Position numbers and translations under genes: made by a program | NCBI GenBank assembly: GCA_050950825.1 | Contig: JBMNIH010000007.1 | Span: 1-64,000, forward strand | DNA length: 64,000 bases | Reading direction: 5' to 3' | Source of the DNA: Clostridia bacterium | Lineage (GTDB): Bacteria > Bacillota > Clostridia > JAAYHZ01 | Notes under the pieces: model-generated | The model's database searches: none | Told to the model about the DNA's origin: nothing | The model's input: the letters and a program-made list of their open reading frames with translations, nothing else | Shown: positions 1-64,000 of the stretch, in pieces | How positions within the stretch are numbered: position 1 is the first letter of the stretch | Layout of the letters: every line of letters begins with the position of its first letter

Positions 1-564
1 CTGATAATATTGTTTGCATTTACACCAATTGTTGCATTCCTATTAGGGGTAAGTAATGTGACCGTTCCTTATGACACGCTGATATTATCAACAATCCTGT
101 TTGTTGTTATTCCATTGGCAGGAGGGTACCTTACTAGAAGGAACATCATTAAACATAAGAGTATAGAGTATTTCGAGAACATTTTTCTCAAGAAATTTGA
201 TAATGTAACAATCGTAGGTTTGCTTCTCACTTTAGTAATTATTTTCTCGTTCCAGGGTGAAATAATTTTAAGTAATCCCTTGCATATTATATTAATTGCC
301 ATACCATTAATTATCCAGACATTCTTTATATTCTTCATTGCTTATGGATGGGCAAAGATATGGAAACTTTCCCATGATATTGCAGCACCTGCGGGAATGA
401 TTGGAGCAAGCAATTTCTTTGAACTTGCAGTTGCAGTGGCAATTTCACTCTTTGGACTGGAATCTGGAGCCGCTCTTGCAACAGTTGTAGGGGTATTGGT
501 TGAAGTCCCGGTCATGCTTACATTGGTCAGGATTGCAAATAGTACAAGGCATTGGTTTCAATAA
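1..564 (+). CDS. acr3: ACR3-family arsenite efflux transporter (5'-truncated by window edge)
   Basis: Highly hydrophobic ORF with the Acr3 motifs GASNFFELAVAVAISLFG and GVLVEVPVML; directly upstream of arsC. Confidence 0.93.
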   Translation: MIILFAFTPIVAFLLGVSNVTVPYDTLILSTILFVVIPLAGGYLTRRNIIKHKSIEYFENIFLKKFDNVTIVGLLLTLVIIFSFQGEIILSNPLHIILIAIPLIIQTFFIFFIAYGWAKIWKLSHDIAAPAGMIGASNFFELAVAVAISLFGLESGAALATVVGVLVEVPVMLTLVRIANSTRHWFQ

Positions 565-588
565 CCTTGTAGAAAAAGGTGGTATCGA

Positions 589-990
589 ATGAAAAAGAAG
601 GTTGCTTTTGTATGTGTCCACAACTCTTGCCGTTCTCAAATGGCAGAAGGTTGGGCAAAGAAGTTGGGAAGTGACGTATTAGAAGCATATTCGGCAGGGA
701 CGGAAAAATACCCTGAAGTGAAGCCACTAGCAGTACAGGTAATGGAAGAAGCAGGAGTGGATATGAGTGACCATCATCCGAAACTATTAAGCGATATTCC
801 GGCGGAAGTAGATATATTAATAACGATGGGATGTAATGTAGAATGCCCTTATGTACCATGCCAGCATATAGAAGATTGGGGGCTTAGTGACCCGTCAGGC
901 GGACCAATAGAGGATTACAGAAAAACAAGAGATATAATTAAGGAAAAAGTCGAGGATTTAATACAGAGAGTAAAGAACAATCAGATTTGA
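589..990 (+). CDS. arsC: Arsenate reductase, thioredoxin-coupled (LMW-PTP fold)
   Basis: P-loop CVHNSCRSQMAEG, resolving cysteines in MGCNVECP, W..DP motif; ars operon context. Confidence 0.92.
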   Translation: MKKKVAFVCVHNSCRSQMAEGWAKKLGSDVLEAYSAGTEKYPEVKPLAVQVMEEAGVDMSDHHPKLLSDIPAEVDILITMGCNVECPYVPCQHIEDWGLSDPSGGPIEDYRKTRDIIKEKVEDLIQRVKNNQI

Positions 991-1098
991 TAAGCGGTAT
1001 GTAATTAATCAAAATAAGAGAATTGCAGTGAAGTTGAAAAGTGCAAACATGTTGAAAAATAACTTGAAGTGTGTAAGGGGTAAAGGGGATGTTTTCAT

Positions 1099-2115
1099 AT
1101 GAACATATTAGCCATGATATTCGGTTGGTTAAATGACCAACTATTAAAAATGAGATGGCTTTCAGAATTGGTAAGACTTCTTGTGGAAAAAGTATTTGGT
1201 TTACCTGTTAGCGAAAGGATAGGCGGAAGTATTCACTTTTTTATATACGATACAATTAAAATATTTATATTATTATCACTATTAATATTTGTCATATCCT
1301 ATATCCAGAGTTATTTTCCGCCAGAGAGGACAAAGAAGATTCTCGGAAAGATAAAAGGCATTAAAGGGAATATACTTGGGGCACTGCTTGGTACGATAAC
1401 TCCCTTTTGCAGTTGCTCCAGTATACCAATTTTTATAGGTTTTACTTCGGCTGGATTGCCTTTAGGCATAACCTTTTCTTTCTTAATATCTTCGCCAATG
1501 GTAGATTTGGCGTCATTAATGTTGTTAATTTCATTTTTCGGTCTTAAAATTGCCATAGCCTATGTTGTAGTAGGCTTAATTTTGGCAGTTATTGGAGGAA
1601 CTTTAATAGAAAAGTTTAGACTTGAAAAATATGTAGAAGGATATGTAAGGGAAATTGAAAATGTTGATGCGGAAGTGCCTGAAATGACTCGTAAGGAAAG
1701 AATATCATATTCAAAGGAACAGGTCAGAGATATTATCAAAAGGGTTTGGCTATATGTATTAATCGGTGTAGGCATAGGGGCGGCTATTCATAACTGGATT
1801 CCACAGTCATTCATAGAAAATGTGGTTGGAGGTAATAATCCATTTGCAGTGATGCTTGCTACTGTAGTGGGCATTCCAATGTATGCTGATATATTCGGTA
1901 CTCTTCCAATAGCCGAAGCGTTATTTGCAAAAGGAGTGGACGTAGGGACTATAGTGTCATTTATGATGGCAGTAACAGCCCTGTCTCTGCCTTCCATAAT
2001 TATGCTCAGAAAGGTGGTAAAGCCTAAACTTTTAGCAATCTTTGTATCTATCGTATCAGCAGGGATTATTATTATTGGATACTTATTTAATGCTTTTTCA
2101 TATATTTTTGTGTAA
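1099..2115 (+). CDS. arsP: ArsP/DUF318-family permease
   Basis: TPFCSCSSIP and SLPS motifs, two hydrophobic halves, ars context. Confidence 0.85.
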   Translation: MNILAMIFGWLNDQLLKMRWLSELVRLLVEKVFGLPVSERIGGSIHFFIYDTIKIFILLSLLIFVISYIQSYFPPERTKKILGKIKGIKGNILGALLGTITPFCSCSSIPIFIGFTSAGLPLGITFSFLISSPMVDLASLMLLISFFGLKIAIAYVVVGLILAVIGGTLIEKFRLEKYVEGYVREIENVDAEVPEMTRKERISYSKEQVRDIIKRVWLYVLIGVGIGAAIHNWIPQSFIENVVGGNNPFAVMLATVVGIPMYADIFGTLPIAEALFAKGVDVGTIVSFMMAVTALSLPSIIMLRKVVKPKLLAIFVSIVSAGIIIIGYLFNAFSYIFV

Positions 2116-2238
2116 AGCAGAGATTCATTCTGAAATGATGAGTCTTGTAAAATGCACAGGATGTGAAATCTGTGTAAAAGAAAATTGTGGAATGACGATA
2201 ATAACGGAAAAAATATTGATTGATGAGGAGGATTTATT

Positions 2239-2466
2239 ATGGTAATCAAAGTTTTAGGTTCAGGATGTTGTAATTGCAAAAAATTAGAGGCTAATGTCAG
2301 AGAGGCTGTAAAGGAACTGGGACTTGAAGCCACTATTGAAAAAGTAGAGGATTTTAAGGACATTATGGCATATGGTGTAATGAGAACACCTGCACTTGTA
2401 GTAGATGAACAGGTAAAGATTATGGGAAGAGTTCCGTCGGTAGAGGATATTAAAAGATATTTATAA
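2239..2466 (+). CDS. Small redox-active disulfide protein (thioredoxin-like)
   Basis: IKVLGSGCCNC...YGVMRTPALVVD pattern; RBS GAGGAGG upstream. Confidence 0.85.
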   Translation: MVIKVLGSGCCNCKKLEANVREAVKELGLEATIEKVEDFKDIMAYGVMRTPALVVDEQVKIMGRVPSVEDIKRYL

Positions 2467-2467
2467 C

Positions 2468-2491
2468 GAGGCGGGAGCATATTTCCGCCTC
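2468..2491 (+). terminator. GC-rich hairpin after the thioredoxin-like gene
   Basis: GAGGCGG...CCGCCTC inverted repeat; weak U-tract. Confidence 0.5.
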
Positions 2492-2543
2492 ATTGAAACG
2501 CCGCTAATGTAAGAAAATTTTACTACAACCGAAAAATTTTCTT

Positions 2544-3143
2544 ATGAATCTAGGCGTTATAAAGAAGGAGGCTTTTATTATGGGATGTTGTGAAACTCAA
2601 AGAAATAATACATGCTGTAGTACGAGTTGCGGGTGTGAAGAGCAAAATTATGAAGAAGAAAAGAAAAAAATAATAATTGATTTTTTGTTTTTAGATTTAA
2701 GTATATGTACAAGATGCCAGGGCACGGAGAGCAGTCTTGAAGAAGCCATTAAGGACGTTGCTAAAGTGCTTGAATTAGCGGGCATAGAAGTTGTTGTAAA
2801 TAAAATTCATATTGATAGTAAGGAAAAGGCCATACAGTATAGATTTGAGAGTTCACCTACTATCCGTATTAATGGAAATGATATACAACTGGAAATGAGA
2901 GAATCACTTTGTGAATCATGTGGCGATTTGTGCGGGGATGAAGTGGACTGCCGTGTATGGGTGTACAAAGGTAAAGAATATAATGTTCCTCCAAAAGCAA
3001 TGATAATTGATGCCATACTTCGTGAAGTATATAGTGACAAAAAAGCACAGTTAAATAATAGAGTTGGTAAGGAAGCATATCAATTACCGGAAAATTTACG
3101 TCGATTTTTTGAATCGATTGAGAAAAATAAGAATTGTGAATAA
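2544..3143 (+). CDS. DUF2703-like Cys-rich protein (likely start ATG 2580)
   Basis: LDLSICTRCQGT, SSPTIRING and CESCGDLCGDEVDCRVW motifs; Cys-rich N-terminus; RBS AAGGAGG before 2580. Confidence 0.75.
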   Translation: MNLGVIKKEAFIMGCCETQRNNTCCSTSCGCEEQNYEEEKKKIIIDFLFLDLSICTRCQGTESSLEEAIKDVAKVLELAGIEVVVNKIHIDSKEKAIQYRFESSPTIRINGNDIQLEMRESLCESCGDLCGDEVDCRVWVYKGKEYNVPPKAMIIDAILREVYSDKKAQLNNRVGKEAYQLPENLRRFFESIEKNKNCE

Positions 3144-3276
3144 ATGATAGGACTAATGTGCGATTTAATATAGAAGAAGATTAAAGCCTAAGCACATCAA
3201 CATCTTGACCATATGAACCTTTCTATAAATAGGGCTATTATGATTTTTTAAATGCTTTGGAGATTTTTTTGATGGA

Positions 3277-3657
3277 ATGATTAGTCAAACTAAGTATAAT
3301 GAAACAAAAAATTATATTGAGTCGATAGATAGAGATTTATTTAATGGATATTTTGGTGAAGTCTTATTTTATATTATAAGAGAACAGTGCCTTGAAGATG
3401 AGAAGATTATGATAGAGCCAAGTCGTCCTAAAACAAACTCAAAACAACCAGGTTTGGATTATGTAGAAATAAGGAAAAATGAAGATGATTATTATTTTAT
3501 TATAGGAGAAATAAAAACTACTGACAAAACAATTGGGAGTTATCCTGATGAAATCATTGATTTTTTGATAAACAGGCCTGTACATCTAATATATCAAGAA
3601 ATAAATGCCTTTAAAGAAAGAATTAGATACACTGGACCTGAAGGAAGACTGTTATAG
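3277..3657 (+). pseudogene. Truncated PD-(D/E)xK nuclease, HamA/DUF1837-like fragment
   Basis: GYFGEVL...GLD...GEIKT spacing typical of these nucleases; the ORF ends at an IS-like terminus (about 3655) and has no clear RBS. Confidence 0.5.
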
Positions 3658-3768
3658 TCTTAAGTAGTGGTGTAAATTTCGTGGAGTATGCTTGACAAGA
3701 GTAACCACGATATGATTTTTACTTTATTAGATTCAAACAAAAAAGATAAAGTAAAGGAGGTCATACAG
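3655..3768 (+). mobile_element. Orphan left end of an IS256/ISLre2-type element
   Basis: AGTCTTAAGTAGTGGTGTAAAT resembles the neighbouring IS termini; followed by an RBS-sequestering inverted repeat (TATGATTTTTACTTTAT / ATAAAGTAAAGGAGGTCATA) with no transposase after it. Confidence 0.55.
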
Positions 3769-5326
3769 TCAAGTCCAAATTAGTGTGTAAATTACCTCGG
3801 CATTTTAAATGTAGCAATCAGCCTATGGTCGCAAGCGTTTATGCCGCGAAAGCTGTTGACAATGAGTTACATGGCATGTTAGGCTGATAGCCGGGCATCA
3901 TCCACCTTCTATGAAGCCCATCCCTGTTACTGTGGGGGATGGCCCCGATGCCGGAAAACATGCCATGAGAGGCTCGTTGTCAACAGACCGTGGAATAAAT
4001 GCGATCTTAGGCAGCAGTACCGGACTTCGAATCGTTCTCTTTCCGCATCTGGTAATACAACTGCATATTGAAATATTTGTGTCCTGTTTGCCACTTTTCA
4101 TGCTGTTCCATTAATAAAGCACCCATAAGCCGTATGGCTGATGATGCATTGGGAAAGATTCGAATAACCCGTTCACGACGACGAATTTCCTCGTTCAGCC
4201 TTTCCACACCGTTTGTAGTACGAAGCCGCTTACGATACCTTCAGGGGCAGCGCCAGAACAGCAGTGATATCGTCAAATGCCTCGTCCAGGAGAGCCGTGG
4301 CTTTCGGCGCCTTGGCTACATAATGTTTGGATAATCCCGTCTCTGATGTTACGAGCACTCTCAAGGTCAACGGCCTCATAAAGCCGGCGCAGCTCTTCCT
4401 TAATTTCCGGTATGCAGCGCCTTCGGCGTATGATCCAGAATGTTCCTGGAAAAGTGGGTTTGACAGCGCTGCCAGCCAGCGCCTTGAAAGTGCCTTCTAA
4501 CAGCATTGACCAGCCCTTTATGGTCGTCAGAGGTAACCAGAGCGAACATCCTTTAGCCCACGATCCTTGAGAGAGGAAAAGAACTCACCCCAGCTGCTTT
4601 CGGATTCGCTGTTGGCTAATTGAAACCCGATGATTTCGCGATAGCCATCCTCATTCACTGGCAGTGGCAATCAAGCAAACCACTTGACTGTACGCGACCA
4701 TTTTCCCGCACCTTTACAAAGATGGCATCCACCATGAGAAAGGGATAGTGGCACTGCAGAGGCCGAGTACGGAAAGCCTCCACGATGGGATCTAACTTCT
4801 TGCAAAGCTCTGAGACGGTCGATCTTGAGAACTTCTTCCCGCATAGCTCCTCGGTAATTAGTTCCACTTTTCGAGTGGAAACACCATTGACTGACCATCT
4901 CCATCATAGCCAGCACCAACGCTTGTTCACTGCGCTGGTATCGGGCAAATAAGCTCTGTGGAGAACTGCCCGTTGCGGTGCCTTGGGAATCCGCAGGGTA
5001 AGTGTACCTACTCGCGTAGTCAACTGTCTATCTCGAAACCCATTGCGGTATGCGGTTCTTTCTTCGGATGCGCTCGTAGGGCTCGGCACCTCAATTGCTC
5101 TGAAGACTGGGCTAAAAGAACCTGGTTGAAGATTTCCTCCAACAATTTGGCAAACGCTTCATCCCTGCCATTTGATAAAAATAATCCGTGCAAAAGTTCT
5201 TCGGTTATAGTAATATTAAACTGAGCCATGGTTCATCCTCCTCGGTTTGGTATTTGTTAGCAACTATATTTTAACCGAGGTATGAGCTTTGGCTCAACTT
5301 CTTTTTACACCATTATATAGACTTAA
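3769..5326 (-). mobile_element. IS256-family insertion sequence, degenerate
   Basis: Imperfect terminal inverted repeats TCAAGTCCAAATTAGTGTGTAAA / TTAAGTCTATATAATGGTGTAAA; transposase fragments inside; no clear target-site duplication. Confidence 0.88.
4007..5229 (-). pseudogene. IS256-family (Mutator-like) transposase, multiply frameshifted
   Basis: Fragments in several frames: YRNGFRDRQLTTRVGTLTLRIP, SRSTVSELCKKLD, YPFLMVDA, ERLNEEIRRRERVIRIFPN. Confidence 0.9.
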
Positions 5327-5472
5327 ACAGGCATACAAATAACCTCTTCGATTATTATTATAACAAAAAAGAAAATCACCGGTGAATTTTGAAGCCAAAA
5401 TGTGTAAAATGAAATTGTTCATTGAATCGATATGGATAGAATTTATTGTTTATGTAACGGGAGCGGTTTTGC

Positions 5473-5811
5473 ATGAAAAAATTTGCTTTGTTATTGGTCA
5501 TCGTTATGTTAACCGTGCTTTTTTCTTCCTGCAGTAAGGAGTATATGGAATTTGAAGAGCTGAATGACGGCTCAAAGCTAAAGTACGGAAATACCGTTTA
5601 TGTTTTTTACGGTGCGCTGCCAAAAGCATCTCTTAAAGGCAAGCAAATAGGAATCATTGGCGGCGATAAAAAGCATAAAGTCTTTGAAGTGAAAGGCTAT
5701 TCGTCGGATGAATGGATCATTGAATATTATGACGTTATCATGTCCGTTTACTCCCTATACAAAGCGGAATCGGTTACCGACATCCCTGAGGATTTTTCGG
5801 CTTCCGGTTAA
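5473..5811 (+). CDS. Hypothetical lipoprotein
   Basis: MKK + hydrophobic signal + FSSC lipobox-like motif. Confidence 0.7.
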   Translation: MKKFALLLVIVMLTVLFSSCSKEYMEFEELNDGSKLKYGNTVYVFYGALPKASLKGKQIGIIGGDKKHKVFEVKGYSSDEWIIEYYDVIMSVYSLYKAESVTDIPEDFSASG

Positions 5812-6004
5812 TTTCATGGGAGCTTTGGTTGACTCCGTATTGCATTTCCCTACTGCAGAAGAATAACATACAACATTTTAAAGAAAGAAAAAAAGAGGCC
5901 GGAGCCTGCATCATACAAAGGCTTCAAGCCTCTTTAGCGATTCGTAACTGTCGAAAACTTTATTTTACGTACTTAAAAAAAGAAAGAACCCTCGTTTTCG
6001 GGTT

Positions 6005-6568
6005 CTATAGGATAGGGGTTTTAAGCCCCATATATCCGTTTAGCATCGCTAAGAAAACGATGAGGATTCCGATTGCCGCAAAGGCTAGGAACAGTCGGAT
6101 GCCCTTCAGGCCGGCAATTTCTTTTAGAAATAGGACGTATAAAATCGTTTTCCATATTAAAATACCGACAAATACGATGCTAAGCAGCATACCCCAAATG
6201 CTGTTGTTCCAAAAAACCGTGAAAAAGGTTTCGCTGAAAGCAACGGCAATCGAACACAAAAGCGTAGGGAAGAAGGTCAGACCCCAAACATCAATGTAGG
6301 TTTTAAGCGGTGTTTCGCTGCCGAAAGCCTTGCATATGATCCAAAATACGGTGCATAGGACAAGGTAGCTGACACAACCCAAGAGAGTTGTAGTAAGCAT
6401 CCGATAAAGATCGGGTATCGGATGAAAAGTACCGGCGGTCCATGCAAGAATCGGTTCAAAGACCGTATTGATCAATACGGTTAATGCAACAAAAGACCAT
6501 GAAACCGCTTTGCTTTTATTTTTAAAGGCTTCTATCGGATGATTAATCGCTTCAAGAAAGTAATTCAT
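6005..6568 (-). CDS. Yip1-like multi-pass membrane protein
   Basis: HPIEAFK start, about 5 hydrophobic segments, RBS GGAGG before ATG 6568; last gene of the ECF cluster. Confidence 0.65.
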   Translation of the reverse strand: MNYFLEAINHPIEAFKNKSKAVSWSFVALTVLINTVFEPILAWTAGTFHPIPDLYRMLTTTLLGCVSYLVLCTVFWIICKAFGSETPLKTYIDVWGLTFFPTLLCSIAVAFSETFFTVFWNNSIWGMLLSIVFVGILIWKTILYVLFLKEIAGLKGIRLFLAFAAIGILIVFLAMLNGYMGLKTPIL

Positions 6569-6569
6569 T

Positions 6570-6830
6570 TTATGAACCTCCAAATACACGGAGTACCGCA
6601 TTTGTATATCCTGTTCCCCAAATTGCGGCGCATACCATCGTTTGTAGAGCGGAAACGGCAAAGGCAAAGCGCCACGGGTATACGGCAATCAGTTTGTATA
6701 ATTTTCCGACGGATGAGGTCTCGTATTTACGGTACTCGATTAAAATATGCTCAAGCATTTTTTCCTTTTGTTCTTTCGTCGGCAGGGCGGCATCTTCCAA
6801 GATTTTAAAAGACTTTTTCTCTTTTTTCAC
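6570..6830 (-). CDS. Small membrane protein, putative anti-sigma factor
   Basis: Start overlaps the ECF sigma stop; single C-terminal hydrophobic helix. Confidence 0.55.
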   Translation of the reverse strand: MKKEKKSFKILEDAALPTKEQKEKMLEHILIEYRKYETSSVGKLYKLIAVYPWRFAFAVSALQTMVCAAIWGTGYTNAVLRVFGGS

Positions 6831-7381
6831 TTTTCATATCCCTCCTTTTTCATTAAAAGTTCGTATTCTTTTATAAACGCGTTTTTCGACCTTTGCAGCA
6901 AGCTTTCGATAGCCTTCGGAGATTTATTTATAAGATTGGCGATTTGCTTGATGCTTTTTCCGTCTGCGTATTTTAACATCAGCACGATCCTGTAGTGTTC
7001 GGGAATCTTTTTTAAGCATTCGCAAACTCTTTGGCTTTCAAGGGCCGATTCCACTACCTTTTCGATATCTTGCAAAGGATCGCTTAAGCCTTCCGTGAGG
7101 GCGTCATTGATGTCGACCGTCTCCGTTCGCTGCCGATACTGCTTTCGATAAAAGTCATGAAGCTTATTTCTTGCTATTTTGAATATCCATGTTCGATATG
7201 TACACAGCCCTTTAAACCTTCCCAACCCTATTAGAACGTCAAGAAATATATCTTGCGTTATATCCTCCGCTCGTGCGGCATCCAATCCCGTTCGAAGGAA
7301 GATATACCGGTAGATTTCGTTGACGTAAGTACGGTATAGGGCTATGAATTTTTCTTCCTTCAGGTTCTCCGCTTCTTTCAT
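6827..7381 (-). CDS. ECF-subfamily RNA polymerase sigma factor
   Basis: AEDITQDIFL and TWIFKIARN (region 2), SIKQIANLINKSPKAIESLLQR (region 4). Confidence 0.92.
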   Translation of the reverse strand: MKEAENLKEEKFIALYRTYVNEIYRYIFLRTGLDAARAEDITQDIFLDVLIGLGRFKGLCTYRTWIFKIARNKLHDFYRKQYRQRTETVDINDALTEGLSDPLQDIEKVVESALESQRVCECLKKIPEHYRIVLMLKYADGKSIKQIANLINKSPKAIESLLQRSKNAFIKEYELLMKKEGYEK

Positions 7382-7390
7382 CCGAATATC

Positions 7391-7804
7391 TCATTCCTCC
7401 GTTATTTCAAGCTCCATGGCGGCAAGAATATGTTCCTTGTACCGTATTTCGACTTTTAAAGTGCCGGCCGAAACCTTATCCCCATCCAAAGCAAAAACGA
7501 GAATACCTTTTTTTTCGACGGGAAATTTCTGCGTATCGGTCTTAATCTCCTTTTCGTTCATGTACCACTTGACCGTATACTCCATCCCTTTCACGGATTC
7601 AATAAAGTATACGCTTAAATAGACATCCTTCCCCGCTTTTAACTGTTCGGGCTGCGCCGCTTTTTCCAAATCGCTCCTTTCGGTATATTGCCGGTCCGAA
7701 ACAACGAAGCTTGCGACGGTATTGGACCTTTCGCAGCCGATCATGGAGAATATGAACAGCACGGTTAATGTAAATAAAAATACTTTCTTTAAATTTTCTT
7801 TCAT
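7391..7804 (-). CDS. Hypothetical lipoprotein
   Basis: Signal peptide ending in an MIGC lipobox; RBS AAGGAGG. Confidence 0.7.
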   Translation of the reverse strand: MKENLKKVFLFTLTVLFIFSMIGCERSNTVASFVVSDRQYTERSDLEKAAQPEQLKAGKDVYLSVYFIESVKGMEYTVKWYMNEKEIKTDTQKFPVEKKGILVFALDGDKVSAGTLKVEIRYKEHILAAMELEITEE

Positions 7805-8149
7805 GCAGGTGAACCTCCTTATTCACCGTAATATTCGATCTTTGGACTGACTATAAGGCATATGCTCTTACCTTCCGATCTTCTTATCTTCTCATTACGA
7901 TGGACTTCTCCTTTCATAAATTTATCATTGCTTTCAATAAGGTAGTCGTAAACGATGTTAAAATCCTTCGAGAAAATATAAATATTTTCGATAAATCAAT
8001 CCGGATTAAAAAGAAGACCGTTTTCGATGGAAAGCCGGAATTGTAATCGGTTCGTTTTTTCCGTATACTAAAGATACAAGCAACACGAAAAGCTCATAAG
8101 CGGGATACATTTATTACCTGTTTATGCTGAAAAAACTTATTGCAGATAG

Positions 8150-8178
8150 TTGACAAAGAAAAAAATCCATGCTACAAT
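8150..8178 (+). promoter_or_regulatory. Sigma-A promoter of the tRNA pair
   Basis: TTGACA-17-TACAAT with extended TG. Confidence 0.8.
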
Positions 8179-8206
8179 AATCAAGCCTATTAGATGTAGG
8201 AGAAAT

Positions 8207-8295
8207 GCCGAAGTGGCGGAACTGGCAGACGCACAGGACTTAAAATCCTGCGGTCCTAAAAGACCGTACCGGTTCGATTCCGGTCTCCGGCACCA
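8207..8295 (+). tRNA. tRNA-Leu(TAA)
   Basis: Cloverleaf with long variable arm, anticodon arm CAGGA-CTTAAAA-TCCTG, GGTTCGATTCC T-arm, CCA end. Confidence 0.96.
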
Positions 8296-8298
8296 CAT

Positions 8299-8375
<77 letters not shown>

Positions 8376-8382
8376 ATCTCGT

Positions 8383-8415
8383 AGCCCTGTTAGATTCAAT
8401 CCGACAGGGCTTTTT
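8383..8415 (+). terminator. Intrinsic terminator after the tRNAs
   Basis: AGCCCTGT...ACAGGGCT followed by a T-run. Confidence 0.8.
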
Positions 8416-8452
8416 ACTGCCTAAGACTTGTATATTTTTCATAATCTACCGT

Positions 8453-8481
8453 TTGACAACCCTTTACATTTATGCTACAGT
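8453..8481 (+). promoter_or_regulatory. Sigma-A promoter of the ABC-F gene
   Basis: TTGACA-17-TACAGT with extended TG. Confidence 0.7.
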
Positions 8482-8487
8482 TGAGAA

Positions 8488-8650
8488 TGAATTCATAATG
8501 AAAAGGGTGGAAACGTGATCATTTAATCTATTTTTCGAAACCGTAAAATATAAAGTTGATGGCTTTTAATAAAGCTTTATTTTTATTTATATTTCTTGCG
8601 GGCCGAAAATTAGATTAAGATAGTGTCCATATCCTTTTTTTCTTTTGTTT
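8488..8650 (+). promoter_or_regulatory. Putative ribosome-dependent attenuator leader with uORF (M-I-I-stop, 8515-8526)
   Basis: RBS-like AAAGGGTGG + GTG ATC ATT TAA; 8501-8537 is complementary to 8604-8640, followed by a T-rich tract. Confidence 0.6.
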
Positions 8651-8701
8651 TCTTGCTGTCTGTCTTTTTCTCGGTCCTCGTAGAATTTTTCGGAGGATGT
8701 T

Positions 8702-10246
8702 ATGCTGCAAATAAAAAACCTTACCGTTATACACAAAAAAGATTTGAAGGTCTTGTTAGACGATTTTTCTTTTTCCTTGAATCCCGGGAACAAGGCGGTA
8801 ATCATAGGGGAAGAGGGAAACGGCAAGTCCACTTTGCTGAAATTAATTTATGATGAAAAGCTTGTGGAAGACTATGTAGAGTATAAAGGAGAAATCATCA
8901 AAGGAACCGGCAGGATCGGGTATGTAGCCCAAGAGTTAGCCGAAGAGCAACGGTCACAAACCGTGTTTCAATACTTCTCGGAAAGCCCTTACTTTTTCGA
9001 TTTGAATCCGAAAGAGCTGTCGGAAATTGCCGTCAAGCTCGGTCTGCCTCATGATATCTATTATTCCCAACAGCTTGTGGGTACTCTGTCGGGAGGAGAA
9101 AAGGTGAAAGTACAGTTTGCCAAAATGCTTATGGGAAGACCGGATGTTTTGCTTCTGGATGAACCTACAAACGACATCGATATTGATACCTTGGAATGGC
9201 TGGAGGAATATATCAATATCTGCGGCCTTCCCTTAATTTTCGTATCCCATGATGAAACATTAATCGAAAAAACAGCCAATGTGATAATCCACATCGAGCA
9301 AGTGCGGCGGAAAACCTTATCTCGTCATACCATAGCCAAAATGCCGTATACTCAATATCTTCAAGAAAGAGAAGCCAAGCTGTCACACCAAGAACAGATA
9401 GCCAAAAAAGAACAAAGCGAATTCGAAGCGCGGATGGAAAAATACCGAAAAATTTACCGGCAGGTTGAACATGAGCAAAGAACGATAAGCAGAGGGGACC
9501 CTTCCGGAGGCCGGCTGCTAAAGAAAAAAATGAAATCGGTAAAAGCCATGGGCAAACGTTTCGAAAAAGAAAAAGAGTCCATGACCCAAGCTCCGGATAC
9601 GGAAGAAGCCATTATGATTAAGTTCGATGAAAACATCACGGTTCCGAAGGGAAAAACCGTTATCGATTTTGAATCGGATCTTTTGTGCATTGGGGAACGG
9701 GTTTTGTCTCGAAACATTAAACTTATGGTTACCGGCGGACAAAAGATATGTATTATCGGTAAAAACGGCATCGGAAAAAGCATTCTGCTTAAAAAAATAA
9801 CCGAGCAAATCTTGGACAGGGAAGATATCAAGGTTGGGTATATGCCTCAGGATTACGAAGAAATGCTGGATCTTACGCTGACACCGGTGGAGTTTTTGTC
9901 GAAAACCGGGAGAAAAGAAGAGGTCACAAGAATCCGAACCTATTTAGGCAGTATGAAATATACTACGGACGAAATGGAGCATACCGTATCCGAATTATCC
10001 AGAGGTCAAAAGGCGAAGCTTCTGTTTATTAAAATGATTTTGGAAGGCTGCAATGTTTTGGTCCTTGATGAGCCTACACGAAACTTTTCTCCTTTGTCCA
10101 ATCCCGTTATTCGAGATGTGTTAAAGTCATATAACGGAGTAATTCTGTCCGTGTCTCACGACAGGAAATACATTAAAGAAGTCTGCGACCAAATATACGA
10201 GCTAACGGAAGCCGGACTTGTATATATGGAAAAGCCCTCTTTCTAG
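8702..10246 (+). CDS. ABC-F family ATPase (candidate ribosomal protection protein)
   Basis: Two ABC cassettes (GEEGNGKST/LSGGEK/LLLDEPTN and GKNGIGKS/LSRGQK/LVLDEPT), long charged linker, no transmembrane segments. Confidence 0.88.
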   Translation: MLQIKNLTVIHKKDLKVLLDDFSFSLNPGNKAVIIGEEGNGKSTLLKLIYDEKLVEDYVEYKGEIIKGTGRIGYVAQELAEEQRSQTVFQYFSESPYFFDLNPKELSEIAVKLGLPHDIYYSQQLVGTLSGGEKVKVQFAKMLMGRPDVLLLDEPTNDIDIDTLEWLEEYINICGLPLIFVSHDETLIEKTANVIIHIEQVRRKTLSRHTIAKMPYTQYLQEREAKLSHQEQIAKKEQSEFEARMEKYRKIYRQVEHEQRTISRGDPSGGRLLKKKMKSVKAMGKRFEKEKESMTQAPDTEEAIMIKFDENITVPKGKTVIDFESDLLCIGERVLSRNIKLMVTGGQKICIIGKNGIGKSILLKKITEQILDREDIKVGYMPQDYEEMLDLTLTPVEFLSKTGRKEEVTRIRTYLGSMKYTTDEMEHTVSELSRGQKAKLLFIKMILEGCNVLVLDEPTRNFSPLSNPVIRDVLKSYNGVILSVSHDRKYIKEVCDQIYELTEAGLVYMEKPSF

Positions 10247-10257
10247 AGGGTTTTTTC
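10230..10257 (+). terminator. Intrinsic terminator
   Basis: AAAAGCCCTCT...AGAGGGTTTTTT. Confidence 0.7.
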
Positions 10258-10343
10258 ATTGATTACAAACTATTTTTGTCACACATATATTAAAAAAAGC
10301 TGCAGAAGATAAACTAAAACGATATGGTGAAGGAGATGGATAT

Positions 10344-10478
10344 ATGCCAAAGGACAGCCAACCGGACAATAAAAAAGCGCGAATGGTCAAGTGTAAAGGA
10401 CAAACACCCATTACCAAGGAAAACATGAATCAAAACAAAAATGCAAAGAAAAAGTCCGTTAAGAATAAGGATGTTTAA
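10344..10478 (+). CDS. Small Lys/Asn-rich protein (44 aa), below the ORF-track cutoff
   Basis: RBS AAGGAG; MPKDSQPDNKKARMVK...KNKDV; its stop abuts the next RBS. Confidence 0.55.
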   Translation: MPKDSQPDNKKARMVKCKGQTPITKENMNQNKNAKKKSVKNKDV

Positions 10479-10490
10479 GGAGGAGATCGT

Positions 10491-10631
10491 ATGGCGAAAG
10501 CGGGAATGAGACGACCGGACCCCAAAGATTCGGGCCCAAAGCCGCCAAAAAACGAGATGCCTCCCGTTCCGGAAATTCAAGGGAGAGCAAAAACCTCAAA
10601 AAAGAAAGCAAAACCCATGGATCGAGAATAG
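10491..10631 (+). CDS. Small basic Pro/Lys-rich protein (46 aa), below the ORF-track cutoff
   Basis: Strong RBS AAGGAGGAG; MAKAGMRRPDPKD...PEIQGRAK; followed by a terminator. Confidence 0.65.
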   Translation: MAKAGMRRPDPKDSGPKPPKNEMPPVPEIQGRAKTSKKKAKPMDRE

Positions 10632-10643
10632 AAAATCAAAATC

Positions 10644-10670
10644 AAAAACCCCCGATCAAAATCGGGGGTT
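10644..10670. terminator. Terminator between convergent genes
   Basis: AAAAACCCCCGAT-CAAA-ATCGGGGGTT. Confidence 0.75.
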
Positions 10671-10719
10671 CTCGTGTCTTATCATAAGTTCATCGATTCT
10701 TTACCTTTGTGTATAAATA

Positions 10720-12579
10720 TTAGTATAACGGTGCCATGATCTTGAATACTTCTCCGCGTTCAAAGAATTCATACTCTTCTACGCTGTATACTTCGTCGAT
10801 CAGTTTTTGCAAGCCGGCATCGTACAATTGATCGATGTATTGGGACCATTCGCTGTTGAAGTCTGCAATTTGGCCGTTCAATGCACGATTCTTAAAGTCG
10901 TTGATAATCGGATTCATTTGAGGATCCAATTCCGCTTTCAGTTCGGTATACTTCTTGTACAGTTCATCTCCCATGTAAATTTGAGAAATATATTTCACCG
11001 GATCCAACGCATATTTTTCGTACAAGTTGTTCGCGTACATGTAAGCAGGAACGGACCAGTAACCGTCATTAACGGCGGCATCGATTTCACGCTGAGCGGT
11101 AGGCCATTGCATCAACCAGCAGGTAAACGGTCTGACGTTTCCTCTGTATTGAGGTTCCAAATCCGCTTGCGGGGTAATGATCATGGTGCTCTTGTAGGGT
11201 TCGCCTGCCCACTTCCAATGGATTCCTTCAATACCGTAGTGGTATCTGTAGAAAATATCTTCTTCGGTATAGATCATGTATTGAAGCATTCTTAAAATTC
11301 TTTCAAGCTTCGCATCGCTAACTTGTGCACCGATCATTTCGGTTCTGGATAATCCGACGCCGAATGTATCGATACTGTAGGTCATGTCTACCAATTTTCC
11401 TTCGGGTCCTCTGAACATGGGTCCCATGACAAAACGAGCGTTTTCGTCCACGCCTAACAGGATGTTTTGAGGCGGATAGTTTCTGTAAATGTCGTTAGTC
11501 AGCTGCAAGTAACCGTCTCTGTGGCCTTGGAAAATACCCATCTTGTTAGTAGAGCTAAGCTGCTGGTATTCGGCAACCCATCCGGCTTGTCCGGGCAGTC
11601 TTCTGATGTAGCCCTTGTTCAAGTTGTCGGAAATCCAAGCCAAATAGTCTCTGTAAGGTGTGTAAGCAACCTTCGGAACGATGTCTCCGGTAATGGGATC
11701 TTCGTAGAGGTAGTTCAAGTCATAAACGAATCCGAAGAGACCTTCTTGGGTCATGTTTGTCCATGCGGATTCCGGTAGGTACATCATACCGTAGGTATCG
11801 TCTTCACCGTTTCCGTCCGGGTCGTCTTCCGTGAATTTTCTCAGAATGTCGTTGAACTCTTCGAATGTGAAATTGCCTTCGCCGACGAACAAGTTGTCGT
11901 TAAACTGATCGAAACCTTCGGTAATCATTTTTACAGGCTTTAATTGGCTCATATCCATTTCATATCCGATGGCTTCCAACCAGTCGAGATTGATAATGGT
12001 TGCGTCGTAGAAATATTGTGCCGAGGCAAATCCGATGTGGGTAATTCCCAAATACTCATCGGTTGTTCCTTCCACTAAATTATACTTGAAGCCAATGGGC
12101 ATCTTTTGTAACAATTCGTAATAACCGGGCAGATATTTTTGGAAAAAGCTCAAGGGAATCGAACGAGTCAATCCTTCTTTTAACATGTCCGCAGGTTGTC
12201 TCGGACCTCCGGGCATGAACATGAAGTCAGGAACGTCTCCCGAGGCAACAAGCGCAGCCATTCCTTCCTTATCGTTTAAGGAATCTCTAGCCCATACTTG
12301 TAAATCCACGTTGAACATTTCTTCCAGTTCCAACTCGTCCCATCTTCCGTCTTGCCAGTCGGTGTTCAGCTGGGTGATCCAAGAAATTTCCATGAATTCT
12401 TCAAAGGGATTTTCTTCAACAACCGTGGTGGTTGTTTCCAATGTAGTGCCTTTTGTAGTAGTTCCGGTCGAGCTTGTTGTTTTGCTGCCGGTTTCATTCG
12501 GATTTTGTTCCGTTTTTGTGCATGCGGCAAAAGACAGAATCAAAACCGTGGCCAATAGAAAGCATATAAGCTTCTTCAT
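10720..12579 (-). CDS. Extracellular solute-binding lipoprotein (carbohydrate ABC type)
   Basis: FAAC lipobox, Thr-rich linker, ASGDVPD, NLDWLE, DPDGNGEDDTYG and YGIEGIHW motifs. Confidence 0.85.
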   Translation of the reverse strand: MKKLICFLLATVLILSFAACTKTEQNPNETGSKTTSSTGTTTKGTTLETTTTVVEENPFEEFMEISWITQLNTDWQDGRWDELELEEMFNVDLQVWARDSLNDKEGMAALVASGDVPDFMFMPGGPRQPADMLKEGLTRSIPLSFFQKYLPGYYELLQKMPIGFKYNLVEGTTDEYLGITHIGFASAQYFYDATIINLDWLEAIGYEMDMSQLKPVKMITEGFDQFNDNLFVGEGNFTFEEFNDILRKFTEDDPDGNGEDDTYGMMYLPESAWTNMTQEGLFGFVYDLNYLYEDPITGDIVPKVAYTPYRDYLAWISDNLNKGYIRRLPGQAGWVAEYQQLSSTNKMGIFQGHRDGYLQLTNDIYRNYPPQNILLGVDENARFVMGPMFRGPEGKLVDMTYSIDTFGVGLSRTEMIGAQVSDAKLERILRMLQYMIYTEEDIFYRYHYGIEGIHWKWAGEPYKSTMIITPQADLEPQYRGNVRPFTCWLMQWPTAQREIDAAVNDGYWSVPAYMYANNLYEKYALDPVKYISQIYMGDELYKKYTELKAELDPQMNPIINDFKNRALNGQIADFNSEWSQYIDQLYDAGLQKLIDEVYSVEEYEFFERGEVFKIMAPLY

Positions 12580-12830
12580 TATATAACCTCCAAATGTAGC
12601 GTTTTCGATGTAACCGTTTGATTACATACATCGGCGAATTATAACACAACGAAACGGTAAAATAACCGGTGAATTTCGTCGATAAACAAATTGTGTGATT
12701 TTTTTATCAAATGGTTCTACATTCGAAGTAATTAAAATATAAATTCACCAATTTGGATTTTTAATTACAAAACAATTTTGTTTGCAAACGAATGATCTCC
12801 ATGCTAACCTATAGTTAAATAAAGCGAAGA

Positions 12831-13718
12831 ATGAATGTAAAACGGAGGAGACAAAGAGGGTTCTTTGCCGACAAGATTATGAAGACAAGTCTGTTTATAT
12901 TCCCGAATAAAGACCGTTCCTATTTTGACATCATCGACGAAGTCCAAAAAGTCGGTTTTGACGGTATCGAGCTGTACCGAGCATGCGAATTGCTCCGGCC
13001 GGATACGGAAGCGGCGGAAAAAATAGGGGAATATGCCGCATCGAAAGGTGTAGCCATCAGCTGTATCTCCGTAGGTGCGAATCTATGGCGGGATAATCCG
13101 TCGGAGGATATTCTGCTTTTAAAGCGCTATGTTGATGTAGCCAAGGCGTTGGGCACACCTTATCTTCACCATACCTTAGGCTCGGTCATGAGGCATAAGG
13201 ATATGAACCTTCGATATCGGTGCATTTTGTCCAATATTACAAAGGCTCTGAGAGAGATTTGCGGTTATGCCAAAGAAAAGGGAATTACCGTTATAAACGA
13301 AAACCAAGGCTATATTACCAACGGCGTTCCTTTTTTTGAAGAGCTTTTGAGCGAAATCGATTTTGACAATTACGGATTGGTTGCGGACTTAGGAAACATT
13401 CTTTTTACGGACTGCCGGCCGGAAGCTTTCGTAGGACGTTTCGCTCCCTTCATCAAGCACGTCCACGTAAAAGATTATTTGTATAAATCCGGCGGAGGAC
13501 TATTCCCCGGGGAAGAATGGATGATGACAAAGGAAGGAAACTATCTTTACGATGCCGTTATCGGATACGGTGTCATCGACTTTCAAAAGGTTTTCCGAAT
13601 ATTAAAATCGGCGGGTTATGACGGCTATTTCTCCATGGAATGCGGCAGAGAAACGGGGCTTCCTCATAACATTGAAAAAGGTTTGAGGAATATGAAGCGG
13701 TATTACGAAAATTGCTGA
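12831..13718 (+). CDS. Sugar phosphate isomerase/epimerase (TIM barrel); start may be 12879
   Basis: GFDGIEL, ENQG, DLGN, HVHVKD and GYDGYFSME motifs. Confidence 0.85.
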   Translation: MNVKRRRQRGFFADKIMKTSLFIFPNKDRSYFDIIDEVQKVGFDGIELYRACELLRPDTEAAEKIGEYAASKGVAISCISVGANLWRDNPSEDILLLKRYVDVAKALGTPYLHHTLGSVMRHKDMNLRYRCILSNITKALREICGYAKEKGITVINENQGYITNGVPFFEELLSEIDFDNYGLVADLGNILFTDCRPEAFVGRFAPFIKHVHVKDYLYKSGGGLFPGEEWMMTKEGNYLYDAVIGYGVIDFQKVFRILKSAGYDGYFSMECGRETGLPHNIEKGLRNMKRYYENC

Positions 13719-13730
13719 AGAAAGGATCGT

Positions 13731-14831
13731 TTGCATATGAAAAGAATTTGCACTTTGCACGATGCATGGGTATCTTGGTGTTCGGGTGAAAAGTTCCCGA
13801 TTGCATTTTTTGGCGACAGCACCACGGACGGAAACACCACCACGGGGTATGAACGCAACCAATTCGGAAAAGACAGCTTGAACCCCAATGCTTATTGTAA
13901 GATTTTGGAGGACAGACTCCGGGAGGCGACGGAAAACCGGGAATTGAGGATATACAACGCAGGATTCAGCGGTACGACGGCCAAATGGGGCAGGGAAAAC
14001 TTTCAACAGGTGTTTTTGGATAATCCTCATTACAAGGACGTGAAGATGATCGGCATCAGCTACGGCATCAACGATCGGCTGCTGTATACCGATGTGAAGT
14101 CCTACAAAAACTCCTTCAAGGAAGACGTAAAACAAATAGCGGAAATGTGTCTTGCCAACGGTATTCAACCCTTTTTGCTAACGACCCAAGCCGTTGTGGA
14201 GCCCGGTGTTACCACGGTTATTAAAACCCAATATCCTTTGCGAACAAGCGTCCTGATAAAAACCATTGCGAACCGGGTGAAGGAGGAGCTGGCGGAAGAG
14301 ATGGGCTTGGAATTGCTGGATTTGAATCGGTACACGGAGGAATTTTTGAAGTATGCCTCATTCGGATTGAACGAAATCATTCCGGATCGACTCCATTTCG
14401 GAAATATCGGCCACCGGTTCGAAGCGGAAGTGCTGTTTTCTCTGATCAATCCCCAAACCATATTCATTGAAGATGCTTGTTTAATCGATTATTCGAACCA
14501 ATCGGTGGGAAAAAGCGTCCCGGACGATTGGCTGACATTGACGAAAGCGGATCAAGACGGCTTTAAGGTCTTCACGAACCGTGAAAAAGAAGATGCCGAC
14601 GACTTGATTCTTTTCAGCGTATATGTATTTAATAAAGCAAGAAGAAGGCTTTCCATTAAAGCCGTAAAATGCGGTTTCGGGTCGGAAACGTATGTAAAAA
14701 TAAACGGGGAAAGAAAACCGCTGACGGATGTAAAGACCGATTTGGGCATGTTGGAATTAGGACTTCATAAATTGGAGGCCTTTTCAGGGCAATCAAAACA
14801 CGTAGATTTTAAAGGCTTTATTTTGGAATAA
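13731..14831 (+). CDS. SGNH/GDSL-family hydrolase (esterase)
   Basis: FFGDSTT, NAGFSG, GIND and DRLH blocks. Confidence 0.85.
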   Translation: MHMKRICTLHDAWVSWCSGEKFPIAFFGDSTTDGNTTTGYERNQFGKDSLNPNAYCKILEDRLREATENRELRIYNAGFSGTTAKWGRENFQQVFLDNPHYKDVKMIGISYGINDRLLYTDVKSYKNSFKEDVKQIAEMCLANGIQPFLLTTQAVVEPGVTTVIKTQYPLRTSVLIKTIANRVKEELAEEMGLELLDLNRYTEEFLKYASFGLNEIIPDRLHFGNIGHRFEAEVLFSLINPQTIFIEDACLIDYSNQSVGKSVPDDWLTLTKADQDGFKVFTNREKEDADDLILFSVYVFNKARRRLSIKAVKCGFGSETYVKINGERKPLTDVKTDLGMLELGLHKLEAFSGQSKHVDFKGFILE

Positions 14832-14889
14832 GTCGGTATCCTTAAATTATTGAAAAACTAAAAAACCTAAAAGGAGCAAGGAGTAAGAC

Positions 14890-17100
14890 ATGTATATCAA
14901 GAATCGTATTTTACCCGTACCTCAAGAGCTTAAATTGACAAAAGGAAAATGTGTTGTGTTGGGGAAGCCCGGATCTGCATTATATAGGCTGGAAATCGGT
15001 GAACTGCCGAACACCCCCGTTGTGAAAAGTGCTTTGGAGCTGTTAACCGACCACCTGACGGGCATTTTAAATGCAGATGCATACGATGCAAACGGCGATA
15101 TTCCCATAAGAATATCGGTAGGAACGGCTCCCTCCGGTATAAAGAATCCGGATCAAGGCTACCGTTTGGAAGTATCTTCGGAAGGCGTGGAGCTTATAGG
15201 ATTCGGCGATCTCGGTTTGTTTTACGGCGCATTGACGTTAAAGCAATGCTTGGTCTTGGAAGACAATAAATTGGCGCTGCCCTTTATGAAAATAACCGAC
15301 TGGCCCGATTTAAAAACCCGCGGTCACTTTATGGAAAGCCGTTACGGTTCCAACTTAATGACCTTGGATGATTGGAAGTACGTTGTGGACCATATGGCCG
15401 GGATGAAAATGAACCAATTGGTAATATCGGTATACGGATGCTGGTGCGTACAGTACGACGGCCGAGTCAGCGAATATATGTACGTTCCCATAAAAAAATA
15501 CCCGAAATTAAAAACCCCGGTGGTTATCAAATACTACTCTCCTTCCCAAGGCCGCTGGATCAATGAGGAATGCTTGCCGCCTATGTTCGAGCAGGACTTT
15601 TTGGGCGAGCTGATCGCTTACGGAAAAACCAAGGGCGTTACCGTATTCCCTTTGTTTAACTCCTACGGACACAATACGCTGATACCCGCACAATATCCGG
15701 AAGTATCCGCGAAAGACGAAAACGGCGAACCTACCTTGACCGGTTTTTGTACCGCAAATCCGAAAACCTACGAAATGCTGTTTGATATCTATGATGAAAT
15801 CATCGACCGCTATTTGAAGCCCAACAGAATTGATTGCTTCCATGTCGGCTTGGACGAAGTCTGGGACGGCATTGCATTGAATGCGGAAGATATCTACCGA
15901 ATTCGTTCGCCTTGGTGTAAATGTGAAAAATGCAAGGACATCGACCGTAAGAAGCTCTTTATCAATCATGCCATACGCCTTTTGACGCACCTGAAGGAAA
16001 GAGGCATGAAAAATATCTATATGTACCACGACATGCTTATCGGGCACGGCAGATCTACGGACGGAGACGCTACGGAAGATATGATGAGAGCTCTAAAGGA
16101 AAACGACTTGACGGATGTAGTGGTTATCGACTGGTGGACCTATTCCGACTTCCAAGAAAACTTGATGTTCCAAACCACACGACCCGAATTGGGATTAAGA
16201 AGAACGGTGAAGCCTTGGAACGGGTATTACCATTGGACGTTGGTGACCCATCCTTTAAGAAATATCAAGCTGTTGGCCGATATGGGACATAAAGAAGGCG
16301 TAGAAGGAATGCAATCCTATTCCGCATGGGACGAAAGCTACGACCGAAATCACGTGTGCCAAGCCGATTACAGCTGGAATTATGAAGGCACCGGTTCTTT
16401 AGAGCAAATGAAGCTCCATTACGTAGATCATTATTTCGGTACCCAACAGGAAAAGGCAAAAACCGCCTTTGCTTTATTGGACCTCATAACCGAAGACCGT
16501 AAGGGCAGCTTCGAAAACGGAGGTCCCATCGTTTCCAACTACCGACTCATGCTGAGCACCCTGTCCTATTATTTCTACAGCTATGTACGAGCCGGCAAGC
16601 CTTATCCCCGTTCCTTCCCGGGAGAAGCGGTGGCTGCCCTGTTAAGCGACCGTTCGAAGTACGAGAAGGCTTTGTTGGAAATCCGGGCGATGGCAAAACA
16701 GGCCAAAGAGCTGTTCGAAGAAATCGCTTTGGATCCGAGATGCAACGTAAGAATGGCACTTCGTTATGCCTACGAAGCCAATTACTACTTGTGTCTTGTG
16801 GAAGATTATTTGGCCTTGCTGCAGATGGTTGACTACAATGAATCCTCTTGCCCCTATAAATACGAAAAGATCAAGAATTTAGCCGGAGAACGTAAATTGG
16901 CAAGGCTTTCTTTGATGGGACAAATGGAGCGGACGAAAGAAAAATTCTTGTTCGCGAGCCACTTAAGAAACCAAAGCATTTTCATGCAGTTCTTTGCAGA
17001 CTTAGAAGGCTATTTGGCGGAAACGGATCCGTCGAAGGTCTCCTTGGATTTTACGGACTTAAGTCCTATCGCAAGCCAAGCATTCAAAGAATTAAGGTAA
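14890..17100 (+). CDS. GH20-like glycoside hydrolase (N-acetylhexosaminidase fold)
   Basis: QGYRL...GLFYGALTLKQ...ITDWPDLKTRG N-terminal domain; catalytic-type HVGLDEV motif. Confidence 0.78.
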   Translation: MYIKNRILPVPQELKLTKGKCVVLGKPGSALYRLEIGELPNTPVVKSALELLTDHLTGILNADAYDANGDIPIRISVGTAPSGIKNPDQGYRLEVSSEGVELIGFGDLGLFYGALTLKQCLVLEDNKLALPFMKITDWPDLKTRGHFMESRYGSNLMTLDDWKYVVDHMAGMKMNQLVISVYGCWCVQYDGRVSEYMYVPIKKYPKLKTPVVIKYYSPSQGRWINEECLPPMFEQDFLGELIAYGKTKGVTVFPLFNSYGHNTLIPAQYPEVSAKDENGEPTLTGFCTANPKTYEMLFDIYDEIIDRYLKPNRIDCFHVGLDEVWDGIALNAEDIYRIRSPWCKCEKCKDIDRKKLFINHAIRLLTHLKERGMKNIYMYHDMLIGHGRSTDGDATEDMMRALKENDLTDVVVIDWWTYSDFQENLMFQTTRPELGLRRTVKPWNGYYHWTLVTHPLRNIKLLADMGHKEGVEGMQSYSAWDESYDRNHVCQADYSWNYEGTGSLEQMKLHYVDHYFGTQQEKAKTAFALLDLITEDRKGSFENGGPIVSNYRLMLSTLSYYFYSYVRAGKPYPRSFPGEAVAALLSDRSKYEKALLEIRAMAKQAKELFEEIALDPRCNVRMALRYAYEANYYLCLVEDYLALLQMVDYNESSCPYKYEKIKNLAGERKLARLSLMGQMERTKEKFLFASHLRNQSIFMQFFADLEGYLAETDPSKVSLDFTDLSPIASQAFKELR

Positions 17101-17116
17101 ATGAACAACGAGTTAG

Positions 17117-17140
17117 AAAAAGGAGCGCCGCTCCTTTTTT
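17117..17140 (+). terminator. Intrinsic terminator
   Basis: AAAAAGGAGC-GCC-GCTCCTTTTTT. Confidence 0.75.
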
Positions 17141-17252
17141 CTTTGTCTCGGTATATAGTAATATTCGGACTTTAGATATATAATATAACGAAAGGCATAG
17201 GATATAAACCTTTTACAAAAGTTATATACGTTTCAAAGATTGTGAGGAGAAA

Positions 17253-18722
17253 ATGGCTAAAAACAAATGGATATTTTATACGGCGGCAATCGCGGTAATA
17301 CTTTTAATCGTTATTCTTTCCCTGGCGCTCCCCGGAATGATTCCCAAAAATGAAGGCTCTGAAAAGGACCTTCATGAAACGACGGGATACCAAGAAGAGG
17401 TAACAACAGGAAAGCCTATCACCGTTCCGCCGGAAACCGTAACCGAGACGAAGAAAGAAACCCAAAAAGAAACGGCACAAACGACGCAAGAAACAACACG
17501 AAGGGAAACGACGCAAGAAACCACCCGAGAGGAAACAACGCCGGAAGAAACAACCGAAAACAAGCCCGCAGAAAAAACGACGTCGGAGACAACGAAGGAA
17601 AGCGAAACCGTTGTCGAAGACCCTTACATAGATGAATCGGACTATCCTACTCCGAAAGACATAAAAGCAAAAGCCGTCTACCTGAACGCCGGAGCCGCAG
17701 GCACACCGAGCGTCATCAACTATATCATCGATTTGGCGAAAAATACCGAATTGAACGCGGTGGTTATCGATATTAAAGACGGCCCCATCGCTTATCCTTC
17801 CGAGGTGAAGTATGCAAAGGAGTACGGACTGTACGGCGTATATTACTACCCGGACGAGCTCATTGCCAAGCTGCACGACAATGACATCTATGTCATCGGC
17901 AGACTGGTTTGTTTCAGAGACCCCGCATTGGCGGAAAAGAAACCGGAATTGGCGATACATACGGCAAGCGGGGAAATATGGAAAGAAAACGGCACCACCG
18001 CTTGGCTGAACCCCTATCATCCGGATGTTCAAAAATATTTGTTGGATCTGGCAACGGAAGCGGCCAAAAAGGGCTTTGACGAAATCCAATTCGACTATAT
18101 AAGGTTTCCCACGGGAACATATGGCAAGGATTATTACGGAGAAAACCTTCCGAGCAAAACGGAAGCGGTTGAAGCATTCCTGGATGCGGCAGTGAAAGCT
18201 TTAAGGCCTTACGGAGTAAAGGTTACCGCGGATATTTTCGGTATCGTAGGATTAAGCCAAGCCGACGGTTATGCCATAGGCCAGCACCTTGAAACGATCG
18301 GTAAAAACATCGACTACATATGCCCCATGGTTTACCCCTCTCACTATGCCAACGGCAGCAACAGCGTAATGGGCAACGGTACCGGAACCATTCTTAACGG
18401 TGTACTTTACAAAGCTCCGGATTTAAACCCCTATGAAATCGTGTACGGAACGCTGATTCGAATGAGGGAAAGAATTGCAAAGGTCGAAAATTACAAGGCG
18501 AGTTTAAGACCGTATCTCCAAGCCTTCAGCGCGTCCTATTTGCCGAAGGGCTATTACCAACGCTACGAAGCGGAACAAATCCGTCAGCAAATTCAAGCCG
18601 TATACGATGCCGGCTACGAAGAATGGATTTTATGGGACCACAGCAGCAACTACCCGAGAGACGCATTTTTACCGAAGAAAAGCTCTTCCGAGACGGAAAA
18701 AAACGAAAGTGACGGGCAATGA
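17253..18722 (+). CDS. Membrane-anchored putative glycoside hydrolase (DUF4015-like)
   Basis: N-terminal TM, Thr/Glu linker, LNAVVIDIKD, GFDEIQFDYIRFP and PMVYPSHY motifs. Confidence 0.8.
   Translation: MAKNKWIFYTAAIAVILLIVILSLALPGMIPKNEGSEKDLHETTGYQEEVTTGKPITVPPETVTETKKETQKETAQTTQETTRRETTQETTREETTPEETTENKPAEKTTSETTKESETVVEDPYIDESDYPTPKDIKAKAVYLNAGAAGTPSVINYIIDLAKNTELNAVVIDIKDGPIAYPSEVKYAKEYGLYGVYYYPDELIAKLHDNDIYVIGRLVCFRDPALAEKKPELAIHTASGEIWKENGTTAWLNPYHPDVQKYLLDLATEAAKKGFDEIQFDYIRFPTGTYGKDYYGENLPSKTEAVEAFLDAAVKALRPYGVKVTADIFGIVGLSQADGYAIGQHLETIGKNIDYICPMVYPSHYANGSNSVMGNGTGTILNGVLYKAPDLNPYEIVYGTLIRMRERIAKVENYKASLRPYLQAFSASYLPKGYYQRYEAEQIRQQIQAVYDAGYEEWILWDHSSNYPRDAFLPKKSSSETEKNESDGQ
17450..17610 (+). 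repeat. Low-complexity Thr/Glu-rich coding repeat (QETT/RETT units)
   Basis: Repeated AAACGACGCAAGAAAC units inside the DUF4015-like gene. Confidence 0.6.
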
Positions 18723-18789
18723 TTGTAATGAAAACGATATTTCGCTATACTTTTATCAAATAAATGAAGGGATAAGGAGAGTCTAAAGA

Positions 18790-20433
18790 ATGAGCATATT
18801 GGATACACGAGTAATCAGCTCTTTGGAAAAAGTGTTTCCGGATTGTGAGCTTCAAGCGGCCGAATGGAAAAAAGGCTCCATGCTGTCCAACGAAGTTTAC
18901 ACTTTCCAAATAGCATATAAATGGAATTCTTTATTAAAAAAAGGTGTCAAGCTTCATGTCGTAAGTACAATCGCCTCGTCGGTAACCATGTACAGCGTAG
19001 GTCTCATGCCCGTGGAAATGCCGGCTTACGGAGATCATGACGATAATGTATTAAGAGGCAAGCCCGGCATGTATCCGGATATTTTGTATCCTATATGTCC
19101 GGACGGATTGGTTTTATTGCCGCATCAGTGGAGATCTTTGTGGATTACCGTTAATCCGAAAGGAAAAGTGCCTCCCGGCGAATATACCATTGAAGTTCTT
19201 TTTGAAACCAAGGAAGGGGACCTTCTGGCAAGAGAAAGCTTTGAAATTGAAATCATCGGTATGGAGCTTCCGAAGCAAAAATTGATCTTTACCCAATGGT
19301 TCCATTCGGATTGCATTGCTACATGGTACAAGACGGAGGTTTTCAGCGAAGAGCATTGGAAGCTTCTGGAACGATACGTAAAAACGGCAGCTGCGCACGG
19401 AATCAACATGATTTTAACGCCGGTATTCACGCCGCCTTTGGACACGGCGGTAGGGGGAGAACGTCCTACCGTTCAATTGGTGGATGTGAAGAAAACCCAA
19501 GATACCTACAGCTTCAATTTCGATAAGCTGACTCGATGGGTGAATATGTGCAAAGCCAACGGAATCGAATATTTTGAGATTTCTCACTTGTTTACCCAGT
19601 GGGGAGCGAAGCATGCGCCGAAAATTATGGCGGATGTGGACGGTGAGTACAAGAGAATCTTCGGATGGGAAACCGATGCCGCGGGAGAAGATTACAAGCA
19701 TTTCTTGGATTGCTTCCTGCCTGCGTTGGTATCCTATATCAAAGAAAACGGCTTGGCGGACCGCTGCTTCTTCCATATTTCCGATGAGCCCGGTAAGGAC
19801 CACTTGGAGTCCTATGCCAAAGCCGGCAGCATCATCATGGAGCATGTGAAGGACTTCCCGGTGATCGATGCGTTGTCCGATTACGAGTTTTATAAAAACG
19901 GTTTGGTGAAAAACCCCATACCGGCGAATAACCACATTGAACCTTTCTTGGAAAATAACGTTCCGAACCTATGGACATACTATTGCTGCGGACAGTACAA
20001 GAAGGTTTCAAATCGTTTTATCGATATGCCTTCCGCTCGAAATCGCATTATCGGACTGCAATTGTATAAATTCAACATTGTCGGGTTCCTGCAATGGGGT
20101 CACAACTTCTGGTATTCCCACCAATCTCGTTATCCCATTGATCCCTTCCGAGTTGCCGACGGCGGATTTTGGGTACCTGCAGGGGACGCCTACTCCGTAT
20201 ATCCCGGAGAAGACGGACCTATCGAATCCATTCGTTTGGACGTATTCTACGACGCACTGCAGGACTTGCGTGCACTGAATCTTTTGGAACAGTACATCGG
20301 CAAAGAAGAAACGATCAAGCTTCTGGAAAAGGATATGGGCAAGCCCTTGACCTTTGATGAATATCCGAAGGATGCACAATGGCTTTTAAATAAAAGAGAA
20401 GAAATCAACAAAAAGCTGAAGGAATTTATTTAA
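18790..20433 (+). CDS. DUF4091/GH123-like glycoside hydrolase
   Basis: SSLEKVF start, HISDEP, WTYYCC, GFLQWG and ESIRL...LQDLRAL motifs. Confidence 0.78.
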   Translation: MSILDTRVISSLEKVFPDCELQAAEWKKGSMLSNEVYTFQIAYKWNSLLKKGVKLHVVSTIASSVTMYSVGLMPVEMPAYGDHDDNVLRGKPGMYPDILYPICPDGLVLLPHQWRSLWITVNPKGKVPPGEYTIEVLFETKEGDLLARESFEIEIIGMELPKQKLIFTQWFHSDCIATWYKTEVFSEEHWKLLERYVKTAAAHGINMILTPVFTPPLDTAVGGERPTVQLVDVKKTQDTYSFNFDKLTRWVNMCKANGIEYFEISHLFTQWGAKHAPKIMADVDGEYKRIFGWETDAAGEDYKHFLDCFLPALVSYIKENGLADRCFFHISDEPGKDHLESYAKAGSIIMEHVKDFPVIDALSDYEFYKNGLVKNPIPANNHIEPFLENNVPNLWTYYCCGQYKKVSNRFIDMPSARNRIIGLQLYKFNIVGFLQWGHNFWYSHQSRYPIDPFRVADGGFWVPAGDAYSVYPGEDGPIESIRLDVFYDALQDLRALNLLEQYIGKEETIKLLEKDMGKPLTFDEYPKDAQWLLNKREEINKKLKEFI

Positions 20434-20452
20434 AAATAAGAAAGAAATAATG

Positions 20453-20480
20453 AAGCCGGTCTTTGAAAGACCGGCTTTTT
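20453..20480. terminator. Terminator between convergent genes
   Basis: AAGCCGGTCTTT-G-AAAGACCGGCTTTTT. Confidence 0.78.
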
Positions 20481-21912
20481 CGGTTTAACGGAGAGAGAAT
20501 TTATCTCCCGGATCGTATTTAATGAATTCCGGATTATGAAACACTTCGTCGATTAGCTTTTGCAATCCCGCTGCATACAATTGGTCGATGTATTGAGCCC
20601 ATTCGGAGTTGTAATCGGCGATTTCTCCATTGAGCGCTCGAGTTTTGAAATCTTTGACGACCGCATCGATTTGGGGTTTAACTTCCGCATTGAGCTCCGT
20701 ATATTTTGCATACAGATCGTATCCCATGTAGGCGGCGGAAGCGTATTTCTCCGGATTCATGACGTATTTTTCAAACAATCCGTAAGCGTGCATAAACGGC
20801 ATGTATGCCCAGAAGCCGTATTTTACGGCGTTGTCAATTTGATTTTGAACGGTGGAGGGATTGTAAAACAAGCTGAATACATGCAAAGAACCTCCTTGGT
20901 ATTCGGGAGGAAGCTCCGCCGTAGGCGTAGCGATCATGGCGCTGACATAAGGTTCTCCCGACCATTTGTAGTGAATGCCTTCGATTCCGTATTTGTAGCG
21001 ATACCAAATTTCTTCGCTGTGGAAGGTGGTGTATTGCAGAATGGCGAATATTCTTTCCAGCTTTGCATCGTCCACTTGGGCTCCGATCATTTGAACTCGA
21101 TACGTTCCTGTTCCGTAGGGGTCGATGTTGTAGGTCATATCCACTAAGGTTCCGTCCGGTCCTCGGAATATCGGTCCCATGACAAAGCGAGCATTTTCGT
21201 CGGTGTTAAGAAGAATGTTTTGCGGAGGATACGTTCTGTTTTCTTCGCTATTCAAGGACAAGTACCTGCTTCCGTTGGCTTGGATGATACCGACCTTGTT
21301 CGGTTGGGTTGCGGCGGAAAATTCGACGATCCAGCTTTGCTGTCCGGGGAGTTTTTTCATATAGCCTTTTTGCAAATTGTTGGAGATCCATTGCAGGTAA
21401 TCTCTGTAGGGCGTGTAAGCATAAGAGGGAACAACGTTTCCGGTAACAGGATCTTTATACAGATACTCGGCTCTGTGTACAAAGCCGAACAAACCGGTTT
21501 GGGTCATATTGGTCCACGCGTTTTCGTTAAGGTAGACCATCCCGTATGTATCGTCGATTCCGTTTCCGTCCGGGTCGTCTTCGGTGAATTTCCTTAGAAT
21601 ATCGTTGAGGTCCTCGAAGGAATAGTTGCCTTCCGCGAAGAAGATGTTGTCGTTAAATTTTTCATAGCCTTCCGTGGTCATCTTAACCGGGATGCAGCTT
21701 GCTTTCATCGAAAGGATAGCCGACGGCTTCGAGCCAATCCAAATTCACGCAGGTTGCATCGTAGAAATATTGGCAGCCGGAAATGTTGCAGTGGGTAATG
21801 CCTAAGTATTCATCGGTTTTGCCGGGGACTAAGTTGTATAAAAACCCCACCGGGATCTTTTCCAACATGGCGTAGTATCCCGGGAGCCATTCCTTGAAGT
21901 GGTTAGTGTGAA

Positions 21913-21938
21913 AATAAAAAAGACCCGCGAAGGCCGCA
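21913..21938 (-). terminator. Terminator-like hairpin in the IS110 right end
   Basis: Minus strand GCGGCC-TTCGCG-GGTC followed by TTTTTTATTTT. Confidence 0.5.
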
Positions 21939-21994
21939 ACAAAGCAAGCCCTTAAGGAATACCTAGGACTGTGGATGAAACTGGAATTACACTA

Positions 21995-23260
21995 TTAGTT
22001 TGTTATTGCCACTAGATCAGAAATATTCACAGTATACCCATTGGCTTGCAAAAATGCGATGGCCTGCTCAATACTTAGAGAATCCTGCTGATTACGCTTC
22101 TTAGATTTCGCATTGTCATCATACAGCAATGGATTGAATGGCTCATTTTTAGAGAGCATGTGATAGATGCAGGTTAAAATCATTCTTGCGGTAGCAATAA
22201 TAGCACGTTTGTGACCACGACGTTTTTTAATCGCTTCATAGCGGTTTTTGAAAACAGTGCAGGACTTGTCCTTTACAGCGGCATTAGCACACTGGACAAG
22301 TAAAGGTTTAATGTAGACACCGGCGCGGCTAATACGGACACTTTTCTTCTTACCGGCACTTTCATTACTCTGGGGTGTAAGGCCAGCCCAGGAACAAAGA
22401 TGCTTGTCCGAGGTGAAGACGGACATATCGGTTCCGATTTCTGAAAGAATAGCTGTAGCCGATGCCTGCTTAATACCAGGTAAAGTAGCGATGATGTCAA
22501 TTTGTTCTTTGAAAGGTAAAGATAGCTCGAGTATTGTAGCTTCCAGTATTTCGATGCATTTTTCAACGCTGTTATAGTGCTCATAGCATACAGACAATTT
22601 TGCCGCTTGCTCCTTAGAGAATTTACCAGCAACGGCTTGTTCAATTTCATCCGATTTTTTCTTCAGACTTTTGTGGAGCATTGAAGAATAATCAAAGTCG
22701 ATGATATCAGGATTCTCTATCATGTGCTTAATAATTGAGGAAGCAGACTTGCCGAAGGTGTCGGAAACAACATTGGCAAGCATGATGTTTGAAACTGTAA
22801 GCGAATTTTGCACCCGGTTTTTCTCACTGGAAGAGACGTTGGTAAGTTTAGACTTGTACCGAATTAAATCCCGCAACTCCCGTATAGGCTTAGATGGGAT
22901 AAAGCTACCTTTTACCAATGCATGCTTGTGTAAGTCAGCAAGCCAAATTGAATCTCGCTTATCGGTTTTCTTACCTGGGATATTTTTAACGTATCTCGGG
23001 TTTGCAAGGGTAATAGTGCAGAAATCCTCGAGCACGTTAAAAACAGGAATCCAGTACTTTCCGGTGGATTCCATACAGACATCTTTGCACTTGTTTTCTA
23101 CTAACCAGTTGTTGAGAGCGATTAGATCATTTTTGAAAGTATTAAAACGACGTGTTTGATAGGAAGTAACATTTTTATCATTGGTGGTGGCAATAGTGGC
23201 AATTACAAACTTTTTGTGGACATCAATTCCACAACAGATGGGATAGACAATCTTAAGCAT
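21995..23260 (-). CDS. IS110-family recombinase/transposase (DEDD RuvC-like + Tnp20 domain)
   Basis: CGIDVHK (D), CMESTG (E), KTDKRDS (D,D), WAGLTPQSNESAGK (catalytic Ser region); RBS before ATG 23260. Confidence 0.95.
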   Translation of the reverse strand: MLKIVYPICCGIDVHKKFVIATIATTNDKNVTSYQTRRFNTFKNDLIALNNWLVENKCKDVCMESTGKYWIPVFNVLEDFCTITLANPRYVKNIPGKKTDKRDSIWLADLHKHALVKGSFIPSKPIRELRDLIRYKSKLTNVSSSEKNRVQNSLTVSNIMLANVVSDTFGKSASSIIKHMIENPDIIDFDYSSMLHKSLKKKSDEIEQAVAGKFSKEQAAKLSVCYEHYNSVEKCIEILEATILELSLPFKEQIDIIATLPGIKQASATAILSEIGTDMSVFTSDKHLCSWAGLTPQSNESAGKKKSVRISRAGVYIKPLLVQCANAAVKDKSCTVFKNRYEAIKKRRGHKRAIIATARMILTCIYHMLSKNEPFNPLLYDDNAKSKKRNQQDSLSIEQAIAFLQANGYTVNISDLVAITN

Positions 23261-23284
23261 CAACCTCACCCTTGTAAATATTTA

Positions 23285-23471
23285 GGGATGCAGGCATTGA
23301 CTGTCCACTCAATATAAACAAGAGCTTTGTTTAAAACAAAGATTAGTGTTCGTGCTCGATGGCACACTTATTTGTACTTGAGAGAGCGAACGGCACATGT
23401 TAATATACGGACAACTCAAAGTTTGGTTGTCACACTCACCTCCCCGTGCTCTGTAGTATACCTGCATACCC
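23285..23471 (-). ncRNA. Predicted IS110 bridge (guide) RNA
   Basis: Downstream of TTTACT-17-TAAAAT; closed by a GGGUAUGCAGG/CCUGCAUCCC stem; internal hairpins; segments match the target flanks and the donor end. Confidence 0.72.
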
Positions 23472-23477
23472 ACTTAT

Positions 23478-23506
23478 ATTTTACTACAGAGGGTGGCTTA
23501 AGTAAA
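23478..23506 (-). promoter_or_regulatory. Sigma-A-like promoter inside the IS110 left end
   Basis: TTTACT (23506-23501), 17 bp, TAAAAT (23483-23478). Confidence 0.5.
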
Positions 23507-24251
23507 AATTTTTCATTCTATTTTGTGCCTTGAGCACAGCGAAAGGAATGTGATGTTAATATGGATGGAGCGGGAAATTCCTTCTTCGTATTGCTGTTCC
23601 GGCGGCCTCGGTGCACCCGGTGCAAAGTAGAAATCGGGAATATCACCGGCGGCAAACAACGGCGCCATTTCTTCACCCTTAACGCCATCTTGCGTCCACA
23701 CTTGTATATCCACATTGAACATCTCTTCGAGCTCCAGCTCATCCCATCTTCCTTCCGGATAAGTGGAATTGTGCTGTGTCAGCCAGGTAATCTCGAAAAA
23801 TTCTTCAAAGGGATTTACCTCTTCTGCTGTAGTTGTTTGGCTCTTGTCATCCGATTGTTCTTTCGAGCAAGCGGCAAACTGAAAGATGACAGTTAAGACC
23901 AACAGTAAACACAACAGTTTTTTCATACCTTTTTCCTCCGATTCACAAAATTTAATCTATAGAAATATATAGATTATCCTTTGCAACCGTTCAAACAAAT
24001 GTAATGCATTTGTTTTCTGCTCTTTTGTAAGCGTTTAGAACTGCCGCTGGCGGAGATCAATAACAAATAAGGGAACAGTCAAAATTAATTTCATGAATTT
24101 AAGATTATTACCGAATGAATTTCGACGTAGTAAAATTGTACCATAATAACGCCGAGAAATCAAATAAAGAAATATATAATAAATAACAAAAAAGAGAAAA
24201 GAGAGAGATTTTTTACATCTCCTCCGTATAACGACTTTTTTTAGCTATCTT

Positions 24252-24605
24252 TTACTTTTTCAGATTCGGAATCAAAACTTCCAAGATATTGATAATAACG
24301 GATAACTGATGGTTGGTGCAATTTTCGATCAAGTCATGAACTTTCTTTATGTTTTCGCTGTTATCTTCTTTTACGGTATCCAGCTCAATGATACTGCTCG
24401 TATCAATGTTGTATGTTTTGCATATTTCAATGACCTTTTGGATGTTGATGTTTCTTTCTCCACGCTCAATCGTTCCCCAATAAGCAGCATCAATGTTCAG
24501 TTTCTCGCAAAACTGTTCCCGTGTCATTTTATTGGTTTCACGGAACTTACGAATGTTGTAAGCGATTTTTTTTACCAGGTCGTTCGTGTCCATCGAAGAG
24601 CGCAC
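24252..24605 (-). CDS. XRE-family helix-turn-helix regulator
   Basis: IRKFRE..MTREQFCEKLNIDAAYWGTIERGERN HTH pattern. Confidence 0.85.
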   Translation of the reverse strand: MRSSMDTNDLVKKIAYNIRKFRETNKMTREQFCEKLNIDAAYWGTIERGERNINIQKVIEICKTYNIDTSSIIELDTVKEDNSENIKKVHDLIENCTNHQLSVIINILEVLIPNLKK

Positions 24606-24819
24606 TCCTAAAGTCTTTTGCTTCTTATATTTTATCGAGAATTATTACGGGTTTACAGTAACAAAATGATGATACGAGTGTCGCAAACTGCATGTAACAA
24701 TGGAAACCGAAAGACATTTCGCAGGTTTTCATTGAACCGAATCTTCGGTAAGTGATATAATTCGACGTATGAATCACTACAGATAGGGAGAATACGAGTT
24801 TATTCTTTAAGTCGAGTTT

Positions 24820-25986
24820 ATGAAAAGAAAGTATATTACTTATTTGAGCTGCACGGTTTTGGCTTGTTATGCCATGATCATAACGTCCATTAGTCCCATG
24901 ATATTGGATATTTCCCGTACCTACCAAGTGGATTTGGCCACGGTAGGTGTTTTGTTTACCTTTTTGTTCATCGGTTTGACGGTTTTTGTTCCCGTAGCCG
25001 GCAATTTGGCGGATCGAGTAGGAAAAAAACGAGTGTTGAATGTATCCGTTATCGGTTTAGTCCTTGCGTTATTCGGCTTTGTAAAGGCTCCGAGCTTTGT
25101 TGTCCTTTGCATCCTGTCGATTTTTATAGGCGGATTCGGCGGAGTTACGGAAAGCATGATCGGCGCTTTTGTCCACGATATCAATCCGGAAAAGCCGGAA
25201 TACTACGTGAACATGACCCAAGTCTTTTTCGGCATCGGTGCCATTATCGGACCTTTGATCGCAGGACAAATGCTGTCAAAAGGATTCGATTGGCGAATCG
25301 GTTATACGGTGATCGGCCTTTTCATGGCCGCCGCGGCTTTGGTTTTTCTTTTTTCCAAAGGAGACGGGAAAAAGGTTTCTTTGGACGCTTCGGAAAAAGG
25401 AGAGCTTCGTTTGTCCGAGCTTATCAAAAGCAAGGTTTTCATACTCCTTTGCTTGGCCATGTTTTTTTACACCGGTTCGGAAGTGGGAGCTTGGGGATGG
25501 ATGTGCACCTATTTGGAAGAAAGCTTTATGTTTACCGCAGATCAGTCCTCGGTAGCCGTAGCCTTTTTTTGGTTGGCATTAACGTTAGGAAGAATCTTCT
25601 GCGGTTGGCTGACCACAAGGTTTTCCACGGTTGGCATCGTATCCTTCTTGGCGTTTTCTTCCGCCGCCTTTACCTTGTTTTCGGCTTTGGTGAAAAGCGA
25701 TGCAGGCATATACGGAGCCGTAATTGCCATGGGTCTTGCTTTTTCCAGCCAGTATCCTTTGATTTTATCTTATGCGGGAAAAGTGACGGGAAGATCTTCC
25801 GGGAAGGTCTTTTCCATTCTGACGGCGTTTTCCGGAATCGGGAATATGATCGTGCCGTTTTTCATGGGGGTTCTCGGAGACTTTTTGGGTATGCGGTATG
25901 CCATGATCCTGCCCGCCCTTTTATTTCTCTTAACCGGAGCTATCTTTGTCTACTTCGGCAAGGCTCCGAAAAACGAATTCAATTAA
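24820..25986 (+). CDS. MFS transporter (TsgA/sugar-permease-like)
   Basis: About 12 TM segments, GNLADRVGKK motif A, FYTGSEVG, GFLGD-like end. Confidence 0.88.
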   Translation: MKRKYITYLSCTVLACYAMIITSISPMILDISRTYQVDLATVGVLFTFLFIGLTVFVPVAGNLADRVGKKRVLNVSVIGLVLALFGFVKAPSFVVLCILSIFIGGFGGVTESMIGAFVHDINPEKPEYYVNMTQVFFGIGAIIGPLIAGQMLSKGFDWRIGYTVIGLFMAAAALVFLFSKGDGKKVSLDASEKGELRLSELIKSKVFILLCLAMFFYTGSEVGAWGWMCTYLEESFMFTADQSSVAVAFFWLALTLGRIFCGWLTTRFSTVGIVSFLAFSSAAFTLFSALVKSDAGIYGAVIAMGLAFSSQYPLILSYAGKVTGRSSGKVFSILTAFSGIGNMIVPFFMGVLGDFLGMRYAMILPALLFLLTGAIFVYFGKAPKNEFN

Positions 25987-25990
25987 AATA

Positions 25991-26014
25991 GGGGACCTTT
26001 CGTCCCCGTTTTTT
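25991..26014. terminator. Terminator between convergent genes
   Basis: GGGGAC-CTTTC-GTCCCC then a T-run. Confidence 0.7.
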
Positions 26015-26019
26015 ATTGT

Positions 26020-27762
26020 TTAATCCTTTTGAACAAAATCTTGATTCATGCCGATTTTCAGCAGGATATCTTTTTCTTTCTCCTTGGAGGAACCGGCAGC
26101 ATCATAGGTGTACATTTTGTAGGCGGTATAGCCTCCCGCTAAGTTTTTTACGTTTTTGAAGCCGTGTTGTTTCATGATTCGGTAGGCGATGTAGGAGCGG
26201 ACGCCTACGGCACAGTGAAGGACGTAGCTTTGGTTTTTATCCAAAGACAGCAATGATTCCCTCAAATCATCCACCGGTACATGTATACTTCCCTTTATAT
26301 ACCCTTTGGATCTTTCGTAAGAGGTTCGAACGTCCAAAACCACAGGCTTCGGATCCGCCTTTTCCAGCTCCTCCACGGTGATGTATTCGACGGTGCCGTT
26401 TACGATATTTTCGGCGGAAAATCCCGCTATGTTCACCGGATCTTTGGCGGATGAATAAGGAGGTGCATAGCATAAATCCAGCTCTTCCAAGTCGAAAACC
26501 GTAGCACCGAACTTTATGGCCGTGGCAATCACGTCAATTCGTTTATCCACTCCCTTGTATCCTACTCCTTGGGCGCCTAACACTTTTCCGCTTTTATGGA
26601 ATAAAAGCTTAAGTGTCAGCGGTTTGCCTCCCGGATAATATCCCGCATGGGAAAGAGGGTGAACGATGGTTATATCATAATCCTTGTGAAGCATGAGGCC
26701 GTCTCTTCGCAATTGCTTTTCATTGAGTCCGGTACAAGCCACGGTAAGGTCGAATACCTTGGCTACCGACGAGCCTAAAGAGCCTTTGTAGGTACGCAAA
26801 AGCCCGCATATGTTGTCGGCGGCCAAACGTCCCATTTTGTTTGCAGGACCGGCCAAAGGTATAATCAGCTTTTTTTCTTTGTTCACGTAATGGACGGTTT
26901 CCACGATATCGCCTACGGCATAAATATTTTCATCCGAGGTTTGAAGAGTATCGTCGGTTACGATACCGCCTCTTTCGCTGATTTCCAGACCGCAGTCTTT
27001 CGCAAGAGCCGTATTCGGTCGAATACCGATACATAAAATCGCCATATCGGCATCTACGTTTTTCCCGCTGTTTAACGTTACCCGAATACCCTTATCCAAA
27101 GGAGAAAAGGCTTTGAGACCGTCCTTAAGAATGAGGGCAATTCCGTTGTCTACAAGGTGCTTGTGCACCGATTGGGCCATGTCAAAATCCAAAGGTGGCA
27201 TAACTTGATCGGCGGCTTCCACTAAGGTTACGGAAATTCCCCTTAATTTTAAGTTCTCCGCAAGCTCCAATCCGATAAAACCGCCGCCTACCACCACTGC
27301 CGACCGGGCGCCATCTTTTTCAAGGGCTTCGATAATCCTGTCCATATCCGGTATACTCCATAAAGTCATGACCTTCGGATTGTCGATTCCCGGTACGGAA
27401 GGACGTACGGGAACGGACCCGGTGGCCAATACCAAAACATCGTAGCCTTCCTTGTATGTTGTTTGTGTCTTATGATTTTTCACAAGAACTTGCTTATGAT
27501 CCCTGTCAATGGAGAGCACTTCATTCCGGGTACGGACGTCTACACGAAATCGATTGTAAAAGCTTTCGGGTGTCTGCAGAAGCAATTGGCCTCGATCCTC
27601 GATTACTCCTCCGATATGGTAGGGAAGACCGCAGTTGGCGAAGGATATATACTCTCCCTTTTCAAACATGATAATCTCGGCAAACTCGTCCAAGCGGCGA
27701 AGCCTAGCCGCACAGCTTGCTCCTCCCGCAACACCTCCAACGATCAAAACCTTCTTTGGCAT
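26020..27762 (-). CDS. cdr: CoA-disulfide reductase with C-terminal rhodanese domain
   Basis: GGVAGGAS, SFANCGLPY, GGGFIGLE, YAPPYSSAKDPVN; rhodanese HCAVGVRS and NLAGGY. Confidence 0.9.
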   Translation of the reverse strand: MPKKVLIVGGVAGGASCAARLRRLDEFAEIIMFEKGEYISFANCGLPYHIGGVIEDRGQLLLQTPESFYNRFRVDVRTRNEVLSIDRDHKQVLVKNHKTQTTYKEGYDVLVLATGSVPVRPSVPGIDNPKVMTLWSIPDMDRIIEALEKDGARSAVVVGGGFIGLELAENLKLRGISVTLVEAADQVMPPLDFDMAQSVHKHLVDNGIALILKDGLKAFSPLDKGIRVTLNSGKNVDADMAILCIGIRPNTALAKDCGLEISERGGIVTDDTLQTSDENIYAVGDIVETVHYVNKEKKLIIPLAGPANKMGRLAADNICGLLRTYKGSLGSSVAKVFDLTVACTGLNEKQLRRDGLMLHKDYDITIVHPLSHAGYYPGGKPLTLKLLFHKSGKVLGAQGVGYKGVDKRIDVIATAIKFGATVFDLEELDLCYAPPYSSAKDPVNIAGFSAENIVNGTVEYITVEELEKADPKPVVLDVRTSYERSKGYIKGSIHVPVDDLRESLLSLDKNQSYVLHCAVGVRSYIAYRIMKQHGFKNVKNLAGGYTAYKMYTYDAAGSSKEKEKDILLKIGMNQDFVQKD

Positions 27763-27807
27763 GATTTCTCCTTCCTTTCACGGGTGCTTTGCTATAGAAC
27801 AATACCA

Positions 27808-27849
27808 AGTATACCGGCCTCCGTATGAAAGACACGTGACTTCGTCACA
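27808..27849 (-). promoter_or_regulatory. cdr promoter with a palindromic Crp/Fnr-type site
   Basis: GTGAC-N3-GTCAC at 27836-27848; -10 TATACT at 27813-27808. Confidence 0.55.
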
Positions 27850-27855
27850 CAACCT

Positions 27856-28500
27856 TTATTTTTCCGATCGGTTTTTTAAAACGATGCAGCCTCTTTTTTG
27901 AACAATCAGGCCTTCGTCAACCATCATTTTTAACCTGCGGCTGATGACTTCTCGGCTGCTCCCCAATTCCACGGCGATTTTTTCATGGGTGGCAAAAACC
28001 CGTCCTTCCTCGTCGGCATGGTTTTCCAAATATTCCTCCAGGCGTTCTTGTATGCCCTTGAAGGTAACCATTTCCACCGTATTTAATGAACGGATCAATT
28101 TATCCGCCAAGGTACCGAAGACGAAGGCTTTAAAACCGGTATCTCTCTCCAGAAGATACATAAAGGTTTCAGGGGACATATCGGCAATGATGCAGTCGGT
28201 TTCGGCTTCCACGGAGAACCGGTATTCCAAGTTTCCTAAAATACAGACGGCGGCTAATACGCACATTTCTCCTTCGGTGACTCGGTAAACGGTCATTTCA
28301 CGGCCGTTGTCCGAAACCTTAAACAGTCGCAAAATGCCTTTGGCGACAAGAGGAACACCTTTGCAATCCCCTTGGTCCCCTACCATGATGAAGCCTTTGG
28401 GTATTTTTTTCATTCTCAGCCTGTCGAGCAAATATTCCCGATTTTCCGGCTTCATGTTTTTAATAAACGAAAACCTTTTTGAAATTTGTCGGATATCCAT
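27856..28500 (-). CDS. Crp/Fnr-family transcriptional regulator
   Basis: LFKVSDNGREMTVY cNMP-like domain; THEKIAVELGSSREVISRRL HTH. Confidence 0.9.
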   Translation of the reverse strand: MDIRQISKRFSFIKNMKPENREYLLDRLRMKKIPKGFIMVGDQGDCKGVPLVAKGILRLFKVSDNGREMTVYRVTEGEMCVLAAVCILGNLEYRFSVEAETDCIIADMSPETFMYLLERDTGFKAFVFGTLADKLIRSLNTVEMVTFKGIQERLEEYLENHADEEGRVFATHEKIAVELGSSREVISRRLKMMVDEGLIVQKRGCIVLKNRSEK

Positions 28501-28745
28501 GTTTTTTCCCTCGTCCTATTTTCCACCTTTATCATACCATCTATCCATGGGTTTTCTCAACGGTTATGTATCAATGAAAAAATCGTTGTAAAAAATTGTA
28601 GCTGCGCTATGTTTCTAGTATAATAGAGGAACAACGAAGATAACGCCTTTTCGGATGACTCGGATTAAAAGGACATATTGGAGAAGATAAAAATTTATTT
28701 ATCCATAAATTTTAATCATGAAAAAAAGATAAAGGAGATAAAAAT

Positions 28746-29657
28746 ATGGATAACGCAAGAATTATTGAACGGATTACCCAAAGGCCTTCCGGCAAATTGG
28801 ACATGGTGCTTGATACGGATACCTACAATGAAATCGACGACCAATTTGCCGTCTGTTATGCTCTATGCGCCGAAGACAAATTGAATGTAAAAGCCATCTA
28901 CGCGGCGCCCTTCTTCAATTCCATGTCCACCGGTCCGAAAGACGGGATGGAAAAAAGCTACGAAGAGATCTTAAAGCTTTTGAACTCCATGGGAAGAAGC
29001 CATGAAAACTTTGTTTTCAAAGGCTCGGACCGTTATTTGGAAAACCGAAACACTCCTTGCGACAATCCGGCGGTGCGGGATTTGATTGAAAAAGCATTGG
29101 CGCAGCCTGAGGATCGACCCTTGTACGTTGCCACCATCGGGGCCATTACGAATATCGCATCGGCCATACTGATAGAGCCTCGGATTATCGAAAAAATCGT
29201 GGTGGTATGGCTGGGAGGACATACCCATAGTTATCCTCACACCAAGGAATTTAATATGTACCAAGACAAAACCGCGGCCAACGTTGTTTTCGACAGCAAG
29301 GTACCGTTGGTGCAAATACCCTGTATGGGCGGTGTTGCATCCCGATTGATTACCACGCTGTATGACCTTTCGGCTCATTTGAAGGGTAAAAACAAAATGT
29401 GCGATACGTTGCTGAAGATTTATGAAGGTTGTGCTTCCGATCACTTCGGTTACGGACGCGTGATTTGGGACATATCCACCGTTGCATGGCTGATCAATCC
29501 TTCGTGGGTACCCGGTGCTTTTGTCAGCAGTCCGATCGTCAATGAAAACGATCGATACAGCTTTGACCCGAGACGCCATTTGATTTATTGTGCCTACGAC
29601 ATCGACCGTAATGCCGTATTCAAGGATATGTACGAACGGTTGATTGCCTTTAAATAA
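28746..29657 (+). CDS. Nucleoside hydrolase (IU-NH family)
   Basis: LDTDTYNEIDDQFA, IGAITNIA, EFN and IWD motifs. Confidence 0.88.
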   Translation: MDNARIIERITQRPSGKLDMVLDTDTYNEIDDQFAVCYALCAEDKLNVKAIYAAPFFNSMSTGPKDGMEKSYEEILKLLNSMGRSHENFVFKGSDRYLENRNTPCDNPAVRDLIEKALAQPEDRPLYVATIGAITNIASAILIEPRIIEKIVVVWLGGHTHSYPHTKEFNMYQDKTAANVVFDSKVPLVQIPCMGGVASRLITTLYDLSAHLKGKNKMCDTLLKIYEGCASDHFGYGRVIWDISTVAWLINPSWVPGAFVSSPIVNENDRYSFDPRRHLIYCAYDIDRNAVFKDMYERLIAFK

Positions 29658-29762
29658 AAGATTGTAGGATAAGCCAAAAAGGCAAGAATACCTTACGTTG
29701 ATAATCGCGAAGGGATTGTATATAATAAGCGAAGGAAATTTAAAGAAAAAGGAAGATCCACA

Positions 29763-32024
29763 TTGATTACTTTATATAACCAGAAAACAGCTCTCGTTAA
29801 CGGAGATCGATTAGTACCGGACATTTCTTTGGAAAAAGTCAATTATGCATTGGCGGAAGCCGGGCTGCCTGCGGTGACACCGCAAGAAATTGAAAAAGGC
29901 AAGGAGAATACCCTTGCATGGTCCATTCTTACGGCCCATAACACGTCGAAGGACCCCAAACAGTTAAAATTAAAATTTGATGCGTTAGCTTCCCACGACA
30001 TAACGTATGTAGGGATTATTCAAACGGCACGAGCAAGCGGATTGAAGGAGTTTCCCGTACCTTACGTATTGACCAACTGCCATAACAGCCTGTGTGCGGT
30101 AGGGGGAACCATCAATGAAGACGACCACTTGTTCGGTCTGTCCGCCGCCAAAAAATACGGAGGCGTTTTTGTCCCCGCCCATTTGGCGGTCATCCATCAG
30201 TACATGAGAGAAATGTATTCCGGATGCGGAAGAATGATTCTAGGGTCGGACAGCCATACCCGGTACGGTGCGCTGGGAACCATGGCCATCGGGGAAGGCG
30301 GACCGGAATTGGTGAAGCAGCTTTTGAATCGGACCTATGATATTGCTTATCCCGACACGGTTTGTGTCTATTTGGAAAACGAACCGAAAAAAGGCGTCGG
30401 TCCTCACGATGTGGCCTTGGCCATTATCGGAGAAGTTTTCAAAAACGGCTTCGTTAAAAACAGCGTGATGGAATTTACCGGACCCGGGGTTGCCGGTTTG
30501 TCCGTGGACTTTCGAAACGGAATCGACGTGATGACTACGGAAACGGCGTGTTTGAGCTCCATTTGGGTTACCGATCAAAAGGTTTACGAATATCTCAAGG
30601 CTCACGGCAGAGAAGATGCCTTCCGCGTTTTGAAGCCCGGAGACGTTGCCGTTTATGATCGGGCGATTCGGGTGGATCTGTCAAAGATGGAGCCCATGAT
30701 TGCGCTGCCCTTCCATCCCAGCAACACCTATACCATTAAAGAGTTCTTGAAAAACGCGCCGGATTTGTTGGCGGAAATCGACGAAGAAGTAAAAAGAAAG
30801 AACCCTGAAATCGACGTCGCTTTGAAAGACCTATACAAGGACGGAAAGGTGACGGTCAACCAAGGAATTATAGCAGGCTGCAGCGGAGGAACCTTCGAGA
30901 ATATTTGCGCCGCCGCGGACGTATTGGACGGAAAATCCGTCGGCACCGATGAATTCGTGTTAAGCGTATATCCTCAAAGCCAGCCGGTGTTTTATGAATT
31001 GAACCGCAACGGCTCGGTTAACAAATTAATGGCGGCCGGAGCGGTTATAAAGACGGCGTTCTGCGGTCCTTGCTTTGGGGCGGGAGACGTGCCTGCGAAC
31101 AACTCCTTGAGTATTCGCCATACCACGAGAAACTTCCCCAACCGAGAAGGCTCAAAGCCGGGAGACGGCCAAATTGCCGCCGTAGCGCTGATGGACGCAA
31201 GGTCCATTGCCGCTACCGCACTGAATCACGGTGTTATAACGCCTGCTACGGAAATCGATTTCCCTGATAAGGAATATCCTTATACCTTCAGCGGAGAAAT
31301 TTACAAAAACCGAGTTTACAACGGATACAAAAAGGCGGATCCCTCGGTATCCTTACGTCTTGGACCCAACATTAAGGACTGGCCGGAAATGGAGCCTTTA
31401 AAAGAGCATTTGCTGCTTAAGGTCGCTTCTTTTATTGACGATCCGGTGACCACCACCGACGAATTGATTCCTTCCGGGGAAACGTCATCGTATCGATCCA
31501 ATCCCATTAAGCTGGCGGAATTTGCTTTAGGCCGAGTCGATCCGGGATACGTAAAAAGAGCCAAGGAAATTGCTCGTTTGAACCAAAACAAAGGACAAGC
31601 GGAGGAATTAAAGCAACTGCCCTTCGATTTGGATTTGGACAACACCGTTTTGGGCAGCGTCATTTACGCAAACAAGCCCGGGGACGGTTCGGCAAGAGAA
31701 CAGGCTGCTTCCGTTCAAAAGGTCTTAGGCGGCTATGCGAATATCGCTTTGGAATATGCGACAAAGCGCTACAGAAGCAATCTGGTGAACTGGGGCTTGC
31801 TGCCGTTTATCGTTAGCGAAAAGCCTTCCTTCAAGGTCGGCGACTATATCTATATCGAAGGAATACGAAGCGGAATCCTTCAAGGGAAGCGAGAATTTGA
31901 TGCCGTGGTGATATCCGGCGGGGAAAAATCCGTATTGAAATTGAAGCTGCCCGGCTTAACCGACGGCGAACGGGATATTTTGTTGGAAGGAAGCTTGATC
32001 AATTACTACAAGTCCGGGAAGTAA
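29763..32024 (+). CDS. Aconitase-family hydratase (YbhJ-like)
   Basis: [32 protein letters not shown] and GDGSAREQA motifs. Confidence 0.9.
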
Positions 32025-32079
32025 TTCATGGCTACTCGGGTTGTAGTATGATATAATATATTACAAAATAAAGAAAAGG

Positions 32080-32946
32080 ATGTTGTGTGATATGATAATA
32101 ACCGGTATTGGCGATGAATCGGGCAAGAGCCTACAAGCCCAAATTAAGGCGCATAAGGAATTAGGATGGGATGCAATCGAGCTTCGCTTGGTTGACGGTG
32201 TCAATGTTTCCACAACCCAATTTCCCGATGACAAATTTGAGGAAGTCGTAGAAACGTTGGCTGCAAATAATATGAAGGTAGCGGGCTTTGCATCGGCCAT
32301 TGGCAACTGGAGCCGTCCCATTAACGGAGACTTTTCCATCGACGTAGAAGACCTGAAGGTGGCTGCAAAAAGAATGAACCGTTTGGGAACCAAGTACATT
32401 CGCGTAATGTCTTGGGTGGAAAAGGATCTCCCCGAGCCGGAGCTTCGCAAGGAAGTGATTCGCAGATTGAAGGAATTGACCAAAATTGCGGAATCCGAAG
32501 GAATTTACATTGCTCATGAAAACTGCACGGGCTGGGGTGGCCGCAGCGCCAATCACATGCTGGAATTGAAGGAGGAAATCAACAGCCCCAATTTCGTACT
32601 TCTTTATGATATCGGTAACGTGGTTTCCTACGGATACGATCCTATGGATTTCTTTAAAGTCATCCGCGGACACTTTGCCTACATCCATGTCAAGGATGCC
32701 ATCGCGGTTCCCGGACAGCATTCGGATAAATTCCGCTACTGCGGCGAAGGGGATGCCAAAGTGAAGGAAATATTGGAAACGGTTATTAAAGAAGACGGCT
32801 ACGACGGCGTTATCTCCATCGAGCCCCACATTGCGGCCATTGTTCATTCCGGTGAAGGAAGAGAAAAGACCGACGAAGAATTGAGCCAATCCTATATCAC
32901 ATACGGCAGAAAGCTGCAGGGGATATTGGATGAAATATTAAAATAA
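32080..32946 (+). CDS. Sugar phosphate isomerase/epimerase (TIM barrel)
   Basis: GIGDE, IELR, HENC, YDIGN, HVKD and GYDGVISIEPH motifs. Confidence 0.85.
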   Translation: MLCDMIITGIGDESGKSLQAQIKAHKELGWDAIELRLVDGVNVSTTQFPDDKFEEVVETLAANNMKVAGFASAIGNWSRPINGDFSIDVEDLKVAAKRMNRLGTKYIRVMSWVEKDLPEPELRKEVIRRLKELTKIAESEGIYIAHENCTGWGGRSANHMLELKEEINSPNFVLLYDIGNVVSYGYDPMDFFKVIRGHFAYIHVKDAIAVPGQHSDKFRYCGEGDAKVKEILETVIKEDGYDGVISIEPHIAAIVHSGEGREKTDEELSQSYITYGRKLQGILDEILK

Positions 32947-32965
32947 CTAATATTTGGAGGGTACT

Positions 32966-33733
32966 ATGAGTTTAGTAAAAACAATAAAAGCGGATCGTTT
33001 GACCGTTAAGATTTACGATTCGAGAAAGGCCATGGGCGATGCCGCTGCAGCCGACGTTGCGGCAAAGATTAAGGAAATAGCGAATGAAAAAGGCGAAGTC
33101 AATATGATTTTTGCTTCCGCTCCTTCTCAAAACGAGTTCTTAGCCGGCTTATTGGCGGATAAAGATATTCCTTGGGAAAAAGTTAACACATTCCATATGG
33201 ATGAATACATCGGCCTTGACAAGGATGCTCCTCAAGGATTCGGTAACTTTATTCGCGACAGGCTGTGGGGAAAAGTGAACCTCAAATCTGCAAATTACTT
33301 AAACGGAAATGCGGAAGACCTGAAAGCCGAATGCGAAAGATATGCCGGACTTTTGGCCGCTCATCCCATTGACATCGTTTGTATGGGTATCGGCGAAAAC
33401 GGCCACTTGGCATTTAACGACCCCGGTATCGCAAAATTCGGTGACACCGAAGTGGTTAAAGTGGTGAAGCTGGACGAAGTATGCAGACAACAGCAAGTCA
33501 ACGACGGATGCTTCGCATCCATCGATTTGGTACCTACCCATGCGTTGTCCTTAACCATTCCTACGTTGGTAGACAAGGGATGGCTGTACTGCATCGTGCC
33601 TGCGAAGACAAAGGCCAGAGCCGTATACGACACGGTGAAGGGTTATGTGAACGAATTGGTTCCGGCTACCATTTTAAGAACAAAGGACAAGGCTACCTTG
33701 TACTTGGATCCGGACAGCAGCTACTTGCTGTAA
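32966..33733 (+). CDS. Glucosamine-6-phosphate deaminase/isomerase family (NagB-like)
   Basis: FHMDEYIG and GIGENGHLAFNDP motifs; ASAPSQ variant of the phosphate loop. Confidence 0.8.
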   Translation: MSLVKTIKADRLTVKIYDSRKAMGDAAAADVAAKIKEIANEKGEVNMIFASAPSQNEFLAGLLADKDIPWEKVNTFHMDEYIGLDKDAPQGFGNFIRDRLWGKVNLKSANYLNGNAEDLKAECERYAGLLAAHPIDIVCMGIGENGHLAFNDPGIAKFGDTEVVKVVKLDEVCRQQQVNDGCFASIDLVPTHALSLTIPTLVDKGWLYCIVPAKTKARAVYDTVKGYVNELVPATILRTKDKATLYLDPDSSYLL

Positions 33734-33756
33734 TCAATGTAAATAAAGTATGCATT

Positions 33757-33790
33757 AAGCGGCGGCGACGAGATGTAACCGCCGCTTTTT
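33757..33790 (+). terminator. Intrinsic terminator
   Basis: AAGCGGCGG...CCGCCGCTTTTT. Confidence 0.75.
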
Positions 33791-33896
33791 GTATCAAGAA
33801 TTTTGTCTTAAGGGAAGTAAGTGGTAACCTATGTGACCGGTGTTATGTAAAGAATATGGTATAATAGTGAAAAATATGATAAAGGAGGCCGAAAAA

Positions 33897-34316
33897 ATGA
33901 AAGCGGTATATACTACGCAAGTAACGAACACCGGAGGTCGCAACGGACGATCCTATGTTCCGGACGGAAGTTTTTCGGTTGATGTTGCCAAACCCAAGGA
34001 AATGGGCGGTGACGCTACAAATGCCACCAATCCCGAGCAGTTGTTTGCCGCTGCCTACAGCGCTTGTTTTAACGGTGCCCTGCAGTTGGTACTGGAAAGA
34101 GCGAGGGTAAAGTACGAGTCGAGTAAAGTAACGGCTATTGTATCGTTGGTAGAGGATCCGATTGACAAGGGACTGAAGCTTTCCGCGCGTATCCAAGCCG
34201 CTATCGACGGCGTGGACAAAGAAACGGCGGAGAAGTATGTAAAGCTGGCACACAACATTTGCCCTTACTCGAAAGCCGTGAAAGGAAACGTGGAGGTCGA
34301 AATCGAAGTCCTATAG
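33897..34316 (+). CDS. ohr: Organic hydroperoxide resistance protein (Ohr/OsmC family)
   Basis: GGRNG, TNPEQLFAAAYSACF and AHNICPYSKA motifs. Confidence 0.93.
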   Translation: MKAVYTTQVTNTGGRNGRSYVPDGSFSVDVAKPKEMGGDATNATNPEQLFAAAYSACFNGALQLVLERARVKYESSKVTAIVSLVEDPIDKGLKLSARIQAAIDGVDKETAEKYVKLAHNICPYSKAVKGNVEVEIEVL

Positions 34317-34338
34317 CCTCAATATTAAAGCTTGGAAT

Positions 34339-34364
34339 AAAAAAGGAGCTTTTCGCTCCTTTTT
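34339..34364. terminator. Bidirectional terminator
   Basis: AAAAAAGGAGC-TTTTC-GCTCCTTTTT. Confidence 0.78.
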
Positions 34365-34373
34365 CTTGTACCT

Positions 34374-36344
34374 TTATTTAAGAGGTATTTTCAGGATTTG
34401 GCCGACAACGATGGGATCGTCGTCTTTTAAATTGTTGTATTCTTGAATGATTTTGTACTTATTCCCGTCGTTGTATACTTTTCTGCTGATCTCGATTAAA
34501 TAATCGCCGGGCTGTACCACGTAGAGCTCGAATTCCGTACCGTCCTCGTCGACGAGGGGAGGAATATACAATTTTTGGCCTACAGTAAGATCGGTACCCT
34601 GCAAGTTGTTGTATTCCACGATGACGTGATAATATTCATCCACTCCGTAAAAATCCTTGCTAATTTTTCTTAAATAATCCCCGGCTTGAACGATATATTC
34701 CCTAACGCCTTTGTAACCGTTTGCTCCCGTTGTCTGAGAAGAAGAGGTCGTTGCGGTTTGGGTTGCGGTTGTCGTTTCCGCCGTTGTCGTAACGGGTTGT
34801 GTCGTTTCCACCGGATTGCCGCCCGGCTGTGTCGTTTCGATTCGAGTTCCGTTGTGTCCTTCAACGGATATTTCGTATTTATTGTTATCGTCGGATATTT
34901 CGTTGTTTACTTCTTGTACGTTTCGGTCGTCGAAAAACCGGAATACGTTAATTAAACCGTATGCTACGAATACCATAACGGCAAACAAGAGGAAGAACAA
35001 AAGCACGGTTTTGACGGGAAAACGAAGCTGTTTTCGAACGGCTTTCGTTTTTTCGTTAACCGACGGCTTCTTGTTTGCAGAAGGATAAACGAGCTTTTCT
35101 TTGGAAGCCGGTGCCGCCGGTTTCTCTTCCGGTTTTTTCTTCAAGGGAATATCCCGGTCCTTCTTTTTTGCCAAGCGGATGAACGGAATTTTTATCTCTT
35201 TGGGTTTTTGATCCTTTTGCTCTTTGTCTTTTTCCTTATGCTTCCGAACAGGCTTGATGATTACGGGGGCCTCCTTAGGTGGCTTTACGGGTTCCTTCTC
35301 GGATTCTTCTTTGGGTTTTACGCGGTCGAAGCTGCTTTTTAACAACTGTTTCGAAATTTCTTCGGCTAAAGAGTTGCTTTTTGCGGGTTCTTCCGCTTCC
35401 TCTTCTTGCTCTTTTTCATCCGGTTCTTCCGACTCCTCTATCTCCTCGAACTCATCGGATTCTTCCGGTTTTTCCGTCATTTCTTCGATTTCTTCATCTT
35501 CAATTTCTTCAATCTCGATTTCTTTCGTTTCCTTTTTTCCGGTTATCGAAGTTCCCGGTTTTTCTTTCCCTTTAAACCAGTTCAATATTAAGGGCTCCGA
35601 TTTTTTCGTTTCCTTTTCTTCCTTGAATTCCTTTACGGAATCTATCGGCTTGATTTCCGGACGTTCCACATCCATAAAAAAGTCAAGGACTTCATTTTTG
35701 ATGGCGGAATATTCCAAAGCCATTCTTTCTAAGGTTTCAAAGCGGCCGAAAGCCGCTTTTACAACAAAAGCATCGATTTGATTGGGGCAATTTTTTACGT
35801 CGGAAAACAATTCGTACAGGATGTTCCCTGTTGCCGAGATATATTTCGCATCGGTGATGAGATAAGGTGTATTGTTAAAGTCCAAATAGAAGTTCACGTT
35901 CACCGCATCATTACCGAGGATAACGGTATTGCCGATATTCATCGCCGTGATTTTTAACATGGGGGGATAAACATTCAGACTAATGGCTTTTTCAATCAGT
36001 TTTTCCCCGATATCCAACCGTTCGAATAAATCCGGATTGTTATTGGCCATATATTTACGCAGCTCAATACCGTTGTGGTATTCGAACACCACATACAAAT
36101 CGGACTCATGAGTAAAAAGCTCAATGAAATCCCTGTGGATATCGTGATTCAGTTCTTGGCAAATCTCGGCGGCTTTCTCTTTGATACTATCGGTTTTGAA
36201 TCGATTGACCGTATATAGTAAATTGTCGGATTCGCTTTGGCAAATATATATACTGATATCTTCCGTTTCTAATACTATTTTTTTTACAAGATAATGATTT
36301 CCAACCTTTAAATCGTTATAATATGAATTCATAAAATTCACCAA
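34374..36344 (-). CDS. Membrane protein: degenerate kinase-like N-domain, charged linker, TM, two LysM domains
   Basis: LysM repeats YIVQAGDYLRKIS...GQKLYIP and YVVQPGDYLIEIS...GQILKIP; single TM; LYVVFEY..G and GNILYELF kinase-like motifs. Confidence 0.78.
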   Translation of the reverse strand: MVNFMNSYYNDLKVGNHYLVKKIVLETEDISIYICQSESDNLLYTVNRFKTDSIKEKAAEICQELNHDIHRDFIELFTHESDLYVVFEYHNGIELRKYMANNNPDLFERLDIGEKLIEKAISLNVYPPMLKITAMNIGNTVILGNDAVNVNFYLDFNNTPYLITDAKYISATGNILYELFSDVKNCPNQIDAFVVKAAFGRFETLERMALEYSAIKNEVLDFFMDVERPEIKPIDSVKEFKEEKETKKSEPLILNWFKGKEKPGTSITGKKETKEIEIEEIEDEEIEEMTEKPEESDEFEEIEESEEPDEKEQEEEAEEPAKSNSLAEEISKQLLKSSFDRVKPKEESEKEPVKPPKEAPVIIKPVRKHKEKDKEQKDQKPKEIKIPFIRLAKKKDRDIPLKKKPEEKPAAPASKEKLVYPSANKKPSVNEKTKAVRKQLRFPVKTVLLFFLLFAVMVFVAYGLINVFRFFDDRNVQEVNNEISDDNNKYEISVEGHNGTRIETTQPGGNPVETTQPVTTTAETTTATQTATTSSSQTTGANGYKGVREYIVQAGDYLRKISKDFYGVDEYYHVIVEYNNLQGTDLTVGQKLYIPPLVDEDGTEFELYVVQPGDYLIEISRKVYNDGNKYKIIQEYNNLKDDDPIVVGQILKIPLK

Positions 36345-36451
36345 CCCCCGAATTTAGTATAATCAATATTATTTAATTAAGCAAGAAAAAAGGTGTACAT
36401 ATTGTACGATTTGGTTTTTTTCCATGCTATAATGGTTACATAAAATATATA

Positions 36452-37615
36452 TTGGGATTGGGATCATATATGTTAAGAAAAAACGGCTTTTTTATCTTAC
36501 TGGTTATCGCCATAGCATCTTCGTTGATAATCGCAAATGCAAATATTAAGACGGATATTGTAACCGCTTCTTCTTTTTATGATCACGTACAAAATGCCAT
36601 TACCGACGGGGACGGAAACCTTTGGGTGCTGTACCGTCACGACAAGGGATACACCGTGATTCAATACACGCCGAAAGGTGAAATAGGGAAAATTACGGAG
36701 CTTAAAGCAAAAGGTAAGGATACCGGTATCTTGGCCGAGCACATGTATGTGGATAAAGATAAAAATCTATTTGTCACGAAAAGCTATTTGGATAATACCA
36801 CGGGATTGGTGGAGAGCGAAACGGTAATCATGATCAAAGAGGATTCGGTGGAGGAGGTTTTCCGGATTCGTTACCGACAGGATGACAATGTTTGGCTTCC
36901 CGCCATCAGCCATATTTTCTGCGAGGGTAACAATTTATTTGTGGTTATGAACGAAATATCCGGCATCAAGGTATATTGCGTCAGCCTGTCCAATAAAGCG
37001 GCTTCCAAAACCGACGAATACATTCCCGCCGGCGACATCTATATCGACAGCGCCGTTCGCTTGGAAAACGGAACCGTTGTGTTTTCCACAAAAGAAGGCA
37101 ATGTATACGTGATTCGGAATAAAAAAGAGGCGGAGAAAATCTATCCGGTAAGCGGAAGCGGTTCGCGAATCGGCAAGCTGCAAGCGGTATCCGGAAACCG
37201 AGTACGGTTTTTGGATTACAATTCCGATTCTTATGTATCCATGGCATATATGGATTTTCCTCAAGAGGTCCTTTATCAAAAGGATGACGACCTTTTGGAG
37301 GATCCCCAAATCCTCTACAAGGATATTCAAGACCTGTTCACAAGCTCCCAAGGTCTTGTGGCGGCTTGGCTGAAGTACAAAGGGGATACCGTATTTTTGT
37401 ACGGCTCCATAAACAATTTAAAGATGCTCAACGCATCCAAAACCGCAGGGAAGGTAAAAACCGTAAATACCTTGGTCAAGGTGCTGATCGTTTTAGCCGC
37501 TTTTTGCGCCACCGTTGTATTATGGCAAATTTTCTTGTACTTTGACATTAAATATTTCAGAAAGAAAAGAATCGTCGTAAGGACGGTGCCGAGACCCGGT
37601 GCGGAAAAGCGGTAG
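36452..37615 (+). CDS. Hypothetical membrane protein with extracellular beta-propeller-like domain
   Basis: N- and C-terminal hydrophobic helices; TDGDGNLWV and VDKDKNLFV repeats. Confidence 0.6.
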   Translation: MGLGSYMLRKNGFFILLVIAIASSLIIANANIKTDIVTASSFYDHVQNAITDGDGNLWVLYRHDKGYTVIQYTPKGEIGKITELKAKGKDTGILAEHMYVDKDKNLFVTKSYLDNTTGLVESETVIMIKEDSVEEVFRIRYRQDDNVWLPAISHIFCEGNNLFVVMNEISGIKVYCVSLSNKAASKTDEYIPAGDIYIDSAVRLENGTVVFSTKEGNVYVIRNKKEAEKIYPVSGSGSRIGKLQAVSGNRVRFLDYNSDSYVSMAYMDFPQEVLYQKDDDLLEDPQILYKDIQDLFTSSQGLVAAWLKYKGDTVFLYGSINNLKMLNASKTAGKVKTVNTLVKVLIVLAAFCATVVLWQIFLYFDIKYFRKKRIVVRTVPRPGAEKR

Positions 37616-40600
37616 CTATTCCGTTTGCAGCAATTCCAATATTTCCTCCAAATCCAACCGATTCGGCACGGAATCTCCCGCTTCCAAAATGCTGTCCACG
37701 AGGGCTTGCTTTTTATCCTGCAGAGAAAGGATCTTATCTTCAATGGTACCCTTCGCCACCAGCCTGATGACGTGGACGGTTTTTTTCTGACCGATTCGGT
37801 GGGCTCTGTCGGTTGCTTGGTTCTCTACTGCCGGATTCCACCATGGGTCGTAGTGAATGACTACGTCGGCTCCGGTTAAGTTCAGTCCGAACCCTCCCGC
37901 TTTTAATGATATTAAAAACAATTGGCGTTCCCCTTCATTGAATCGATTCACCGAATCGATTCTTTCGTTTGCGGGAACGGTACCGTCCAGATAGAAATAC
38001 GTAAATCCTTGTTTATCCAACTCTTTTTTTAGTATGTCCAGCATGGATGTAAATTGAGAGAATACCAACACACGGTGGCCGGAGGTGACCGCCTGTTCCA
38101 CTACTTCGTTAAAAAGCTCAATCTTGCCGCTGCCTCCTTTGTAGTTATCGATAAACATGCTCGGGTGGCAGCAAATCTGCCTTAATCTCAGCAGCGTGGA
38201 TAAAATGGAAAATCGCTTTTGATTTATATCTTCGTCGCTTGATATTTGCTGTTTTGCCAAGGTCAGATAGGCCATATACAATTCTTTTTGTTCTTGGGTC
38301 AGCTCGCAATCCATCTTGGTAATGATCTTTTCCGGCAGCTCTTCCAGAACATCGGATTTGATTCTTCGGATGATGAAAGGCGATGTCATGGCTCGAAGCG
38401 TTCTTGTGACATCTTCTTCGTTTCCGTTTGCAAATCGTTTGTTGAACTTATGAAGAGAGCCGAAAAATCCGGGCATGATAAAGTCGAATACGGACCAAAG
38501 CTCTATAATATTGTTTTCAATGGGAGTTCCGGTCATGGCGATTCTCTTTTTCGCCCGTATGGTCTTAACGCCTTTGGCCCCGATGGACATGGGATTTTTA
38601 ATATGTTGGGACTCATCCAAAATGCAGTATTCGAATTCGATTCCTTCGTAAAGCTCCGCATCTCGTCGAATCATGCCGTAGGTTGTCAGCAGGATGTCCG
38701 TATCTTGGCAATCGTTTAACAAGGCTTCTCTTTGGGAAGGCGTCCCCGTTAAGGTTTGCACCGTCAGTGACGGTGTAAACTTCTCGATTTCTGCAACCCA
38801 ATTGTATGTCAATGACGTGGGTACCACGATCAAGGAAGGACGAGGCTTTAAACCGGCCTTTTGAAGGGATTCCTTATGTGCAAGGAGCAGCGTCAGAATC
38901 TGAAGGGTTTTTCCTAAGCCCATGTCGTCCGCCAAGATGACGCCCATTCCGCAATCGGTCATCTGCTTCATCCATTTAAAACCCGTCACTTGGTACCTTC
39001 TTAAAACGGGTACGAGGGATTCGGGTACGGTCAACCCGGACAGATCGTAATTACCGATATTCTCAATCAGCTTTTTGAAGGAGGGAGTTCCGGAAATATA
39101 GGTCCGAAGGGTTTCGTCCTTCAAAAGATTGTCCATGTAAAGGGCGCGGTAAACCGGTAAATGGGCTGAACGGTTGGCAATGTCGTTTCGTTCGATATCC
39201 AACCGGTCTAATATCTCGGCCCATTTGCTTCCTTGTTCGAAGTCCAGATCCAAGAATTCGCCGTTTTTTAATCGATAATACTTCTTTTTGTGTCGTATAC
39301 TGCTTAATAAACCGAAGAGGTCTTCCTCGCTCATATCCTCCGCCGTAAATTGAACATCAAGCCAGTTGTTCTCCACGCTCATGGTCATGAATAAGGAGGG
39401 TCGTCGGATAGGCATGTTTTTAAAGGCTTCGGAGTAGTATACCTGCCCGATTTCCAAAAACTTCGAAAGATCCCTTTTTAAAAATTCATATATTTTATCC
39501 CCGGAGCTTAATACGTACCGGTCCTTGTCCGGGACAAAGCCGCAGGATCGGATTAGGGATTGAAGCATCATTTCCTTTTGATAATTTCGCATCAGGTAGA
39601 TATCCTTATCCCCTTCCTTGATTTCATCCGTTGCTTGATTGATGACCGTGTTTCCGTATTTCAATTCCACGTCTAAAAGGATGTTGTTTCGGTATTTATC
39701 GAATTTGCATATAATCGTAAGCTCGTCGTTTACGATTTTTTTCATAAGCTTCTCGTCGATATCTACATGTCCTAAAGCGTTTAGCTTCGGAAGAACATGC
39801 ATAAAAAAGCCGCCGGTATGAGGTGCGGCGAATAAAAACCGGTCCTTTTGGTTGTCTGCCATCATTTTTTTTACGTTTTTCAGGACTTGAGCCGTTTGAC
39901 CTTTCGTACGTATCAAGCGGTCCTTTTCAATGACGTATTTTGCATTTTCACTGACCCAAACGTCTTTATCCAAACGAACGTCAAGCAGGATGGAAGATTG
40001 AACCTCTCGCAATTTGAATTCCACTTCAGGCTCGCCATCGCAATCGACGGTCAGCAATCGGCTCGGGTATCTTGTGAACTCAATATCGGTAGGATCGGTC
40101 AAACAAATATCCAAATATTTTTCCAGCATGACGCCGCTTAACAAAGCTTTTTTCCCGGATAACCGGCAGTCTTCTTTCCAAGGCTTGTCGTAGTGGCCTA
40201 CGGTATAGTACAAAAAGGATAAGAGCTTGTAATCTCTTTCGTTAAAACGGTGAATATCCGGAATGAAACGAAATTGCTTACCCGCTTCAAATTCCAAACC
40301 GTCAAAGACGGAATTCAAAAAGGAGTGAATATTCCGAATAACATAAAGCTTGGAAATACCCGCCTTAAACGATATTTCCGCACTCATCACATGTCGATAC
40401 GGATTATCAAAGGACGAGTTTTCGGTAAAAAATTCAACGGCTTGGGAAAGCCGTACGGTTTGCTTTGGGGACAAGTTTTCCGATGTATCGGCGTTTAAAG
40501 GTTTTTCGAATAATCGGATGACGGAGCGGTCCCCTAAGGCATACGGGGGATTCTCGAATTCCCCGGCATGATCGCGGGCCGAGGTTTCCAAAAGAACCGC

Positions 40601-40852
40601 TACCAAATGCTCGCATAACGACGAGCGCTTTTCATTGCATGAGCAGTTGCACTTCATTTGTTTTAATTCCAGAGAGTAATTGATTTTTATATCGTAAGCT
40701 TCACCGTATTCAACTTGTGCAAGTATCACGTTATTGAAATAGTCAATCTCGTATTTGGTTATATGATTATGGATGTAGTAAAAATAGCCTTTTTCAAATA
40801 TTTCCGCTTTCGTATGTTTTTTTAACAGCTCTTTTGATATATAAAGAATCAT
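37616..40852 (-). CDS. SNF2-family helicase with N-terminal SWIM zinc finger
   Basis: CNCSC...CEH, LADDMGLGKTLQ, LDESQHIKN, TGTPIEN and DPWWNPAVENQATDRAHRIGQ motifs. Confidence 0.95.
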   Translation of the reverse strand: MILYISKELLKKHTKAEIFEKGYFYYIHNHITKYEIDYFNNVILAQVEYGEAYDIKINYSLELKQMKCNCSCNEKRSSLCEHLVAVLLETSARDHAGEFENPPYALGDRSVIRLFEKPLNADTSENLSPKQTVRLSQAVEFFTENSSFDNPYRHVMSAEISFKAGISKLYVIRNIHSFLNSVFDGLEFEAGKQFRFIPDIHRFNERDYKLLSFLYYTVGHYDKPWKEDCRLSGKKALLSGVMLEKYLDICLTDPTDIEFTRYPSRLLTVDCDGEPEVEFKLREVQSSILLDVRLDKDVWVSENAKYVIEKDRLIRTKGQTAQVLKNVKKMMADNQKDRFLFAAPHTGGFFMHVLPKLNALGHVDIDEKLMKKIVNDELTIICKFDKYRNNILLDVELKYGNTVINQATDEIKEGDKDIYLMRNYQKEMMLQSLIRSCGFVPDKDRYVLSSGDKIYEFLKRDLSKFLEIGQVYYSEAFKNMPIRRPSLFMTMSVENNWLDVQFTAEDMSEEDLFGLLSSIRHKKKYYRLKNGEFLDLDFEQGSKWAEILDRLDIERNDIANRSAHLPVYRALYMDNLLKDETLRTYISGTPSFKKLIENIGNYDLSGLTVPESLVPVLRRYQVTGFKWMKQMTDCGMGVILADDMGLGKTLQILTLLLAHKESLQKAGLKPRPSLIVVPTSLTYNWVAEIEKFTPSLTVQTLTGTPSQREALLNDCQDTDILLTTYGMIRRDAELYEGIEFEYCILDESQHIKNPMSIGAKGVKTIRAKKRIAMTGTPIENNIIELWSVFDFIMPGFFGSLHKFNKRFANGNEEDVTRTLRAMTSPFIIRRIKSDVLEELPEKIITKMDCELTQEQKELYMAYLTLAKQQISSDEDINQKRFSILSTLLRLRQICCHPSMFIDNYKGGSGKIELFNEVVEQAVTSGHRVLVFSQFTSMLDILKKELDKQGFTYFYLDGTVPANERIDSVNRFNEGERQLFLISLKAGGFGLNLTGADVVIHYDPWWNPAVENQATDRAHRIGQKKTVHVIRLVAKGTIEDKILSLQDKKQALVDSILEAGDSVPNRLDLEEILELLQTE

Positions 40853-40950
40853 TCCAACACTCCTGCGTAGTCTTTAATATTCTATTAAACCACGATTTGG
40901 AGAATAAATCAATGTAAAAAAGTGCTTAAATTATAATCTGTAACCATGAA

Positions 40951-40979
40951 TTGACAAAGATATCTGCCGCCGGTATATT
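40951..40979 (+). promoter_or_regulatory. Sigma-A promoter of the HAD/kinase pair
   Basis: TTGACA-17-TATATT. Confidence 0.65.
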
Positions 40980-41019
40980 GACAATGACATACTCAATGCT
41001 TCTTGGAGGAAACCGACCC

Positions 41020-41823
41020 ATGATTATAATCAACCGGTATGAAAACAAGGACATCCGATCGGTTTTGTTTGACTTTGACGGAACCATCAGCTTGATTCGT
41101 CAAGGATGGCAGAACGTCATGATCCCCTACTTTGCCGAAGTACTGACCAAAACGCCGAAGGGCGGAACGTACGAAGAAGAATATCGTTGTGCCCGTGAAT
41201 TCGTGGAATTGACCACAGGAAAACAAACCATATACCAGTGCATGCAGTTAAACGACGAGGTTGTAAAAAGAGGAGGAGAATCCGTTGATCCTTACCAATA
41301 CAAGGAGGAGTACAACAGACGCTTGATGCTGCATATACGTCATCGTAGAGAAGCGCTTCAAAAAGGAGAAGCGGATGCGGATCAAATGATGGTACCCGGT
41401 GCCCGCCGGTTGCTGGAGCATCTGACCGAAAGAAAAATCATTCTTTACTTAGCCAGCGGAACGGATCATGAATACGTTCTGGAAGAAGCTTCTTTACTTA
41501 AAGTCGATTCCTATTTTAAAGGAAATATATTCGGTGCAAAACGAGATCCTCGGCTAAACTCAAAGGCCGGGGTGATTCGATCCATTTTACAAGACCACGG
41601 ACTGTCCGGATCGTCCATAGCTTGCTTTGGCGACGGATACGTGGAGATTGAAAATGTAAAAGAAGTGGGAGGAATCGCTATCGGCATAGCCGGATACGAA
41701 GAAAATCCTTGCACCGGCTGGGACGAATGGAAGAAAAACAGATTGACGAAAGCAGGAGCGGATGCTCTTGTTAAGGATCTTACGGACATCGACTCCGTTT
41801 TGGAATACTTATTCGGAGGTTAA
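41020..41823 (+). CDS. HAD-superfamily hydrolase
   Basis: LFDFDGT, LASGT, K and FGDGYVE motifs; RBS GGAGG. Confidence 0.85.
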   Translation: MIIINRYENKDIRSVLFDFDGTISLIRQGWQNVMIPYFAEVLTKTPKGGTYEEEYRCAREFVELTTGKQTIYQCMQLNDEVVKRGGESVDPYQYKEEYNRRLMLHIRHRREALQKGEADADQMMVPGARRLLEHLTERKIILYLASGTDHEYVLEEASLLKVDSYFKGNIFGAKRDPRLNSKAGVIRSILQDHGLSGSSIACFGDGYVEIENVKEVGGIAIGIAGYEENPCTGWDEWKKNRLTKAGADALVKDLTDIDSVLEYLFGG

Positions 41824-41825
41824 AA

Positions 41826-42857
41826 ATGAAGCGCACGGTTTTAATCGATATTTTGTACAGGATTAAACGGATATCCGTAGCCGTTATCGGAGACTTTGCT
41901 TTGGATCGCTACTTTATCTTTGACACGGCTTTGAACGAGCTTTCTTTGGAAACCGGACTGACGGCTTACCAAGTTACGGAAACCCAAAAATTCCCCGGTG
42001 CGTCCGGGTCCGTGGCGAAAAATCTTTCGGTTATGGGAGTAGGTACGGTTTACGCCGTAGGATTCGGAGGGCTCGACGGTGCCGGAGCGGATTTAAAGGA
42101 AGAGTTGGATTTGTTGAATATTAACGACAAATATATGGTGCGGTCGAAGAAGTTGGTAACTCCTCAATATATCAAAACCGTGAAATCGGAAAACGGAGTT
42201 CGTACGGAGAGCAATCGTTTTGATATAAAAAACTTCAAGCCCGTTCCTCCCGAATCGGAACAAGAATTGATGGATAAGCTTCCCGAGATATTCCGAAACA
42301 ACGACTGTATCATCGTTTTGGACCAAATGACGGAAGAAAACTGCGGCGTTGTGACCCAAAGGGTGAGGGAGCGGCTGGTTTCTTTGGCAAAAGAAAACGA
42401 AGATAAAATCGTTTTGGCGGATTCCCGATGCCGAATCAAGCTGTTTGATCATATGATCGTAAAGTGCAACCATTTGGAAGCGTGCAGAGCGTTTTATCCG
42501 GACGTGGATTCGCCTTCGAGAGAGACGGTTTTGGAGTGCGGTGAAAAATTATATGAAAAGAACCGAAAGCCCGTATTCATCACCTTAGGATCCGAAGGGA
42601 TGCTGACCTTTTCTGCCGACGGCATTTATTCGATCCCGACGATACAAGTACCCCCTCCCATTGACATTGTAGGGGCGGGAGATTCCGTCACGGCAGCGGT
42701 AGCCTCCGCTTTGACGGTAGGTGCATCGGTGAAGGATGCCGGTCTTTTGGGAAATATGACGGCATCGGTGACCATCCGGCAGATAGGGACCACCGGCGCG
42801 GCAACCCCGGAACAGATTATCGAGGCTTACGACAAGCACTTCAAAGAAATTATTTAA
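41826..42857 (+). CDS. PfkB-family carbohydrate kinase (RfaE/HldE kinase-domain-like)
   Basis: VIGDFALDRY, ITLGSEG and DIVGAGDS motifs. Confidence 0.85.
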   Translation: MKRTVLIDILYRIKRISVAVIGDFALDRYFIFDTALNELSLETGLTAYQVTETQKFPGASGSVAKNLSVMGVGTVYAVGFGGLDGAGADLKEELDLLNINDKYMVRSKKLVTPQYIKTVKSENGVRTESNRFDIKNFKPVPPESEQELMDKLPEIFRNNDCIIVLDQMTEENCGVVTQRVRERLVSLAKENEDKIVLADSRCRIKLFDHMIVKCNHLEACRAFYPDVDSPSRETVLECGEKLYEKNRKPVFITLGSEGMLTFSADGIYSIPTIQVPPPIDIVGAGDSVTAAVASALTVGASVKDAGLLGNMTASVTIRQIGTTGAATPEQIIEAYDKHFKEII

Positions 42858-42861
42858 AGAT

Positions 42862-42886
42862 AAAAAGGCAGCCTTTACGGCTGCCT
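42862..42886. terminator. Terminator between convergent genes
   Basis: AAAAAGGCAGCC-TTTAC-GGCTGCCT. Confidence 0.7.
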
Positions 42887-42920
42887 GCTTTTATATACAT
42901 TGATCAATTTTTAAGGACGT

Positions 42921-44066
42921 TTACTCCTTGAACAGCTTTAAGTTTTTCAAGCGAATATGGGTATCAAACAAAGGTGTCAACGACAAGTCGTAGTTCATGT
43001 TGTTGATTACCGTCGCAATGGTTTGGGACATGTCCACTTCGTAAAGCCATTCTTTTTCTTTGCAGGATTGAGGTAAATAGGTAAGATTGGTGGTATAAAT
43101 ACGATCAATTACTCCTTTTTCATAGGCCTTGTCAATTTCGTCGTAGCCTTCCGTGAAAAAGGCGAACGTAACGGCGATGTAAATGTGGCGGGCTTTTCTC
43201 TTTTTCAGCTCGTACGCAATGTCCAAAATGGATTCCCCGGAGGCAATCATATCGTCTACTACCAAAACGTCTTTTCCTTCCAAGTTGGATCCCATATAGA
43301 CGTGATCGATGATGGGATTTTTGCCGTTAACGATTTTTGAAAAATCTCTTCTTTTGTAGAAGAGACCGATATCGATGCCCAATGCGTCGGCATAATACAG
43401 CGCTCTGTCCATGGCTCCGGTATCCGGGCTGATCACTAAAAGGTTATCTTTCTTCGCCGAGATGCTCTGTTCGCTGGCGAAAATTGCCCGAATCATGTCG
43501 TAAGTGGGATAGATGTTTTCAAACCCGTTTAACGGGATGGCATTTTCAATGCGAGGGTCGTGAGCGTCTACCGTGAAAATGTTGGATACGCCCATGTGGA
43601 TTAACTGCTGCAGCGATACGGCGCAGTCCAAAGATTCACGACCTTTTCTCTTGTGCTGACGCGAGCTGTAGAGTAAAGGCATGACCACGTTGATTCTTCT
43701 TGCATTTCCGGCAATGGCGGAAATGGTGCGCATGATATCTTGAAAATGCTCATCCGGCCCCATGTGGCAGGTATGCCCGAACATGGTGTATGTACAGCCG
43801 TAATTGCCGATATCCGCAAGAATATAGACATCTTTTCCGCGAACCGGTTCCTTGATGACGATTTTGCCTTCGCCGTTGGAGAAACGGATGTTTTCCGCAT
43901 GAATAACATAGGTATCCGCTTGGCAGCGATAATACGGTTGCGTTTTTCGATGCCTTACCAAATGTTCATCTACCTTTTTTCCGAATTCTTTGGCACTGTC
44001 CAGAACAATCAGCGCCAATTCCCCGTAAGGTATATATGTTATATCATCTAATTTCATGAACGCCAC
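42921..44066 (-). CDS. prs: Ribose-phosphate pyrophosphokinase (long variant)
   Basis: RFSNGEG, DAHD, SPDTGA and VVDDMIASGES (PRPP-binding) motifs. Confidence 0.9.
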   Translation of the reverse strand: MAFMKLDDITYIPYGELALIVLDSAKEFGKKVDEHLVRHRKTQPYYRCQADTYVIHAENIRFSNGEGKIVIKEPVRGKDVYILADIGNYGCTYTMFGHTCHMGPDEHFQDIMRTISAIAGNARRINVVMPLLYSSRQHKRKGRESLDCAVSLQQLIHMGVSNIFTVDAHDPRIENAIPLNGFENIYPTYDMIRAIFASEQSISAKKDNLLVISPDTGAMDRALYYADALGIDIGLFYKRRDFSKIVNGKNPIIDHVYMGSNLEGKDVLVVDDMIASGESILDIAYELKKRKARHIYIAVTFAFFTEGYDEIDKAYEKGVIDRIYTTNLTYLPQSCKEKEWLYEVDMSQTIATVINNMNYDLSLTPLFDTHIRLKNLKLFKE

Positions 44067-44131
44067 TCCTAAAATATTTATGTCTTTTGTATTCAGTATA
44101 TCACAAGTTTACGTAAAATTGAATACAATGC

Positions 44132-44752
44132 CTACCGCAGCAATTTTATTATGCCCGAATTCAGGATAAAAAATAGCACTCTTCCTACAATGATATTGCT
44201 CCAGAAAAATATAGCCAAAAAGACGGGCGGATTCGCGTCGTTAGAGTAGCCGAAGATGACTTTTGCCCCTCGCGTCAAAAGTGCCGCAGACCAGACCATA
44301 ACCAGCGTTTCCAAAAGAATGTAGCATAAAAGAACGAGGGTGCTGCTCGTTACGGTGATGTTTCGAAACAGAATGCTTACAAGGGCGCTGACCGGCGCGA
44401 TGATGAAGTGGGAGCAGATATAGGCTTTCATAAAGATGATACGAGCGGATTGCTTTTTCAAAACATTGGCCTTCGGAGAGAAACGATGAAAGATATCGCT
44501 TAAAGGCAGCGCTACGAAGAACACGTCTAAAAATCCGAGTATAAAAACGGATGCGATTAATATGAAAGCATTAATCAAATAATCACCCGGCGTGCCGTTG
44601 GAAAAATGTATAAAGATATTGTAAACAAGGCCAAATAAAATGATGTCGATCAGCCCGATTAGGGAGATGCACCAGAACAAGCGCTTGGTTTTATCGGTCA
44701 ATTTTTCGTAAAACGCTTTGGGATAGAGTATAAAATCCAAAAATTTAGACAT
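44132..44752 (-). CDS. Hypothetical multi-pass membrane protein (Yip1-like)
   Basis: ILYPKAFYEKL start followed by about 5 hydrophobic segments. Confidence 0.6.
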   Translation of the reverse strand: MSKFLDFILYPKAFYEKLTDKTKRLFWCISLIGLIDIILFGLVYNIFIHFSNGTPGDYLINAFILIASVFILGFLDVFFVALPLSDIFHRFSPKANVLKKQSARIIFMKAYICSHFIIAPVSALVSILFRNITVTSSTLVLLCYILLETLVMVWSAALLTRGAKVIFGYSNDANPPVFLAIFFWSNIIVGRVLFFILNSGIIKLLR

Positions 44753-44929
44753 GGATGTCTCCGTATAAAAGTTTACGGTAATCATATCACGGTTGCATAA
44801 CATTGTCAATTAACATAATCATCCAAAAATGGCCTGCGAATGCGCCCGCTTATGAAAACAAAGTTGAATTCCTTGCAAAGATTATATAAAATAGTTGATG
44901 GTAACAACAACCCTCGGAAAGGAGAAGTC

Positions 44930-46354
44930 ATGGCTAAAAGAATGATTTTGGTCTTTCTTTCGATTGTTTTTTTGGTAGCATGTTCCGCCGAGAAAGAAAA
45001 ACCTGTGGATTTAAAACAAGATCGACTTCTTTTTCTGGATTACGGATACTCGGATACTCGGGCTTTTTACTTAAAGCAAAAAACGGAGCCCTACGAAAGC
45101 ACCCTATGGAACATTACCAAAGAGCTAATGGAAGCATCTCCGGAAGAGGGTACTGCGGTTTTCGCCCGAACCTTCTATACCAAAGCTTCGCAAAATCATT
45201 TGATGAAACTCGTTTCCTACCAAACGACTCCCGGTAAAATCGATTCTCACGCCATGTCCTATAGCATTGATAACGGCAACTCCTATTATTCCTTTGCCGT
45301 CATGAACACAAAAAGCTCCGCAATGGGCGGAACATACCGAAGGTATTGGCAAACCCAAATTGTGGACCCCGAAAAGGATAAAATGATCGTTATTTTTCTT
45401 GAAGGCTTGCTCCCTAACGACAACCCTTCCGAAGGGATGAGCAATTGGACATTATGGTACGGAATCACAACCGACGGCGGGAAAACCTTTGAAACATTGG
45501 AGCAGATAATAAAAACCGGGGACATATACGGCCCCGAATATCCCGTAGACGGAGTATATACGGGAAAAAACAGTATGGCCGTCGGAGAAATCACCTGCCT
45601 TCCGATAAAGCTTCAACGCCAGAGGGGAAGCGGCAACGGCAGAATTTTGGTTCCGGTGCAAATATCGGTATTAAATGAACACGGAGAATTGTACAACCCC
45701 GGAGGAAGCTTCGGTTACCTTTACTGCGCCGTTCTTATCGGAACTTGGAACCAAGAAGGGAAGTTGGATTGGGATATTTCCCAACCTATCGTAGCGGACC
45801 CGAATAAAACCCCCATCGGCGTCATGGAGCCTACCATTGCGGAAATGCCCTCCGGAGAAATTTTAATGGTTATGCGAGGGGGAAACGGCGGGTCCAAGGA
45901 CGAAAAATACGCTTTGGACTGTTTTAAATGGTATTCCTATTCGGAAGACGGCGGCTATACTTGGACTCCTCCGAAGCCATGGATGTGCGACGATAATACC
46001 GTGTTTTATTCTCCTTCTTCTTGCTCTCAGCTTCTTGAGCACTCCAACGGGAAATATTATTGGATCGGTATCGTTTCCAATACAAACCCGCAAAACGATT
46101 ACCCCGGATGGCCTTTGGTTATCGGGGAGGTGAACCCCAAGGATTTCAGGCTGATCAGGGATTCCGTTACGGTGATCGACATCAAAAGACCGGAGCAGAG
46201 TAGCAGCGTCACCTACACAAACTTTTTTGCAAGGGAGGATCGGGTCAGTCATGACATTCTTGTATACTGCACACCCATGTTCGAACAGGGGCGATCGGAC
46301 AATCCTGCCGATCTTACCGCCCATACTTATGTGTACACCGTCAATATAAAATAG
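44930..46354 (+). CDS. Lipoprotein, sialidase-like BNR/Asp-box beta-propeller
   Basis: LVAC lipobox; Asp-boxes SIDNGNSY, TTDGGKTF, SEDGGYTW; EPTIAE..MVMR. Confidence 0.8.
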   Translation: MAKRMILVFLSIVFLVACSAEKEKPVDLKQDRLLFLDYGYSDTRAFYLKQKTEPYESTLWNITKELMEASPEEGTAVFARTFYTKASQNHLMKLVSYQTTPGKIDSHAMSYSIDNGNSYYSFAVMNTKSSAMGGTYRRYWQTQIVDPEKDKMIVIFLEGLLPNDNPSEGMSNWTLWYGITTDGGKTFETLEQIIKTGDIYGPEYPVDGVYTGKNSMAVGEITCLPIKLQRQRGSGNGRILVPVQISVLNEHGELYNPGGSFGYLYCAVLIGTWNQEGKLDWDISQPIVADPNKTPIGVMEPTIAEMPSGEILMVMRGGNGGSKDEKYALDCFKWYSYSEDGGYTWTPPKPWMCDDNTVFYSPSSCSQLLEHSNGKYYWIGIVSNTNPQNDYPGWPLVIGEVNPKDFRLIRDSVTVIDIKRPEQSSSVTYTNFFAREDRVSHDILVYCTPMFEQGRSDNPADLTAHTYVYTVNIK

Positions 46355-46537
46355 CGTTTGATTTGAATGGATGTGAACGTATTTCGGGAATAAGCGTTCT
46401 GTTTGTAAAAAGTGCTTATTCTTTCTTTTTGTACATGTTCAATTCCCCTTTTCTTTTCTTTGCCTAAGTCATCCGGTATAATGCACATACAACCAGAATC
46501 TGTAAAATTTGATAATAAATATACCGGAGGTAGGAGA

Positions 46538-48889
46538 ATGCAACCGTCTTTGACAAGGATTCATAAAAAGTTAAAGAAAAATGAAAAAACCTTTCGAGCG
46601 ATTACCGAGGAAATATCCGCAAGCAAGAGCGTTGTAATGCTGCTTTTAGGGTTCTTAACGGCAGGTGTATCCTTTACCGGCAGCTCCGCACCCTTTGCCG
46701 TCGCATTGTTCGGCGTTGCACTGAAATACGGGATCATACCGTTTGTCGTCTTATGCATAACGATCTTGGGATTGACGCTTGCCGGAGCGCAACAAGCTTT
46801 GTCCGTCTATATCCTGACCGGCTTGTTGTATGCAGGCATTCATGTGCTGATAAAAAACAAGAAAAACGGTTTGAAAGCCGTTGCCATCGCCTTGGCATAT
46901 TTTTCTTCTTCCGTAACGGTTGCGGCACTTTTAGACCGGACTTTTTATGATTTTTTGTACGGCTTTTTGTATGCGGCGTTAACCGGCCTTTTATACGTCA
47001 TCTACGACCGAGCCGTATCCGGCATAGACGATTTAAGCAAAGGCTTAAAGCTGAACGGGGAACAATACGCCGCCTTGTATATAGCCGTGTTTTTGGCTCT
47101 TTCCGCCATGACAAATTACCGTATTGCCAATGTGAATATCGGTGTCATAATCTATTTGTTTGTTGTCATGATTTGCTCCTACTACGGGAATATCGGTATT
47201 TCCGGCATATTTGTTTTAAGCGCTTTGTTTGTAGGCCACCTTTCCGGATTCAGCGACATGTTCGTATATTTCCTTTTATGCGTTACGGTATTAATCTCCG
47301 CTTTAACAAAAGAATCTTCCAAGGTTCTTTATTGCGCGGCGGCCGTTTTCGGTTGGCTGGTTACGGCTCTCGTCTTTTACGATCCGATGATAGGTGAGCT
47401 TTATGTGGTGGAAACCCTCTTGGGAATTATCCTTTTCGCGAGTTTTCCCGCTCAAGCCGGAAACTACATATTCGATATGATCAGTCCTAAGCAAAGGCAG
47501 GGGACGACCGTTGTCTACAATGCCAAGGGGGCTCTTTTGACACGAAAGATTACAAGTATATCCGGTATGCTTCAAAAAGTGTCCTCCATGCTCCCGGATG
47601 AAGAGTTTAAAAATACGGAAATCAAGAACGATGCCTACCGCTTGATTGATATTGCCGCCGGCAAAATATGCGAAGAATGCACAAAATGCGCTTATTGTTG
47701 GGAAGAAAATTTCTATTCCACTTACCAAGCTATTTTTGCCGCCGTAGCGACCATCAACACCGGAGGAACCTTTCATGAAAACGACCTTCCGGGCAAATTC
47801 AAAAGAACCTGCTTAAAGCTCGATGATTTCGTTACCAGCATAAACAACTGCTGTGAAGTATTTAAAATGGACAAGATCTACCGCCGTCATATCGACAATA
47901 TTAAAAACATCGCAAGAGATCAAATAACGCACATCGCCGCCTATATCCACGATTACTACGATTATGTGGACAGAACGAAATCCGCATGCAAGGAAATCGA
48001 AAACGAAATTTACCGCATGCTGTCCTCCATCGGCTGTATTCCTTCCGATATCTACATCTCCGTCCTTTGCGAGGACAAATACATGGTGGAATTGTTGTAT
48101 GACAAATCGTCGGAATGGCGGGAAAACCTGGATTTGATTTTAAGCGTTGTGAGCCGTGTTTTGGGAGAAAAGATCGAATACGAAACCGGGTATTTCGGTG
48201 ACCGCTACGATATTAAAATCACCTGCAAGCCTGTAAAGCAATACGGCGTCAGCACCTGGATTGCCAAAAAGGCGGCGTCGGAGAATTCCGTCTCCGGAGA
48301 CAGCTATACCTTCTTTGAAAATTCGAAGGGCTTGTACGTGGCGGCGGTAGGCGACGGTATGGGAACCGGGAAGAAAGCTCATAAAAGAAGCAATATGGTG
48401 ATGAATCTTTTGGAATGCTTTTACGAGGATTACCACAACCACGATTCGGTTATCAAAATCATCAACTCCTTTTTGGCTATGAAAACGGAGCAAGAGTCTT
48501 TTTCCACCGTAGATATGTGCACAATGAACCTGTTTTCAGGAGAAGCGGAATTTGTGAAAGCCGGAGGATGCAGTACCTTTGTCTATGACGGAAAAGAGGT
48601 AAAAATGTACGGCTCCAACACGACTCCTGTAGGGATTTTAGACCGGCCGAATACCTATTCGGTAAAAGAAACGGCAAACAATTCTTTGGTGATCGTCCTT
48701 TTAACCGACGGCGTTCTCGACGTTTTAGGAGAAAACGATATCCGATACATCATTGCTTCAGGCAACGATTCCAACATTCAGAACCTTGCCGATACCATTT
48801 TAAAAAGCGCGTTGGAAAAATGCAACCAAAAGCCTAGGGACGATATGCTGGTTTTGGTGAATAAGATGTGGAAATTGCATAAGGTTTAA
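46538..48889 (+). CDS. spoIIE: Stage II sporulation protein E (PP2C phosphatase)
   Basis: About 10 N-terminal TMs, CxxCxxCxxCW motif, SGDS, DGMGTG, TDG and DD PP2C motifs. Confidence 0.88.
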   Translation: MQPSLTRIHKKLKKNEKTFRAITEEISASKSVVMLLLGFLTAGVSFTGSSAPFAVALFGVALKYGIIPFVVLCITILGLTLAGAQQALSVYILTGLLYAGIHVLIKNKKNGLKAVAIALAYFSSSVTVAALLDRTFYDFLYGFLYAALTGLLYVIYDRAVSGIDDLSKGLKLNGEQYAALYIAVFLALSAMTNYRIANVNIGVIIYLFVVMICSYYGNIGISGIFVLSALFVGHLSGFSDMFVYFLLCVTVLISALTKESSKVLYCAAAVFGWLVTALVFYDPMIGELYVVETLLGIILFASFPAQAGNYIFDMISPKQRQGTTVVYNAKGALLTRKITSISGMLQKVSSMLPDEEFKNTEIKNDAYRLIDIAAGKICEECTKCAYCWEENFYSTYQAIFAAVATINTGGTFHENDLPGKFKRTCLKLDDFVTSINNCCEVFKMDKIYRRHIDNIKNIARDQITHIAAYIHDYYDYVDRTKSACKEIENEIYRMLSSIGCIPSDIYISVLCEDKYMVELLYDKSSEWRENLDLILSVVSRVLGEKIEYETGYFGDRYDIKITCKPVKQYGVSTWIAKKAASENSVSGDSYTFFENSKGLYVAAVGDGMGTGKKAHKRSNMVMNLLECFYEDYHNHDSVIKIINSFLAMKTEQESFSTVDMCTMNLFSGEAEFVKAGGCSTFVYDGKEVKMYGSNTTPVGILDRPNTYSVKETANNSLVIVLLTDGVLDVLGENDIRYIIASGNDSNIQNLADTILKSALEKCNQKPRDDMLVLVNKMWKLHKV

Positions 48890-48894
48890 AAACA

Positions 48895-48922
48895 AAACAG
48901 CCTCGTTTCCGCGAGGCTGTTT
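48895..48922. terminator. Bidirectional terminator
   Basis: AAACAGCCTCG...CGAGGCTGTTT. Confidence 0.78.
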
Positions 48923-48930
48923 AATCGGGT

Positions 48931-50421
48931 TTATAGCAATCCTCGTAAGGTTTTGCTCATATCCTCTTTCGAACACTTGATGCTGTGGAGGACGGGCTTT
49001 TCCATCACCTTGGCGATGGGCTCCGGAATTTTTACCGCCGTTTCTTTTTCCAAAAGCTTCAGCAATTCAAACTCCGAATACTTGTCCAAATCCGAATTCT
49101 TGATAATGGCTTGAGCAACGGCTTTCCCGAATTTGTACGGGCTTGCGGTAGACACCACCACGGTATGGGTTTCGTCCTCAAACGCCTCTCTATAGCGGTC
49201 CAAAACGCCCAACGCAACGGCGGTGTGGGTGTCGCTCAAGTAGCCGAAATTTTTAAAATACCGTGCGATGACTTGTGAGGTTTCGGCATCATCGATATAG
49301 TCGCCGTAAAAAATGTCCGTTATTTTTTCGTGCAATTCCTCGGGAATTGCATATCGTCCTTCCGTTTTTAACCGATTCATGAACTTGGCTACGGTTTTGG
49401 CCTTCTTGTCGGCCACATCGTATATCAAGCGTTCCAAATTGCTGGATATGAGGATGTCCATGGAGGGCGAAAGAGTTTTGTAAAAATCTCGATTCCGGTT
49501 ATATATGCCTTTTTGGAAAAAGTCCGTAAGTACGTTGTTTTGATTGGAGGCGCATAGGAATTTATTCACCGGTAATCCCATTTTTGCGGCATAATATCCG
49601 GCTAAAATGTTGCCGAAATTACCCGTAGGCACAACGAAATTAATGCGTTCTCCGCAGGATATGCTGCCTTTCTTCAGCAAAGCGGCATAGGAACTGAAAT
49701 AGTATACGATTTGCGGCACGAGTCGTCCCCAATTAATGGAATTGGCCGATGAAAACATATATCCTTTCCGGTCTAATTCTTCGATGAGTACGGTGTCGGT
49801 AAAAATGTTTTTCACACCGGTTTGGGCGTCGTCAAAATTGCCGGAGATGGCGATGGAATGTACATTGGCCCCTTCCTGTGTCACCATTTGCAGCTTCTGC
49901 ATGTCGCTGACGCCGTGTTCCGGGAAAAAGACCACGATTTTTGTGCCGTCTACGTCCTTGAATCCTTCCAAAGCGGCTTTGCCGGTATCTCCGGATGTGG
50001 CCACCAGGATCAAAATGGTTTTTTCTTCGCCGGTGTCCCTTACGGCGGCGGACATCAATTCCGGTAAAAGCTGAAGGGCCATATCCTTAAATGCACAGGT
50101 AGGGCCGTGCCACAGCTCCAATACGGACGTGTTTTTATCGAGGGATACCAAGGGAGCGGGTTCGTTGTTTTCAAAACCGGTTCCGTATGCGTTTGCAATG
50201 CATTGTTTCAAAACGTCTTCCCGATAATCGTCCAATATGCGGCATAATACTCTGTTTGCAATGTCGATATAGGTTCCTTCGGACATCGCTTTTAAGTCAT
50301 TTATAGAAAAGTAGGTGAAATGATCCGGTACATACAATCCTCCGTCATCCGCCAAACCTTTCAATACGGCTTCTTGAGACGAATGGACGCAAGAATTTCC
50401 GCGGGTACTTTTGTAATGCAT
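48931..50421 (-). CDS. thrC: Threonine synthase
   Basis: ELWHGPTCAFKD, ATSGDTG, SANSINWGR and VPTGNFGN motifs. Confidence 0.96.
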   Translation of the reverse strand: MHYKSTRGNSCVHSSQEAVLKGLADDGGLYVPDHFTYFSINDLKAMSEGTYIDIANRVLCRILDDYREDVLKQCIANAYGTGFENNEPAPLVSLDKNTSVLELWHGPTCAFKDMALQLLPELMSAAVRDTGEEKTILILVATSGDTGKAALEGFKDVDGTKIVVFFPEHGVSDMQKLQMVTQEGANVHSIAISGNFDDAQTGVKNIFTDTVLIEELDRKGYMFSSANSINWGRLVPQIVYYFSSYAALLKKGSISCGERINFVVPTGNFGNILAGYYAAKMGLPVNKFLCASNQNNVLTDFFQKGIYNRNRDFYKTLSPSMDILISSNLERLIYDVADKKAKTVAKFMNRLKTEGRYAIPEELHEKITDIFYGDYIDDAETSQVIARYFKNFGYLSDTHTAVALGVLDRYREAFEDETHTVVVSTASPYKFGKAVAQAIIKNSDLDKYSEFELLKLLEKETAVKIPEPIAKVMEKPVLHSIKCSKEDMSKTLRGLL

Positions 50422-50492
50422 AGAAAAACTCCGTTTTTTTATGAAATATTATAACACAGGAAAAAAGAAGATGAACATAAAAATTGATAAAA

Positions 50493-50588
50493 AGGAATCT
50501 TTACCATAAGTAACTGCATCGGGGAGGGGGTTCGTGGTAACCGGCAACCGGAGTTATTCCCTCTCGGTCAATAGCGGTAGAAAATCCT
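50493..50588 (+). ncRNA. Unidentified structured intergenic element (long hairpin)
   Basis: Nested complementary arms with G-U pairs on the plus strand; not recognised as a known family. Confidence 0.3.
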
Positions 50589-50611
50589 TGTCGTGTTATC
50601 AGAAAGGGTTG

Positions 50612-50642
50612 AAAAAAGGACGCAAGCTTTTTACTTGCGTCC
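50612..50642 (-). terminator. fucI terminator
   Basis: GGACGCAAG...CTTGCGTCC with a T-run on the minus strand. Confidence 0.78.
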
Positions 50643-50655
50643 CGTAATCCGCTTT

Positions 50656-52449
50656 CTATTTATATATCGGACCTAATGCTTTGCAGGCTCTAAAGTCGGC
50701 ACCTTCCGGGTCTTGTGTTCCGAATGCGCTCCACATGGCGGGTCGGAAGATTCGGTTTTCAGGAACATTGTGCATGTTCACCGGTATTCGCAAGATGGAC
50801 GCCAAAGTAATCAGTTCGCTTCCGATATGTCCGTAGGAGAAGGCGCCGTGGTTTGCGCCCCAGTTGGCCATTACGGAGTATACGTCCTTGAACGGGCCGG
50901 ATCCGGTTAATCGCGGTACAAACCAAGTGGTAGGCCATGTGGGGTCGGTACGTTCGTTCAAAACGGAGTGGACATCCTCCGGCAATTCTACCGAGTAACC
51001 TTCCGCAATTTGAAGGACCGGTCCTAAACCGCTGACAAGATTCAGCCTGCACAGGGTAAGAGGCATGCCGCCTTTGGATTTGAAGTTGGACGAATAACCG
51101 CCGCCTCTGAAATAGCCTAAGCTTGCCGGTCTCCAGAGGGTGGCTTCCAAGCATTTTTCCACTTCCTCCTCGGTGATTTCCCAGAAAGGCTTCATGACGG
51201 GTTTTCCGTCCTTCGCTTGCTCTCCGGCTGCATCCAATGCGCAGGAGCCGGAATTGATCAGGTGAATCAAGCCGTTTTCTGCCGTACCCTCTAAAGTATA
51301 GCCCGTTACGCGTTTGACCGCTTCGGGGCTCCAATAGGTACGTACATCGGCAAAGCCTTGGGCGGTATTGGTCAGAAGGTACCCGAACAGCATGCTGACA
51401 CCGTTTAGGCAGTCGTTTTCCGTTGCCACCACGAAGGGCTGACGTATTCCGTTCCAGTCGAAGGAAGAGTTCAAAATGGCTTCCATAAAGTCGCCGTTGG
51501 TCATGAAGTCGTTCCAATGCCGTTGGCCTTGGAATCCGGAAACCAATGCGTTTCGTCCCATGGCCTCTTCATAGAATCCCAGCTCGTGAAGACGTGGATT
51601 TCCGATCATTAAATCCCTTGTTATCATGGTCATCTTCACACATTCTTCCCAGTTGAGGTCTTTTTCCGCTCTTGATTTTTGAATTTCGGGAGGATTGTTG
51701 TCCTTGCCTTCACGGCAGTATTTCTTCGTCCAAGCAAGGGCTTTTTCAAATTCTACGGGATCGTAAATGCCTTCTTTTAATCGGCGCTGCACTTCGCTCA
51801 TGTCCACGTATTCGTTCCGCATACCCAAATATTGCCTAAAGAAATCCGGGTTGACGATGGATCCCGCAATCCCCATGGAAACGGAACCGATGGACAAATA
51901 GGATTTTCCTTTCATATATGATGCGGCCAAACCCGCTTTGACGAATTGCAATATCTTTTCCTTCACGTCATCCGGTATGGTCGTATCGTTCGCATCTTGT
52001 ACATTGCGGCCGTAGATACCGAATGCCGGCAAACCCATTTGGGCATGGGCGGCTAAAACGGCGGCCAAATAAACGGCTCCGGGGCGTTCCGTACCGTTGA
52101 ATCCCCATACCGCTTTGGGAATAAAGGGATCCATATCCATGGTTTCGGAACCGTAGCACCAGCAAGGTGTTACGGTAAGAGACACGCCCACACCTTCTCT
52201 TTGAAACTTATCCGCACAAGCGGCCGCTTCCGCTACTCCTCCGATCGTCGTATCGGCGATGACGCAGACGACGTCGGATCCGTCAGGATACTTCAGGCTC
52301 TTGGAGATTAACTCGGCGGCAGACTTCGCCATGTTCATGGTCTGCTCTTCAAGAGACTCCCTGACGCCTCTTCTTCTTCCGTCGATTACCGGCCGTATTC
52401 CTACTTTCGGAAAGGCCCCTAATAACCGGTTTCCCTTTTTCGCATTCAT
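50656..52449 (-). CDS. fucI: L-fucose isomerase
   Basis: IGIRP-like [34 protein letters not shown] and WGANH motifs. Confidence 0.95.
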
Positions 52450-52478
52450 GATGGACGACCTCCATTTAATATATTCTC

Positions 52479-53183
52479 TCATACTTTACTCGCAAGCATA
52501 TTATTGATAGGGTTGTTATGGTACAGGTAACTTGCTATTGTCGAGTCGTTAATTATTTCTAACAAGGCCTCCGTTTTTCCTGCCGGAGAAAACATGGTAA
52601 TGGCGGTGAAAGCGGAGAATATGACCAAAAGCCCGGCTATGCATCCTAAGACAAGTCCGGCGCTTCGGTCCAGCTGCTTTATAACCGGCGCATCCGCAAT
52701 TTTTTTAATCATGACAAACAAAAGAGAAAACAATATCCGCACGACGATGAAGATCAATATTCCCGCAATGACTAAAGTCAAAAAGCTTGCAATCCCGGTA
52801 CTGACGGCATAGGCTGCCGAATCGGCACCGGAGGATACGGCCATGGCGGCATTTTCTGCCGACTTTTCCGCGATGGCAGGCTTGATGTTTTCGGGCAGAG
52901 GAATTTGGTCCAAAAGATGGTTGATGCTTTCCATAAGCGAAAGACCGGCGGAGAGCACCTTCCCTTGTGTGGTCTCGTATATTTTATCCACCATGCGGTT
53001 ATAGAATTCGGCTTGCTGCAGAAGGCTTGAGATGGGACGTGCAAATTTCAATGCGATGAAAACGGACAGTATGAAGGACAGAATCTTGTAAGCCATTTTA
53101 ATAACACCGGTATACAAACCGATAATACCGGCTACGGCGATGATACCAATTACGATGATATCGATAGCATCCAATGTTAACAA
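52479..53183 (-). CDS. CvpA-family membrane protein
   Basis: IDII..GLYTG start and [10 protein letters not shown] motif; 4 TM segments. Confidence 0.8.
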
Positions 53184-53190
53184 ATCCTTT

Positions 53191-54423
53191 CTAGAATAAT
53201 TTTATGTACGTCATATCCAGCTCCGTTACGGATACGGCATGGGTCCTGCCCAAGGGGAATACATCCAAAACGTCGCTTTTTGAGCTGTACTTGATGGACA
53301 AGGTTCCTTCCGTATTGTAGAACAGGACTTCTCTTCCGTAATTTACCGCCGCTATATCGTCGTATGTTCGAATACTCACAATATTCGTTCCGTATATGTG
53401 CTCTTGAAGAGTGTTTCCTTCGTAATCGGCAAAGACCGTATGACATTGGCCCTGCGAGTCGATGTAGGCATACACCAAACCGTTTTTAATGGGAGATACG
53501 GTAATCATTTTACCCGTTTCTTTCTTCCAAACCGATTCGGCATTGCCGTTGAAGCAATAGATTCCTTTTTCGTTTCCCGTAATTAGGTTTCCGTTTTCCA
53601 AGGGAAACAAAACCGAAAAGAGTTCGTTTTGAACAATGTGTCCGGCGTCCGCCGCTTCCGCAATAAAGTCCGAAAACTCCAGTATGGTTTCAATCCCCGT
53701 CCCGGATGTCTTGACGCTGTTCACCGTGTACTCTTTTCCCGATGAAAGTACGGCCGCATTGACCGCCACGCTTTCCCTTTTATATACATCGCATATCTTT
53801 TTGCCTGAAGAGTCGAAAAAACTGATTTTGGAATAGGCGTTGGTATCGTCGCATAAGACGGCGATATACCCTTTGCTGTTTACCGACATGTAGCGGATGG
53901 TTCCCGTCAGCTCCAAAAGGGCGATTCGCTTCATGCCTTTGTAGACATAAACCGTCTTTTGGTCTCGATCCCCGATAAGAGCGATTTCCGCATTGTATGC
54001 GGTAATGGGAGCGGTTATCTCGATGATTTCCCTGTGAACCGCTTTTCCCGACGGATCGTAAACGGTAATATCTTGCCCGCTGCTGACATAAAGGTATCGG
54101 CTGCAAGGCACGTATGCATAAGCGGAACCGCCGGATAAAACGGTGCTCAAGGGTGTCGCTTTGTCCTTGGGTACCGCTTGCTCTTCGCCGGTAATCATGG
54201 CAACGGCCGATTTGATGTCCTCAAAGTTAAATTCCAATTGGCCGGATTTTAAAACCGAAAGAACCGTTAACGTGGCAATCAAAAAAACAACGCTAACCAA
54301 GAATATAAAGGAAAAAGCGTTTCTTGCTTTGCTGTCTTTTTTTTCGGAGCTTTTCTCCTCTTTTTTTTTCTCGACCATGCGCAGTTTTTCTCCGTCTTCT
54401 CCGTAATATCCCAAACGACCCAC
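53191..54423 (-). CDS. Membrane-anchored beta-propeller protein (DUF5711-like)
   Basis: Single N-terminal TM, SVNSKGYIAV repeat-like segments; upstream of the CvpA-family gene. Confidence 0.6.
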   Translation of the reverse strand: MGRLGYYGEDGEKLRMVEKKKEEKSSEKKDSKARNAFSFIFLVSVVFLIATLTVLSVLKSGQLEFNFEDIKSAVAMITGEEQAVPKDKATPLSTVLSGGSAYAYVPCSRYLYVSSGQDITVYDPSGKAVHREIIEITAPITAYNAEIALIGDRDQKTVYVYKGMKRIALLELTGTIRYMSVNSKGYIAVLCDDTNAYSKISFFDSSGKKICDVYKRESVAVNAAVLSSGKEYTVNSVKTSGTGIETILEFSDFIAEAADAGHIVQNELFSVLFPLENGNLITGNEKGIYCFNGNAESVWKKETGKMITVSPIKNGLVYAYIDSQGQCHTVFADYEGNTLQEHIYGTNIVSIRTYDDIAAVNYGREVLFYNTEGTLSIKYSSKSDVLDVFPLGRTHAVSVTELDMTYIKLF

Positions 54424-54508
54424 GATTAACGATGCCGTTAATCCCCTTGATTTATTATACCATATCGGCTTTGAAGGTAGTCAAATCCTTCATGTTTTCA
54501 ATAAAAAT

Positions 54509-54541
54509 ATAGATGCAAGCTTTTTAGGGTCTTGCATCTAT
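54509..54541 (-). terminator. Terminator after tRNA-Arg
   Basis: ATAGATGCAAG...CTTGCATCTAT inverted repeat. Confidence 0.7.
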
Positions 54542-54615
54542 GGCGTCTCGGGCAGGAATCGAACCCGCATCAGTGGAACCGGAATCCACTACCTTATCCG
54601 TTAGGCCACCGAGAC
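54541..54615 (-). tRNA. tRNA-Arg(CCG)
   Basis: Reverse complement folds as a cloverleaf; anticodon arm GTGGA-TTCCGGT-TCCAC; GGTTCGATTCC; CCA end. Confidence 0.93.
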
Positions 54616-54715
54616 ATCACGACTATTATACCACGATTATAGATTTACGCAAATTTTTTTTATCGGGGTATGCTATAATGTATGAAAATCTCATGGAGAA
54701 AAGCTGATAAACATC

Positions 54716-55687
54716 ATGAAAATCGGATCCGTCGAATTTCAAAATCATATATTCTTAGCCCCTATGGCCGGCATTACCGACTACGCCTTTCGAAAGCTCT
54801 GCAAAGAGCAGGGTGCGGGATTGACGTATACGGAAATGATCAGTGCCAAGGCGTTGTGCTATAAAGATCGAAAGACCTTTGAAATCGCAAAAATATATCC
54901 GGACGAGGTGCCCACCGCCGTTCAAATTTTCGGAAGCGAGCCCTACTATATGGCCAAGGCGGCGGAATTTCTATGCGAACAAGGTCCCTGCCTTATCGAT
55001 ATTAACATGGGATGCCCGGCACCGAAAATCGTTAAAAACGGCGAAGGCTGTGCTTTAATGAAGGATCTTTCCTTGGCCGGGAAAATCATTGCGGAGACGG
55101 TGAAGGCATCCAAAGTACCCGTAACGGTCAAAATTCGCAAAGGATGGGATGAAAACAGCGTCAATGCGGTGGAGATGGCGAAAACGGCGGAGGAAAACGG
55201 AGCATCGGCGGTAACGATCCACGGCCGGACCCGGGATATGTATTACTCGGGCCATGCCGATTGGGAAATTATTGCCAGGGTCAAGGAAAGCGTGAGCATC
55301 CCGGTCATCGGAAACGGCGATATAAAAACGGCCAAAGACGTTATGGAAATTAAAAAAATCACCGGATGCGATGGCGTGATGATCGGAAGAGCCGCTTTGG
55401 GGAATCCGTGGATATTTTCTTGGATCGGTGATGAAGCCGTAACGGATCCTCCCGCCATAGATCCTTATCGAAAATACGAGATGATTCTGCGCCACATGGA
55501 TTTGATGCTGAAGATCAAAGGAGAGGTGCAGACCGTCAACGAAATGAGAAAGCATATCGCTTGGTATTTAAAAGGGTTTAAGTATGCCGCCAAAATCCGA
55601 GATTCCATTTTTAAGATCGACGATTTGGAGGGCGTTAAAAAAGAGTTGGAACGAATATTTGCCAAAGGAGGACTCGAAGATGCATGA
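54716..55687 (+). CDS. dusB: tRNA-dihydrouridine synthase
   Basis: LAPMAGITD, IDINMGCP, HGRTR, IGNGDI and GVMIGR motifs. Confidence 0.95.
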   Translation: MKIGSVEFQNHIFLAPMAGITDYAFRKLCKEQGAGLTYTEMISAKALCYKDRKTFEIAKIYPDEVPTAVQIFGSEPYYMAKAAEFLCEQGPCLIDINMGCPAPKIVKNGEGCALMKDLSLAGKIIAETVKASKVPVTVKIRKGWDENSVNAVEMAKTAEENGASAVTIHGRTRDMYYSGHADWEIIARVKESVSIPVIGNGDIKTAKDVMEIKKITGCDGVMIGRAALGNPWIFSWIGDEAVTDPPAIDPYRKYEMILRHMDLMLKIKGEVQTVNEMRKHIAWYLKGFKYAAKIRDSIFKIDDLEGVKKELERIFAKGGLEDA

Positions 55688-56156
55688 TGCCACAAAATTT
55701 GCTCAAGAATCCTACGTGGAAATGACCCAGTTGGTGATGCCAAACGATACCAATTCACAAGGGAACTTATTCGGGGGGACCTTGATGAAGTGGATTGACT
55801 TGGCCGGTGCCATGGTGGCCATGAGGCATACCCACATGGATTGCGTGACGGTATCGGTAGACAACATGGATTTTCATCATTCGGTGAAGCTCAACGAAAT
55901 CGTAACCTTAAAAGCCAAATTGACATGGACGGGAAATACGTCTATGGAAATTAAGGTGGATGTGTATGCCGAGGATCCCTATACCGGCCAAAGACGTTTG
56001 ACCAATACCGCCTATATGGTTTTGGTAGCATTGGATAAGGACCATAATCCTGCGAAAATTCCTCAATTGAAAATCATCAGCGATAGCGAAAAGGAGGAAT
56101 GGGACCGCGCCGTGAAGCGCCGGGAAATGCGTTTGCAGAGAAAAAACAAAAAGTAA
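55680..56156 (+). CDS. Acyl-CoA thioesterase (hotdog fold)
   Basis: PNDTN..GNLFGGTLMKWID and GNTSME motifs; RBS AAGGAGG. Confidence 0.9.
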   Translation: MHDATKFAQESYVEMTQLVMPNDTNSQGNLFGGTLMKWIDLAGAMVAMRHTHMDCVTVSVDNMDFHHSVKLNEIVTLKAKLTWTGNTSMEIKVDVYAEDPYTGQRRLTNTAYMVLVALDKDHNPAKIPQLKIISDSEKEEWDRAVKRREMRLQRKNKK

Positions 56157-56230
56157 AAAGTCATAAAAAGAGCCTGTCTGCAGTATCCATAATAAGAGGG
56201 GGCGTACAAACCCTTTACAATACATAAGGG

Positions 56231-57778
56231 ATGAGGATCTGCATGACGGTAAAGCAAATAGCGAAGGGTGCTCTGCTTTTAACGCTGACGGGACTGCTTT
56301 TAAGATTGATCGGTTTTTTCTACAGGATTTACCAATCCAACATGATCGGAAACGAAGGGATGGGGCTGGTTCAACTCTTTTTTTCCGTTTATTCTTTGGT
56401 GCTCATTGTCCTTTCTTCCGGTTTATCCACGGCCGTTTCCAACCTGACGGCCCGGTCGGAAGCCGTCGGAGGAAATTCCGTTAAAATTATCAAGACGGCT
56501 CTTTTGTTGGTATTTTTAATCGGTATCCCCGTAGGCTTGATTGTGCATTTTTCTTCCGGGTTCATCGCGACGACCATTGTCAAAGACGAAAGAACCTTGT
56601 TGTCTTTTCGATTCATCGGATTCCTTCTTCCGGTGGTTGCCGCATCCTCGGTCATGAGAGGATATTTTTACGGACTCAATCATGTGCTGCCGTCCTCCGC
56701 CTCGCAAATGCTGGAGCAAGCAGTTAAGGTCATAGCGGCCGTTCTTTTGTACAACCGAATGATTCCTAAAGGATTGGATTATGCTTGCTTGGCCGTTGTT
56801 ATTGCAAGCGTGGCGGGGGATTTGGCAAGCTTTCTTATGCTGGGCTTTTTGATTGTTAAAAAGGACCGGCAAACGGGTAAAGAATCCGCTTCCTTACCTT
56901 TCAAAAAGCTGATTTCCGATTTAATGAAAATATCCGTTCCCTTGTCCTTTAACCGTCTGATTTCTTCTTTGCTGCATTCGGCGGAAATCATATTGATACC
57001 GAGAAGACTGATGCTTTCCGGAATGCAGTACGCACAAGGGATGGATCTTTTCGGAAGATTTACCGGTATGGCTTCGCCTTTGATTATGTTTCCTTCCATC
57101 TTCACCGCTTCTTTGGCAACCATGCTGGTTCCTACCATTGCCCGCGATATGCATAACGATGAAATGCTAAAGCAAAAGATCTCCAAATCCGTTCAATTGA
57201 CCATGGTGATCGGATTTTTATTTTCCGCCATATTCAATTCTTGTGCCCATGAATTCGGGGAGCTATTGTTTGCCGGTAAAAACGTAGGGGAGGTCATTCA
57301 AATTCTTTCTTGGTCCTGTATTTTCGTTTACTTGAACCAAACCCTATCCGGCATCATGCACGGGCTTAACAAGCATACGGCTTTTATGTGGAATTCCATG
57401 ATCGGATGCTCCTTAAGAATCCTGGTGGTGTACTTTTTGGTTCCCCTGAAAGGAATCACCGTTTACGTCTGGGGTATCAGCGTCAGCTTTGCGATAAGCG
57501 CCGTTTTGAATTTGTATACCATTATCAAAAGCACCGGCGTGGCGATAGATTTTCGAAAGTGGTTTTTTAAGCCGGCCTTGGTTTTTTTGGCCATGAAAGC
57601 CACCGGACAATACATAACGGCGATTCTTTCCGCCGTCGGGGTTCACGGAAAGCTGCATTTTGCCACGGTAATTTTGGGTACCTCCTTAATCGGATTGGGG
57701 ATGATGTTCGGCGTGGGGGCCATCAGCTTTCGAGAAACCGTGCATATGCTGGGAATCAAAAAACCTCGAAATTCGTAG
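56231..57778 (+). CDS. spoVB: SpoVB-like polysaccharide biosynthesis/flippase protein
   Basis: RLIGFFYRIY..IGNEGMGL, RGYFYG, SQMLEQ, LIPRRL and GMASPL..FP motifs. Confidence 0.8.
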   Translation: MRICMTVKQIAKGALLLTLTGLLLRLIGFFYRIYQSNMIGNEGMGLVQLFFSVYSLVLIVLSSGLSTAVSNLTARSEAVGGNSVKIIKTALLLVFLIGIPVGLIVHFSSGFIATTIVKDERTLLSFRFIGFLLPVVAASSVMRGYFYGLNHVLPSSASQMLEQAVKVIAAVLLYNRMIPKGLDYACLAVVIASVAGDLASFLMLGFLIVKKDRQTGKESASLPFKKLISDLMKISVPLSFNRLISSLLHSAEIILIPRRLMLSGMQYAQGMDLFGRFTGMASPLIMFPSIFTASLATMLVPTIARDMHNDEMLKQKISKSVQLTMVIGFLFSAIFNSCAHEFGELLFAGKNVGEVIQILSWSCIFVYLNQTLSGIMHGLNKHTAFMWNSMIGCSLRILVVYFLVPLKGITVYVWGISVSFAISAVLNLYTIIKSTGVAIDFRKWFFKPALVFLAMKATGQYITAILSAVGVHGKLHFATVILGTSLIGLGMMFGVGAISFRETVHMLGIKKPRNS

Positions 57779-57833
57779 GAATTGTTAAGAATTCGAAGTA
57801 AATAAGAGCTATTTCAAGTTGAATTCTCTTGAA

Positions 57834-57850
57834 GGTCAAAGAAGGTCAAA
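57834..57850 (+). promoter_or_regulatory. CtsR operator
   Basis: GGTCAAA-GAA-GGTCAAA direct repeat, the CtsR consensus. Confidence 0.88.
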
Positions 57851-57858
57851 ATCAAATT

Positions 57859-57886
57859 TTGATATTTCGCCGAATCGGGGTATAAT
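57859..57886 (+). promoter_or_regulatory. Sigma-A promoter of hsp20
   Basis: TTGATA-16-TATAAT between two CtsR boxes. Confidence 0.7.
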
Positions 57887-57895
57887 AAAGACAAA

Positions 57896-57912
57896 AGTCA
57901 AAGAAAGTCAAA
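57896..57912 (+). promoter_or_regulatory. Second CtsR operator
   Basis: AGTCAAA-GAA-AGTCAAA. Confidence 0.88.
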
Positions 57913-57962
57913 GACAAGACAGGAATTGACTTTAAGATCAAAAGGTGTTGGAGGTGATGCCT

Positions 57963-58385
57963 ATGGCAGGACTGATTCCTTTTGGAAGAAGCTTTTTAAC
58001 GGATGTTTTTGATAACGATTGGTTTGAACCGATTTTTAATCGGCCTTGGATGATTCCGGGTGATCGCAGCATGTGTTGCGATATCAAGGAATTGGACGAC
58101 AAGTATGTAATGGAGATTGATCTTCCCGGCGTAAAGAAGGAGGATATCGATATCAGCTTGGATAACGGCTTACTGACGATTTCGGCAAGAGCGGAGGAAG
58201 CCAAGGAAGACAAGGGAAAATATATCGTAAAAGAAAGGAGAATGCAAACCTGTCAAAGAAGCTTTCGAGTAGGCGATCGGATAACGAAGGACAATGTCCG
58301 CGCAACCTTTGAAAACGGCGTTTTGACATTGACCATCGACAAGAAGGGAGGCGAGCCGAAAGACACCAAAATCGACGTCAATTAA
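57963..58385 (+). CDS. Hsp20/alpha-crystallin small heat-shock protein
   Basis: DLPGVKKEDI, ERR..RSF and FENGVLTL motifs; RBS GGAGGTG. Confidence 0.92.
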   Translation: MAGLIPFGRSFLTDVFDNDWFEPIFNRPWMIPGDRSMCCDIKELDDKYVMEIDLPGVKKEDIDISLDNGLLTISARAEEAKEDKGKYIVKERRMQTCQRSFRVGDRITKDNVRATFENGVLTLTIDKKGGEPKDTKIDVN

Positions 58386-58437
58386 TATGATGAAATGAAT
58401 CTTTACGGTCGAAATAAACGGCATGAATACACTCGAT

Positions 58438-58462
58438 AAGGCGGAACGATTTGTTCCGCCTA
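58438..58462 (+). terminator. Hairpin between the hsp20 genes
   Basis: AGGCGGAAC...GTTCCGCCT. Confidence 0.6.
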
Positions 58463-58552
58463 TGGTAAAGCATTTCATTGCAAAGCGTTTATGCGAAGCA
58501 ATTTTAATATAGATCATTTTTTGGAGAATACTAATAGCGGAGGTGTTAATCC

Positions 58553-59008
58553 ATGTTTGATTTGATTCCTATTAACAGAAGAGTGAACCGATTGGCAAGA
58601 AGTGCATTTGACGATATGTCCGATTTTATGTCCGATTTTTTCAACGGCTTCTTTAATAACTTTGCTTATCCTTTTACCGGCAACTTTATGAGAAGCGACG
58701 TGAAAGACAACGGAAAGGAATATGCCATCGATATTGAGCTTCCCGGCGTAAAGAAGGAAGATATCGACGTGCATCTGGACAACGGATACCTGACGGTAGC
58801 CGTGAACGTGAAAGAAGAAAACAAAGACAAAAAGGATAACTACATTATGCAAGAACGCAGATACGGCGCATGCCAAAGAAGCTTCCGTGTCGGCGACAAC
58901 ATTAAAAAATCGGATATTAAGGCGCAGTACAAGGACGGCATCTTAACCCTGACGTTACCGAAGGCAGAAGATACAAAAGAAAAAGATACACGTATCTTGA
59001 TTAGCTAA
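58553..59008 (+). CDS. Hsp20/alpha-crystallin small heat-shock protein
   Basis: ELPGVKKEDI, ERRYG..RSF and YKDGILTLTLPK motifs. Confidence 0.93.
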   Translation: MFDLIPINRRVNRLARSAFDDMSDFMSDFFNGFFNNFAYPFTGNFMRSDVKDNGKEYAIDIELPGVKKEDIDVHLDNGYLTVAVNVKEENKDKKDNYIMQERRYGACQRSFRVGDNIKKSDIKAQYKDGILTLTLPKAEDTKEKDTRILIS

Positions 59009-59015
59009 GGAGAAG

Positions 59016-59042
59016 AAGACGGTTTTACGCCGTCTTTTTTTA
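59016..59042 (+). terminator. Intrinsic terminator
   Basis: AAGACGG...CCGTCTTTTTTT. Confidence 0.78.
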
Positions 59043-59112
59043 TGCCCTTTTTTAATTAGGGAAATAAAGGAAAATTTTTAAGCAATATTTCAAAAATTTT
59101 TGAAGATTTTCC

Positions 59113-59141
59113 TTGACAATAGGAGAACCGGGGCATATAAT
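59113..59141 (+). promoter_or_regulatory. Sigma-A promoter of the his operon
   Basis: Perfect TTGACA-17-TATAAT. Confidence 0.85.
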
Positions 59142-59190
59142 CGAATGCATAATTCATCAATTTATCTGTTTATCATGATGAAGTAATGGA

Positions 59191-60465
59191 GTGAACGCAG
59201 TGAACGACATGAAGATTTACACCCCGGAGGGTGTGCAGGACATATTAGGGAATATCAGCTACGGTAAGCGGAAGATCGAATCGAAGATTATGGAATTGTT
59301 CATGTCCTTCGGCTACGAGGAAATACAAACCCCCAATATCGAATATTACGATACCTTTGCCGTGGAAAAAGAATTAATGCCCCAAGAAAAGATGTTTAAA
59401 TTCGTCGATCCTCGGGGACGGTTATTGGTACTAAGACCGGATATGACCATACCGGTCGCTCGTGTTGCGGCTACAAAGCTGAGAACGGATCAAATACAAC
59501 GCTTCTGTTATGTGGGAAACGCATACCGATACAATGAATTCGGCGGAGGAAAACAAAGGGAATTTACGCAGGTAGGGGTGGAGCTTTTAGGAGACAAAAG
59601 CCCCCAAAGCGATGCGGAAGTCATCGTTTTAGCCATCCATGCCTTAATACGGTCCGGTCTTAACGAGTTTCAAATCGATATCGGACAAACGGATTTTTTC
59701 AAAGGAATCACCCAAGAAGCGGGGCTCAATTCCATGCAGGAGGAAAACCTTCGAGAGGCCATCGACACAAAGGATACCATCGGGATTGAAAATTTCACGG
59801 AAGATTTAAAGCTTTCATCGGATATGAAACGACTGATTCGAAATCTGCCGGATTTCTTCGGATCCGTCGAAGCCATTGACAAAGCATACGAGTTTCCGTT
59901 AAGCGAAAGGTCCAAGAAAGCCTTGCAAAACCTGCGGGAGATTTTGGATATTATTAACGGTTACGGCTTGAGCCGCTATGTTTCCGTAGATCTGGGCATG
60001 GTTCCCGCCTTGGACTACTACACCGGACTTATCTTCCGAGGATTTACATACGGCGTAGGGTTCCCCGTATTAAGCGGAGGGCGCTACGACAATCTTCTTG
60101 AAAAATTCGGGTTCCCCAAACCGGCCATCGGTTTTTCCATCGGCGTTAACATGCTGATCAACGCTCTTTTACGCCAAGACGATTCCGGTTTTCTTCAAAA
60201 ACCTAAAATCGACATGCTGTTTTATACGGACCCGGAATGTGCCGTGATCGGGTATCGGCTTTCCGACAAACTGAGAAATTCGGGGTATACCGTGGAAACT
60301 CTTTTTAATATAACGGACTTGGAAAAAACGGACAAAACGAAGTACAAGATGCTTGTTCGAGTAAACAAGGATCAAATTATCGTAGAGAATTTTTTAGATA
60401 ACACCGTGAAAGAATGGACTGAAGAAGAATTCGTCAACGGATATATCGGGAGGGATGCCATATGA
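59191..60465 (+). CDS. hisZ: ATP phosphoribosyltransferase regulatory subunit
   Basis: [28 protein letters not shown] and GGRYD motifs; first gene of the his operon. Confidence 0.93.
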
Positions 60466-61094
60466 GAATGCTGAATATTGCCCTGGCAAAAGGAAGGCTT
60501 TCGGATTTATCCATCGATATTTTTGAAAATGCCGGTATTGACACCACGGAGCTCCGAAATCCGGGAAGAAAACTCATTTTGGAAGAGCCGAAAAGCGATA
60601 TACGCTTTTTCCTGGTAAAGCCCGGAGACGTTCCTACTTACGTGGAGTACGGTGCGGCGGATATGGGTATCGTAGGTAAGGATACGCTTTTGGAGGAAGG
60701 GCGAAATTTGTATGAGGTCTTGGATTTAGGCTTCGGAAAGTGCCAAATGGCGGTGGCGGGGCCTCCGGAAATGAAGGATCGCTTGAACCGTTTTGACCGT
60801 CTCCGAATCGGAACAAAATATCCCGAAACGGCTCGTAAATATTTCGAAGGCGTTAAAGGAATGCAGATCGAAGTCATCAAGCTGAACGGCTCCGTGGAAT
60901 TGGCCCCCTTGGTAGGCTTGTCGGAAGTGATTGTGGATATCGTCGAGAGCGGAAAAACCTTAAGAGAAAACGGTCTTGTGGTATTGGAAAAGATCGCCGA
61001 TATTTCCGCACGATTGATTGTAAACAGAGTCAGCATGAAAATGAAAAACGAGAAAATCAGCAAGCTGATTGCGGATATTAAAAGACAGTTGTAA
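60462..61094 (+). CDS. hisG: ATP phosphoribosyltransferase (short form)
   Basis: IALAKGRL and [25 protein letters not shown] motifs; 210 aa. Confidence 0.96.
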
Positions 61095-61110
61095 CGGGAG
61101 ATTCGAGCTT

Positions 61111-62421
61111 ATGCTGAAGATTTTTGATTTGAGCAATACGAATATCAACGAGGTTTATCAAAGACTGAAAAAACGAAGCGGTTTGGAAAGCAACGTGGAA
61201 AATGCCGTACGTCAAATTTTGGAGGACGTTAGAAATGAAGGCGATGCGGCTTTGCGAAGGTATGCTTTAAAGTTTGATAGGACGGATTATAACGAAGTTC
61301 CTATCCGTATATCGGACGAAGAAAGAAAGCAAGCCGCCTTACACGTAGCCCCTTCCATGCGTGATATCATAGATTCGGCGGCTAAAAATATTCGGGAATA
61401 TCATGAAAAGCAAAAAAGGAATTCCTGGTTTACCACGGATAAAAACGGTACTCTTTTGGGACAGTTGATTACTCCCGTAAGCCGGGTGGGTGTATACGTT
61501 CCCGGAGGAACCTTAGGAGCCGCACCTTTGATTTCAACGGTTTTAATGACCATCATTCCGGCTAAAATCGCCGGCGTGGAAAGAATCGTTATGGTCACTC
61601 CTCCCGGCGAATCCGGCAAAGTCAATTTCGAAATGCTTTATGCCGCCGGAGTGGCCGGTGCGGATGAAATCTACCGTGTCGGCGGCGCCCAGGCCATCGG
61701 CGCTTTGGCATACGGAACCGAAAGCATCAAGCCGGTCCATAAGATATTCGGCCCCGGGAATATTTACGTATCTACGGCCAAAAGATTGGTCTTCAGTCTT
61801 TGCGGAATCGATCAATTTGCAGGTCCCAGTGAAATTTTGGTTTTTGCCGACGGAAAGGCCAATCCTTCCTATATTGCGGCGGATTTATTATCCCAAGCGG
61901 AGCATGATCCTATGGCGGCAGCCGTTTTGGTTACCGATTCCTATTCTTTAGCGGAAGCGGTCAATAATCAAATAGAGGAGCAAATCGAAAGCTTGGATAA
62001 AAAAGAGATTTGCAAAAAATCTCTTTCCGAATACGGGTGTGCCGTTATTGTTCCGAATCTTTCGGAAGGAATGGATATCGTCAATGAAATCGCTCCGGAG
62101 CATTTGGAAATTTGTACGGAAAATCCGACGGATTGGCTGCCTTATGTGAAAAATGCGGGATCCGTCTTTTTAGGAGACTATTCTCCCGAATCCGTAGGAG
62201 ACTATTTTGCAGGGCCTAATCATGTTCTTCCTACCTGCGGAACGGCCAAGTTCTCCTCCCATTTAAGCGTAGACGACTTTGTGAAAAAGTCCGGCATTAT
62301 ATCCTACTCCAAAAAAGCATTGATGGAAAACGGCGACTACATAATGAAATTTGCCGAAGCGGAAAAGCTGTCCGCTCATGCCAGGGCGGTAGGAATTCGG
62401 TTGGAGGATTTAAAGGCATGA
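61111..62421 (+). CDS. hisD: Histidinol dehydrogenase
   Basis: YVPGG, GGAQAI, GPGN, AGPSE, QAEHD, APEHL and GPNHVLPT motifs. Confidence 0.96.
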   Translation: MLKIFDLSNTNINEVYQRLKKRSGLESNVENAVRQILEDVRNEGDAALRRYALKFDRTDYNEVPIRISDEERKQAALHVAPSMRDIIDSAAKNIREYHEKQKRNSWFTTDKNGTLLGQLITPVSRVGVYVPGGTLGAAPLISTVLMTIIPAKIAGVERIVMVTPPGESGKVNFEMLYAAGVAGADEIYRVGGAQAIGALAYGTESIKPVHKIFGPGNIYVSTAKRLVFSLCGIDQFAGPSEILVFADGKANPSYIAADLLSQAEHDPMAAAVLVTDSYSLAEAVNNQIEEQIESLDKKEICKKSLSEYGCAVIVPNLSEGMDIVNEIAPEHLEICTENPTDWLPYVKNAGSVFLGDYSPESVGDYFAGPNHVLPTCGTAKFSSHLSVDDFVKKSGIISYSKKALMENGDYIMKFAEAEKLSAHARAVGIRLEDLKA

Positions 62422-63470
62422 AATATTTAAGCGATTTGGCAAAGTCCTTGCAGCCTTATGTACCGGGAGAACAGCCGAAAGAAAAGACATATATCAAACT
62501 GAATACCAACGAAAATCCTTACCCTCCTTCTCCGAGAGTAATTCAGGCCCTCAGGGATACGGATGCAGCCGCATTAAGGCTGTATCCTCCCCCTGAGAGC
62601 GATGAGCTTCGGGAATGTATCGGAAAATTTTACGGTGTGGATAAAAGCATGGTGTATCCGGCTAACGGGTCCGACGAGCTTTTGGCTTGGTGTTTTCCTG
62701 CGTTTTTTGTAGGAGCGCCTTTGGTTATCAACGATATCACCTACAGCTTTTACCAAGTATATGCGAAGCTTTTTTCCGTACAAACCCAAATCGTGCCCTT
62801 GAACGAGGATTTTTCAATTCCCGTGGAAGCCTATTTGGGTATGGATAAAAACATGATTATTGCCAACCCCAATGCGCCTACAGGTCAAATATTGTCTTTA
62901 ATAGAAATCGAAAGAATTGTCCGATCCAATCCGGATCGGGTGGTATTGATCGACGAAGCCTATATCGACTTCGGAGGCGAGAGCGCGATTCCCTTGACGG
63001 CAAGATATGAAAACCTTTTAATCGTACAGACCTTATCCAAAAGCCGTTGCCTTGCCGGCCTGCGTTGCGGCTTTGCCGTCGGATCTCCTGTTTTGATCGA
63101 GGGATTGGCGAGAATCAAGAATTCTTTTAATTCGTATACCATGGATACAATCGCTTTAAAGCTGGCAAAAGCGGCAATCGAAGATAAGGAATACTTTTTG
63201 GATACCGTAAACAAGGTAAAAGCCACGAGGGCATGGGTGTCGGCAGAGCTTCGAAAATTGGGTTTTCGGTTTGCCGATTCCTATGCAAACTTTCTATTTG
63301 TCACTCATCCGAATATGGAGGCGTCGGTTTTGTTTGAACAATTGCGCCGGCAGGGGATTTTGGTTCGCTACTTCAATTTGCCTCGGATTCAAAATCATTT
63401 GCGAATCACCGTCGGGACTGACGAGGAAATGAAGCAATTGATAAATAAGTTAAAGGAAATACTGCCTTAA
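62418..63470 (+). CDS. hisC: Histidinol-phosphate aminotransferase
   Basis: [24 protein letters not shown] and TLSKS..LAGLR motifs. Confidence 0.95.
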
Positions 63471-63498
63471 GGGCGACGGAACGGAGGTCATCGGAAAG

Positions 63499-64000
63499 AT
63501 GGAACGTAAAGCTACGATACGGCGAAAGACAAAGGAAACGGAAATCGTTGCGGAACTGAATATAGACGGTACGGGAAGTACGGAAATCCGTACCGGAATC
63601 GGTTTTTTCGACCACATGCTGACGTTATTAGGGGTACACGGTCGCATGGATTTAAAAATTACGGCGGCAGGGGATATTGACGTGGACGGACATCATACGG
63701 TAGAAGATACGGGCATCGTTTTGGGAACGGCAATAAAAGAAGCTCTGAAAGACAAAAGCGGTATAGCTCGCTACGGCTGCTGTTATATGCCTATGGATGA
63801 AGCCTTGTCCCGTGTGGTAGTGGATATAAGCAATCGTCCTTATTTGGTTATGAATGTTTCGTTTCCCGTGGAGAAAATCGGGAATATGGATACCGAGCTT
63901 TTTGAAGAGTTCTTTAAAAGCATGGCTTTTCATGCCGGTATCACCCTTCATATGGAAACGTTGTACGGCAAAAACAGCCACCATATTGCGGAATCCCTTT
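63499..64000 (+). CDS. hisB: Imidazoleglycerol-phosphate dehydratase (3'-truncated by window edge)
   Basis: [32 protein letters not shown] and NSHH motifs. Confidence 0.95.

Follow-up and report, generated by a model that had tools for sequence, protein, structure and literature searches.

The closest described systems are insertion sequences of the IS110 family, whose recombinases have been shown experimentally to be guided by RNA (PMC11208160, PMC11208158, PMC11187229). In IS621, as set out in the cited accounts, a non-coding RNA in the left end, 5′ of the gene, forms two loops with an inner hairpin each. The bottom-strand guides, which cover the left arm and the core, lie on the 5′ strands of these loops and the top-strand guides on their 3′ strands (PMC11208160, PMC11208158). 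The IS1111 seekRNAs of ISEc11, ISPa11 and ISKpn4 are described as coming from a long right end, 3′ of the gene, in elements with subterminal inverted repeats of 7-17 bp, and they carry the top-strand complement 5′ of the bottom-strand one. That of ISEc21, an IS110-type element, comes from a non-coding region 5′ of the transposase gene and has the top-strand match 3′ of the bottom-strand match (PMC11187229). Many IS1111 bridge RNAs are reported to keep their donor-binding bases in a multi-loop (Durrant et al., PMC11208160). A 2026 preprint lists 32,190 bridge RNAs predicted from 86 models (10.64898/2026.10.21.760802). As bridge and seek RNAs are an established class with tens of thousands of predicted members, one more is expected.

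The element, its boundaries and its recombinase

We analyzed a 64,000-nucleotide stretch of a clostridial contig (the window), in which a preliminary description had placed an IS110 recombinase with an IS621-like bridge RNA. The element and its surroundings are laid out as follows.

21904-23556, minus strand: whole IS110-family element of 1653 bp, with one TA core copy (21905-21904) counted in
21995-23260, minus strand: recombinase gene, 421 aa from ATG, with D13, E64, D100, D103 and S301
23557-23563, minus strand: left target CATAT plus core TA (23558-23557), identical at all element copies with a known left junction
21904-21914, minus strand: right terminus TTTTCACAC, the left donor arm, with core TA
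21896-21903, minus strand: right target of the window copy, ACCACTTC, from empty-site contigs and copy flanks
21922-21939, minus strand: terminator-like hairpin and T-run, 3′ of the recombinase gene
20485-23926, minus strand: interrupted host gene for a lipoprotein-type solute-binding-like protein, split by the element

The boundaries and target proposed in the preliminary description are borne out by empty sites and by an uninterrupted orthologue. Metagenome contigs from 4 of 4 sequencing runs connect 21901 to 23555, with four letters ambiguous at the joint, and read CCATATTAAC/CACTTC across it. Since 1653 nt are skipped, the insertion is precise, with no longer duplication. The upstream (left) flank of the window copy terminates in ...CCATATTA at 23557. 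A same-genus orthologue of the split host gene is uninterrupted and in frame, and the solute-binding protein paralogue in the window (10787-12579) lacks the target word, as had been noted. The host gene is additionally frameshifted near 21700-21683, and Pfam gives its product just a weak DUF3502 match, under the cut-off. The source genome holds three copies of the element, 100% identical and at different sites, and identical elements occur at further, other sites in metagenomes. We conclude that the element is intact and recently active.

To judge from its sequence, the recombinase is an intact IS110-family protein with a DEDD RuvC-like domain at its N terminus and, at its C terminus, a Tnp domain with a catalytic serine, in agreement with the preliminary description. 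Pfam identifies DEDD_Tnp_IS110 (PF01548, 74.6 bits) and Transposase_20 (PF02371, 65.1 bits), and the NCBIfam model NF033542 gives 239 bits, where 140 is the cut-off. D13, E64, D100, D103 and S301 align with D11, E60, D102, D105 and S241 of IS621, D13 being assigned from the N-terminal GIDVHK motif, beyond the shown alignment. Both the domains and the aligned catalytic residues are therefore like those described for IS621 (PMC11208160, PMC11208158). Similarity to the IS621 protein is distant (E 7e-10 versus chain 8wt6_A), and the plasmid-hosted named matches ISBth13, ISBth166, ISShdy1, IS1618 and IS5708 share only about 22-36% identity. The nearest sequence relatives in Bacillota include elements of a Sporomusa MAG, a Peptococcaceae MAG and Bacillus sp. 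V3-13 at 63% aa identity; a Clostridium tagluense plasmid carries a relative at 57.7%.

A predicted bridge RNA in the left end

The minus-strand element has a left end of 296 nt up to the ATG and a right end of 91 nt past the stop. Its predicted non-coding RNA lies in the left end, 5′ of the gene, as described for IS621 and ISEc21 and unlike the right-end position reported for IS1111. The subterminal repeats reported for IS1111 also have no clear counterpart: the two terminal 50-nt stretches of the element share no inverted match longer than 6 nt, and the 6-nt one is A-rich. The left-end architecture is conserved in 72 loci and has the following parts.

23478-23506, minus strand: putative sigma-70-like promoter TTTACT-17-TAAAAT for the non-coding RNA, from a consensus scan (9/12)
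23288-23467, minus strand: predicted bridge RNA of about 180 nt, with closing stem ATGCAGGT (23467-23460) / GCCTGCAT (23295-23288)
23433-23443, minus strand: loop 1, 5′ strand, GGAGGTG (23443-23437) followed by conserved AGTG (23436-23433)
23410-23431, minus strand: loop 1 inner hairpin GACAAC...GTTGTC, with changes on both sides in 5/6 pairs
23399-23407, minus strand: left-target guide on the loop 1 3′ strand, UAUAU + UA (core) + AC
23365-23380, minus strand: conserved loop 2 5′ strand CAAGTACAAATAAGTG, including AAGTG (23369-23365), nearly invariant in relatives
23352-23365, minus strand: loop 2 inner hairpin GTGC CATCGA GCAC, with changes on both sides in 4/4 pairs
23342-23350, minus strand: left-donor guide on the loop 2 3′ strand, AACAC + UA + AU
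23325-23341, minus strand: hairpin CTTTGTTT/AAACAAAG immediately 3′ of the donor guide, which turns loop 2 into a multi-branch loop

Covariation supports the closing stem and both inner hairpins. In the closing helix, pairing reaches 93.6% and 4/5 pairs show compensatory changes, and 37 of 43 distinct sequences fold the loop 1 inner segment into a hairpin with 4 bp or more. Covariation scores 0.334, compared to 0.171 in shuffled alignments (0/500 shuffles as high) and 0.08-0.15 when slid. In a sequence-only alignment the outer stems of both loops are 58-76% paired, which supports them poorly, and the hairpin at 23325-23341 is 48.9% paired, which supports it weakly. The preliminary description had placed hairpins between its pairs of guides; the covarying hairpins sit elsewhere, the first separating GGAGGTG from the left-target guide, the second the AAGTG strand from the donor guide. 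A search of Rfam 15 gave no match.

Two loops, each with an inner hairpin, are the arrangement reported for IS621. Unlike in the published IS621 structure, the second loop is directly followed by another hairpin, and loop 2 seems multi-branched around the donor guide in the manner of the IS1111 bridge RNAs mentioned above. The -10 box of the putative promoter aligns with TATAAT in relatives, and this segment may drive the non-coding RNA. On the consensus scan only, the promoter would lie inside the left end, unlike the junction-spanning promoter described for IS621.

Target and donor guides

All four strings given guide roles in the preliminary description occur where it had placed them, and for the first, the role is confirmed by comparison with homologues. 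ATATTAAC (23406-23399) equals the left target plus core and lies inside the 3′ strand of loop 1. Across unique homologous loci, guide positions 2-7 equal the locus's own left flank in 52 of 55, spanning 23 distinct six-mers, whereas non-cognate pairings of guide and flank match in 57 of 2778 (2.1%). Close relatives differ in both partners together: in L052 (92% aa) guide AAGCUA goes with flank AAGCTA, in L054 (83% aa) guide CAUAAAA goes with flank CATAAAA, and L053 shows a single mismatch between guide and flank. We conclude that the left-target guide covaries with the flank and is naturally reprogrammed among close relatives. U-G wobble extensions had been proposed for both the target and the donor match; the one in the target guide stands, with U at 23407 opposite the C of CAT.

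The donor role assigned to ACACTAA (23349-23343) also holds, as the equivalent bases follow each element's own right end. This string reproduces the right end and continues into the left end by one base. The guide equals the last six right-end bases in 49 of 58 regex-anchored loci, with 8 distinct variants, and matches the right end in 59 of 72 loci when the best match inside a downstream search window is taken; both counts are inflated by shared descent because guide and end lie within the same element. In L074, the donor guide matches 9/9 over the abutted right-left junction. The donor guide thus covaries with the element's own right end and is naturally reprogrammed in close relatives. The short matches had been judged to be at chance level. 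On both strands of 64 kb, ATATTAAC would be expected 3.45 times and ACACTAA 4.49 times, but within the 285-nt strand the expectations are ~0.008 and ~0.010, so that these two matches are already unlikely by chance.

Comparing the two guides also defines the core. At guide position 7, target and donor carry the same base in 44 of 44 loci; at position 6 they do so in 33 of the 44. The core is therefore 2 nt, TA here and TT in sister clades, rather than the TAAC proposed earlier. A 2-nt core with an invariant second base is shared with IS621 as reported, where the core is CT. Also as in IS621, one guide of ~7-9 nt equals left target plus core and another left donor plus core, and extra guide bases fit the other partner in the fashion of handshake guides: the trailing AC of the left-target guide matches the first bases of the element. 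The AC that the element start and the right flank of the window copy have in common is either chance or such a handshake. Unlike in IS621, it is the 3′ strands of the loops that carry the left-arm, bottom-strand guides, and the IS621-like order of left target, right target, left donor and right donor is not upheld.

This is probably an active IS110-family insertion sequence whose left end gives rise to a bridge RNA of about 180 nt. The closing stem would enclose two loops, each with its inner hairpin. The loop 1 3′ strand, CCG-UAUAU-UA-AC (23407-23399), is the top strand of the left target and the 2-nt core and so would base-pair with the target's bottom strand; the loop 2 3′ strand, ACG-AACAC-UA-AU (23350-23342), matches the right end of the element over the circle junction. 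The DEDD/Ser recombinase would then swap strands between circle junction and target, at the TA core. We infer the production of the RNA and its binding, the order of strand exchange and the chemistry.

Gene-start insertion and the right target

The family inserts mostly between the Shine-Dalgarno (SD) sequence and the ATG of host genes, in antisense orientation. Among 53 unique left junctions, 42 start with CAT, and 40 of these open an antisense reading frame that either spans 50 aa or more or extends to the locus end. Copy 2 sits at the ATG of a DUF6807 gene and copy 3 at that of a nucleotidyltransferase gene; the window copy is atypical in lying within a gene. The target would take the form CAT-N2-[N-A/T]-N(0-10)-CCTCC, the antisense of the stretch from ribosome binding site (RBS) to ATG.

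GGAGGTG (23443-23437) is the only RNA segment complementary to the right flank (CACCTCC). In copies 2 and 3 the right flank is complementary to it; in copy 1 it is so with one G-T wobble. An anti-SD word lies at most 16 nt away in 36 of 57 unique insertions and, for the identical element, in 4 of its 5 distinct right flanks, compared to just 26 of 550 CATATTA sites (4.7%) in the host genome. We regard GGAGGTG as a candidate right-target guide, with moderate confidence, and its pairing as GGAGGUG would belong to the inferred part of the mechanism. If it is a guide, the RNA places the top-strand complement 5′ of the bottom-strand one, like the IS1111 seekRNAs and opposite to the order reported for ISEc21 (PMC11187229).

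A tentative extension is that this clade represents a third IS110-family layout, which combines an upstream RNA of the IS110 type with the guide order of IS1111, a 5′ guide (GGAGGUG) that mimics the Shine-Dalgarno sequence, and clade-wide targeting of start regions. With such a mimic, this Bacillota clade would use translation-initiation regions, a generic target in every host, and the few variable bases between CAT and core would choose individual genes.

It is rather unlikely that the target and donor guides are real while the right target side is not read by RNA. The anti-SD enrichment would then arise through a pyrimidine motif read by the protein, DNA properties of gene starts or survival of insertions, and GGAGGUG would be kept for another cause, such as structure or pairing with the left-end start. 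Several observations fit this alternative. The distance from core to anti-SD word ranges over 0-10 nt, which would require a sliding pairing register, and we found no fixed-register covariation of any RNA column with the right target or right donor arm. Scoring contiguous pairs, with each wobble counted as half, GGAGGUG and flank reach a mean best pairing of 5.37 versus 4.78 in composition-matched shuffles, a modest excess, and scores of at least 7 in 21% versus 7%. One relative (L091) has an SD-like 5′ strand and a flank without the anti-SD word. Additionally, GGAGGUGAGUG complements the conserved CATTCCTTTC at the left-end start, to which the GGAGGTG strand is about equally complementary. 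Against it, the complementarity is strand-specific (5.37, compared to 2.85 for the wrong strand and 3.58 for the loop 2 strand), and a seven-base target guide alone would hit gene starts at only the 4.7% of host sites given above. The clade of L014 and L062 alters both strands of loop 1 along with its flanks: its 5′ strand is GGGCCUGAG, its target guide is not CAU, and CTCAGG or ACTCAG stands beside the core in its right flanks. The guide order reported for IS1111 seekRNAs (PMC11187229) also argues for an RNA-read right target. Because CATTCCTTTC resembles the target, loop 1 could recognize an inserted copy's left junction as well, which, if true, would bear on excision of the element.

The four-guide, IS621-like map of the preliminary description survives in its structured RNA with a target and a donor guide and fails in both of its right-arm guides; that ATATTAAC, AAGTG, ACACTAA and GTGG are all guides is very improbable. 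AAGTG (23369-23365) is the reverse complement of CACTT in the right flank of the window copy, but CACTT is missing from the 4 further distinct right flanks of the identical element, and the string belongs to an (A/G)AGTG motif kept at the close of the 5′ strand in both loops of the 50 aligned relatives regardless of their targets. There is no covarying hairpin between 23399 and 23369. GTGG (23308-23305), proposed for the right donor, shows neither conservation nor covariation; it lies outside both loops and does not follow the variable left-end starts. The loop 2 5′ strand (23365-23380) tracks neither the core base nor the right donor arm, and we found no guide for that arm in the RNA, unlike in IS621 as reported.

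That there is no RNA guidance, and the internal copies of flank and end act as DNA (compare the IS200/IS605 guides) or are recombination footprints, can hardly be maintained, given guide blocks within loops flanked by covarying hairpins and 3′ of a conserved -10 box, the RNA guidance demonstrated in this protein family (PMC11208160, PMC11208158, PMC11187229) and an NCBIfam model itself named 'IS110 family RNA-guided transposase'.

If GGAGGUG is a guide, RNA gene position and guide order, which are coupled in the literature (IS110 versus IS1111), come apart in this clade, and this matters both for the divergence of the two groups and for the order in which the DNA strands are exchanged. If the whole clade prefers the RBS-to-start-codon stretch, its way of choosing targets would stand out and would clearly affect host genes. 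What the element has to offer engineering is a compact 421-aa recombinase whose core is not CT. Natural reprogramming occurs over a short evolutionary distance in this family, and relatives at 100%, 92% and 83% aa identity, with different guides fitting their own sites, form a ready-made test set. The more distant Bacillota relatives, from Sporomusa, Peptococcaceae, Bacillus sp. V3-13 and C. tagluense, share the left-end architecture and conserved motifs but differ in guide blocks and ends, and most have a TT core.

Boundaries of the element and its recombinase

The element lies on the minus strand and comprises the following features.

Features of the element in the window
23556-21904, minus strand: whole element, 1653 bp
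First 296 nt of the element, minus strand: non-coding left end
23506-23478, minus strand: promoter-like TTTACT-17-TAAAAT, found by scan
ATG 23260 to stop 21995, minus strand: recombinase open reading frame, 421 aa
91 nt after the open reading frame, minus strand: right end, containing a terminator-like hairpin

The host genome (G000; 3.55 Mb in 11 contigs) carries three copies of the element that are 100% identical to one another, and all three left flanks terminate in CCATATTAAC. On the right, the junction of the window copy (copy 1) reads CACACTAAC followed by CACTTC, and those of the other two copies read CACACTAAA and CACACTAAC, each followed by ACCTCC. Contigs from all four sequencing runs that we compared (three RNA libraries and one DNA run, all as contigs) connect 21901 straight to 23555, so that 1653 nt are absent and four letters fit either side. 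This joint is the empty site of related strains. Additionally, the orthologous gene in a genome of the same genus (G001) has no interruption, and the reading frame of the window gene continues from one half to the other across the reconstructed site. Because the empty-site joint, the uninterrupted orthologue and the continuity of frame agree, we conclude that the target and circle junction reconstructed in a preliminary description of this DNA are correct. The element itself is covered in contigs of the three RNA libraries, and this coverage was not counted as expression. The joints listed for the contigs of the four runs included none for the circle junction; since rare forms are lost from contigs, this carries no weight against such a circle.

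The open reading frame, for which an alternative GTG start at 23269 would give 424 aa, contains the DEDD_Tnp_IS110 and Transposase_20 domains and scores 239 bits against the NCBIfam model NF033542, "IS110 family RNA-guided transposase" (cut-off 140). When it is aligned with the solved recombinase of IS621, the experimentally characterised bridge-RNA element of this group (8wt6_A, E 7e-10, chain numbering shifted by 2), E64, D100, D103 and S301 fall opposite E60, D102, D105 and S241; D13 lies within an N-terminal GIDVHK motif, beyond the printed IS621 alignment. These results bear out the earlier identification of an IS110-family recombinase with DEDD residues and a serine.

Relatives and the predicted bridge RNA

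Scanning genome contigs identified 44 homologous loci with best-segment identities of 26-70% (about 63% for the closest full-length matches), hosted by Bacillota MAGs, Bacillus, Sporomusa and Thermoanaerobacter. A metagenome scan added 68 further loci, in which the protein is identical in four, 92% identical in two and 83% identical in one. A hidden Markov model of the left end matched 89 places, and the 72 full-length ones were aligned. They share a conserved plan: a -10 box (TATAAT in most relatives, TAAAAT in the window element), a closing stem, loop 1 and loop 2, the last two being the target and donor loops of a predicted bridge RNA of about 180 nt. Loop 1 consists of GAGCACG, N-GGAGGTG-AGTG, a variable hairpin, CCG, nine variable bases and ATGTG; loop 2 consists of CAAGYACAAAYRAGTG, a variable hairpin, ACG, nine variable bases and CTTTG, and is followed by a further hairpin. 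The stretch CATTCCTTTC is also conserved in the element. Rfam 15 contained no relevant family and returned one chance snoRNA match (E 9.6). Most IS110 and IS1111 elements have a predicted bridge RNA, and the text of a 2026 preprint (10.64898/2026.10.21.760802) reports 32,190 predicted bridge RNAs from 86 models, many unlike the IS621 structure.

RNAalifold recovered no more than 13 pairs from the MAFFT alignment. Because the hairpin columns are misaligned there, we tested a hand-drawn structure on a 50-sequence alignment. In this structure 67.8% of cells were paired, compared to 57.9% after shuffling, and the covariation score was 0.334, compared to 0.171 in shuffles (0 of 500 as high) and 0.08-0.15 with slid partners. 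The closing stem was 93.6% paired, with compensatory changes in four of its five pairs, and such changes also occurred in 5/6 pairs of the loop-1 hairpin and 4/4 of the loop-2 hairpin; on the same alignment, support was weak for the outer stems of the loops and for the last hairpin. Folded singly, the loop-1 hairpin segments formed a hairpin of at least 4 bp in 37 of 43 distinct sequences by our own reading, and in 22 of 43 by the script's stricter criterion.

A fold of the whole 285-nt left end, in which the left-end start pairs with the 5' strand of loop 1, was not used as an RNA model because it encloses the conserved -10 box. The complementarity behind it joins 23430-23451, in the region of the loop-1 5' strand, to the first bases of the element at 23532-23553 (22 nt, 73%, higher when G-U pairs are counted). 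This pairing is part of the minimum-energy fold of the entire left end, and both partners are conserved; one possible effect is that loop 1 is sequestered in read-through transcripts, another that it reads an inserted copy at its left junction. Elsewhere in the left end, the 5' strand of loop 2 (CAAGTACAAATAAG, 23366-23380) closely resembles a conserved CAAGGCACAAAATAG near the left-end start (23518-23532), and each adjoins a GTGC...GCAC hairpin.

Left-arm guides and the exchanged core

On its 3' strand, loop 1 carries nine variable bases (TATATTAAC, 23407-23399 in the window element) that are identical to the left flank, locus for locus. To keep this comparison from being circular, we sought guide positions 2-7 in the 26 nt that precede a conserved anchor in the left end. 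They matched their own left flank perfectly in 52 of 55 unique loci, which hold 23 distinct six-mers, whereas a guide compared with the flank of another locus matched in only 57 of 2778 pairings (2.1%); the three imperfect loci (L072, L053 and L077) have one mismatch each. The nearest relatives have been reprogrammed together with their sites: L052, whose protein is 92% identical, pairs the guide UAAGCUA with the flank CAAGCTA, and L054 (83%) has CAUAAAA at CATAAAA. In the window element, UAUAUUA is opposite CATATTA wherever a site is known. At position 1 the guide has U or C, facing C in the target, as expected from the U-G wobble that had been proposed along with this left-target guide, and both proposals hold.

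On the 3' strand of loop 2, positions 2-7 of the nine variable bases (AACACTAAT, 23350-23342) are identical to the last bases of the right end, in agreement with the earlier proposal of ACACTAA as left-donor guide. An exact match was found in 49 of 58 regex-anchored loci, covering eight distinct six-mers, and the nine mismatches arise from anchors at wrong sites; taking the best match in a downstream search window, the donor guide was perfect at the expected distance in 59 of 72 loci. Because a guide and its end are inherited together, these counts overstate independence. The junction tables take the best match of positions 2-7 in fixed windows (about 100 nt upstream of the RNA and 600 nt downstream), and identity values drawn from them are therefore circular; the non-circular test is that of the anchored left flank. 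In L074 (1-2735 of a termite-gut-type metagenome contig), the right end abuts the left end with a single TT core, and the guide matches 9/9 over the junction. The contig sequence recurs 1628 nt further along with 100% identity; this represents either an assembled circle or a tandem dimer.

Both junctions are available at 44 unique loci. In all 44, target and donor share the base at guide position 7, and in 33 they also share that at position 6. Every guide has A at position 8, which matches the first base of the left end in 47/53 loci but that of the right flank in only 25/57. Therefore, the exchanged core is positions 6-7, which read TA in the subclade of the window element and TT in most others. 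The TAAC core originally proposed consists of TA plus two bases common to the left-end start (AC...) and the window flank. The second core base is invariant, as is reported in the text of PMC11208160 and PMC11208158 for the CT core of IS621. Position 9 behaves in a handshake-like manner: where the left end has C or G as its second base, the guide base follows it in 14 of 15 loci (28 of 53 overall).

The guide order had been described as that of IS621, in which, according to the text of the same two papers, each loop uses its 5' strand to pair with the bottom strand (left arm and core) and its 3' strand to pair with the top. Unlike in IS621, the 3' strands of the window element are identical to the left arm and core, so the bottom-strand guides sit on the 3' strands of both loops and the IS621-like order does not apply. 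In the account of Siddiquee et al. (PMC11187229), the seekRNAs of IS1111 elements place the complement of the top strand 5' of the bottom-strand match, and ISEc21, of IS110 type, shows the reverse. The guide order of the window element is that of IS1111 seekRNAs, provided that GGAGGTG (see below) is a guide. Relative to the direction of the gene, the reversed order would predict that cleavage begins on the strand opposite to the one in IS621. By published structural criteria the element is of IS110 type, with the RNA in a long left end and termini whose longest inverted match is 6 nt.

Right-arm candidates and host targets

The segment earlier taken for the right-target guide, AAGTG (23369-23365), cannot serve as such, because it is conserved in both loops of all relatives and because the other four distinct right flanks of the identical element lack CACTT. 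The only segment complementary to the right flank is GGAGGTG (23443-23437), which pairs with CACCTCC at copy 3, with ACCTCC at copy 2 and, through one G-T wobble, with CACTTC at the window copy. An anti-Shine-Dalgarno word occurs within 16 nt of the core in 36 of 57 unique insertions across the family, compared to 26 of the 550 places where the host genome contains CATATTA (4.7%); for the identical element it accompanies four of five distinct flanks (binomial P ~2e-5 by our own arithmetic). When contiguous pairs are scored with each wobble counted half, GGAGGTG and its flanks give a mean best score of 5.37, against 4.78 for composition-matched shuffles and 2.85 for the wrong strand, so that the excess over shuffles is modest though specific to the strand. 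The clade of L014 and L062 has GGGCCUGAG in place of GGAGGTG, a non-CAU target guide and core-adjacent flanks of CTCAGG or ACTCAG; the two sites may be homologous and hence not independent cases. Arguing against a plain guide function, the distance from core to anti-Shine-Dalgarno word varies from 0 to 10 nt, and mutual-information scans found no fixed-register covariation with the right target and no partner column for either the right target or the right donor arm. Taken together, GGAGGTG is probably the right-target guide.

For the right donor, no guide was identified in the loop-2 5' strand, in GTGG or by the mutual-information scans. GTGG (23308-23305), put forward in the preliminary description, lies outside the loops and gave no signal. 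The loop-2 5' strand is nearly invariant and does not track the core base; it was rejected since it is the same in the TA and TT clades and its pairing with the left-end start is poor (mean best score 3.86). As a handshake guide, we also rejected AGUGUGA on the 5' strand of loop 1, which is complementary over 7 nt to TCACACT of the right end (I3), since it is unchanged in L052 and L053, where the right end and donor guide have changed.

Left junctions begin with CAT in 42 of 53 unique cases, and for 40 of the 42 the opposite-strand ATG opens a reading frame of at least 50 aa or one that runs to the end of the locus; this count has no random-ATG baseline, and the window copy, although inside a gene, opens 111 aa too. 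Copies 2 and 3 each coincide exactly with a start codon, the genes concerned encoding a DUF6807 protein (E 4e-68) and a nucleotidyltransferase (E 4e-15). We conclude that the clade mostly inserts between the ribosome-binding site and the ATG, in antisense orientation. In the literature we found no text in which a left-end RNA has its guides in this order, or in which an IS110 clade is aimed at ribosome-binding sites or gene starts; the layout may be drawn in figures and supplements, such as Extended Data Fig. 10c of PMC11208160 and Fig. S12 of the 2026 preprint. A C. azorensis preprint, PMC13626964 and 10.64898/2026.08.31.748434 served as background only.

The window copy is the exception, as it lies within a gene for a lipoprotein-type solute-binding-like protein. 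This gene is a member of an extensive paralogous family; 17 DNA matches occur in the host genome, including an intact paralogue at 10787-12579 on the minus strand (40-63% identical in protein). The interrupted gene carries a second lesion at 21683-21700 (minus strand), where the frame ends in ...ESKLHPG* and the coding sequence resumes in a different frame as VKMTTEGYEKF...; the paralogue reads through at this point, and the lesion is a one-base frameshift or an assembly error.

The 26 host sites that combine CATATTA with an anti-Shine-Dalgarno word, for example CATATTA followed by ACCCTCC on C3 and C4, are unoccupied and are candidate future targets. Between 23550 and 23563, contigs of three runs (X9, X15 and X16) part from the window at 23563, 23559 and 23550, respectively; these points are more insertion sites or variants, and the left flank of one diverging contig ends in ...CACTATTA, agreeing with the guide at only 5/7 positions. 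In L052, a 92%-identical relative, a 27-nt tandem duplication (AATTGCGTTATGTTATTTTTCAAGCTA twice) lies some 70 nt before the left end and ends exactly at the left target and core; an earlier event may have left it as a footprint.
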